Under the pieces are notes generated by a model, which saw only the letters and a program-made list of their open reading frames with translations, had not been told where the DNA came from and did not search any database. Positions 1 to 44,545 of a stretch of 44,545 bases of DNA are shown here, one piece after another. Source of the DNA: Planctomycetota bacterium (GTDB lineage Bacteria > Planctomycetota > UBA1135 > UBA2386); assembly GCA_051274975.1 (NCBI GenBank), contig JBNMND010000003.1:1-44545 (forward strand), in the 5' to 3' direction. The position numbers and the translations under genes were made by a program. Every line of letters begins with the position of its first letter. Within the stretch, counting starts at the first letter, position 1.

Positions 1-439
1 CGGTGGTGCGGCCTATGCCCATCAAGCCGTAGGCCCATGCCGCCGTGCGATCGTCGATGATGTTCCATGCCCAGTCTTCGACGAGCACGACACCAGTCGG
101 TGACAGCAGCGAGAATGCGGCGGCGCACGCGGCGTCGAGTTCTTCGAGGTGATGCAGCGAACGCGTGAACAGCACGACGTCGAACGGACCCTCGTCGTGT
201 TCTGGTAGTTCGTCGGGGAACGTGCCGACGCGCGCATCAACTCCCTTGTAGCGAGTGGCTGCGACCGCCTCTTCGTCGGAGTCCATCGCTACGACTTGGT
301 GGCCGGCACCGGCTAGCGCTGCGGCGAGGTGCCCTTGGCCAGAGCCGACTTCGAGGATGCGCGCGGAGAGTTGTTCGATGTGTGGTTCCAACCACAGCAT
401 CGTTTCTCGCAGGGGAACGTGATGAGTACGCACGAGCAT
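1..439 (-). CDS. Class I SAM-dependent methyltransferase (3' end runs off the window; absent from ORF track)
   Basis: Manual translation from ATG at 439: MLVRTHHVPLRE...RILEVGSGQGHLAAALAGAGHQVVAMD (motif I)...GPFDVVLFTRSLHHL...LLSPTGVVLVEDW. The frame is open to the window edge. Confidence 0.85.
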   Translation of the reverse strand, partial: MLVRTHHVPLRETMLWLEPHIEQLSARILEVGSGQGHLAAALAGAGHQVVAMDSDEEAVAATRYKGVDARVGTFPDELPEHDEGPFDVVLFTRSLHHLEELDAACAAAFSLLSPTGVVLVEDWAWNIIDDRTAAWAYGLMGIGRTT

Positions 440-674
440 GGTGCGTGATGCTAGCGGGTTGCGCACGCTGACCCAAGTCGATGCGACGTGGTTTGGCCCG
501 GTCGGGTGGCCTGTAGGCACTTTGGAACTAGTAGTGCTTGGCGTCAACGCGCAGATTTCATCGCGTGTGTTGACGGTCACTTCGACCGCGTAGCTGGTCA
601 CTGATTCAGCTTGAGGCCTGTGCGATGTGGTCGCACGTGCTGCGTGTCATTGGGGCCTCCTTCGGCGGTCTGTA

Positions 675-1820
675 TCACCGCGTCATCTGCTGCCAGATCG
701 GACCTTGTCCCGAGTCACCGCTCTCGATGCGCTCGATCGCCAGCCGGATCTGCATGCGGACTTCGAACTCTGGATCCTCCGCCACGGCTCGCAGTGGGGC
801 CAGGCTGCTCTCGTCGCCTGTCTCGAAGAGGAACCGGGCCGCACGCCAGCGAACGAGCCTGTTCGGGTCCTGCAGCGCCTTGGCCATCGGCCCGATGGCC
901 CGGGGATCCGCCAAGTCGGAAAGCGCGTCGCCCGCGGTGCGGCGGACCGCCGCCGTCTCGTCGTCGAGCGCGTCACACAGCGCCGGCACGGCGGCGGGAT
1001 CGCCGGTGAGCCCGAGGTAGACCACCGCCAACCTGCGAATCGAGGACTTGGGATCCTGCAGGGCCTCGGTCAACACTGGAATGTCAGCTGCTGAATTGGG
1101 CGGCCGCGGTGCGAGCCTCGCGAGAGCGGCGTAGCGCACCCGCCAATCCGGATCGTCCGAGAGTTCCCTGACCTGTAAAATCGGTCCATGCTCTTCGTCG
1201 GGTTTCGACTCGCGGGGGGCCGCCCCATCGGCGAGGGCTTGGCTCACGAGTTCCTCGAGCCGCTCGTCATCGAAAGCGCTGTCGATCTCCTCGACGACCT
1301 CCTTCGCGATCTCCGTCAACTCGCCGTAGCGCGCCCCCTGATCGACCCATCTGCGTTCAGCGAGCATGTTCGGCGACGCGGTTGCTGCCCGGTTGACCGC
1401 CCTGGCGAATCGCTCGGGGAGCGCCGCTCGGTGCATCTGCATACCCGCAGAGACCTTCACGAGCATCGGAACGCCGCGGAAGTCCTGCAGCTCGACGCGC
1501 ACCTCGCCGAAGGAGGCGTCGAGTTCCTGTGCGGCCACGGCGACGTCTTCCGGGAGTTCTCCGCCCTCATCGAACGCTTGCCGGGCGCGTGCGAGGATAG
1601 GCTGCCAGTCCGCGCGGGGTTCGCGCTGGATGGCGATGAAGTCTTGCATGTGGAACAGGCTCTTCACCCCCGACACGTTCAGGAGCCTCGCGATGTAGTC
1701 GGGGCAGTCGCCCTTTTCCTCGGCCGTGTAAGTCCGGCTCATGCCCTTGGGCAGACTCTCCCCGAGGTTCAGCTTCATGCTGTTCGGGTTGGGCGTCGGT
1801 TCGATGGAAATCAGCTTCAT
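675..1820 (-). CDS. Conserved virulence factor C (CvfC/YpgR)-like protein: Nfu/NifU N-terminal domain + virulence-factor domain + HEAT repeats
   Basis: Starts MKLISIEPTPNPNSMKL (Nfu_N-like). C-terminal HEAT/PBS repeats (VRRTAGDALSD, VRWRAARFLFE, DPEFEVRMQ) end in GPIWQQMT. GAGGAG SD lies 9 nt upstream. Confidence 0.85.
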   Translation of the reverse strand: MKLISIEPTPNPNSMKLNLGESLPKGMSRTYTAEEKGDCPDYIARLLNVSGVKSLFHMQDFIAIQREPRADWQPILARARQAFDEGGELPEDVAVAAQELDASFGEVRVELQDFRGVPMLVKVSAGMQMHRAALPERFARAVNRAATASPNMLAERRWVDQGARYGELTEIAKEVVEEIDSAFDDERLEELVSQALADGAAPRESKPDEEHGPILQVRELSDDPDWRVRYAALARLAPRPPNSAADIPVLTEALQDPKSSIRRLAVVYLGLTGDPAAVPALCDALDDETAAVRRTAGDALSDLADPRAIGPMAKALQDPNRLVRWRAARFLFETGDESSLAPLRAVAEDPEFEVRMQIRLAIERIESGDSGQGPIWQQMTR

Positions 1821-2086
1821 TACGGAGAACTCCTCTCGACACTCTATTGGATCTGAAGGTAGACGACGAGGCTCGCGACGGCGTTACAGCCGCGGGAAGA
1901 CCCGGTTGCCTGCTGGTGCCGTGTTGCGGATTCGTTTGAGCCCTCTGGCGTTGCGGCGCGAGCTGATGTCCTCAGTGCTCGACGTCGCACCGATGTTTCA
2001 GGACTCCATGGTCGATGTTCTTCGGCGGCATGTCGCTGGCGCGACCGGCGCCGCGAGCAACGAGTGGGGCGTCCTGATGCTGTGAT

Positions 2087-3061
2087 CTAAGATGGCCGCA
2101 GTGCGACCGTATCTAAACGCGCCTGCGACTCGGTCCAGTGGTGTTTGTATTCCATCAGCGGGCCCATGTCGTAGCGGGCGACGCCTTCTTCGCAGAGCCA
2201 TCGCAGCTGCTCGAGCTGCATCACATTGCCAAGTGACGCTGCGCGCCAGTCCTCGGCGAAGCTGAATTGCTGGCCGCGGTAGACGTTGTCTTGGGCGTTG
2301 GGCCCACACAATCCGCCGAAGATGAAGCCGATGTCGGTGCCTCCGTGGCATGCGAACATCACGCGGCCGCAGCCACTGACGGCCATGCGGCGCAGCATCA
2401 CGGAGTAGAACTGCAGCGAGGGTGGTTTGCTCATGCCGCAGTCGCCGAGGCCCTTCCAGCTGCGGTCTTCGACGGCGATGATGCGGGCGTAGACGGCGTC
2501 CGATTCGGCTTTTGTGGTGGGTTGGTGGCGTTCGAAGGTTACGCCGCGATCATGGGCGCGGCGTGCTGCACTGCGGGCGCCGCGACGGGTCTTCGCCGAG
2601 CGCCGCGACAGGTAGCCGTCGAGCCCGCCCTCGAGCGATGCGCGGCAGGTTGTTTCCGTGGCGATGTGCAGCAAGTCGTAGCTAGCCCCAAAAGCTTCGT
2701 TGAGCACGGGCACGACTGGGCCTTCGATATCCATGCCGCTGAGCAGCACGGTTGCCTTCGCGTGCGATTTAAGCAGTTGCGCCAACATCGGCACAGCGTC
2801 GGGGCCAAGCAGCGGGCAGCCGAACAGCCAGCTCGATTCGACCGGCTCGAGCAATTGACCAGAAGGCGTCTTCTCATGCAGCGCGAACGAGATCACGCTG
2901 TCTTCGTAGGCAGCAATACACAGGTCGCGATTCGGAGCGAACGCCTCGTGAAACGACAGTTGCCACTCGGTTCGGCAGCAGAACGGATCGCCGTGCGCCA
3001 TGATGTCGACGGCGCGGTTCCATACGGAGTCTGGGTGGTCGTAATCTAGCAGGCTCGCCAT
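2087..3061 (-). CDS. GNAT-family N-acetyltransferase (CelD/BcsL-like)
   Basis: GGLDGYLSRRSAKTRR, VEDRSWKG, SLGNVMQLEQLRWLCEEGVARYDMG...YKHHW are typical of this GNAT subgroup. ATG 3061 chosen over the TTG start in the track. Confidence 0.75.
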   Translation of the reverse strand: MASLLDYDHPDSVWNRAVDIMAHGDPFCCRTEWQLSFHEAFAPNRDLCIAAYEDSVISFALHEKTPSGQLLEPVESSWLFGCPLLGPDAVPMLAQLLKSHAKATVLLSGMDIEGPVVPVLNEAFGASYDLLHIATETTCRASLEGGLDGYLSRRSAKTRRGARSAARRAHDRGVTFERHQPTTKAESDAVYARIIAVEDRSWKGLGDCGMSKPPSLQFYSVMLRRMAVSGCGRVMFACHGGTDIGFIFGGLCGPNAQDNVYRGQQFSFAEDWRAASLGNVMQLEQLRWLCEEGVARYDMGPLMEYKHHWTESQARLDTVALRPS

Positions 3062-3135
3062 GGTCAGTGCACACCAGTCAATAGCGTGAATCTGGTGGGC
3101 TCGCCAGCAGCCAGTCAAACTGGCGCCGCGGGCGT

Positions 3136-3188
3136 GACCTGCGTGGCAGGTCTGAGTTAGGGCGGGTTGCCGAGCAAGTCAGCAACCC
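3136..3188 (-). terminator. Two tandem hairpins downstream of the DUF2911-like gene (possible terminator or stability element)
   Basis: GACCTGC-GTG-GCAGGTC at 3136-3152 and GGGTTGCCGA-GCAAG-TCAGCAACCC at 3164-3188, just after a double TAG stop. No U-tract. Confidence 0.4.
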
Positions 3189-3197
3189 AGCGTCCTA

Positions 3198-3728
3198 CTA
3201 CTCCTTCTTGGCCTTGACGGTGACCGGCACGGAGACCGCCTTGTCGCCGAACGTGATGGCGATCGCGCAAGCGTCATCCTTGTCGGACGGCTCGATGCTG
3301 ATCTTCATGCACGCGCTCTTGGTGGCGGTGTCCTTGAGGCGCATGCCCCACATGATCGACTCGCCTTCGGCGGGCTTCAGGTTGAGCAACCAGCCAGCGC
3401 GCTCGTGCAGCGTGAAGAACATCGAGTAGCTGCCAGCCGGGATCGTGCGGCCAGCGGCCATCAGATCGCACGACGTGGTGACACTGCCGATCGGCTTCTT
3501 GGCGGCGAACTTGTTGAAGCTCTCGTAGCCTTCCTTGTTGTCCTTGGACTCCTGCCACTTGCCGTCGCCGAAGCGGATGGCGGTGTAGGTGACCGAGACC
3601 TTGTTCTTGCCCATTTCGATGGCGTTGGTGACCTTGGCCGCGTTGCGGTTGAGGCTGCCGCCGATTTGAGCTTGCAGGCCACACGTCATGAGTGCGGCGC
3701 AGGTGAGAGCGATTACAGACTTCATCAT
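3198..3728 (-). CDS. Secreted DUF2911-like protein
   Basis: Signal peptide (MKSVIALTCAALMTCGLQAQ). VSVTY...TTSCDLMAAGRTIPAGSYSMF resembles the DUF2911 core. AAAGGA SD. Confidence 0.65.
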   Translation of the reverse strand: MMKSVIALTCAALMTCGLQAQIGGSLNRNAAKVTNAIEMGKNKVSVTYTAIRFGDGKWQESKDNKEGYESFNKFAAKKPIGSVTTSCDLMAAGRTIPAGSYSMFFTLHERAGWLLNLKPAEGESIMWGMRLKDTATKSACMKISIEPSDKDDACAIAITFGDKAVSVPVTVKAKKE

Positions 3729-3998
3729 TATTGTTCCTTTCGTTGACTTATGTGGTCGAACTGGTCGGACGAGTCTAGCGATCCCGTCGCGCCGATTGCC
3801 CGAATCCTTACGATTGGTGGGCAGCGATTCGAGCTACTTTTTTGGGAACCCATCAGTGCAACTTCGTAGGCGGCGGGCTTAGAGCCACTGCCTGCGGCAT
3901 CCGACCCTGGAATTGTGGCAGGCGTGTCTCAGGGTGATCGCTGCTTACGGCCGGACTGGCGATGGGCGGCCGGCGAGAGTTTTGCTCGCGGGCAGGCC

Positions 3999-4871
3999 TT
4001 ACAGCCCGCGTTGCCAGTCTGGCCGCAGTGGCACGTCGCCGTTCAACGCGCCATCAATCGCGGCAACGATGTCGTTGCGGTCGCGCGGCAATCGTCCCGC
4101 AATCGGCAGGCGGTTCGAAGCGTGGTTGGTGCGGAAGATCGAGTCTGCCGGATTGGCGTTCGACACGAACGTGCGCAGCTCGCGCAGCGTCGTTGGAATG
4201 TCGGGCATCGTGAACAGGCCCTTCTCTTCGGCGCGCGCGATCGGTGTGCCTGGCACGACCGTCAACGTCAGGGCTGACAAGAAGCGAGGGTTCATCGCCG
4301 TGGCGAGTTCGGCCGACGCGAGCGCATGCTCTTGGCTGCGCTCGATGCCGCCGGCGCCGAGCAAGAAAATCACCGACGTTTTCATGCCAGCCGCGTGCGC
4401 GCGCTGCGCCGCTTCGACGTGGTCTTGTGCGGTGCTGCCCTTGGCGATGCGCTTCAAGGTTGGGTCGTCGCCACTCTCCGGACCGATGTAGAGCTGCGTC
4501 AGTCCTGATGTGCACAACTCGGTCAGTTCTGCTTCGCTCTTCTCAAGGATGTTGCTCGCCATCGCATAGCACGATACGCGTCGCAGCGATGGGAACGCGT
4601 TCTTGCACGCGGCGAGGATCGTGCGCCATGACGCCATGTCGAGGATCAGCGCGTCGCCATCGGCTACGAAGACCTTCTGCACATCTGAGCCGTAGGTCGC
4701 GCCGGCCAACGTGATGTCGGCCAGCACTTCCTCCATCGAGCGCACCACGAACTTCTTGTCGCGGTACATGTCGCAGTACGTGCACTTGTTCCAGCTGCAG
4801 CCGATCGTGGCCTGCAGGATGTAAGCGTCCGCCTCGCTCGGCGGCCGATAGATTTTGCCTTCGTAGCGCAT
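3999..4871 (-). CDS. Radical SAM protein
   Basis: MRYEGKIYRPPSE...ATIGCSWNKCTYC (CxxxCxxC), VFVADGDAL, YIGPESG, FRTNHASN. ATG 4871 lies 5 nt after the upstream stop. Confidence 0.9.
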   Translation of the reverse strand: MRYEGKIYRPPSEADAYILQATIGCSWNKCTYCDMYRDKKFVVRSMEEVLADITLAGATYGSDVQKVFVADGDALILDMASWRTILAACKNAFPSLRRVSCYAMASNILEKSEAELTELCTSGLTQLYIGPESGDDPTLKRIAKGSTAQDHVEAAQRAHAAGMKTSVIFLLGAGGIERSQEHALASAELATAMNPRFLSALTLTVVPGTPIARAEEKGLFTMPDIPTTLRELRTFVSNANPADSIFRTNHASNRLPIAGRLPRDRNDIVAAIDGALNGDVPLRPDWQRGL

Positions 4872-4876
4872 GCGAA

Positions 4877-6868
4877 CTACTTGCGGCCGCTCCAGCGCAG
4901 CATCTGATCGGCGAGGTCGCGGCAATGCATCGTCTTGACATCGATGACCTTGCCGCCAGCGTCCTTGACGAGTTGCAGTTCGGGTTGCACGAAGCCGGTG
5001 ACCGATGGCAGGCCGAGTTTCTCGATGCGGGTGATGACTTCCTTGTGAAGCGTCGGATCGATCTTGACGGCGTACTTCTCAACCAGCGCCTTGCCAGCCT
5101 TGAAGTCGCCTTCGGCCTTGATCCGCATGAGCTCGGCGAGCAGTTTGCCCGAGCCTTCGCGGAACTTGTCGGCCGAAGTGACGACGTAGAACGTGCGGCC
5201 GTCCTTCTTTTTGACCTCGACGCCACCGTCGTGCTCGAGCAACCACAGCACGATTAGTTGGCGGTTGCGCATGTGGTCCTCTTCGACGCGCTCGCCGAGC
5301 GGTACGCGGCGCAGTTGCACCAGTGCGTTGCGCGCGTAGGCCTCATACTTGGCCAGCACGGCTTGGTCGTTCGGCACGAAGCCGAGGTCCTTCATCTTCT
5401 GGTCGGCGATCCAGTAGAGGCCAACCAGGTCGGCACGGCCTTCTTCGAGCGTGCTGTAGAACAGGCCCAAACGCTGTGCCGGGTTCTTGATCTCGGGCAT
5501 CAACTGGCCTGACGCGTGGCCGACGACTTCGTGCAGGTTGGTGTGCATGTCGTCCATCGCCGATGAGTAGAGGCGAGCGCGTGCTTCCTCTTCCGTCGTA
5601 AACGAGAACTCACCGAGACTGCCGGACGCCTTCACGGAGTTATAGGTCTCGACGATGTTGGCGAGGTTGACCGACTTGCTGCCGTATTCCTGGCGCACGT
5701 CGGCTTCGTTCGGCAGGTTGATGCCGATCGGCGTGATCGGGCCACTGTCGCCGGTCTCCATGACGACCGAGATCGCGCGCGCCGAGATACCCTTGACGTC
5801 CTTCTTCTTGTACTTCTCTTCCCACGGCATGCGCGCTTCAAACCACGGCGCTTCGAGCGCGAGCTTGGCGATGTTGCGGGTCTTGATCTCGTCGCGGAAG
5901 CTGACGACCGATTCCCACGAACCCTTCATGCCGCGCGCGTCGACGTAGACTTCGATGAAGCCGAGGATGAAGTCGATCGTCGAGTCGTTGTCCTGGACCC
6001 ACGCGATGTTGAACTCGCGCCAGTCATCCATGCTGCCGGTCTCGTTGTATCGGATCAGGTTGGTGATGGCTTTCTTGGTTGGCACCGGCGCGTATTGCAG
6101 TGCCTTCTTCAGTTCGACGTTGATCGCCGAGATCTCCTTGGCGTAGCGGCCAGGCGGGATGCTCTTGCCGTCACCGCAGCGGTAGATCTCTTCGAACAAC
6201 TTGCCGTCGCGCTTGACGAGTCGCGAGTTGAGGCCGTTCTTCTCGACGAAGCCTTCGAGGTCGGCCGTCGTGACGCCGGAGTAGAGGTTGTTGCAACTCG
6301 CAGCAACCGGGTCGTTGCCGTGCTCGGTGCTCTTGTTGGTTACCGACACGTAGGTCGTCGGGTCGGTCATGATCTGCCACGCGTGCTCAAGGTTGCGCAT
6401 TGGCGCGAGTTCCTTGGCCGTCATGTTATGGCCGTTATTTTGGGCCACTGCGCATGCGTCGGCGAACTGCTTGAGTGTCAGGCGCAGTGGTGCCTTCTTG
6501 GTCGTTAAGTTGTCGTGGATGCCAGAGTGCACCCAGAACAGCTTGCAGTAGCGCGTGACCTCTTCGTTGACGTCGGTCGGCAGTTCGTCGCGGACCAGCC
6601 ACAGGGATTCGAGCACCCAGCGCAACCCGAGCGTGAACTCAAAGCGTTGGTCGAGGTAGATATCTCGGCCAGCGATTGCCGCTTGCGACAGGTGGTAGGC
6701 CAACATCTTGTCGTCGTGGCTCAGCGCCTCGAAGCCATCGGCATACAATTGCACGACGACGGTGTTGTCGACGCGGTCGAGTTGGTAGTCGCGTGGGGCA
6801 GGCGCAGAGTTGCACGCGGCAACGAGCAGCAGCGCGGCCAGGGACAGTCGGGGCGTTGGCTTCTTCAT
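4877..6868 (-). CDS. Dipeptidyl-peptidase III (M49), probable lipoprotein
   Basis: HEVVGH hexapeptide zinc motif, LEEGRADL, PIGINLPN. Lipobox-like LLVAAC. Confidence 0.9.
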   Translation of the reverse strand: MKKPTPRLSLAALLLVAACNSAPAPRDYQLDRVDNTVVVQLYADGFEALSHDDKMLAYHLSQAAIAGRDIYLDQRFEFTLGLRWVLESLWLVRDELPTDVNEEVTRYCKLFWVHSGIHDNLTTKKAPLRLTLKQFADACAVAQNNGHNMTAKELAPMRNLEHAWQIMTDPTTYVSVTNKSTEHGNDPVAASCNNLYSGVTTADLEGFVEKNGLNSRLVKRDGKLFEEIYRCGDGKSIPPGRYAKEISAINVELKKALQYAPVPTKKAITNLIRYNETGSMDDWREFNIAWVQDNDSTIDFILGFIEVYVDARGMKGSWESVVSFRDEIKTRNIAKLALEAPWFEARMPWEEKYKKKDVKGISARAISVVMETGDSGPITPIGINLPNEADVRQEYGSKSVNLANIVETYNSVKASGSLGEFSFTTEEEARARLYSSAMDDMHTNLHEVVGHASGQLMPEIKNPAQRLGLFYSTLEEGRADLVGLYWIADQKMKDLGFVPNDQAVLAKYEAYARNALVQLRRVPLGERVEEDHMRNRQLIVLWLLEHDGGVEVKKKDGRTFYVVTSADKFREGSGKLLAELMRIKAEGDFKAGKALVEKYAVKIDPTLHKEVITRIEKLGLPSVTGFVQPELQLVKDAGGKVIDVKTMHCRDLADQMLRWSGRK

Positions 6869-6990
6869 AGCTAGGATCTCGAAAACGGGCGCGGCAGCAT
6901 ACCCGGCCGCGCGGTGAGATCTCGCATCGGCTGCGGTAGTCGTGCAGTTGCGCCTTTGGGCCGATGCGGATTGCGAGCTAAGCTACCCGC

Positions 6991-7752
6991 ATGACCGAAC
7001 CCGCGGATCTGCTCGTCGTCGATGAGCTTCGCTACAGCTATGGCGAACGTGTAGCGGTGAAATCCGCCAGTTTGACGTGTCGTCGTGGCGAGATTCTGGG
7101 CCTGCTCGGACCGAACGGGGCGGGCAAGACGACATTGCTGTCCTGTATCGCCGGGCTGCTGACGGGCTTCGGCGGCAAGTTGACGTTCGATGGCAAGCCG
7201 TTCCTGCCGGCCGACGATGCGGGCAGTCGCGCGCGGCTTGGCTTGGTGCCGCAGGAGTTGGCGCTCTACTCGGAGATGACCGCGAAGGAGAACCTAGCCT
7301 TCTTCGCGCGCATGCAGGGTGTGCCGTCAGCCAACGTCGCGGCGGCCGTGCAGCGTGGACTCGATCTTTCGGGCTTGGTTGACCGCAAAGACGATCGCGT
7401 GTCGAGCTACTCCGGCGGCATGAAGCGGCGACTCAATCTGGCGGTCGGTGACATGCACGCCCCCGACCTGTTGTTGCTCGATGAACCAACGACTGGTGTT
7501 GATCCACAATCGCGTAACCACCTGTTCGAATGTTTGCTGGGTCTACGCGAGCAGGGACGAACCATGATCTACACGTCGCACTATATGGAAGAGGTGCAGC
7601 GATTGTGTGACCGCATCGTCATCGTCAACGAAGGCGTTGTCATTGGTGTGGGCACGACTGAAGAGCTGTGCAAGCAAGCTGGCTCCGCCGAAGGAAACCT
7701 CGAACAGGCCTTCCTGGCCATGACGGGTCGTTCGCTGAGGGATGAATCATGA
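6991..7752 (+). CDS. ABC-2 type exporter ATP-binding protein
   Basis: Walker A GPNGAGKT, signature YSGGMKRR, Walker B LLLDEPT, SHYMEE. Confidence 0.95.
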   Translation: MTEPADLLVVDELRYSYGERVAVKSASLTCRRGEILGLLGPNGAGKTTLLSCIAGLLTGFGGKLTFDGKPFLPADDAGSRARLGLVPQELALYSEMTAKENLAFFARMQGVPSANVAAAVQRGLDLSGLVDRKDDRVSSYSGGMKRRLNLAVGDMHAPDLLLLDEPTTGVDPQSRNHLFECLLGLREQGRTMIYTSHYMEEVQRLCDRIVIVNEGVVIGVGTTEELCKQAGSAEGNLEQAFLAMTGRSLRDES

Positions 7753-9095
7753 ACACTTGGTCCGCCGCTGTTCTGATCGCTCGCAAAGACATCAACCTCT
7801 ATCGGCGCGACCGCACCGGGTTACTGCTCGGCTTGTTGTTGCCGATCTTGTTGGTGGCCGTCTTTGGCTCGGTAATGAAGTTTGCGTTTGGTGGCGAGGG
7901 CGGCATTCCGCGCGTCACCATTTGGGTTTGCGATGAAGACGACACTGCGGCGAGCCAGAAGTTCATCGCTGCGTTGCGTGAAGTGTCGATGCTGAGCGTG
8001 CAGCCGCGCGTCAAGCAAGAGGCACGAACGGCCGAGGATCTGCGTTCGTTGGTCGTAGACGGCGAGGCGCACCATGCGTTGGTTGTCGGGAAGGGGTTTG
8101 GGGAAGCGCTCGCAAACGCCACCGAACCGCAGTTGACGTTGGTTCGAGATCCGGGCCGGCACATGGAATCTCGCTTGATCGGTATCGGCTTGATGCAGGC
8201 GATGATGTCGGCTGGCGATGGCAAGAGCATGTCCTGGATGATGGGCAGCATGATGCAGCGCTTTGGCATGAGCGACGAAGGTGTCGATCGCATGCGCACC
8301 GGGATGGATGTCATACAGAACCTCATTGGCATGTTCGCCAGTGGTAGCGAGCCGAAGTTGCGTGCGCCGGATGCTGGCGACGTCGACACCAAGCGCATCG
8401 ACATGACGTCGATGTTTGAGCAGATGGTGCCGGTCACCAAGGAAGACGTCTCCCCGCCGGCTCGACCCAAGAACCTGGGTTTCCAATTGGCGCAGAGTGT
8501 CTCGGGTATGACCGTGATGATGTTGATGTTCGGCTTGATGGCCTGCAGCAGCATGTTGCTGATTGAGCGCGATCAAGGCACGTTGCGGCGGTTGTTGGTT
8601 AGTCGTGCGCCGCGCCACGCTGTGTTGCTTGGCAAGTTCTTGTTCTGCTTCATCGTCGGCATGATCCAGTTGCTCGTGCTGTTTGCGTTCGGCGAGCTGG
8701 TCTTCTCGATCGGTGCGTTCCGCGATCCGTTGACCCTGTTGGCGTTGTCGGTCACGTGGGCTGCTGCAGCGACGAGCTTCGGCATCCTTATTTCGGTTTG
8801 GGCCAAGACCGCCAAGCAGGCTGAAGGCGTGTCGACACTGCTGATCCTGGTGATGGCCGCGCTCGGTGGCTGCTGGTTCCCAATCCAGATGGCCGACCTG
8901 CCGTGGTATGGCGAAGTGATCACGCGCTCGACGTTGACCTACTGGGCGATGGAGGGCTTCCAAGGCATGTTCTGGCACCAGAAGTCCTGGACGGATCCGG
9001 TCATGCTGCGATCGATGGGTGTGCTGTGGGGCTTCGTTGTGATCGCCGGTGGCTTGTCATGGCGGTTGTGGCGCCGCCGCTTCGTCGGGACCTAG
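7749..9095 (+). CDS. ABC-2 type exporter permease
   Basis: ATGA overlap with the ATPase. One N-terminal TM, a large loop, then a TM bundle with ERDQGTLRRLL and LGGCWFP. Confidence 0.92.
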   Translation: MNTWSAAVLIARKDINLYRRDRTGLLLGLLLPILLVAVFGSVMKFAFGGEGGIPRVTIWVCDEDDTAASQKFIAALREVSMLSVQPRVKQEARTAEDLRSLVVDGEAHHALVVGKGFGEALANATEPQLTLVRDPGRHMESRLIGIGLMQAMMSAGDGKSMSWMMGSMMQRFGMSDEGVDRMRTGMDVIQNLIGMFASGSEPKLRAPDAGDVDTKRIDMTSMFEQMVPVTKEDVSPPARPKNLGFQLAQSVSGMTVMMLMFGLMACSSMLLIERDQGTLRRLLVSRAPRHAVLLGKFLFCFIVGMIQLLVLFAFGELVFSIGAFRDPLTLLALSVTWAAAATSFGILISVWAKTAKQAEGVSTLLILVMAALGGCWFPIQMADLPWYGEVITRSTLTYWAMEGFQGMFWHQKSWTDPVMLRSMGVLWGFVVIAGGLSWRLWRRRFVGT

Positions 9096-9261
9096 TTGGT
9101 AGCGGTTTCTTTGGCGGCAGTTTGCGCAGAGCGGCAAGCGTCGCGCGGAGATACGGCACAAACGGTGCGAATGGAGAACTGGTCGGGCGGTTGTGAGTGT
9201 GGCGTTTTCGATATGCTCGCCCGCGACACCTAACCAGAACCCCTCACTGGAGATTGCCACC

Positions 9262-10614
9262 GTGCTGCGTATCGCCCTTCTGCCCCTACTCGTCACGCCA
9301 CTGTTCGCCCAGTGGTCGCAAGTCGTCACGGCGACGACCCCCGGCCAAGTTCGCGACGGCGCGATGGCGTTTCACAACAGCAGCGGCAACACCGTTTTGT
9401 TTGGTGGCTGGCCTGCTCTGAGCACCACATGGTTGTACGACGGCGCCGACTGGACTAGTGCGTCGCCGGCGACGGTGCCGGCTGCACGCCGTGAGAACGC
9501 GATGGCTTCCGACTTTGCGCGCGGCGTGGTCGTGATGTTTGGTGGTGGCGGCGGGCTGTCTGACACCTGGGAGTGGAACGGTGCGGACTGGACTAACATG
9601 ACTCCGGCAGTGAGCCCGCCTGGTCGCCAAGGTCACGTGATGGCGTACGACGCGACGCGTGGCGTCACCGTTCTCTTTGGTGGCACGACGAACCCAAATG
9701 CACCGGCCGAGTTGTCCGATACGTGGGAATGGAACGGCACGACGTGGACGCAAGTCACGACGGCCAACGCACCGTTCGAGACCTCTTACTCGTGCATGTG
9801 CTTCGACATCAATCGCGGCGTCTGCGTGTTGACCGGCGGCACAAGCTTGTTTGGCGCGCCCGATCAAAGGACGTGGGAATATGACGGTGTCAACTGGGTG
9901 GACCGCACCACATCCGTCGGTCCAGCGCCGAGTGCGATCCCGGGTCTCGGCGTGCAGAACGCCAAGATCGTCTACGACAGCGTGCGCGGTGTTTCGATGC
10001 TGTATGGCGGTCGCACGCCGAACGGTACGTTCTCAGCGGACACGTTCGAATACGACGGCACTGCGTGGGCAATCGTCGCCAGTGGCACGCCGAGTTCGCG
10101 CACGCGCAACATGATGGCGTTCGACATGACACGCGGCGTGCCGATGATCTACGGCGGCTTGACCGGCAACTTCCAAACGTGGTTTACCGAGACGTGGGAA
10201 TACAGCGCGGGGGTTTCGGCTTCCTACGCGATGTTCGGTGCGGGTTGTGCAGGCGCCAGTGGCGTGCCGAGCAATACCGCTTCGGCGCTGCCTGTTTTGG
10301 GCACGACGATGGTGATCGACATCGGCAACATGCCGGCGCCTGAGTTGATGGTCATGGTGCTTGGTCTTGGCACCATCAGTCCTTCGGTGGACCTTGGCTT
10401 CCTCGGTGCAGCTGGTTGCCCGGCACACGTCAATCCGGATGTGCTGCAGCTGATCTCCGGTGCTGCTGGTTCGGCGTCGTTCAGTCTGGCTGTCCCGGCA
10501 ACGCCGGCGCTGTCTGGTTTCGAACTGCACACGCAGGCGATTGTGGTTGATGCCGCGGCCAACGCGTTTGGCGGTGTTGTGTCCGACGCCGCTACGGCGA
10601 CGGTCGGCCTGTAA
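9262..10614 (+). CDS. Secreted Kelch-like beta-propeller protein with a distinct C-terminal domain
   Basis: Repeats of the form MAYDxxRGVxVLFGG...DTWEWNG, about 6 copies. Signal peptide from GTG 9262 with GGAG upstream. Confidence 0.8.
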   Translation: MLRIALLPLLVTPLFAQWSQVVTATTPGQVRDGAMAFHNSSGNTVLFGGWPALSTTWLYDGADWTSASPATVPAARRENAMASDFARGVVVMFGGGGGLSDTWEWNGADWTNMTPAVSPPGRQGHVMAYDATRGVTVLFGGTTNPNAPAELSDTWEWNGTTWTQVTTANAPFETSYSCMCFDINRGVCVLTGGTSLFGAPDQRTWEYDGVNWVDRTTSVGPAPSAIPGLGVQNAKIVYDSVRGVSMLYGGRTPNGTFSADTFEYDGTAWAIVASGTPSSRTRNMMAFDMTRGVPMIYGGLTGNFQTWFTETWEYSAGVSASYAMFGAGCAGASGVPSNTASALPVLGTTMVIDIGNMPAPELMVMVLGLGTISPSVDLGFLGAAGCPAHVNPDVLQLISGAAGSASFSLAVPATPALSGFELHTQAIVVDAAANAFGGVVSDAATATVGL

Positions 10615-10734
10615 GTACCGCCCCAACGTGCTGCAGGTGCGCGTCGCCGGGCCAATTGCCCGTGACGTGTCCCACAGCAGTCCCGTCTGGGGCTTGTGGT
10701 GTGAGGCGGCGACGGCTTACCGTTGTCGGTCACC

Positions 10735-11925
10735 ATGAATCGCCTTCTCCTCGGAGCAGCCAGCTGCGCGCTACTGATCTCTTGTGACGTTTTCGCCCAA
10801 GGCGGTGGTGGCCAACCCCGCCGCGGCATCAATGTCGCGCGCATGGTGGAGCGCTACGATGCCAACAAGGATGGCAAGCTGACCAAGGAAGAGGTTGGCG
10901 AAGGCCGCGTGTGGGATCGCCTTTTGCGAGCCGACAAAGACGAAGACGGCACCCTCACCAAGAAAGAGATGGAGTCGATGAGCGGCGGCGGCGGCGGTCG
11001 TGGCCGCGGCGGTGAGGCGACGTGGAAGTTCTTGCAGGAGAAATACGACGCTGACAAGAACGCCAGCATCAGCGCTGCGGAGTACACGCGCGACAAGGCT
11101 ACGTTCACGCGTTTGGACAAGGACAAGGACGGCGCGCTGACCGCCAAGGATTGGGCCGGTGGCGGCGAGCGCCAGCGTGGCAATCGTCAGCGCGGCAATC
11201 GTCAGCGCGGCGAAGGCGGCGGTAGGACTCGCAGCGGGGCTCCCGAAGCCGGAGATAAGGCTCCCGACTTCACGTTGACGTTCGTCAAGGACGGTAAGAA
11301 GTCGGTCAAGCTGTCGGACTACAAGGGCGACAAGCCGGTCGCTTTGGTGTTTGGGAGCTGTACTTGACAACCCTTTGTTAGCTCAGCTGGTCAGCTGAGC
11401 GATCTCTACTCGGACTTCTCCAAGGATGTTCAGTTCTTCCTGGTCTACTGCCGCGAAGCGCACCCGATCGATGGCAACCGCCCCGGTCGCGCGGCGGTCG
11501 AGGATCCGATCACAGACGCCGAACGTCGCGGCGTCGCTGCAAAGTTTGTTGCCGACATGAACCTGGCGATACCCGCGTTGTTGGATGGTGTCGACGATGC
11601 TGTCGGTCGCGCCTATATGTCGCATCCCGATCGCCTCTATTTGATCGGCAAGGATGGTCTGATCGCGTACGCCGGCGATCGAGGACCGGTCGGTTTCAAA
11701 CCACGCGAGTTGCGTGAAGCGATCGAAGACGAGTTGATGCTCAATACGTCGAAGGCGCTGCCGGCTGCGACGTCCCTGCGCGACGTTCTCGATGCCAATC
11801 GCGATGGCGTGTTGTCGATCGAAGAGTTGGCCAATGCCACGGAGGTTCTGCGCACTCTCGACAAGAATGGCGACGGCAAGTTGACCGGTGACGAGTTGCC
11901 TTTGGCCAAGACGCGTAAGCTGTAA
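10735..11925 (+). CDS. Secreted EF-hand / iodothyronine deiodinase-like selenoprotein (Sec at TGA 11365-11367, residue 211 of 396)
   Basis: Track ORFs 10723..11367 and 11557..11925 share one frame with a single TGA. Readthrough gives APDFTL...KPVALVFGSCT-U-QPF...FFLVYCREAHPIDG...AYMSHPDRLYLIGKDGLIAYAGDRGPVGF, the deiodinase signature set. Six EF-hand-like loops; signal peptide. Confidence 0.92.
11170..11211 (+). repeat. 15-nt tandem repeat encoding RQRGN-RQRGN-RQRG linker
   Basis: cgccagcgtggcaat cgtcagcgcggcaat cgtcagcgcggc. Confidence 0.8.
11365..11403 (+). promoter_or_regulatory. Putative bacterial SECIS element
   Basis: Perfect stem GCTCAGCT-GGTC-AGCTGAGC (11381-11400) begins 13 nt after the TGA. 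Its G-starting apical loop is 21 nt from the TGA. Confidence 0.8.
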
Positions 11926-12045
11926 CGCGTAACGTCGGGATGGTCTTTTTGCCGAGGAAGTGAGCTTGCCAGTGTGCGTGCAGATTGTCTCCGCGTTGTA
12001 TCAGTAGCGCGTTCGAACGGAGACGCCCGCGCTAAGCGAGCAGCA

Positions 12046-13416
12046 ATGAGACGACCAATGAGCAATGGCGTGACAGCTACGGTTGCGTTCACCCTGACCC
12101 TTCTGGCGACGGCGTGCGGAGGCGTTGGTGGCAGCGCTAGCGTCCCCGATTCGGTGCCCGATCCGGTGCCCGGCGCGGCCCAGCTGGCCAACGTGCTGCT
12201 GGCGGAAGGCGTTGGCTCACAGCCAGCGGTGCCGACCGTTAGCGACGAGTTGTTCGCGCTCGGTTCTGCGCTGTTCTTCGACAAGATCTTGTCGGGCAAC
12301 AACGACGTGTCGTGTGCGACATGTCACTGGCCTGAGTTGTCTGGCGCGGATGAGCGCACGCTGCCACGCGGTGTTGGCGGCATCAACTTAGGCGTGGATC
12401 GCACCACTGGTAACATCATCCCGCGCAACAGCCCGACGGTGCTCAACGCACACTTGCTCGAGAAGGTGTTCCACGACGGCCGTATCGAGATCGACGGTGC
12501 TGACTTGGATACGCCTGCTGGTGCGGCGTTCACCGCGGGCATGCGCGCGGTGTTTGATCCGCAGTGGGAGTTGCTCGCGGCGCAAGCGCTGTTCCCGGTG
12601 ACCTCGCGCGAAGAGATGCGCGGGCAGAACGGCCAGAACGCAATCGCGAACCTTGGTGATGCGGACTTCGCTGGCATCTGGGATGCTTTGCGTGATCGTT
12701 TGGTCGCCTTCACCGGTTACCAAACGCTATTCTTGGCCGCGTATCCTGGCCTTTCAGGAATCGGTGACATCGAGTTCGAACACGCGGCTAACGCCCTCGC
12801 GGCCTTCGAAGTGCGCGCGTTTGGATTGACAGACAGTGCTTTCGAGCGGTTTGTTGATGGCGACGCCCAGGCGTTGACCGAGCAGCAGGTCAGCGGCGCG
12901 TTGGCGTTCTACGCACCGAACAGTTGCGCCCGGTGCCACTCCGGCTCAGGATTCACGGACAACGACTTCCACAACATCGGGTTGCCGCAGTTCGGGCCTG
13001 GTAAGGGCGATGGTGGCAGCGGTCTCGATGACTTCGGTCGCGAGCAGGTGACGGGTCAGGGCAACGATCGCTACGACTTCCGCACGGCACCGTTGTTGAA
13101 CATCGAGTTGACGGCACCGTATGGCCGTCTCGGCCAATACGACGACTTGCGCAGCATCGTGTTGCACTACACCGACACCACGCAGTTCCTCCAGAACTAC
13201 AGCATCCTCAACAACGTTACCGACCCGGATCTGCTCAGCACGCTGTTGGCGAACACCAACGATATCAGCACTCGAATTTCGAACCGCGTGCGCAACGCGC
13301 GCAACTTCGACGTCGATGAGGTTGTCGCGTTCCTGCAATCGTTGACGGCCGATTCCGCCCGAGACCTTAGTGCGCTGATCCCGGCCACGGTGCCGAGCGG
13401 TTTGTCTGTTCGATGA
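12046..13416 (+). CDS. Di-heme cytochrome c peroxidase / MauG-superfamily lipoprotein
   Basis: Heme motifs CATCH and CARCH; LFFDKILSGNNDVSC, PRNSPTVLN, FTDNDFHNIG, FRTAPLLNIELTAPY. Lipobox-like LLATAC. Start could be 12046 or 12058. Confidence 0.88.
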   Translation: MRRPMSNGVTATVAFTLTLLATACGGVGGSASVPDSVPDPVPGAAQLANVLLAEGVGSQPAVPTVSDELFALGSALFFDKILSGNNDVSCATCHWPELSGADERTLPRGVGGINLGVDRTTGNIIPRNSPTVLNAHLLEKVFHDGRIEIDGADLDTPAGAAFTAGMRAVFDPQWELLAAQALFPVTSREEMRGQNGQNAIANLGDADFAGIWDALRDRLVAFTGYQTLFLAAYPGLSGIGDIEFEHAANALAAFEVRAFGLTDSAFERFVDGDAQALTEQQVSGALAFYAPNSCARCHSGSGFTDNDFHNIGLPQFGPGKGDGGSGLDDFGREQVTGQGNDRYDFRTAPLLNIELTAPYGRLGQYDDLRSIVLHYTDTTQFLQNYSILNNVTDPDLLSTLLANTNDISTRISNRVRNARNFDVDEVVAFLQSLTADSARDLSALIPATVPSGLSVR

Positions 13417-13445
13417 ATTGAGCAAACGGCGCTATCGTCGCGGCC

Positions 13446-16400
13446 ATGAGGTTTTTCGTAGTCGCGGCGGTCTGCGCCGGTTTTGTTGCTGCTCAGGATG
13501 CTGCCAAAGATGGCGCGTCGTTGAGTTCGTCGACCCTTAGTGCACTCAAGTTCCGCGCCATTGGCCCGGCCATGTGCTCGGGCCGCATCGTTGATGTCGC
13601 GGTGGATCCAGTCGACGACTCGCGTTGGTTTGTCGCGACGGCATCCGGCGGGGTTTGGCGCACGACCAACAACGGCACGACGTTCGACCCGATCTTCGAG
13701 TCGCAGTCGTCGTATTCGATCGGCTGCGTCACGATCGATCCGAGCAACCGCCACACGGTTTGGGTTGGCTCGGGCGAGAACAACAGCCAGCGCAGCGTGT
13801 CGTGGGGCGACGGCGTCTACCGTTCGCGCGACGGCGGCAAGAGTTGGGACAACGTTGGCCTCAAGGACAGCGAGCACATCGGCCGCATCGCCGTCGATCC
13901 CTATGACAGCGACACCGTGTGGGTTGCTGCGCAGGGGCCGTTGTGGCGCAGTGGCGGTGATCGTGGCGTCTACAAGACGACCGACGCGGGTGCGACGTGG
14001 CAGCATGTTCTCAAGATCAGCGACGACACGGGTGCCAATGAAGTGCATCTCGATCCGCGTGATTCCAACGTTGCCTACGCGAGTGCCTACCAACGTCGCC
14101 GTCACGTTTGGACGCTGATCGATGGTGGGCCGGAGTCGGCGATCTACAAAACTACTGATGGTGGCGCGACGTGGCGCAAGCTCACGAAGGGACTGCCGAA
14201 GGTCGACATGGGCCGTATCGGTATGGCGATCTCGCCGGCCAACCCCGACGTGCTCTATGCGATTGTTGAAGCGCAGCGCGGCAAGGGTGGCACGTTCCGT
14301 TCGCTCGATCGCGGCGAGAGCTGGAGCAAGGTTAGCGACAAAGTTTCGTCGAGCCCGCAGTACTACAACGAACTGCTGTGCGACCCAAATGACGTCGACA
14401 CCGTCTACTGCCTCGATACCTACACGTCGCGTTCGCGCGATGGCGGCAAGACCTGGGACAATATCGGCAACAAGCATCGCCACGTCGATGACCATGCCTT
14501 GTGGATCGACCCACGCAATCCTAACCACCTGCTGATCGGTGGCGATGGCGGCCTGTTCGATACATGGGACGGCGGCGCCAACTGGGACTTCAAAGAGAAC
14601 TTGCCGCTGGCGCAGTTCTATCGAGTCAGTGCGGATCAAGCCGAGCCGTTCTACAACATCTACGGCGGCACCCAGGACAACAACTCGATGGGCGGCCCGT
14701 CGCGCACGACGAGCCTCGCGGGTATCACCAACGAAGATTGGTTCGTGACGGTTGGCGGTGACGGCTACGAAGCCGTGGTCGACCCGACCAACCCGGACTT
14801 GGTCTACACGCAGTGGCAATACGGCGGCTTGGTGCGGCACGACCGGAAGAGCGGCGAGAACACCGACATCAAACCGCGGCAGGCTCCCGGCGAAGCGCCG
14901 ATCGTGTGGAACTGGGATTCGCCGTTGATGATCAGTTCGCACAGCTCGGCGCGCCTCTACTTCGCTGGCGATCGCTTGTTCCGCAGTGATGATCGCGGCG
15001 ACACGTGGACGACGATTAGTGGCGATCTGACGCGCAACCTCGATCGCGACTTACTCAAGGTTATGGGCCGCGTGCAAGACGTGGATGCAGTCGCGAAAAA
15101 CGCCTCGACGTCGGTCTATGGCAACTGCGTATCGCTGAGCGAATCGCCGATCGACGAGAACGTGCTCTACGTCGGTTCTGACGATGGCCTCGTGCATGCG
15201 TCTCGCGACGCTGGTGAGAGCTGGACCAAGATCGCGACGTTCCCCGGTGTTCCGGATGAGAGCTACGTCAGTCGTCTCGAGGCTTCGCGTCATCAGAAGG
15301 GACGTGTCTACGTGGCGTTCAGCAACCACAAGAACGGTGACTTCAAGCCGTATTTGCTGGTCAGCGAGGACTACGGCGCAACTTGGGAGCCGTTGATGAA
15401 GACGCTGCCCAAAACAGATGTGGTTTGGTCGCTAGCCGAAGATCACGAGCAGTCGAACCTGTTGTTCTGCGGCACCGAGTATGGCATCTACGTCTCCCTC
15501 GATGCAGGCACCAACTGGATCCGCATGAAGAGCGGCTTGCCGACGGTTGCCGTGCGCGACATCGAAATCCAGCGTCGCGAGAACGACCTGATCCTCGGCA
15601 CGTTCGGTCGCGGCTTCTACGTGTTAGATGACTACTCCGCGTTGCGCACGCTGTCCGAGAAGCTGTTGGAGCAACCGGCTCATCTGTTTGCCGTTCGCAA
15701 GGCGCCGCTCTACATCCAGCGCAGTCGCCTCGGTCTCAACACCGGCCTTGGAACGCAGGGTTCTACCTTCTACCACGCTGACAATCCCGACTACGGCGCG
15801 ATCCTGACGATGTACCTTCGCGATGGCTTTGACACGCTCAAGGAGCAACGCGAAGCCGCGCAGGCGAAGGCACGCAAGGATGGCTTAGTCTATCCGTTCC
15901 CGAGCGACGACGCGGTGCGCGCTGAGGATGCGGAAGACAAGGCCGCGGTGTTCGTGACCATCAAGGACAGCGCTGGCGGACTCGTGCGGCGTATCGATGT
16001 GCCGCGTAAGAAGGGCATGCACCGCATCGCGTGGGATCTTCGTTACGCGAAGGCGACCAAGATCGTGCTCGGTAAGCCTGGTCCCGATTCTCCGTGGTCG
16101 AATCCCGACGCGGGGCCGTTGGTGTTGAGTGGCAAGTTCACGGCGACGCTCGAGCGCGAAGTTGCGGGCGATGTCGCCGTGCTCGCTGGCCCGGTGACGA
16201 TTGAAGTTGCCGCTCTCAACCTCGCGACTCTGCCGGCTGCCGATCGTGCCGATGTGTTGGCGTTCCAAAAGAGGGTGGTCGAACTTCGCCGCGCTGTGCG
16301 GGCGTCGAACCGCGTGCTTGGCGAATTGCAGTCGCGCGTCGACCACACCCGGGTGGCCATCCGTCGTAGTTCGGCGGACCCCGCGTTGCTCAAGGACGTC

Positions 16401-16718
16401 GTTAAGCTCGACACCGAGTTGCGCGAGTTGCGCACCAAGCTCAGCGGCGACCATTCGTTGAGCCGTCGCAGCAAGCCGGCCCCGATGTCGATCAACGAAC
16501 GCATCGAAAACGTCGCTGGGGCACAGCTTTACACGTCGTCGGTGCCTACCCAGACCGAACGGTTGGCCTACGGATTCGCGGCGGACGCGTTCGAGCCGGT
16601 GCTAGCGCGCCTGCGCAGCATCGCGACCGAGGCCCTGCCACGCATCGAGAACGCTGTCGAGCGCGCCGGCGCTGGCGATACGCCGGGCCGGTTGCCGGAT
16701 TGGCGTCGCAACAAGTAG
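13446..16718 (+). CDS. Secreted BNR/Asp-box (VPS10/sortilin-like) beta-propeller, putative glycosyl hydrolase
   Basis: FRAIGPAMCSGRI; many Asp-boxes (SRDGGKSW, TTDAGATW, SLDRGESW, SDDRGDTW); HVDDHALW; GGTQDN; C-terminal coiled-coil. Confidence 0.88.
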   Translation: MRFFVVAAVCAGFVAAQDAAKDGASLSSSTLSALKFRAIGPAMCSGRIVDVAVDPVDDSRWFVATASGGVWRTTNNGTTFDPIFESQSSYSIGCVTIDPSNRHTVWVGSGENNSQRSVSWGDGVYRSRDGGKSWDNVGLKDSEHIGRIAVDPYDSDTVWVAAQGPLWRSGGDRGVYKTTDAGATWQHVLKISDDTGANEVHLDPRDSNVAYASAYQRRRHVWTLIDGGPESAIYKTTDGGATWRKLTKGLPKVDMGRIGMAISPANPDVLYAIVEAQRGKGGTFRSLDRGESWSKVSDKVSSSPQYYNELLCDPNDVDTVYCLDTYTSRSRDGGKTWDNIGNKHRHVDDHALWIDPRNPNHLLIGGDGGLFDTWDGGANWDFKENLPLAQFYRVSADQAEPFYNIYGGTQDNNSMGGPSRTTSLAGITNEDWFVTVGGDGYEAVVDPTNPDLVYTQWQYGGLVRHDRKSGENTDIKPRQAPGEAPIVWNWDSPLMISSHSSARLYFAGDRLFRSDDRGDTWTTISGDLTRNLDRDLLKVMGRVQDVDAVAKNASTSVYGNCVSLSESPIDENVLYVGSDDGLVHASRDAGESWTKIATFPGVPDESYVSRLEASRHQKGRVYVAFSNHKNGDFKPYLLVSEDYGATWEPLMKTLPKTDVVWSLAEDHEQSNLLFCGTEYGIYVSLDAGTNWIRMKSGLPTVAVRDIEIQRRENDLILGTFGRGFYVLDDYSALRTLSEKLLEQPAHLFAVRKAPLYIQRSRLGLNTGLGTQGSTFYHADNPDYGAILTMYLRDGFDTLKEQREAAQAKARKDGLVYPFPSDDAVRAEDAEDKAAVFVTIKDSAGGLVRRIDVPRKKGMHRIAWDLRYAKATKIVLGKPGPDSPWSNPDAGPLVLSGKFTATLEREVAGDVAVLAGPVTIEVAALNLATLPAADRADVLAFQKRVVELRRAVRASNRVLGELQSRVDHTRVAIRRSSADPALLKDVVKLDTELRELRTKLSGDHSLSRRSKPAPMSINERIENVAGAQLYTSSVPTQTERLAYGFAADAFEPVLARLRSIATEALPRIENAVERAGAGDTPGRLPDWRRNK

Positions 16719-16773
16719 CGTCCGACAAGTCGATCCGGAATATCCCGTCAAGAACCCCGTCCCAGCACCCCCG

Positions 16774-17157
16774 ATGAAGCTCCCTACAAAACTGCTCTCT
16801 CTCTGCCTCGCAACCGCTTGCGCCATGTTGGCGAGTTGTGCCAGCACCACAAAGCAAGTCATCGCGAACGACTCCTACGTGTTGTCGATCGTCGACGACG
16901 CGGTCTCGGTGAGTTGCAAGTCGCCGATTCCCGTGTCGGAGTTTCTGAAAATGGCGCAGTTGGTTACCCACGGCAGATACACCTTCCATAGGGACGATGC
17001 CGACACCGAGGTCTCGTGGGTCGGCAACTTGACCTGTGATCGCACGGAGTTCAATGAGTTCGTGAAGACGATGCTCTACACCAAGGGGCTGGCGTTGGAG
17101 TCGCGGCAGCAAGGGGACAATGAGTTCTTCGAGGTTTGCGCCATCAAGCGCGGCTGA
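16774..17157 (+). CDS. Small lipoprotein, possibly a stand-alone secretin N0-like domain
   Basis: Lipobox-like MLASC. The PVSEFLKMAQLVTHGRYTF...EFVKTMLYTKGLAL pattern recalls GspD N0 domains (weak). Confidence 0.55.
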   Translation: MKLPTKLLSLCLATACAMLASCASTTKQVIANDSYVLSIVDDAVSVSCKSPIPVSEFLKMAQLVTHGRYTFHRDDADTEVSWVGNLTCDRTEFNEFVKTMLYTKGLALESRQQGDNEFFEVCAIKRG

Positions 17158-17269
17158 GGGGCGCGCCCGTCCCAAGTATGTCAACGCACCCGCGGATGCG
17201 GCGACGTGACCGGGATTGCGGCTTATCATCGCTGGCGTTCACCGCCGACCTGCGGTGTCTGCGTCCCCA

Positions 17270-20227
17270 ATGAACAAGTCGTCCCTACTGCTCTCTGTCT
17301 TCGCGCTGGTGTTCGCGCTGGGCGCCGTCATGTTCTTCATTGGCGGCGACGACAGCGCCTTGCCGGCGCCTCCTTCTGACGACTACTTCGAGAAGCAAGA
17401 TGATGACGCGGCCTCCTCCGCCGTTGTCGAAGCTTCGGCCGAGGCTGCGAGTTTTGAGGGTGCCGCTGACGAAGGCGAACTCGAACGCAGCGAGGTCGAG
17501 ATCCAAGTTGACGACTCGCCGCGCCTCGTGATCCAAGTTTGGGATCGCAAGAAGGGCAAGATCGCGCCCGAAGCGAAGGTCTACGTGCTCGAGGGCTACG
17601 AAGGACCCGAGATGAGCGATTCGTTTGCGCCGCACTGGTGTGAAGTCGCGATTGCCAAGGGCACGCGGTACACCGCCACATCCGAAGGCCGCGTGGTGCT
17701 GCCGCGCTTACAGAAGACCACCGTCATTGCCGCGACCCTGCCGGGCTCGAGTGGCATGACGCGGCTTCGCAAGGGGCACCGGGAAACGGAGTCGGTGGTG
17801 TTGCAGGCCGAGGAAACGGTGACGGTGCGCGTGACGGATCAACGGGGGCGCGTGCTCGCGAACGTTCCGGTTGGCATTCAGCAACGCATTCCCGAGCGCC
17901 TCAACCCCGAACGCGCGATCAAGCAATACAAGGAGCTCGAATCGTCGATTGCGGCTGCTAAGAAGCGGCTGTCAAGTGCCGCAAGTGCTGAGTTGCGAGT
18001 TCGTTCCGAACGCCGCCTGGTGGGCATGCAGCGTGAGCGCCAACAGTTGATGAAGCAATTGTACGCGATGAGGGACACCGGACCGGTTGCGAAGAAGTCC
18101 AAGGGCAAGAGTCCCGCTCCGAGCAAGAAGGTCAGCAAGGGCAAGTCTCCTTTTCCAAAGAAGATCGTGGCGGTTACTACGACCAAGATGGACCTGAAGG
18201 CTCGTCGACGCACCGACGCCGAGGGTTACGCTGTCTTCAAGCACTTCCAGCTCTACCGAAAGAACGCATCCGGTTGGTGGCCGAAGCAGCACCAGGATTG
18301 CTTCGAGGCCGTGCTGATGGTGCCGCTGGCCGAACCGGTGCGCGAGAGCTTCCGCGGCAAGCCAGTGCCCGAAGACGTGATCGAGTTGCGCATGCCGCCA
18401 ACGGGCAGCATTGCGCTGCGCACGGTCGATCGTGATGGACGACCGTTCACGCATCCGGTGCACGGGGAGTTGCGCATTATCGATGGCAAGAACCCGAAGT
18501 GGGCGCGGATGCCGATTCGCAAGGAGCAGAACGAGCGCGAGATCGTATTCCCGTTCGTCGGCCTCGGCATGCAGCTAGATGCCTCGTGCCGGCTGGATGA
18601 CAACGACTTCCGCTGGCGCGCGCCGGTGTTTGCCGGGCCGCAGCAACCTGGCGAGCGTCTGATCGTCGACCTGGTCGTAGCACCCGGCGCCGCGATGCTC
18701 TACGGCCGCTTGCTTGATGCCAGTGGCGTGGCGCTGGCGAACGCGAAGACGACGTTTCTGATCAACAGCATCCGTGGCCGTCTCGAAGGTGAAGAGGTGC
18801 TGCTCGATGACGAAGGCCGCTTCCACCTTCCGTATCAGCTCCGGGGACAGCATCAGCCGCCCTGGCGTCTGCAGGTTCGTTACCAAGAACGCAACCCGGT
18901 CCCGGGTCTTGCGACGACGCTTGGCGTGCTGCCGAAGGAAGGCGTCATGGACATCGGCGATCTGCAGATCGGCGACTTGACACGCATCACATTCGGCCGA
19001 GTCGTGAACGATCTCGGAGACGAGATCCCTGATGCGCGTGTGCAGTTGCAGCGTCAACGCGAGGTCGGCAGCCGTGCGCGGCTCAGTTGGCAAGATGAAG
19101 CCTTCGCGGTCACGACGACCGATGACGATGGCCAGTTCTCCTTGTTTGGGGATCTCGAGGCGGGTCGTTATCGCTTGCGCGTGACGGCGGGTGAGCACTT
19201 CCCCTACGAGCCGCCCAATCTACCTAGTCGTGATGGTGCCGTCATCAAGTTGGACCGTCGCTCGCGTGTCGTTGGTTCGGTGTTGCTGCCGAAGTGGTTG
19301 TCTAGCCGGCGCGTCAAGGTGCGCCTCGAGAGTCAGGTTGATCCGACCAAGGGCCGTGACGAGCGCATTATCAACTACCGTGGTCAGAAGCTGATCTACT
19401 TCGATTGGGTTAAGCCGGGCATCTACAGCCTCAGCTTACGCCTCGAGGACTTCCCGGACGCGTTCGTGCGGGTTGACGGCTTTGAGATTAAGTCCGGCCA
19501 GCGCGACATGCATCCGCGCTTGAAGGATCTCGACCTCGCGCGCGATCTCTACCGGTTCGAAGTCTTCGCTATAGATGAAGCCGGCAAACGCATGAACCCG
19601 AAGACGCCGCTGCGGGCGCGCGTGATGCGGCCCGATGGCAGTTATGCGATGGTCGGCTTTCAGTGGAAGGGTGGCCACACAGAGATTCTGACTTCACAGT
19701 CTTCGCTTGAGGTGTTGCCCGAAGAGCCGGGCTTCCGCTCACCGCCGAGCACGCTGATTGCCGGCCGCAATGAGTTGCGGTTTACTCGAGTGCCCGCTGT
19801 GACCTTGCAGACACCGGGGCTGCGTCAACTTGTTGGCGAGGAGTCGGTGTGGATCTCGATGGAGCTCGTCGAGAAGTCGGCGATGGCGTCATTCGATTCG
19901 CGCAGTCGACGGATCTCGAAGATGATGGTGCGGGCGAGCTCCAGTCACGGGCGGTTGAATGCGCGCGATCGCGCCTCCATGCGTCCGCTTCGCGATGGGC
20001 GCTATCGGGTGATCGCGCGTCTCGGTGACAAGCGACGTGGGGGGCTGGTCAACATCACGCTTGGCGAAGTCGATGTGCGCCTCGTGCCGGGTGGCCAGCC
20101 GAACGTGTTTACCGTCGCGGTTGATACCCAAGCGGTGATGACCGCGATGCAGGAAGTGGCACAGCGCCGGGCTGCGGCAGAACAGCGTGCGGCGTCCCGG
20201 CCAGCCGGCGGCCGCCGCGGCAAGTAA
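17270..20227 (+). CDS. Large membrane-anchored protein with carboxypeptidase-regulatory-like (beta-sandwich) repeats
   Basis: N-terminal TM; repeated VRVTDQRG / GRLLDASG / GRVVNDLG...TTTDDDGQFSLFGDLEAGRYRLRV motifs. Confidence 0.65.
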   Translation: MNKSSLLLSVFALVFALGAVMFFIGGDDSALPAPPSDDYFEKQDDDAASSAVVEASAEAASFEGAADEGELERSEVEIQVDDSPRLVIQVWDRKKGKIAPEAKVYVLEGYEGPEMSDSFAPHWCEVAIAKGTRYTATSEGRVVLPRLQKTTVIAATLPGSSGMTRLRKGHRETESVVLQAEETVTVRVTDQRGRVLANVPVGIQQRIPERLNPERAIKQYKELESSIAAAKKRLSSAASAELRVRSERRLVGMQRERQQLMKQLYAMRDTGPVAKKSKGKSPAPSKKVSKGKSPFPKKIVAVTTTKMDLKARRRTDAEGYAVFKHFQLYRKNASGWWPKQHQDCFEAVLMVPLAEPVRESFRGKPVPEDVIELRMPPTGSIALRTVDRDGRPFTHPVHGELRIIDGKNPKWARMPIRKEQNEREIVFPFVGLGMQLDASCRLDDNDFRWRAPVFAGPQQPGERLIVDLVVAPGAAMLYGRLLDASGVALANAKTTFLINSIRGRLEGEEVLLDDEGRFHLPYQLRGQHQPPWRLQVRYQERNPVPGLATTLGVLPKEGVMDIGDLQIGDLTRITFGRVVNDLGDEIPDARVQLQRQREVGSRARLSWQDEAFAVTTTDDDGQFSLFGDLEAGRYRLRVTAGEHFPYEPPNLPSRDGAVIKLDRRSRVVGSVLLPKWLSSRRVKVRLESQVDPTKGRDERIINYRGQKLIYFDWVKPGIYSLSLRLEDFPDAFVRVDGFEIKSGQRDMHPRLKDLDLARDLYRFEVFAIDEAGKRMNPKTPLRARVMRPDGSYAMVGFQWKGGHTEILTSQSSLEVLPEEPGFRSPPSTLIAGRNELRFTRVPAVTLQTPGLRQLVGEESVWISMELVEKSAMASFDSRSRRISKMMVRASSSHGRLNARDRASMRPLRDGRYRVIARLGDKRRGGLVNITLGEVDVRLVPGGQPNVFTVAVDTQAVMTAMQEVAQRRAAAEQRAASRPAGGRRGK

Positions 20228-20402
20228 CACTGGCAGACGCCAAGCGAGCGGCCAAACCAGCTTGGCGGTACCCGGGCTATTTGCGGCCCGGGCTCACCTC
20301 GGTTTGACGGCCGACCGTGCGGATATTCAGACTCTGCACAAATCGAAGGAAAGGAACGGGCGTCCGACGTCTACTTGCGACGGATTCGTGTCCACCAACT
20401 GT

Positions 20403-22349
20403 ATGTCGTTCCTGCTTTCCTCTCGTCGAGGGCCCCTCGGGCTCTTGGTCTCCTCCCTGCTTCTCCTGTCGATCACCGCGAGCTTGCCCGCGCAGCGTCG
20501 CGATGAGTTTTCGCGTGCGCCCGGCGCGCGACCGGATCACACGATTTTTAGTCCGCTGGATCTACCTGCGCCCAACCGGATTCGCACCGGCTCCGGCGCG
20601 CCCGGTGCCGACTACTGGCAGCAACGGGTCGACTACCGCATCGATGTGACGCTCGATCCGAAGACGCGCACGGTCAGGGGCAGCGAGCACGTCTTCTATC
20701 ACAATAACTCGCCGGACCCGCTCGACTACATCTGGGTTCACATCGAGCAGAACGTGCTGCGCAAGGACAGCATTGGCTCGTTGACTGACGGCGCCTCCGC
20801 GATGGGCGGTCCGACCGATCACAACGAAGGCGTTAGCATCACCGAAGTCAGTGCCGCGGGTAAGGATCTCGAGCACCAGGTCTACGACACGCTTATGCGC
20901 GTCACGATGCCGACGACGCTCGCGCCTGGCAAGACGTTCGAATGTGTCATCGCCTGGTCGTTCGATGTGCCCAAGCGCGTCTTCCGTCGCTACGGCACCA
21001 TGAACGTCAAGAAGGGCATCGTGTGGGAGTTGGCGCAGTGGTTCCCGGCCGTCGCCGTCTACGACGACGTCCATGGTTGGAACACGCTGCCGTATCTCGG
21101 CACCGGCGAGTTCTACACCAACTTCGGCGACTACGAACTCAACATCACCGCGCCGCGCGACCACATCGTTGTCGCAACTGGTGTGCTGCAAAATGAAGCG
21201 CAGGTCTACACAGCCACGCAACGCGAGCGTCTGGCGCAAGCGCGCGAGAGCACCGAGCCGGTGATGATCCTCAGCAAGGACGAGGTCGGCACGCCCGAAT
21301 CACGTCCACAAGGCGATGGTCCACTGACGTGGCGCTTCCACAGCAAGGACGTGCGCACGGTGGCCTTCGCATCCAGCGAGGCCTTTATTCTCGATGCCGC
21401 ATCGGTCGGCGACACGCTCGTGCAGTCGGTCTACCCCGAAGACTCGCTGCCAGTATGGGGCAAGTCGACGGCGATGCTGTGCGCTGCGATCAAGGGCTAC
21501 AACGAGCGTCTATACCCGTACCCCTATCCGGTCGCGACCAATGTCGCGGGCATCGAGGGTGGCATGGAATACCCCATGATCATCTTCTGTAGCGGTCGCA
21601 ACAAGCGGAACGATCGTGGTCTCTACGGCGTGACGACGCACGAGATCGGGCACAACTGGTTCCCGATGATGGTCAACACCGATGAGCGTCGCCACGCATG
21701 GATGGACGAGGGCTTCAACACGTTCATCAACATGTATTCGACGGCGGACTGGTTCAAGAAGAACAACAAGCCGTCCAAGCCGTCGTCCTATGCGATGATG
21801 ATGCGCATGCCGGGCATCCCGGTGGTGACGCAGGCGGATCGCCTTAACGGTTTGCAGTTGGGCTTGCTGCAATACCAGAAGACTGGTATCGGCCTGCAGC
21901 TGCTGCGCGAATACGTGCTCGGCCCAGAGCGCTTTGACTACGCGTTCCGCACCTACATCCACCGTTGGAAGTTCAAGTCGCCGCAACCGGCCGACTTCTT
22001 CCGCACGATGGAAGACGCAGCTGGCAAGGATCTCGCGTGGTTCTGGCGCGGTTGGTTCCTGGAGGATGCGTTGCTCGATCAAGCGATCGACGGCGTGCGC
22101 ATCAGTAGTCGCGGCGCGCGCATTACGTTCCTAAACAAGGAACGCATGGTCATGCCGATCACGTTCGAAGTCGAATACGAGGACGGCACCAAGGAAATCC
22201 AGCGTTTGCCGGTCGAGATCTGGTTCAAGTCGAACAAGGTCGTGCACACCGTGAAGTCCGAAAAAGAGATTGTTGCAGTGCGTCTCGACCCCGGGCGCAT
22301 GCTGCCGGACAACAAGCGCGGCAACAACTCGTGGAAGGCTGAGGAGTAG
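20403..22349 (+). CDS. M1 family metallo-aminopeptidase, secreted
   Basis: GGMEYP and HEIGH-x18-E (HEIGHNWFPMMVNTDERRHAWMDEG); APGADYWQQRVDY N-terminus. ATG 20403 precedes a signal peptide. Confidence 0.92.
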   Translation: MSFLLSSRRGPLGLLVSSLLLLSITASLPAQRRDEFSRAPGARPDHTIFSPLDLPAPNRIRTGSGAPGADYWQQRVDYRIDVTLDPKTRTVRGSEHVFYHNNSPDPLDYIWVHIEQNVLRKDSIGSLTDGASAMGGPTDHNEGVSITEVSAAGKDLEHQVYDTLMRVTMPTTLAPGKTFECVIAWSFDVPKRVFRRYGTMNVKKGIVWELAQWFPAVAVYDDVHGWNTLPYLGTGEFYTNFGDYELNITAPRDHIVVATGVLQNEAQVYTATQRERLAQARESTEPVMILSKDEVGTPESRPQGDGPLTWRFHSKDVRTVAFASSEAFILDAASVGDTLVQSVYPEDSLPVWGKSTAMLCAAIKGYNERLYPYPYPVATNVAGIEGGMEYPMIIFCSGRNKRNDRGLYGVTTHEIGHNWFPMMVNTDERRHAWMDEGFNTFINMYSTADWFKKNNKPSKPSSYAMMMRMPGIPVVTQADRLNGLQLGLLQYQKTGIGLQLLREYVLGPERFDYAFRTYIHRWKFKSPQPADFFRTMEDAAGKDLAWFWRGWFLEDALLDQAIDGVRISSRGARITFLNKERMVMPITFEVEYEDGTKEIQRLPVEIWFKSNKVVHTVKSEKEIVAVRLDPGRMLPDNKRGNNSWKAEE

Positions 22350-22368
22350 CGCGAGCCTCGGCTGGTCG

Positions 22369-22392
22369 TCGGCGCGACACCAGTCGCGCCGA
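22369..22392. terminator. Perfect 10-bp hairpin between convergent genes
   Basis: TCGGCGCGAC-ACCA-GTCGCGCCGA, 19 nt after the M1 peptidase stop. No clear U-tract. Confidence 0.55.
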
Positions 22393-22490
22393 GTGAAGTA
22401 GGGGCCATGGATGCCTCGGTCATGTGTGAACGCCATGGTCTACTCCAGAGACCCCGGGAAGACGTAGGCGTCGATCGGTTCACTCTCGGG

Positions 22491-22877
22491 CTAGCTGCCG
22501 AAAATGTCTCGCGGCACGGGGCTCGTGTCGCCGGTCCCGTGATCCCAGGTTGCGAGAGCCCAGTTGCCGGCAGTCGGAATCAATAGCAGCAGGTCACCGC
22601 TGCCGTCTTCGCCAATCGCTACGGCATCGCATGGGAAGTGTGGTCGTCCGCGTTCGCGTTGTGTGTGGCGGACGACATCAGCCCGGGACCGCTTGAGGCT
22701 CTTCTCGTCACTGTCGTCCCTGACTGGGAACAGCATCCAAGGGTCGTCGCCAGTGTCGCCGAGATCGACTTCACCGCCGTTGTTCTGCAGCAAGCGCTGT
22801 CGGTATCCAGCTGGGAACTGGGTGCCGAGTTGATCCTCGGCGAGGCTGATGAACGCGGCGTCAACGGGGAATGGCAT
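22491..22877 (-). CDS. SMI1/KNR4 family protein
   Basis: AEDQLGTQFPAGYRQRLLQNNGG and AVAIGEDGSGDLLLL...WDHGTG. Confidence 0.85.
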   Translation of the reverse strand: MPFPVDAAFISLAEDQLGTQFPAGYRQRLLQNNGGEVDLGDTGDDPWMLFPVRDDSDEKSLKRSRADVVRHTQRERGRPHFPCDAVAIGEDGSGDLLLLIPTAGNWALATWDHGTGDTSPVPRDIFGS

Positions 22878-22895
22878 GTGATGAGTTTGGCCCGT

Positions 22896-24170
22896 TTACT
22901 TCAGCAGGTCGATTGCAAAGTGCTCCGTGCCCTCGTCGTTGACGAAGCGAGCGCGAACCGAAGTCAGCTTGCCACCCAACTGCTTAGCATCGATCAGCAA
23001 GAACGTGTGCGGCTCGCCCATGTCCTTGATCAGCCCCGGGTGCGGTGCGTTGGCAGTCTTGATGATGCTGTGATGCATCGGCGAACTGATCAGCTCGATG
23101 ATGTCGTAGCCCGCGGCCTTCTTGGTCGCGTGGCGCACGACGCGCGAGCGGTGGATGTCGCCGCCGACGAGCACGACGCCTGTGATCTTGTTGCGGCCGA
23201 TCTCCTTGAATAGTGCGGAACGCTCATGCGGGTAGCTGCCCCAATGGTCTTGCTTGTTCGGGCGCGTGGCCTCGTTCCAAATCATCCCGCAGGCGAGCAC
23301 CTTGACCGGCGCTGTCGACTCGGTGAGGCCCTTCAGTAGCCACTTCCATTGCTTGCTGCCAAGCAGTGACGCGTGATGGCGCAAGAACGGTGAAGGCTCG
23401 GTTGCCGCGAACGTGCGGGTGTCGAGCACGAACACCTCCACTGGGCCGCGGCGGAACTTCGTGTAGATGCCGTTCTGGCCGTCGCCGTAAGAAGGGTTGG
23501 CGTGGTATTCGAGGAACGCCTGCCGCGAGTTGGCCTTGCCACGCATGCGGCCGTCGGTGTCGTTGTCGCCGAAGTCGTGGTCATCCCACGTGCCATACCA
23601 ACTGGTCGTGCGCAGCAAGTCCGCCATCGGCGCAAAGCCAGCAAACTCGGCGTAGCGGCGGCGCTGCACATTGATCTGCGTGTTGTTGATGTATGGCGTG
23701 TCGCCGAGCAGCACGACGGCGTCTGGCTTCTCGACTGCGACGCGCTTCCACGCGTTGCCGGTGCCTTCGTCTTCGTAGCAGCATGAACCAAACATCAGGC
23801 GCACGTTACCGTCCGCGTCGTTTGTCGGTGCCGTGCGCAGAACGTAGTCGTCACCGCCGCACACTAGCTTGCCCGCGGCCGTCTCGATGCGGTAGCCGTA
23901 GCTGCTGTCGGCGTCCATGCCCGCCAGCTCGAACACCATGCAGAAGTCATTCTCTGGCTTGGCCACCGCCGCCGCTTTGAAGTGGCTCTTAGCGTTCGTG
24001 ATGCTTTGCGCTTTCAACACGTACTTGCCAGCAATACTCGCGCGCGCCCAGACATGCACCGAGCTGCTGTCGGTATGGCCGACTAGCGGTCCTTGCTTCA
24101 GTTGCGGGGCCTGCGACGCGAGAGAGGTGGCAAGCAGTGCGGTCAGGGCCGCCGTGGAGAAACAGTTCAT
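22896..24170 (-). CDS. PhoD-like alkaline phosphatase/phosphodiesterase, secreted
   Basis: FGSC, LLGDTPY, WDDHD, LDTRTF, LLGSKQWKWL, GGDIH. Signal peptide; ATGA overlap with the upstream gene. Confidence 0.88.
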   Translation of the reverse strand: MNCFSTAALTALLATSLASQAPQLKQGPLVGHTDSSSVHVWARASIAGKYVLKAQSITNAKSHFKAAAVAKPENDFCMVFELAGMDADSSYGYRIETAAGKLVCGGDDYVLRTAPTNDADGNVRLMFGSCCYEDEGTGNAWKRVAVEKPDAVVLLGDTPYINNTQINVQRRRYAEFAGFAPMADLLRTTSWYGTWDDHDFGDNDTDGRMRGKANSRQAFLEYHANPSYGDGQNGIYTKFRRGPVEVFVLDTRTFAATEPSPFLRHHASLLGSKQWKWLLKGLTESTAPVKVLACGMIWNEATRPNKQDHWGSYPHERSALFKEIGRNKITGVVLVGGDIHRSRVVRHATKKAAGYDIIELISSPMHHSIIKTANAPHPGLIKDMGEPHTFLLIDAKQLGGKLTSVRARFVNDEGTEHFAIDLLK

Positions 24171-27100
24171 TTGGTCAGCAGTTCGCGAATCGGAAAGCGC
24201 AGGTAGTAAAGCTCGCGGCGGCCTTCATACACAACGCCAACGTGCTCGTTATCTACTTGCGTCAGGCACGAGTAGCCGGCGCCGGGCCGTTGGTCGTAAC
24301 GCGTATGCCAGCGAGCAGGCCACGTTGCACCATCGTCGGTGCTGACCTTCAGCGTCATGTCGAAGCGGCCGGCCGCCGTGTTGGGGTTGGAGAACACCAG
24401 CAGGCGACCAAGTTCCTTGTGGTCGACGCGCAGCAGGCTCGCCATGCATGTCGGCTCGATCAAGCCGTGCCGCGACGTCGCATGCACCGTCCAAGTCTTG
24501 CCAAGGTCGTTGGTCGTGTAGATCGAACGGCTACCGCGGCGGTTGTCGCGACAGTTGATCATCAATACGCCATCTTCGAGTTCGACGAGTTGCGCTTCGG
24601 TCGTGTCGACCTTCGCGCCGGTGCCGATCTGCCACGTCTCACCGCGATCCATCGAGCTGATCAGGGTCGAAAACGGCTTACCCTTGTGAGGCCCATCCGG
24701 GGCGCTGCGATACTGCGCCGCGAGCACCAGCGTGCCGTCGCGCATGGTGATGCCGGCCCCCGGACCTTGCAGCACGAAGCGCCACTTCGGATCCTTGATC
24801 TGCTTGGTGATGTTGCGCGGCTTCGACCACGTCTTGCCGTCGTCGTCACTGTGAACCAGCATGAACTGCCCGGTCTCGGCGGGCTCCATGCCTGGCCCCG
24901 AACCGTTCCACGAACGATTGCCGTGGCTCCACGTCGCGCCGGCCCAGATCCGGCCGTTGACCGTGTCGACCAGCACTTCCGGATCGCCAATGCCGTCGTA
25001 GTGCCACTTCTTGTCGTTGCCCATGTCCATGATCACGCGCATCGGCTCCCACGTGGCGCCGCCATCGGTGCTGCGACTCATGCCGACATCAACGTCGCCA
25101 GGAAGGTCGCCGCCACCGCGGTAACGATTGTCATAGACGGCGATCAGCGTGCCCTTGTTGGTCGTCGCCAAGCCGGGAATGCGATACGTGTGGCAGTTGT
25201 CTTGGCCGGCGGTGCGCAGCGCGACGCCGATGCGTTGCGCGGTGCCGCCGCCGTCGGGATGCAGCGTCTCGCCATTGGAGAGCGTTACTTCGGTGGCGCG
25301 GACCTGTACCCTCGAATCGAGGTTCGCTGCGGCGGTAAGGTCGACAGCAATCGCCAGTTCGTTGTCGCCATTGGCTAGCGCTGACTTCCCCTCGAACACC
25401 ATCGTCCGGCTCGCCGGCTTTTGCTGGCCGAGCGCGTGCACGTAAGCGATGCCCGCAAGGTCGGTGTCGTTCGAAAAGGTGAGCTGCACTTGCGTGACGG
25501 ATAGCGGCTTGTTGTGGCCGGTCGTCTTGATTGCAATCTTCGCGATTGGGCTGGTCTTGCCACGCAACGCCGGCGCGACCCAAAGTCGATGTTGGGATCC
25601 GAGCACGCGCATCGGCACCGCGTCAGCGAGTTGCAGGTCGTCGATCAGCACGCCACTCTTCGCTGGCGTTGTGCTACGGAACCGCAACGCAGTGACGCCC
25701 TTTGGCAGGTCCGCTTCCACTTGGCTCAAGAATCGACTGCCGACACGCACCTTGTCGCCGTTGTAGATCTCTTTCCAGCGACTACCGATACGCGCTTCGA
25801 CGCGGAACGTGAACGGCGCGCGGCTGGTCCAGCGCTCGGCGACAAACGAAATGCGGCGAGGCCCGCGTTGCGTCAGCGCGATCGTTGCTTGTCGATCCTC
25901 ACCGCCATGCAGATGCAGGCACTGCTTGCCCGAGTGCGCGAATTGCTTGCTGATCTCGGCATGTCCCTTGTCGGCCTGCCACTTGCCTTGTGGTGATGCG
26001 GCGGTTTCCAGTGCGCCGACCGCGATCTCCTCGAAGCTGTCGATGTCTAGCGTGACCGCCGCGGTCGTTATCTTGGTCCACGTGTCCGTGCGGAACGGCG
26101 CAGCTGGCAACCGCGCGTTGTTGACCAGATTCGTTCTTGGGTCGCTCGCGAACGCGTATCGCACGGCCACTGGTTGCTTGACCTGTGCCGAGCGCAAGTG
26201 GATCGTCGATCCGGCGATCGTCGCGATCGCTGGATGAAACTGCTTGTTGGAACCGGCGATAGAGAATCCCAGCACTGGTTTGTTGTCGATCGTGCGCAGT
26301 CCATGCCCATGGTCGAAGTGCACCGTTGCGCGGGCGCCATCGATACGCATCTTGGCGAACCGCGGCCCACTGGTCGCGACGGCTTGACCGTAGACCTGAG
26401 CCAACGCGAGTTGCGCGAGGCGGTCGCCGACGGGCACCTTGCGGCGAGGATGCACATCGCTCGGGTGACCAACGTCGATCGTGACGGCCATGTCAGCGTG
26501 CGCGTCTTCCTTGGCTACTCGCGCCTGCATCTCGCGGAACGTAGGCCAGTTGCGATCGAGGCCTGGCAGCTGCACGAAGAAGAACGGCAGTTCTGCGTTG
26601 CTCCAGTTCGCGCGGAAGCTGGCAATCAAGCTCGTGAAGATGGCGTGGTTGAGCGCCTGGCTACGCGGACGATTGCCAGGGATGTCGGTCGCGTCAGATT
26701 CACCTTGGTACCAAACGACGCCCCGAATCGGCAGCTGCTTGAGCGGCTCGATGCCGGCGTCAAACAAGAACGACGGTTCGAATGGATGGTGGGGTTGCTG
26801 GCCAGTCGGCTTGTCAAACCACGCCACCAGATTCTGCTTCACGCGCCTGCGACACCAGGCTGGGTAGCCGTCACCGGCCTGCCATGATGCCATCGACTTT
26901 CTGACGACGGGGGCAACGGCGGATCCATTCAATGGCAAGAACGCGGCCATCGGCGATCCACCGATGGCATTGTGGATGACTCCGATCGGCACACCGGCTT
27001 CCCGCGCGAGGCGCCGGCCAAACACAAACGCCACGCCCGAGAAGGTGTTCGCCGATTCGCGTGACGCTTGTTGCCAGCCCTTGGTCGAGTAGTAGTTCTC

Positions 27101-27637
27101 TGGCTTCAGCCGCTTGAGGAAGTCCAACTCGTAGCGCTTCGATGTCGGGTATAGCGAGCCTTCGTAGTCGATGACCCGCAGGTTCTTCACGTCGGCCGCG
27201 GCGAGGATCTCACTTGCCTCTGCCGACTGGTTGACACGCCATCGCATGTTCGACTGGCCGGTGCACAGCCACAGATCACCAACCAGAACGTCGTGCAGGG
27301 TGACCGTTTGCTCGCGGTTACCAAGCTTCGCACTCACCACCAAGTCCGATGCACTTGCATTGGCCGGCAGTGCCGGCAACGTGACGGCAAAGCGACCGTC
27401 CCTGGCCTTCGCGTCACCTTGGAGTTCGCCGATGTTGACGGACACGTTCGCGCCGGTCCACGCACGCCCCCAGACGGTGATCGCGTGGTCGCGCTGCAGC
27501 ACCATGTGGTCGCTGAACGCCGAGGCGAGTTGCAAGAGTGCTGGTTTCTGACCGTTGTCCTGTGCGTGAGCAAGGGCAACGAAGAGCATGGGCAGCAGCG
27601 CAGTGCGCAGAAGATTGGAGCAGCTCGGCAGGTGCAT
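24167..27637 (-). CDS. Sialate O-acetylesterase - GH33 sialidase fusion, secreted
   Basis: N-half SGNH/SASA motifs GQSNM, WYQGES, DVHP. C-half YRIP plus Asp-boxes STDGGATW, SDDDGKTW, SMDRGETW, TNDLGKTW, STDDGATW. Confidence 0.9.
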   Translation of the reverse strand: MHLPSCSNLLRTALLPMLFVALAHAQDNGQKPALLQLASAFSDHMVLQRDHAITVWGRAWTGANVSVNIGELQGDAKARDGRFAVTLPALPANASASDLVVSAKLGNREQTVTLHDVLVGDLWLCTGQSNMRWRVNQSAEASEILAAADVKNLRVIDYEGSLYPTSKRYELDFLKRLKPENYYSTKGWQQASRESANTFSGVAFVFGRRLAREAGVPIGVIHNAIGGSPMAAFLPLNGSAVAPVVRKSMASWQAGDGYPAWCRRRVKQNLVAWFDKPTGQQPHHPFEPSFLFDAGIEPLKQLPIRGVVWYQGESDATDIPGNRPRSQALNHAIFTSLIASFRANWSNAELPFFFVQLPGLDRNWPTFREMQARVAKEDAHADMAVTIDVGHPSDVHPRRKVPVGDRLAQLALAQVYGQAVATSGPRFAKMRIDGARATVHFDHGHGLRTIDNKPVLGFSIAGSNKQFHPAIATIAGSTIHLRSAQVKQPVAVRYAFASDPRTNLVNNARLPAAPFRTDTWTKITTAAVTLDIDSFEEIAVGALETAASPQGKWQADKGHAEISKQFAHSGKQCLHLHGGEDRQATIALTQRGPRRISFVAERWTSRAPFTFRVEARIGSRWKEIYNGDKVRVGSRFLSQVEADLPKGVTALRFRSTTPAKSGVLIDDLQLADAVPMRVLGSQHRLWVAPALRGKTSPIAKIAIKTTGHNKPLSVTQVQLTFSNDTDLAGIAYVHALGQQKPASRTMVFEGKSALANGDNELAIAVDLTAAANLDSRVQVRATEVTLSNGETLHPDGGGTAQRIGVALRTAGQDNCHTYRIPGLATTNKGTLIAVYDNRYRGGGDLPGDVDVGMSRSTDGGATWEPMRVIMDMGNDKKWHYDGIGDPEVLVDTVNGRIWAGATWSHGNRSWNGSGPGMEPAETGQFMLVHSDDDGKTWSKPRNITKQIKDPKWRFVLQGPGAGITMRDGTLVLAAQYRSAPDGPHKGKPFSTLISSMDRGETWQIGTGAKVDTTEAQLVELEDGVLMINCRDNRRGSRSIYTTNDLGKTWTVHATSRHGLIEPTCMASLLRVDHKELGRLLVFSNPNTAAGRFDMTLKVSTDDGATWPARWHTRYDQRPGAGYSCLTQVDNEHVGVVYEGRRELYYLRFPIRELLTK

Positions 27638-27896
27638 GCAGTCGGCGAGTGGTTGGGCGTGGGCTGGAGTCTGGGTGCGAGACCCATGACACCGCAGAGG
27701 CTCTTAGCATTCACGTTGAATACGGACTCGCGAGCGTCGCGCCGTTGCCGTAGAGCGTGCCGCGCTCTAGCACATGTGGGCCAAATGTGACGGTTTCGCT
27801 GTCCCCGCACCTGGATATGTCTCAAGGAGGCAACTGGTGTGGGCGTACTAGCTTGCGCGCCGTTGAGTGCACGCCTCGAACGACAGGTAACCCCTT

Positions 27897-28736
27897 ATGA
27901 AAGCAACGACAATTCTGGTGGCCATCGCGGTCCTCTTCTTCACTGTTTCTTTGGACGCGCAGCAACGCCGCGGTGGCCGCGGAGAGCGCTACACCGAGCG
28001 GCAGGGTCAGCGCAGCGAGCGCGCGGCACCGCAAGAAATGCGTCAGCGCATCCAGGAACGCATGCAGCAGATGCGTGAGCGTTTCGGTCGTGGTGGTGCA
28101 GGCCGTTCGGCAGCTGGCGGCCAGCGCGGCGCGCAAATGCGTGAGCGCATTCAAGAACGCGTCGGGCAGATGCGCGAGCGCTTCGGACGCGGCGGCGCTG
28201 GTCGTTCGGAAGCTGGTGGCGAACGTCAACGTGGTGGCAGCGCCCGTGGCCAACGTCAAGAGCGAGTTGGTGGGCGTGGTCGTCAAGGGCGCGCAGGCGG
28301 CCGTGGTGAAGGCAGTCGTGGTGGCGCAGGCCGGTCGCCACAACGTTCGACGCAGCGCGGTAGTCGCGGTGGCCGTGGCGCCAACAGCCAACGTGGCGAA
28401 CAGGCGAAGCCTGGCGCTCGCGGTGGGCGTAGCGAAGGTAGGAAGAGTGGTCGCCGGGGATCGGGAAATCGCGGCGGGCGCGGCGAGCGCGGCGAGCGCG
28501 GCGAGCGCTCGGGTAGTCGCGGCAGCCGTGGCGAACGCTCGGGTGGCCGCGGTGGCCGTGGCGGTCGCGGTTCCGCTCGTCAGGTAGAAGTCGAGGTTGA
28601 GGTTGTCGCCCCTAAGGGCAAGCAGCGCGGCTCGGCTCAGCGAGGCAAGCGGTCGGCGGGTAAGAAGAGTAAGAAGCCTGTCGCGAAGAAGCCCGCCGCC
28701 AAGAAGCGCGAAGCAAAGAGGCCGGACGTCAAGTAG
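27897..28736 (+). CDS. Secreted Arg/Gly-rich low-complexity protein with Lys-rich tail
   Basis: Signal peptide MKATTILVAIAVLFFTVSLDAQ, internal 33-aa repeat, RGG-rich middle, KKPVAKKPAAKK tail. Confidence 0.7.
   Translation: MKATTILVAIAVLFFTVSLDAQQRRGGRGERYTERQGQRSERAAPQEMRQRIQERMQQMRERFGRGGAGRSAAGGQRGAQMRERIQERVGQMRERFGRGGAGRSEAGGERQRGGSARGQRQERVGGRGRQGRAGGRGEGSRGGAGRSPQRSTQRGSRGGRGANSQRGEQAKPGARGGRSEGRKSGRRGSGNRGGRGERGERGERSGSRGSRGERSGGRGGRGGRGSARQVEVEVEVVAPKGKQRGSAQRGKRSAGKKSKKPVAKKPAAKKREAKRPDVK
28038..28226 (+). repeat. Diverged 99-nt tandem duplication within the CDS
   Basis: MRQRIQERMQQMRERFGRGGAGRSAAGG (28038) vs MRERIQERVGQMRERFGRGGAGRSEAGG (28137), with many synonymous differences. 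Confidence 0.85.
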
Positions 28737-28778
28737 ACGGCTTTAAGCGAGTCGTCGAGGCGGTACGCTCGTGCGAGC

Positions 28779-31700
28779 GTGCCCTGCCCTCCGATTCGCC
28801 TTCACGATGTTCGAGAACACAATCTCGACGGTGTCACCGTTGAGATACCGCACGGCAAGCTGACTGTCGTGACGGGCGTGTCGGGCAGCGGCAAGAGTTC
28901 GCTGATCTTCGATACGCTGCACGCTGCGAGCCAGCGGCGCTACCTCGAGACCCTGTCGGTGCACGCGCGCCGCTTCTTGCAGCGCCTGCCGACGCCGCGC
29001 ATGCGATCGGCGACCGGATTGTCGCCGAGTATCGCGTTGGGTCAGCGTCACGCCGGTGATCAGGCGCGCTCAACCGTCGGCACGTTGTCGGGCATGCACG
29101 ACGTCCTGCGGTTTTGGTTCGCTCGCGAGAACGGACTCGAGGCGCGCGACTTCTCGTTTGTCAGTGCGGGGGCGTGTGCTGATTGTCGCGGCATCGGCAG
29201 TGGCGATGAGGTCTCGCGCGAACTGCTGATCGCCGACGCCAGTCGTACGCTACGGCAGGGTGCGCTCGTGCCGACCACGCCGACCGGCTACATCGTCTAC
29301 AGCCAGGTCACAGTCGATGCGCTCAACACCGTGTGCCAGGCACATGGCTTTGATGTCGATACGCCGTGGAGCGAGTTGACGCGCGAGCAGCACGACGTCG
29401 TCTTCTATGGCTCCGACCGAGTCGAGGTACCGTTCGGTAAGCATTCGCTCGAATCGCGAATGCGGTGGGAAGGCATCACCGCGAAGCCCCGCGAACTTGG
29501 GTTGTACAAAGGACTGATTCCGACCATCGAGGACATCCTTCGCCGCAGTCGCAATGAAAACGCGCTGCGTTTCGCGGTCTCAGTGCCGTGCCGAACCTGT
29601 GACGGCAGCCGTCTCGGCGAGGCCGCGCGCACGGCACAGATTGGCGGTGTCACGATTGTAGCTGCCGGGCGTTGGTCGCTGCCGGAGTTGGCTTCGTGGT
29701 GCGCCAAGTTTGACTGCGACGAAAGCACGCGCTTGCAGCGTCGGCTGGCTGTCTACCAGCGGTTGGGGTTGTCACACCTCAGTTGTGAACGGGCCGCGGC
29801 GACGCTTTCGGGCGGCGAGCATCAGCGACTACGGCTTGGTGCGATTGCGACCGGCGGCCTCGCGGGAGTCACGTTCGTGTTCGATGAGCCATCGATCGGG
29901 TTGCACGCGAGCGAAGAGCTGGCTGTGCTCGACTTGCTCGCTGACCTGCGCGATGCAGGCAACACGGTTGTGGTTGTCGAGCACAGTGAACACGCGTTGC
30001 GTGCCGCGGACTATGTGATCGACGTTGGTCCGGGCCCCGGGTCGCTCGGTGGGCGCGTGTTGTACTCTGGCCCGCCCGATCGATTGGCCGCGGAAGCCGA
30101 TGCCGGTAGCCAGACCCGGGCGCACTATGCCGAGGGCGGTGAGTTCACTGGTGTGCCATTGCGAACGCGCCGAGCTGTCGACGATGTTGCGTTCCTTGAG
30201 GTGTGTGGCGCCAATGCCAACAACCTGAACGATGTGGATGCGCGATTTGCATTGGGCCGTCTGAACGTCGTCTCGGGAGTTGCGGGCGCCGGCAAGTCGA
30301 CGCTGGTCACGCGTGTGTTGGCCGAGGCCGTGCGCGCTCAAATCGACGGGCGTGCCTTGCCGAAGTCGCTGCGCGAGCTTCGACATGCCGAAGGCCTCGG
30401 CCAAGTTGTGCACGTCGGTCAGGGTCCGATTGGGCGTACACCGCGAAGTAACCCGGCGACCTATACCGGTGTCTTCGACCAGGTCCGCAAGTGCTTCGCC
30501 GAGGTGCCGCTCGCGAAAGAGCAGGGATTCAAGGCGACGACGTTCTCATTCAATACTAAGGACGGCGGCCGCTGCACCATGTGTGAGGGCAGTGGTCGCG
30601 AAGTCGTTGGCATGCACGGGTTGCCCGCGGTCGAGTTGACGTGCGGCGAATGCCACGGCCGTCGCTTCCGCGAAGATGTCCTGCAGGTGAGGTATCGCGC
30701 GCAGTATTCGATCCTCGATGTGCTGGAGGCGACGGTTGCCGAAGCGCGCGAGATCTTCGCGGACGAGCCAAAAATATTGCCCGTGCTGCACGCGTTGCAC
30801 TTGGTCGGGCTCGACCATCTGACCTTGGGGCAGCCCGCGACGACGTTGTCCGGTGGCGAAGCCCAGCGGGTGCGGTTAGCTGGCGAACTGGCGCGCGGTG
30901 GCCGCAAGAAGACTCTATTCGTGCTGGAGGAGCCGACCATTGGTCTGCATCGCGCGGACGTCGCGCAATTGCTGGGCGCTTTGGATGGTTTGGTCGTCAA
31001 GGGCCACACGGTCGTATTGGTTGAACATGATCTCGACGTGTTGCGCGCGGCGGATCACTTGATCGACATGGGACCCGGCGCTGGCGCTGCTGGCGGCACC
31101 GTTTGTGGCCAGGGCACTGCCGACGAAGTTGCTGGCTTGGATACGCCAACCGGTCGCGCGTTGCGCGATGGGGTTGTTGCAGTGATTGCGAATCGGGGAG
31201 CGCCCGTCGATGCGGCGTCGAGGATTCGGCTGCGGGGTGCGACGACCCACAATCTCAACAACGTGGATGTCGACATCCCGAGCACTGGCTTCACTGTCGT
31301 CACCGGCGTATCGGGAAGTGGCAAGAGCTCGCTGGTGTTCGATACGTTGTTTGGCGAGTCGCGTGCGCGTTTCACTGAGCATCTGTCGGGTTACGTACAG
31401 CGGCAACTCGGTGCCGGCGGCGCTCGCGCGCGCAGTTTGCGCGACGCCGATGGCTTGCGGCCTGCGATCGCACTGGAGCAACGGGCGGATGGCGCGGCTG
31501 GACGCGATCTTCGGGCAACGGTCGCGACGACTGGCGAGCTGCATCCATTGTTGCGCACGTTGTGGTCACGTATCGGTGGCGAGGGCTTGGCCGCGGGCGC
31601 GTTCTCGTTCTTCTTGCGAGAAGGTGCCTGTCTGGATTGCACTGGTGTTGGCTCCGTCGAGCGATGCGATGCTTCGCGCATCGTTGTGGACATCGCCGCG

Positions 31701-33659
31701 CCGCTGTTCGAAGGCGCTCTCGATCGACGCAACAAGGTCGTTGCGGACTATGCCGATCCGACCATGCGCTATCGAGCCGTGATCGAAGCCGTTGCGATTG
31801 CGCGTGGTTGGGACTTGGCGCAGCCTTGGGCCGAATTGTCAGCGGACGCGCACCGCGAACTCTTGCACGGCTGTGGCGACGAAGAGTTCGACGCGGTCTG
31901 GCAGCACGAAGGCGCCGAGGGTGGCAAGCCGCATCAGTGGCGCACGAAGTGGTTGGGCGTCGCTGGCGACATCGATCGTGAGTATGCCCGCCGGCAACAG
32001 AGCGGTGCCGTGACGCGAGCGAGCGCGTTCGCCGCGTTGTTGTCCGACCAGCAGTGCCCTTCGTGCGCCGGCGATCGATTGGCTGAGCCGATGCGTTCGG
32101 TGCAAGTTGGGGGCTACACCTTGCCCGCGTTGTGCCGTCTGACGGCTGCCGAACTCGTTGCTGTATTGCAAGGTGGCCTGGCTACGTCGACCCGTGATCG
32201 TGAGGTCGCTGCCGACACGTTGGCCGAGATGCAACGCCGCCTAGCGCGCATGCTTGAGCTTGGCCTCGGCCACCTGCAGCTCGATCGCGTGACCTCGACG
32301 TTGTCTTCTGGCGAACGGCAACGATTGCGCTTGGCGCGGCAGTTGGCCTCCCCGTTGACCGGCTGCGTCTACGTGTTGGATGAGCCGACGCTAGGTTTGC
32401 ACGCGCGCGATACGGATGCGCTGTTGCAGGCGATTTGCGGTCTTGTTGCAGCTGGCAACGCGGTCGTCGCTGTCGAGCACGACATGCGTGTGCTTGCGGC
32501 TGCCGATCACGTTCTTGAAGTTGGGCCCGGTGCTGGCCGTCTCGGGGGCGAATTGGTTGCCGCCGCCGCGCCACTGGAACTGCCCGAGGCATCACGCAGC
32601 GGCAGGCGACTTCGCATGGCTGCGCCGGTTGCGAGGGTGACGCCGCGTGCGCATGCGCAGGACGTGGTCGCCATTCGTGGGGCGAACCTGAACTGCTTGA
32701 AGGATGTCGACGTCGATCTTCCTGTTGGCTGCTTGACGGCCATCACCGGGGTGTCGGGTAGCGGCAAGACGTCGTTGATCCGCGGCGTGCTGTTTGCCTC
32801 GGCGCAAGCGAACCGTCTACATGGCTGTCGAGAGTTGACCGGTCTTGATGCATTTGCGTCGGTTGTCGAAGACGCAGGAGCACGTGGCAGGCGCAGCCGC
32901 ACGAGCTGCGTGGCAACGGAGTTGTCGGTGTTCGACGAGATCCGCAAGATGTTCGCGGCGACCGACGATGCGCGTGACCGAGGCTTCAAGGCACCGCACT
33001 TTGCGTTCCTCGGCAAGAACGGCGGTGCGTGTCGGTCGTGTGGCGGTCTCGGCTGGGTGCGTAGCGAGTTTGACTTCCTCGGAGCGGATTCGTGGACGTT
33101 GTGCGAGCAGTGTTCCGGGCGACGTTTTGATGACGAGACACTCTCGGTGCGTTGGCAAGGCATGAGCATTGCGGACGTGCTGGATGCGACGATCAACGAG
33201 CTGGTCGAAGAGCTCGGCGGCGCGGTCGCGCGCAAATTGGCCGCGCCACTGCGCACTGCACAGGAGTTGGGGCTCGGTTACCTGCGCCTAGGCCAGAGCG
33301 CCGATTCGCTGTCCGGTGGTGAAGCACAGCGCGTGTCACTGGCCGTGCACCTCAGTCGTGTTGCTTCGGCAAAGAAGGCGGGCGCGACGCTGTTCCTTCT
33401 CGACGAACCGACCCGTGGTCTGCATCCAGACGACATCGATGCATTGCTGCTCGGGTTCGAACGGTTGTTGGAGGCGGGCCACACCATCATTGCGATAGAG
33501 CACGACCTGGCGGTCATTGCTTGGGCGGATCACGTCATCGATCTCGGTCCAGACGCGGGAGTCGATGGTGGGCAGCTGGTGTTCGCTGGCACGCCGCACG
33601 AACTCGCACGATGCGTGAGTTCGGCGACGGGCCAAGCCTTGGCGGCGACTACCCGATGA
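28779..33659 (+). CDS. uvrA: Double-length UvrA-family ABC ATPase (two fused UvrA units)
   Basis: Four Walker A motifs (GVSGSGKS, GVAGAGKS, GVSGSGKS, GVSGSGKT), four LSGGE/LSSGE signatures, eight CxxC pairs, PIGRTPRSNPATY. Confidence 0.9.
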   Translation: MPCPPIRLHDVREHNLDGVTVEIPHGKLTVVTGVSGSGKSSLIFDTLHAASQRRYLETLSVHARRFLQRLPTPRMRSATGLSPSIALGQRHAGDQARSTVGTLSGMHDVLRFWFARENGLEARDFSFVSAGACADCRGIGSGDEVSRELLIADASRTLRQGALVPTTPTGYIVYSQVTVDALNTVCQAHGFDVDTPWSELTREQHDVVFYGSDRVEVPFGKHSLESRMRWEGITAKPRELGLYKGLIPTIEDILRRSRNENALRFAVSVPCRTCDGSRLGEAARTAQIGGVTIVAAGRWSLPELASWCAKFDCDESTRLQRRLAVYQRLGLSHLSCERAAATLSGGEHQRLRLGAIATGGLAGVTFVFDEPSIGLHASEELAVLDLLADLRDAGNTVVVVEHSEHALRAADYVIDVGPGPGSLGGRVLYSGPPDRLAAEADAGSQTRAHYAEGGEFTGVPLRTRRAVDDVAFLEVCGANANNLNDVDARFALGRLNVVSGVAGAGKSTLVTRVLAEAVRAQIDGRALPKSLRELRHAEGLGQVVHVGQGPIGRTPRSNPATYTGVFDQVRKCFAEVPLAKEQGFKATTFSFNTKDGGRCTMCEGSGREVVGMHGLPAVELTCGECHGRRFREDVLQVRYRAQYSILDVLEATVAEAREIFADEPKILPVLHALHLVGLDHLTLGQPATTLSGGEAQRVRLAGELARGGRKKTLFVLEEPTIGLHRADVAQLLGALDGLVVKGHTVVLVEHDLDVLRAADHLIDMGPGAGAAGGTVCGQGTADEVAGLDTPTGRALRDGVVAVIANRGAPVDAASRIRLRGATTHNLNNVDVDIPSTGFTVVTGVSGSGKSSLVFDTLFGESRARFTEHLSGYVQRQLGAGGARARSLRDADGLRPAIALEQRADGAAGRDLRATVATTGELHPLLRTLWSRIGGEGLAAGAFSFFLREGACLDCTGVGSVERCDASRIVVDIAAPLFEGALDRRNKVVADYADPTMRYRAVIEAVAIARGWDLAQPWAELSADAHRELLHGCGDEEFDAVWQHEGAEGGKPHQWRTKWLGVAGDIDREYARRQQSGAVTRASAFAALLSDQQCPSCAGDRLAEPMRSVQVGGYTLPALCRLTAAELVAVLQGGLATSTRDREVAADTLAEMQRRLARMLELGLGHLQLDRVTSTLSSGERQRLRLARQLASPLTGCVYVLDEPTLGLHARDTDALLQAICGLVAAGNAVVAVEHDMRVLAAADHVLEVGPGAGRLGGELVAAAAPLELPEASRSGRRLRMAAPVARVTPRAHAQDVVAIRGANLNCLKDVDVDLPVGCLTAITGVSGSGKTSLIRGVLFASAQANRLHGCRELTGLDAFASVVEDAGARGRRSRTSCVATELSVFDEIRKMFAATDDARDRGFKAPHFAFLGKNGGACRSCGGLGWVRSEFDFLGADSWTLCEQCSGRRFDDETLSVRWQGMSIADVLDATINELVEELGGAVARKLAAPLRTAQELGLGYLRLGQSADSLSGGEAQRVSLAVHLSRVASAKKAGATLFLLDEPTRGLHPDDIDALLLGFERLLEAGHTIIAIEHDLAVIAWADHVIDLGPDAGVDGGQLVFAGTPHELARCVSSATGQALAATTR

Positions 33660-33764
33660 GCAGTCACTACTTGAACAGGTTGTTGGTTCGCGCCGTCGCG
33701 AAGTAACCAGGTGCCGGGCATTCGGATGTTTTCTTGCGTCGGGGCCTGCCCGTAGGCTGCACAC

Positions 33765-35660
33765 ATGCTGGTTCGCTTCGCGTTGTTTGGTCTCCTCGTT
33801 GCTTCGCACGGCGCGCCGTTGGGGACGCCTCACGACGGGCCCGACCCGATCGGCAGTTGGCGGTTGTCGCAGCCGCAGATCAAGAACGGCAAACTGCAGT
33901 CGCTGCTCGGGGTGTCTGGCCGTATCGAAGGCAAGGTCGAGTTCGTCGCCGACAAGCTCGGTGGCTCGATGCTCTTCGATGGCAAGGCGACGGCGGTTGT
34001 GCTTGCTGATGACTACGCGAAGTCCCAACAGAAGCTGCCGAAGAAGCACATGACGGTGACGGCGTGGGTCGCGGTGAATACGCCTGCGCGATGGGGCGGC
34101 ATCGTTGGCGTCATCCAAGACAATGCCGAAGCCGAGAGCGGTTGGGTGCTCGGCTATGACGATCATCACTTCACGTTCGCGTTGGCGAGTAAGGGCGCGG
34201 ATGACGGCGATGGTCGCATGACATACCTCGCCAGCAAGACGCGCTACAAGCAGGGCCATTTCTACCACGTCTGTGGCACCTACGACGGCAAGGTGCAGCG
34301 CATCTACGTCAACGGCAAGCTCGAAGGCGAGAGCACGGTGCAGTCCGGTGCCTTGCTGTATCCGAAGTCGGCGCCGCTCGTGATCGGCACCTACCGCGAT
34401 TCGAACGAGAACACGCCGATGCATGGCCGCATCCACTCGGCGCGCATCTTTGCTGAGACCGCGAAGGCCGAGGCGGTCCAGCACATGTTCACGCATGGTA
34501 AAGCACTGACCAAGGACAAGCCGCATGTCATTCAGGATCCTGAGATGCGCTGGTTGGTGCGCCCGTATCTGCAATGGGCGACGAAGACTGGCATGACAGT
34601 GCGGTGGGAAACGTCACGCTTGAGTAGCTCAATTGTGCACTGGGGTAAGAAGGTCGACTTCGTTGGTGAGAAGGATAAGAAGACGCCGGTCTTCGCCGAG
34701 AGGAAGATCGTTGCGGGCGCGTCGCTGTTGCATGAAGTCCGCTTGGATGGACTCGAAGAGAACACGGCATACTACTACCGCGTTGAAACGGTCGACGATC
34801 AAGGGCGGCGGTTGTGGGGCGAAGTGCTCAGTTTCCAAACCGCGCCAAGTGCGGATGTGCCGTTCGCATTCGCCGTCATCAGTGACACGCAAGGCAACCC
34901 GAAGGTCTCTGGTGCGATGGCGAAGTTCGCGTGGGGGCTGCGTCCCAACTTCTTGCTGCATCCCGGCGACCTTGTCAGCACCGGCACCGTCAAGGCGCAG
35001 TGGTTGAGTCACTTCTTCTCGAGCATGAAGCCGTTGCTTGAGCGAGTCGCGATGTTTCCGGTGCTCGGCAACCACGAGCGGGACGCGCACTTCTATTACG
35101 ATTACATGTCGCTGCCGACGCCGGAGTACTACTACACGTTCGAATACGGCAACGCGCAGTTCTTCCTGATCGACTCGAATCGTGAGGTTGGGCCCGGAAC
35201 GGAGCAGTTCTTGTTCTTGGAAGCGGAGCTGAAGAAGTCGCGCGCGCAGTGGAAGATCGTCTGCTACCACCACCCAGCTTACAGTTCGGATGAGAACGAC
35301 TACGGCAACTCGTGGTACGGCCCGTCGACGAACGGAGACCTGCGAACGCGCAAGTTGGTGCCGCTGTTTGATAAATACGGCGTCGACATCGTTTGGAATG
35401 GCCACATCCACAGCTACGAACGCACGTGGCCGCTGCGCGAGCAGCACGCGACGTCACCGGGCAACGGTACGGTCTACATGGTTACTGGTGGCGGCGGTGG
35501 TGGTTTGGAAACGCCGGGCCCGATCCGCCCGTTCTTCCAGAACACCGTTAAGCGCGGCCACCACTTCTGCTACGTCGCCGTAAATGGAACGACGCTGGAG
35601 ATGAAGGCGTACGATCTCGAGGGTCGGTTGTTCGACACTCTTACGATTCAGAAGAATTAG
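33765..35660 (+). CDS. LamG-like jellyroll + purple-acid-phosphatase-type metallophosphoesterase, secreted
   Basis: HVCGTYDG...IYVNG (LamG); SDTQ, HPGDL, GNHE, HHP, GHIH metallophosphoesterase motifs. Confidence 0.88.
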   Translation: MLVRFALFGLLVASHGAPLGTPHDGPDPIGSWRLSQPQIKNGKLQSLLGVSGRIEGKVEFVADKLGGSMLFDGKATAVVLADDYAKSQQKLPKKHMTVTAWVAVNTPARWGGIVGVIQDNAEAESGWVLGYDDHHFTFALASKGADDGDGRMTYLASKTRYKQGHFYHVCGTYDGKVQRIYVNGKLEGESTVQSGALLYPKSAPLVIGTYRDSNENTPMHGRIHSARIFAETAKAEAVQHMFTHGKALTKDKPHVIQDPEMRWLVRPYLQWATKTGMTVRWETSRLSSSIVHWGKKVDFVGEKDKKTPVFAERKIVAGASLLHEVRLDGLEENTAYYYRVETVDDQGRRLWGEVLSFQTAPSADVPFAFAVISDTQGNPKVSGAMAKFAWGLRPNFLLHPGDLVSTGTVKAQWLSHFFSSMKPLLERVAMFPVLGNHERDAHFYYDYMSLPTPEYYYTFEYGNAQFFLIDSNREVGPGTEQFLFLEAELKKSRAQWKIVCYHHPAYSSDENDYGNSWYGPSTNGDLRTRKLVPLFDKYGVDIVWNGHIHSYERTWPLREQHATSPGNGTVYMVTGGGGGGLETPGPIRPFFQNTVKRGHHFCYVAVNGTTLEMKAYDLEGRLFDTLTIQKN

Positions 35661-35716
35661 TCCGGCGTAGGTTGCTAAGGTGAGTGCGCCCGTAGGAGAT
35701 CCGGGCCACCACCTAT

Positions 35717-37792
35717 ATGAATCGTTGCCTCGTCGTCGCTCTCGCCCCGCTGTCCTGGCTGTCCGCCCAGAACGCGCCGCCGCAGTTCGTTCCCAAGGCT
35801 GCCACCATGGCACGCGTGCGCGTCGAAGGCATCCCAGAGTTGCACACCGCTTGGCCGCAGACGAAACTCGGGAAGCTGTTTGCCGATCCTGATGTCGCAG
35901 CCATGGTCGCCAAATACGGGGCGTGGATGGATGCGCACTACGCGCGCCGAACTGCGACGCTTGAGGCCGCCTCTCGGCTGGACTTGCAAATGGAGTCCTA
36001 TGAGGCCTCGAACATGTTCTCCATGGCGAGCCCACTTGGTGAATTGAATGTGCCGTTCGCCCAGATGCGTCGCATGGAGTTCTTCGCGACGATGACGATG
36101 GTTGGCGGATTTCGGCGCCAGGGCACGACGACCTCAATTTCTCCGTTGCCGAAGTACGAAGGCCGTTGGACGCACGAATACGAACGTGAGGCAGCCATCC
36201 TGCGGACATCGTCATGGTGCGTGGAGGAGAAGACAGCCAAGGTCGGAAGCTACGATGCGTATCGCTTCAAGCCACCAGCGGAGGCGCTGAAGGAGCTGGG
36301 CGAGCGTTCGCATGGCCTCGGCAAGTGGATGTTGCACCTTCCCGGAACGTTCGTCACTGGCACTGGGTTGCCGGATGACCTCGGCACGGTCGACATGTCG
36401 CCAGCGAAGGGCACTCCAGGGCTCAGCATGTTGATGAGTGTTCAGGACTACATGACCGCCATCAACATGGGTGGGGAAGTGCCGGCTGCGATTGGCCTCG
36501 ATGCACTCAAGAACGTCAATTGGCGCAACTACTTCGACGGTGACAGCGTCGTCGAAGACTTTGAGTTGGAGTTGGCGGAAGCGATCAAGCCGTCGGGGTT
36601 GGTTGGCGCGATTCTGGAAGGCGGCGACAAGTTGTTGCCGCAAGCTCTGCCGAAGGGTGCGTTGGCGCAGCTCCGCTTCTCGGTCGGCTACAAGAATCTA
36701 GTCGCCGCCATTGAGGAACTCGCTGGCGATGAGCTCTCAATACCGCCGGCACTGTTGCCGGACTTCCGGAAGATGCTCGACGGTTCGGTGGCGCTCGGTG
36801 TCTGCGCGCCGAAGGGCGGCATGATCCCGCAGGTGTTCTTGACGTTGGGTCTCGCGGATACGGAAGCGTTCGACCGGGTGATGGCGGGAGTGATTGCCGA
36901 AGGCCTGCCGGTCAAGAACGTGACCTACGGTGGCGTTGAGTGCACTCTACTGAAGTTCCCCGGCATGCCTGCTGGCATCCAACCGGGGTATTGCCGCGTC
37001 GGGGACAAGCTGCACATCGCCGAATCGGGCCTGAGCTTGCGTGCTTTCTTGAAGGCTCAGAAGAATGGTGCTGACGCGATGGATGTCGGCGACGCACCGT
37101 TGGCGAGCGTGTCGGGTGACGTGTCGCCATCGTTTGACGCGCGCTTCGACCTGCCGTTGATCTACCGCAACTTCTACAAGAAGTGGTTGCCGCTCTTCGA
37201 GATGACAGCGGAAGACGGCCGGCCGTTGACGCGTCAGGATATGCCGGATCCCGATGTCATCGACGAGCATGTCAGCGCTGTCAGGGGCGTCGCCTTCCGC
37301 GAAGGCACTCGCCTTATCCTGCGCCACAAGGGGGCGATCGGGCCGGTCCTCGCGGGATACTTGATGGCATGGCCGCCGATGGGCGGCGGCGAGGTGCCTG
37401 ACCGCACGGCCCATAGTCTTGGCAACATCATTGGTCGCCACAAGGTGCGTGCCGTGGCGGAGTCGTTCCGTGCGTTTGAGCAGCGCGAGGGTCGCATGCC
37501 AAACGATCTGGCAGAGCTGTTCGTCGCTGAGAAGCTCGCTGGCGACGCGTTGCTAATGCCGATGGACGACTTGGCCGAGACGGTTGTGTTGCCGGACGGC
37601 AACAAAGTGAAGACTTCGTTTCGCTACTTCCGCGAGCCTGTCGAAGTCGGCCTTGGTGGCAACGAAAACCGAGCATTGTTGATCGAGATTGTCCCGAGCG
37701 GGTTTGGCCGTTGGATCTTGCGCGCCGATCAAGAAACGCACGGGCTCTATGGCGAAGAGTCGCGGCGCGCCATCGACGAGTTCGGCAAGTAG
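35717..37792 (+). CDS. Hypothetical exported protein
   Basis: 691-aa ORF with host-like codon usage and a signal peptide; no family recognised. Confidence 0.75.
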   Translation: MNRCLVVALAPLSWLSAQNAPPQFVPKAATMARVRVEGIPELHTAWPQTKLGKLFADPDVAAMVAKYGAWMDAHYARRTATLEAASRLDLQMESYEASNMFSMASPLGELNVPFAQMRRMEFFATMTMVGGFRRQGTTTSISPLPKYEGRWTHEYEREAAILRTSSWCVEEKTAKVGSYDAYRFKPPAEALKELGERSHGLGKWMLHLPGTFVTGTGLPDDLGTVDMSPAKGTPGLSMLMSVQDYMTAINMGGEVPAAIGLDALKNVNWRNYFDGDSVVEDFELELAEAIKPSGLVGAILEGGDKLLPQALPKGALAQLRFSVGYKNLVAAIEELAGDELSIPPALLPDFRKMLDGSVALGVCAPKGGMIPQVFLTLGLADTEAFDRVMAGVIAEGLPVKNVTYGGVECTLLKFPGMPAGIQPGYCRVGDKLHIAESGLSLRAFLKAQKNGADAMDVGDAPLASVSGDVSPSFDARFDLPLIYRNFYKKWLPLFEMTAEDGRPLTRQDMPDPDVIDEHVSAVRGVAFREGTRLILRHKGAIGPVLAGYLMAWPPMGGGEVPDRTAHSLGNIIGRHKVRAVAESFRAFEQREGRMPNDLAELFVAEKLAGDALLMPMDDLAETVVLPDGNKVKTSFRYFREPVEVGLGGNENRALLIEIVPSGFGRWILRADQETHGLYGEESRRAIDEFGK

Positions 37793-38958
37793 GCGGTGCG
37801 CACCGCCCACGCATACACCGTCACGACCGCAAGGAAGTAGAACGGTCCGTACGGGAACGGCTTGCTGAGTGCGATTGCCGTAGCAGCACCGCCCGCCCAA
37901 ACCAGCGATTCGATGCGCTGCCGGCGCGTGCCGTCGATGACGGCGTAGAGGCCGAGCGCCACTGCCGGCAGCATCATGCCGAGATGGTGCTTCTCCGACA
38001 TCGGCGCAATCAGCAGCGCCGCGATCAGCCACAGCGAAAATGCTGCGAGGGTCGCGTGTGGTGCCTTGCGCGCATGCAGGGAGCGATCGAACCACAGAGT
38101 GGTGCCGAGCACTGTTGCGATGCAGCCGTACTTGGCGATCGCGTTCGGCGAAGTCGCTGGCCACAGCGTGGCGAGCATGCCGCGCAATGTGAAGTATTCA
38201 CGGTTGCCTGCGTTGTCGATCGTGAACGCCCCCATGTCGATCGTGTAGGTCTTGAGCTTGTGGTCGATCATCGCGAACCAGTCCTGGTAGATCGCGATGG
38301 TGTCCGTTCCCCAGGCGAGCAGTGGTAGCAGCGTCATTGCGATGCCGAACACTGCGGTCCAGCCGATCGCGCGCCACCGACCACGCACTACGAGCAGGCC
38401 CAGCAATAGGATCGGCACCGTCTTGGTCTGCACAGCGAGTGCCAGCCAGAAACCAGCGGAGCGATCGCGTCCGTTGCGCAAGGCGACCAGGAACGCAGTC
38501 AGCATGCCGACCATGATCAGGTTGACTTGGCCGTTGGCGAAGTTGGCGTGAATGAGTCGGAAGCCGATGGCTGCTACCGCTACCAGCACCACGAGGTCCC
38601 GTGTGTCGAAGGCTCGCTTGCGTCCGTTTGCGACCAGGTTACGCACGGTGCGAAATAGGTAGACGAGCGAGAATGCCGTCAGCAGGCTCCAAATGACCGA
38701 TGCAAGCGCGATCGGTAAGATCGACAGCGGCGTCATCTCGAGCGCGAAGAACGGCGGGTATAAGAACTCGAAGTACGCCTCTGCGTCGTACGGCGTCTCT
38801 CCCGCCAGCGCCAAGTCGCCACCGTCGAGGTAGCAAGTCAGGTCGCATCCCTGCTCACGAAGAGCCTTGCGGCACGACTGGACCGTGAACACGATCAGCG
38901 CGAGCAGCCCAGTAATGGCCGCCGCTCGCTTCGGCCACAGTCGCGTTGCCTGTTGCAC
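37747..38958 (-). CDS. Glycosyltransferase family 87 (DUF2029) membrane protein
   Basis: DLTCYLDGG, FLYPPFFA, NGQVN, KTVP; many TM segments. GTG 38958 lies just after the icd stop. Confidence 0.82.
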   Translation of the reverse strand: MQQATRLWPKRAAAITGLLALIVFTVQSCRKALREQGCDLTCYLDGGDLALAGETPYDAEAYFEFLYPPFFALEMTPLSILPIALASVIWSLLTAFSLVYLFRTVRNLVANGRKRAFDTRDLVVLVAVAAIGFRLIHANFANGQVNLIMVGMLTAFLVALRNGRDRSAGFWLALAVQTKTVPILLLGLLVVRGRWRAIGWTAVFGIAMTLLPLLAWGTDTIAIYQDWFAMIDHKLKTYTIDMGAFTIDNAGNREYFTLRGMLATLWPATSPNAIAKYGCIATVLGTTLWFDRSLHARKAPHATLAAFSLWLIAALLIAPMSEKHHLGMMLPAVALGLYAVIDGTRRQRIESLVWAGGAATAIALSKPFPYGPFYFLAVVTVYAWAVRTAYLPNSSMARRDSSP

Positions 38959-38971
38959 CCTTGTCCGAGGA

Positions 38972-43031
<4,060 letters not shown>

Positions 43032-43033
43032 AG

Positions 43034-43558
43034 GTGGCAAAGGCGCGAAGGTCAGCCCTCGAGATTGCTCTCGGGGATTACGACGGCAAGCACGCCGATG
43101 TGCTCAAAGAGCTGCGCGAGGAGCTTTCGCCGACTGCTGCGGTGCTGCGGCAATGCGTGCGCTTGGCGGCGCATGAAGATGCGGTCATCGCGCAGGGAGC
43201 GACGTGGCTGTTGTGGTCCTGGATGACCAGCGGGTCGCGGCTGACGCCGAGCATCATTGGTGAACTCGCCGGGATGCTGTCGGGCTTCGAAGACAAGTGG
43301 GTGTTGTTGCACCTAGTGCGATGCGTGCCGTTGATGGTCGTGCCAATGAACCACGTCGAGGCTTACGCGGAGTTCTTGCTGCGATGCTGCTACGGTCAAT
43401 TGCCGTTCATGCGGGCGTGGGCGATGGACAGTTTGCACCGTCTGTCCCTGCAGCATGCGCAGCTCGAGGAGCAGGCGCGCGCCGCGATGGAGGCTGCGGC
43501 CGTCGATCCTGCACCGTCGGTGCGCAAGCGCCTGCGGAAGATCCTCGAAGGCAAGTAG
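43034..43558 (+). CDS. HEAT/ARM-like helical hypothetical protein
   Basis: GTG lies 2 nt after the upstream stop. QGATWLL, PFMRAWAMDSL and DPAPSVRKR are HEAT-like. Confidence 0.7.
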   Translation: MAKARRSALEIALGDYDGKHADVLKELREELSPTAAVLRQCVRLAAHEDAVIAQGATWLLWSWMTSGSRLTPSIIGELAGMLSGFEDKWVLLHLVRCVPLMVVPMNHVEAYAEFLLRCCYGQLPFMRAWAMDSLHRLSLQHAQLEEQARAAMEAAAVDPAPSVRKRLRKILEGK

Positions 43559-43573
43559 CGCTACTTCTTGCCG

Positions 43574-44545
43574 CTATTTGTTAGTGGGCGCAGTCAGGTC
43601 GGCGCAGACGAGCTCGTTGTCGTTGCGCGCAAACACGTGCTTGTAGGCGAACGCGGGGTGCGACCAACATACGCCGCCGCGGCGATTGAGTTGCACGCGC
43701 GTTGGTTCGAGCAGCTTGCCGCGGTCGATCTCTTCAAAGCCCTTTGGTGTGAGTTTACTGATCAGTAACTCGCCGCGTTCGTTGAACATCCACACGTTCT
43801 CGCCGTTCTTGACGAAGTGGATCGTTGCCCAGCGGTTGCGCGGCACAGCGGTCTTGTCTTCCCACACGCGGCTGCCGTCGGCTAGCGCAAGGCAGCGGAA
43901 CTCGCCGTAGCTGTCGACGCCGTAGATATGGTCGCCGATAGCGATCGGCGTGGAGATGATGCTGTGGAGCCCTTTGGTGCGCCGTTCGTTTTGGCCGCGG
44001 CGTCGCCAGAGTTCTTTGACGGTGGTCTTGTTCGGATCGAGCTGCAGCAGGGCGCAGCCATCGTAGAAGGCGGTGAAGAACAGTTGGTCGCCATGCAGCA
44101 AGGGCGTCGCGCACGCGAGCGGCATGTTCTTGGCCTTCAGCGGATACTCCCAATACAGAGCGCCAGTTGCGGGGTCGGCACCGACGACGCGATCGCCCGA
44201 CCAACAAACCAAGACGCGCTTGCCGGCTTGGTCGATGACGATTGGAGCAGAGTAGTTGCCGCGGTCAGAGAACGCCTTCCATTGTTCCTTGCCGGTCTTG
44301 CGATCGAACGCGACCAACCAGGCGTCCTTGCCCGATACGGGAACGATTAATCGATCGCCTTCGATCACCGGGCACGCCGAGATCCCCCAGATCGGCATGT
44401 CGATCGCGTAGTCGGCGTTGAGATCCTTCTGCCAAACGATCTCACCGGTTGCCGCCGCAAAGCAAAACAGGTGGCCCATCGTGCCAAGGCTGTAGGCGAG
44501 GTCGTCGACGATGTGAACGGAGCAACGCGGGCCGGCTTGGTAGGA
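43574..44545 (-). CDS. PQQ-binding-like beta-propeller protein (5' end outside window)
   Basis: The frame is open to the window edge (YQAGPRCSV…LGTMGHLFCF). Repeats ATGEIVWQ, KTGKEQWK, ATGALYWE; C-terminal WSHPAFAYKHVFARND. Confidence 0.88.
   Translation of the reverse strand, partial: SYQAGPRCSVHIVDDLAYSLGTMGHLFCFAAATGEIVWQKDLNADYAIDMPIWGISACPVIEGDRLIVPVSGKDAWLVAFDRKTGKEQWKAFSDRGNYSAPIVIDQAGKRVLVCWSGDRVVGADPATGALYWEYPLKAKNMPLACATPLLHGDQLFFTAFYDGCALLQLDPNKTTVKELWRRRGQNERRTKGLHSIISTPIAIGDHIYGVDSYGEFRCLALADGSRVWEDKTAVPRNRWATIHFVKNGENVWMFNERGELLISKLTPKGFEEIDRGKLLEPTRVQLNRRGGVCWSHPAFAYKHVFARNDNELVCADLTAPTNK

Follow-up and report, generated by a model that had tools for sequence, protein, structure and literature searches.

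A planctomycete gene interrupted by UGA is predicted to encode an exported deiodinase-like selenoprotein with EF-hands on both sides of its catalytic domain

Zhang, Fomenko and Gladyshev described bacterial deiodinase-like selenoproteins in 2005 (PMC1088965), and their fusion to EF-hand domains has been in print since 2021, in the legend of a figure (Figure 2B) and the accompanying text (PMC9402790). The passages of these papers on which we draw describe features that recur in the protein examined here, namely the PF00837 domain, selenocysteine (Sec) encoded by UGA and a SECIS hairpin with a G in its small apical loop and, in the fusion form, EF-hand domains (Pfam13499) together with additional conserved Cys residues of unassigned role. 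The gene described below is thus a further member of an established family, whose fusion with EF-hands is established too, and not a new kind. Two reviews give the family motif as UxxC, whereas the present protein reads C-T-U-Q-P-F and its +3 residue is not Cys; in this clade, moreover, EF-hands flank the catalytic domain on both sides, the published fusion being compared here by its text and legend. Among the vertebrate enzymes, a proton relay made up of Ser167, Thr169, Tyr197, Glu200, His202 and His219 has been proposed for Dio3 (PMC11592359), and the proximal Cys is described as forming a selenenyl-sulfide in DIO1 and as needed for recycling in DIO3 (PMC9141512). A further point of comparison is calredoxin of Chlamydomonas, described as a Ca2+-dependent protein with four EF-hands and a thioredoxin domain (PMC4911631, PMC10602609).

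The window, that is, the whole stretch of DNA analyzed, comprises 44,545 nucleotides of a Planctomycetota bacterium (contig JBNMND010000003.1 of assembly GCA_051274975.1). On its forward strand, positions 10735 to 11925 constitute a complete selenoprotein gene of 396 codons plus TAA when the in-frame TGA is translated as U at residue 211. The ORF listing gives a first frame from the ATG at 10735 to the TGA at 11365-11367; the 63 codons that follow (11368-11556) are free of stops and in frame with a second ORF, which starts at an ATG at 11557 and ends with TAA at 11923-11925. These coordinates confirm the readthrough proposed in the initial annotation, in which the two ORFs join into a single 396-residue protein. 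From the N-terminus it runs through a predicted signal peptide, four EF-hands and a disordered linker of Gly/Arg type to a thioredoxin-fold domain resembling the deiodinases, after which come two further EF-hands. The FGSCTU, Y-x-x-EAH, DRLY and GP-GF motifs that first suggested a deiodinase are all in place, within FGSCTUQPF (residues 206-214, with U211), YCREAH (238-243), HPDRLYLIG (297-305) and DRGPVGF (315-321). Orthologs share 59-87% identity across almost the whole length and have one TGA apiece.

The catalytic domain (residues 169-331, 11239..11727, + strand) is placed in the deiodinase family by several comparisons. The Pfam T4_deiodinase profile PF00837 matches residues 171-331 over positions 74-234 of its 237 (91.4 bits, where the cutoff is 27; E 7.2e-26), and the match spans the TGA, with 86.5 bits in the genome-level search. 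A family profile finds the structures of Dio3 (4tr3, E 5e-32) and Dio2 (9h48, E 1.6e-29), and its alignment to 4tr3, a crystallized mutant with Cys at the Sec170 position, puts U211 on the catalytic Sec170 of mouse Dio3, the numbering being derived from the alignment; the expectation that the U would fall on the Dio Sec is borne out. A predicted structure, with block pLDDT of 83-96 across the catalytic core, likewise retrieves 4tr3 first in Foldseek (E 7.6e-13, TM 0.78 to the target, rmsd 2.4) and 9h48 second (TM 0.77). In the model a coil of ~22 residues (239-260) separates strand 233-238 from helix 261-275 and corresponds to the Dio-type loop insertion. The motif G-S-x-T-U-x-P-F is kept in all 16 rows of an alignment of 16 sequences, one row of which (L030) ends before the second C-terminal EF-hand, the full gene lying at 1501-2757 on the minus strand.

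Within this family the protein appears to lie beside, not inside, the one described equivalog. NF038285, a hypothetical equivalog named "deiodinase family protein," has 347 positions and spans an EF-hand-containing N-terminal region plus a deiodinase-like domain, as this protein does. It scores 210.5 bits over residues 169-330, which does not reach the curated cutoff of 250, and we therefore place the protein in a sister clade. The profile also stays under its cutoff on 13 other relatives (50-224 bits), and among 11 further relatives only two sequences with GSFTUGPF pass (L080, 391 bits; L104, 407 bits). In two related loci, L037 and L023, the homologs cover positions 30-340 and 38-341 of the profile, respectively.

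That UGA is read as Sec at codon 211 (11365..11367, + strand) is supported by the persistence of the codon. TGA occupies the Sec position in 23 of 23 strong matches from 41 related genomes and in 76 of 77 motif instances, which were found across 76 of 80 named-genome loci; the lone Cys homolog is L113. In a 301-genome sample of the phylum, probably Planctomycetota, 121 of 128 PF00837 matches have TGA here. A sequencing or assembly error for TGC or TGT (Cys), or the decoding of UGA as another amino acid, would be an alternative for which no support was found apart from the single Cys among the motif instances. The contigs of three sequencing runs (X1, X2 and X4) all have TGA at this codon, with zero differences across the gene, a comparison made on contigs and in which X4 has no flag marking it as a potential source of the window DNA; a further run, X5, covers little of the stretch, and the Sec codon lies outside its coverage. 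The recurrence of TGA in independently assembled genomes and the presence of a tRNA-Sec with anticodon TCA alongside selA, selB and selD speak in the same direction, and we consider the probability of such an error or recoding to be negligible.

A second alternative is that TGA 11365 is a true stop, leaving an EF-hand protein of 210 residues followed by a decayed or separate ORF of 122 residues, as in a pseudogene or split gene. Standard ORF calling yields exactly this split, and public collections contain truncated products of 247-249 residues with EF-hand domains only (P0002 and P0003). Termination there would, however, cut the thioredoxin fold directly before its catalytic residue, and the 63 codons beyond, which have no start of their own, are conserved. 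Over the 64 codons from the TGA onward, comparison with three orthologs gives 16/9, 14/7 and 19/12 synonymous/nonsynonymous differing codons, and this excess of synonymous changes argues that the readthrough segment is under selection. TGA recurs at the identical position in hundreds of homologs and, as described below, a covarying hairpin follows it in a genome with a complete Sec machinery. A true stop is thus very improbable.

The putative decoding signal lies within the coding sequence, at 11381..11400 on the + strand. An 8-bp stem (11381-11388 with 11393-11400), which starts 13 nt past the UGA, closes on the loop GGUC (11389-11392). The bacterial SECIS has been described as a stem-loop shortly after UGA whose apical loop is small and includes a G, and the vertebrate SECIS as a 3'-UTR element (PMC1088965); the hairpin here has the small G-containing loop of the former and, being inside the coding sequence, differs from the latter. 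Across 16 homologs, 85.9% of cells are paired and five of the eight pairs have changed on both sides, compared with 19.5-44.5% paired cells for slid-partner controls, and the covariation score was matched by none of 500 shuffles. Rfam at gathering thresholds gave zero matches in the entire window, so the assignment as SECIS-like rests on our own folding and covariation analysis.

The genome, at a completeness of 89.8%, has the apparatus that Sec insertion would require. selA (460.7 bits), selB (353.1 bits) and selD (250 bits) all score above their cutoffs, selD itself contains an in-frame TGA, and a tRNA-Sec scores 74 bits, above cutoff, and is called by ARAGORN as tRNA-SeC with anticodon tca. 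Relatives of SelA, whose labels are the basis for the phylum assignment, are mostly labeled Planctomycetota (64-83% identity), with one 91% match labeled Hyphomicrobiaceae. DUF1559 (PF07596), tried as a marker of the phylum, gave no match in this genome but equally none in the control genomes, and so is uninformative. From the conserved UGA, the SECIS-like hairpin and these genes together, we infer that UGA 11365 is read as selenocysteine through the hairpin with SelA, SelB, SelD and tRNA-Sec. The proposal of a hidden deiodinase-like selenoprotein therefore stands: neither a Cys codon in the contigs of the three runs nor a genome devoid of Sec genes, the two outcomes that would have spoken against it, was found, and the PF00837 match runs across the TGA.

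The residues around Sec211 resemble those of the vertebrate enzymes closely, with some exceptions. The active site FGSCTU-x-PF is identical to that of Dio3 save for the residue after Sec, and the proximal Cys is shared: Cys209 (11359..11361, + strand), two residues before Sec in C-T-U, aligns with Dio3 Cys168 and DIO1 Cys124. The segment Y238-C239-R-E241-A-H243 (11446..11463, + strand) opens the Dio-type loop insertion in the alignment to Dio3, and its Tyr238, Glu241 and His243 correspond to Dio3 Tyr197, Glu200 and His202. The Tyr, Glu and His of Y-x-x-E-A-H, the loop insertion that follows and the fold (TM about 0.78) are shared with vertebrate Dio1-3, and Arg316 takes the position of Dio3 Arg275. 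Ser208, Y238, E241, A242 and H243 are invariant among 16 homologs and Thr210 nearly so. Five of the six residues of the Dio proton relay are thus present (S208, T210, Y238, E241 and H243), and the relay is incomplete, since where Dio3 has His219 every bacterial sequence aligned has Pro (P258). Other Dio3 residues also differ, Asn248 standing for Trp207 and Pro298 for Phe258, and opposite the distal Cys239 of Dio3 the family consensus has a residue other than Cys. The vertebrate enzymes have an N-terminal membrane anchor in place of which this protein has a predicted signal peptide and EF-hands, and thyroid hormones are not expected as substrates.

Some of these residues mark a clade and one marks a single genome. 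At position -2 from Sec the motif instances have Tyr (35), Phe (30), Trp (5), Cys (5) or Met (1); because the proximal Cys is missing in most members, a catalytic step through Cys209 cannot be family-wide. The additional Cys in YCREAH, rightly singled out in the initial annotation, is less an oddity of one protein than a clade trait that co-occurs with Cys at -2. The Gln after Sec, also flagged there as unusual, is real but confined to this genome: the other 15 rows of the alignment have Pro, Arg or Gly, and the residue is Pro (59), Gly (16) or Glu (1) in 76 instances of the motif from other genomes, which makes it no trait of the family. The C-terminal EF-hand pair and the Cys209/Cys239 pair are specific to this clade; the former also occurs in G011, G014 and four Mariniblastus/Pirellulaceae loci.

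The EF-hands themselves are well supported, with four before and two after the catalytic domain as originally noted. All six loops are canonical and of 12 residues. The N-terminal four form two pairs on the + strand (10858..11151), at 10858-10893, 10933-10968, 11047-11082 and 11116-11151 (residues 42-53, 67-78, 105-116 and 128-139), and the C-terminal pair (11791..11895, + strand) occupies 11791-11826 and 11860-11895 (residues 353-364 and 376-387). EF-hand_1 matches in five stretches (E 7.5e-21) and EF-hand_7 as a pair (E 3e-14); EF-hand_1, _5, _6 and _7 all exceed their cutoffs, the model shows flanking helices, and the EF region matches calmodulin at about E 1e-12. A survey of homologs finds the architecture to be common in the family, and N-terminal EF-hand loops are absent from 27 of the 77 motif instances, from which we conclude that calcium is not required for the core chemistry. 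Between the N-terminal loops and the catalytic domain lies a Gly/Arg-rich linker with a reiterated RQRGN unit (11155..11232, + strand), predicted to be disordered (pLDDT <50 for residues 143-166). With a pTM of 0.51 the relative placement of domains in the model is unreliable, and we accordingly make no claim on contact between EF-hands and active site or on the Cys209-Cys239 distance.

The export signal that had been proposed is likewise supported, by inspection of the N-terminus and by the hydrophobic N-termini of every homolog examined. The predicted signal peptide, MNRLLLGAASCALLISCDVFA (residues 1-21, 10735..10797, + strand), ends at a probable signal peptidase I site between VFA and QG. 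A lipobox-like LISC (Cys17) offers an alternative processing site, and such a Cys is seen in the closest orthologs only. Like this protein, calredoxin joins an EF-hand module to a thioredoxin-fold redox domain, and it provides an analogy for Ca2+ control; it differs in having a thioredoxin domain, a chloroplast location and no Sec, and only the EF region of PDB 5e37 is matched by sequence.

We consider it likely, as a joint claim, that the gene truly encodes an exported deiodinase-like selenoprotein with EF-hands, its UGA decoded as Sec, and that this protein runs a Sec-based two-electron redox cycle. The signal peptide would carry it across the cytoplasmic membrane, where the selenolate of Sec211 may attack a two-electron electrophile, as in the animal deiodinases, with a proton supplied by the conserved hydrogen-bond network of Ser208, Thr210, Tyr238, Glu241 and His243. 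The proximal Cys209 would then trap the oxidized selenium (Se-X or Se-OH) in a selenenyl-sulfide, which could be passed to an external thiol reductant, possibly via Cys239, the Cys specific to this clade. Such a reductant could come from a DsbD-type membrane protein of this genome, in which a DsbD_TM gene is present. The EF-hands would be loaded with Ca2+ only outside the cell and, by analogy with calredoxin, probably stabilize the enzyme or switch it on. We lean toward a reductive cycle of the deiodinase type in which Cys209 is the residue that resolves.

What the enzyme acts on is a separate matter, and the literature searched yielded no activity assay of any bacterial family member. In our view there is close to an even chance that the reaction is a reductive deiodination or debromination of halogenated phenolics; the reduction of peroxide, hypohalite or disulfide is a tentative second candidate, and something else altogether is unlikely. 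The second candidate can be put as a fuller alternative, nested within the identity as a Sec selenoprotein and concerning only the substrate, in which an exported peroxiredoxin-like peroxidase or ResA/DsbE-type thiol-disulfide reductase, not a dehalogenase, uses Sec211 as the counterpart of the peroxidatic or nucleophilic Cys and protects the envelope against peroxides or hypohalous acids. The AhpC-TSA (39.8 bits, cutoff 26) and Redoxin (34.7 bits) profiles both score above their Pfam cutoffs, but below the 91.4 bits of PF00837; and ResA, DsbE, Etrx, AhpE and Bcp directly follow the two deiodinases in the fold search of the model, while the Dio-specific loop insertion and the E-A-H motif are invariant. 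Peroxiredoxins have the active-site motif P-x-x-x-T/S-x-x-C; here Ser208 stands at -3 from Sec, and the closest Pro, P201, precedes Sec by 10 residues where the motif has 7. Selenoprotein families of peroxiredoxin type often include Cys forms, whereas in this family Sec is nearly never replaced by Cys, which argues for deiodinase-type chemistry. A paralog encoded in the same genome has a DsbD_N domain joined to a redoxin domain with Sec, in keeping with the peroxidase or reductase alternative, and the authors of the 2005 report, in the passage cited, proposed a redox function and not deiodination (PMC1088965).

The genomic neighborhood also bears on this alternative, as a di-heme cytochrome c peroxidase gene adjoins the selenoprotein gene immediately downstream. 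When seven neighbors in the window were compared by tblastn with 99 related loci, however, the peroxidase was found only in L027 and L046, which are one contig of the nearest relative, G011; a Kelch protein neighbor was found in same-genus loci only. When 2158 ORFs flanking the gene in 94 loci were clustered, no neighbor other than antisense shadow ORFs recurred in more than eight loci, the recurring families being peptidase M20 (8 loci), DUF1559 (6) and a GFO/IDH oxidoreductase (5). An operon partner had been considered and, since no widely shared neighbor indicates a substrate or reductant, the idea was abandoned. A promoter and terminator scan gave no promoter-like site and nothing convincing past the stop codon. 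In our estimate a peroxidase or thiol-disulfide reductase is somewhat less probable than not.

At the most speculative, and on balance doubtful, the family could consist of oxygen-tolerant, corrinoid-free extracytoplasmic reductive dehalogenases, in which Sec strips iodine or bromine from halogenated phenolics, among them algal or sponge bromophenols and halotyrosines, Ca2+-loaded EF-hands activate the enzyme only after export, and the chemistry is ancestral to that of the animal thyroid-hormone deiodinases. With Sec kept by 121 of 128 copies, the proton relay largely preserved and both export and Ca2+ binding predicted, the family is a reasonable first biochemical target, and as the present clade has the proximal Cys, as do DIO1 and DIO3, it offers a convenient representative.

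A PF00837-type gene is present in 96 of the 301 sampled genomes of the phylum, about a third, and in the output of standard gene callers the gene falls apart into an "EF-hand protein" plus a short orphan ORF. Read correctly, it gives this genome one more selenoprotein and points to the use of Sec in proteins that, by prediction, are exported.

The frame that opens at ATG 10735 ends at a TGA (11365-11367), beyond which 63 open codons lead into the ORF running from ATG 11557 to TAA 11923-11925, just as the initial annotation had described. Translated with TGA as U, this plus-strand gene (10735..11925) encodes a 396-residue protein with FGSCTUQPF (residues 206-214, with U211), YCREAH (238-243), HPDRLYLIG (297-305), and DRGPVGF (315-321), so that every motif quoted in that annotation is present. 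The T4_deiodinase model PF00837 matches residues 171-331, spanning the TGA, at 91.4 bits against a cutoff of 27 (E 7.2e-26), and weaker overlapping Pfam matches are to AhpC-TSA (39.8 bits) and Redoxin (34.7 bits). Four EF-hands had been claimed before the catalytic domain and two after it, and we find six canonical loops, at residues 42-53, 67-78, 105-116, and 128-139 and at 353-364 and 376-387, with Pfam EF-hand_1 matching in five stretches (E 7.5e-21). The N-terminus, MNRLLLGAASCALLISCDVFA followed by QG, looks like a signal peptide; its LISC lipobox-like element is common only to the closest orthologs, and homologs in general have a hydrophobic leader that ends in A-Q.

Four independent lines, namely, machinery, codon conservation, a SECIS-like hairpin, and contig letters, identify the TGA as a selenocysteine codon. 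The window's genome, 5.75 Mb in 507 contigs and 89.8% complete, contains selA (460.7 bits), selB (353.1 bits), selD (250 bits), and tRNA-Sec (74 bits; called tRNA-SeC, anticodon tca, by ARAGORN). There is an in-frame TGA in selD as well, making SelD itself a selenoprotein; the gene (contig C134, 26-613) directly adjoins selA (719-2053) and is cut by the contig end, with its remainder on C340. The closest named SelA relative, P0123 (91% identity), is labeled Hyphomicrobiaceae, nearly all others being labeled Planctomycetota, and is likely a mis-binned contig in its record; going by these labels, the window's genome is itself probably planctomycetotal (Planctomycetota). Every one of the 23 matches at E <= 3e-27 in 41 related genomes holds exactly one TGA, which in the extracted sequences sits within G-S-x-[T/S]-U-x-P-F. 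When the 80 top-ranking loci of named genomes were searched by regular expression, 4 gave no match and the other 76 yielded 77 motif instances, with U in 76 and C in 1. PF00837 matched in 96 of 301 genomes sampled evenly across the phylum, with one TGA in 121 of the 128 matches and no stop in 7. At 11365, contigs, rather than raw reads, of three sequencing runs all have TGA with zero differences; two of these runs (X1 and X2) are possible sources of the window DNA, and X4 is not flagged as a source. In the 64-codon segment that begins with the TGA, synonymous differences outnumber non-synonymous ones against each of three orthologs (16/9, 14/7, and 19/12). Upstream in the gene, a GGC-rich stretch encoding GGGGGRGRGG (10952-11035) has summed contig depth of up to 5535 in all four runs, which represents short pieces of other organisms and is uninformative on the gene.

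The SECIS-like hairpin begins 13 nt downstream of the UGA on the plus strand, pairing 11381-11388 with 11393-11400 around a GGUC loop. When 16 homologs are aligned without gaps, 85.9% of cells are paired and five of the eight pairs show changes on both sides. The covariation score was reached by 0 of 500 shuffles, a control that overstates significance because the aligned sequences are related; the fairer control, in which the 3' partner is shifted by 1-3 columns, lowers pairing to 19.5-44.5%. The closing pair alternates between U-A and C-G, one side being a synonymous Ala third position (GCU/GCC) and the other a Gln/Arg replacement (CAG/CGG), a switch that protein constraint alone would be hard-pressed to explain.

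The protein is an added member of a described selenoprotein family that is common in the phylum. Zhang, Fomenko, and Gladyshev (2005; PMC1088965) described deiodinase-like proteins of bacteria, in Sec and in Cys forms and with SECIS elements of the bacterial type, and suggested that their role is in redox chemistry. PMC9402790 (2021) reports the fusion to EF-hand domains and notes additional conserved Cys residues of unclear function, and two reviews (PMC9312934 and PMC13188914) include the family. The NCBIfam model NF038285 ("deiodinase family protein"), whose 347 positions include the EF-hand region, has a cutoff of 250 bits; our protein scores 210.5 and 13 other relatives likewise fall under, which places it in a sister clade of that equivalog. 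Of 11 further sequences, only the two with GSFTUGPF pass, with 391 and 407 bits.

A survey of homologs, proposed in the initial annotation, showed that a signal peptide, 2-6 EF-hand loops, and a deiodinase-like Sec domain recur together throughout the relatives. This arrangement occurs in about 50 of the 77 named-genome instances, and 27 lack an N-terminal EF-hand loop. Labels are mostly Planctomycetota (Mariniblastus, Pirellulaceae, Gemmataceae), with others from Latescibacterota, Chloroflexota/Anaerolineae, and Poribacteria. The C-terminal EF-hand pair, a trait of our protein's clade, is seen in the window's genome, two related genomes (G011 and G014), and four Mariniblastus/Pirellulaceae loci. 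The extra Cys in YCREAH, flagged earlier as unusual, is a clade trait paired with Cys at -2 from Sec: both occur in all six closest-group rows of the alignment and in the same four Mariniblastus/Pirellulaceae loci, and of five sequences with the -2 Cys in the 76-instance tally, four have the other too. Gln after Sec, also flagged, is unique to the window's genome among the sequences compared, the residue being P (59), G (16), or E (1) in the 76 instances and P, R, or G in close orthologs. The same genome encodes a second such EF-hand selenoprotein (C43:4865-5467; L023:958-2067), with 370 residues, GSYTU...YCREAH, N-terminal EF-hands, a lipobox-like LAAC, and 40% identity to our protein across the catalytic domain. 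One named Planctomycetota locus (L089) holds two deiodinase-like Sec genes, GSFTUPPY and GSFTUGPF, suggesting tandem duplication in some lineages. At locus L040 (G025:C7), the deiodinase-like frame extends ~600 residues further into apparent radical-SAM methylthiotransferase-like sequence, probably not as a true fusion but through a frameshift or the loss of a stop codon in the assembled contig.

Searched against solved structures, the 16-homolog profile matches mouse Dio3 (4tr3, E 5e-32) and mouse Dio2 (9h48, E 1.6e-29). Dio3 numbering, obtained with a chain-index offset of +113 counted along the profile alignment, reproduces His202, Trp207, Asp211, His219, Cys239, Phe258, and Arg275. U211 falls on Dio3 Sec170, the position that the initial annotation had expected, and S208, C209, T210, Y238, E241, H243, and R316 align with Ser167, Cys168 (the proximal Cys), Thr169, Tyr197, Glu200, His202, and Arg275. 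In contrast, Dio3 Trp207, His219, and Phe258 are replaced by Asn248, an invariant Pro258, and Pro298, and the distal Cys239 aligns with a non-Cys consensus position. An AlphaFold2 model from the 16-sequence alignment (mean pLDDT 78.4, pTM 0.51; catalytic core block 83-96) has disordered linkers at residues 85-91 and 143-166. Its top two Foldseek matches are 4tr3 (target-normalized TM 0.78) and 9h48 (0.77), followed by the exported thiol-disulfide reductases ResA, DsbE, and Etrx and then the peroxiredoxins AhpE and Bcp.

The analysis establishes the conserved Sec codon, its SECIS-like hairpin, the decoding machinery, the arrangement of domains, the family to which the protein belongs, and the conservation of its active-site residues. 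The mechanism beyond this is inferred, and the deiodinase cycle is the best supported. The Sec211 selenolate would attack a two-electron electrophile, with a proton supplied by the Ser/Thr/Tyr/Glu/His network, a role described for Dio enzymes in parts of PMC11592359 and PMC9141512. Proximal Cys209 would capture the oxidized selenium as a selenenyl-sulfide, as was demonstrated directly for DIO1 Cys124, with the proximal Cys required in DIO3 (PMC9141512), and an external thiol would complete the cycle. Cys239 of our protein may relay the disulfide, given its modeled place at the end of the neighboring strand and its co-occurrence with Cys209. The genome also codes for a DsbD-type membrane protein, which, with the DsbD_N domain on a third Sec paralog, makes an extracytoplasmic supply of reductant plausible. 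This thioredoxin-fold paralog (C46:14231-14650; L024:652-2022, minus) has 457 residues, the motif GCLTUVPF, Redoxin/AhpC-TSA and DsbD_N (PF11412) domains, and C-terminal EF-hand-like loops; it has matches at 27-34% identity, with one TGA each, in G001, G002, G010, G011, and G013, among other related genomes, and is similar to a fusion that PMC9402790 calls a "Prx-like protein fused with DsbC domain". The core chemistry does not require the EF-hands, as many homologs lack them; they would load Ca2+ only outside the cell, where they may stabilize or gate the enzyme by analogy with calredoxin, described as Ca2+-dependent in the abstracts of PMC4911631 and PMC10602609.

As for the reaction, the retained Dio-specific features and near absence of Cys forms point toward dehalogenation, which we hold tentatively, at somewhat under even confidence. 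The loss of Dio3 His219, Trp207, and Phe258, the fold similarity to peroxiredoxins and ResA-like proteins, and the lack of an informative conserved neighbor gene argue instead for a peroxidase or thiol reductase, a serious but lesser possibility. The next gene downstream, also on the plus strand, encodes a di-haem cytochrome c peroxidase (11974-13416; CCP_MauG, E 1.3e-34), an adjacency common only to the nearest relative, G011, with a CarboxypepD_reg-domain protein there in G002; upstream, the adjacency of an exported Kelch-repeat protein (9193-10614, plus strand) is kept in three same-genus genomes (G011, G002, and G013) and not beyond.

The selenoprotein proposed from the initial annotation is real and was correctly interpreted. 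Our literature searches found no biochemical study of any bacterial deiodinase-like member, and the remaining value of this protein is that it could represent these enzymes in a first biochemical test.
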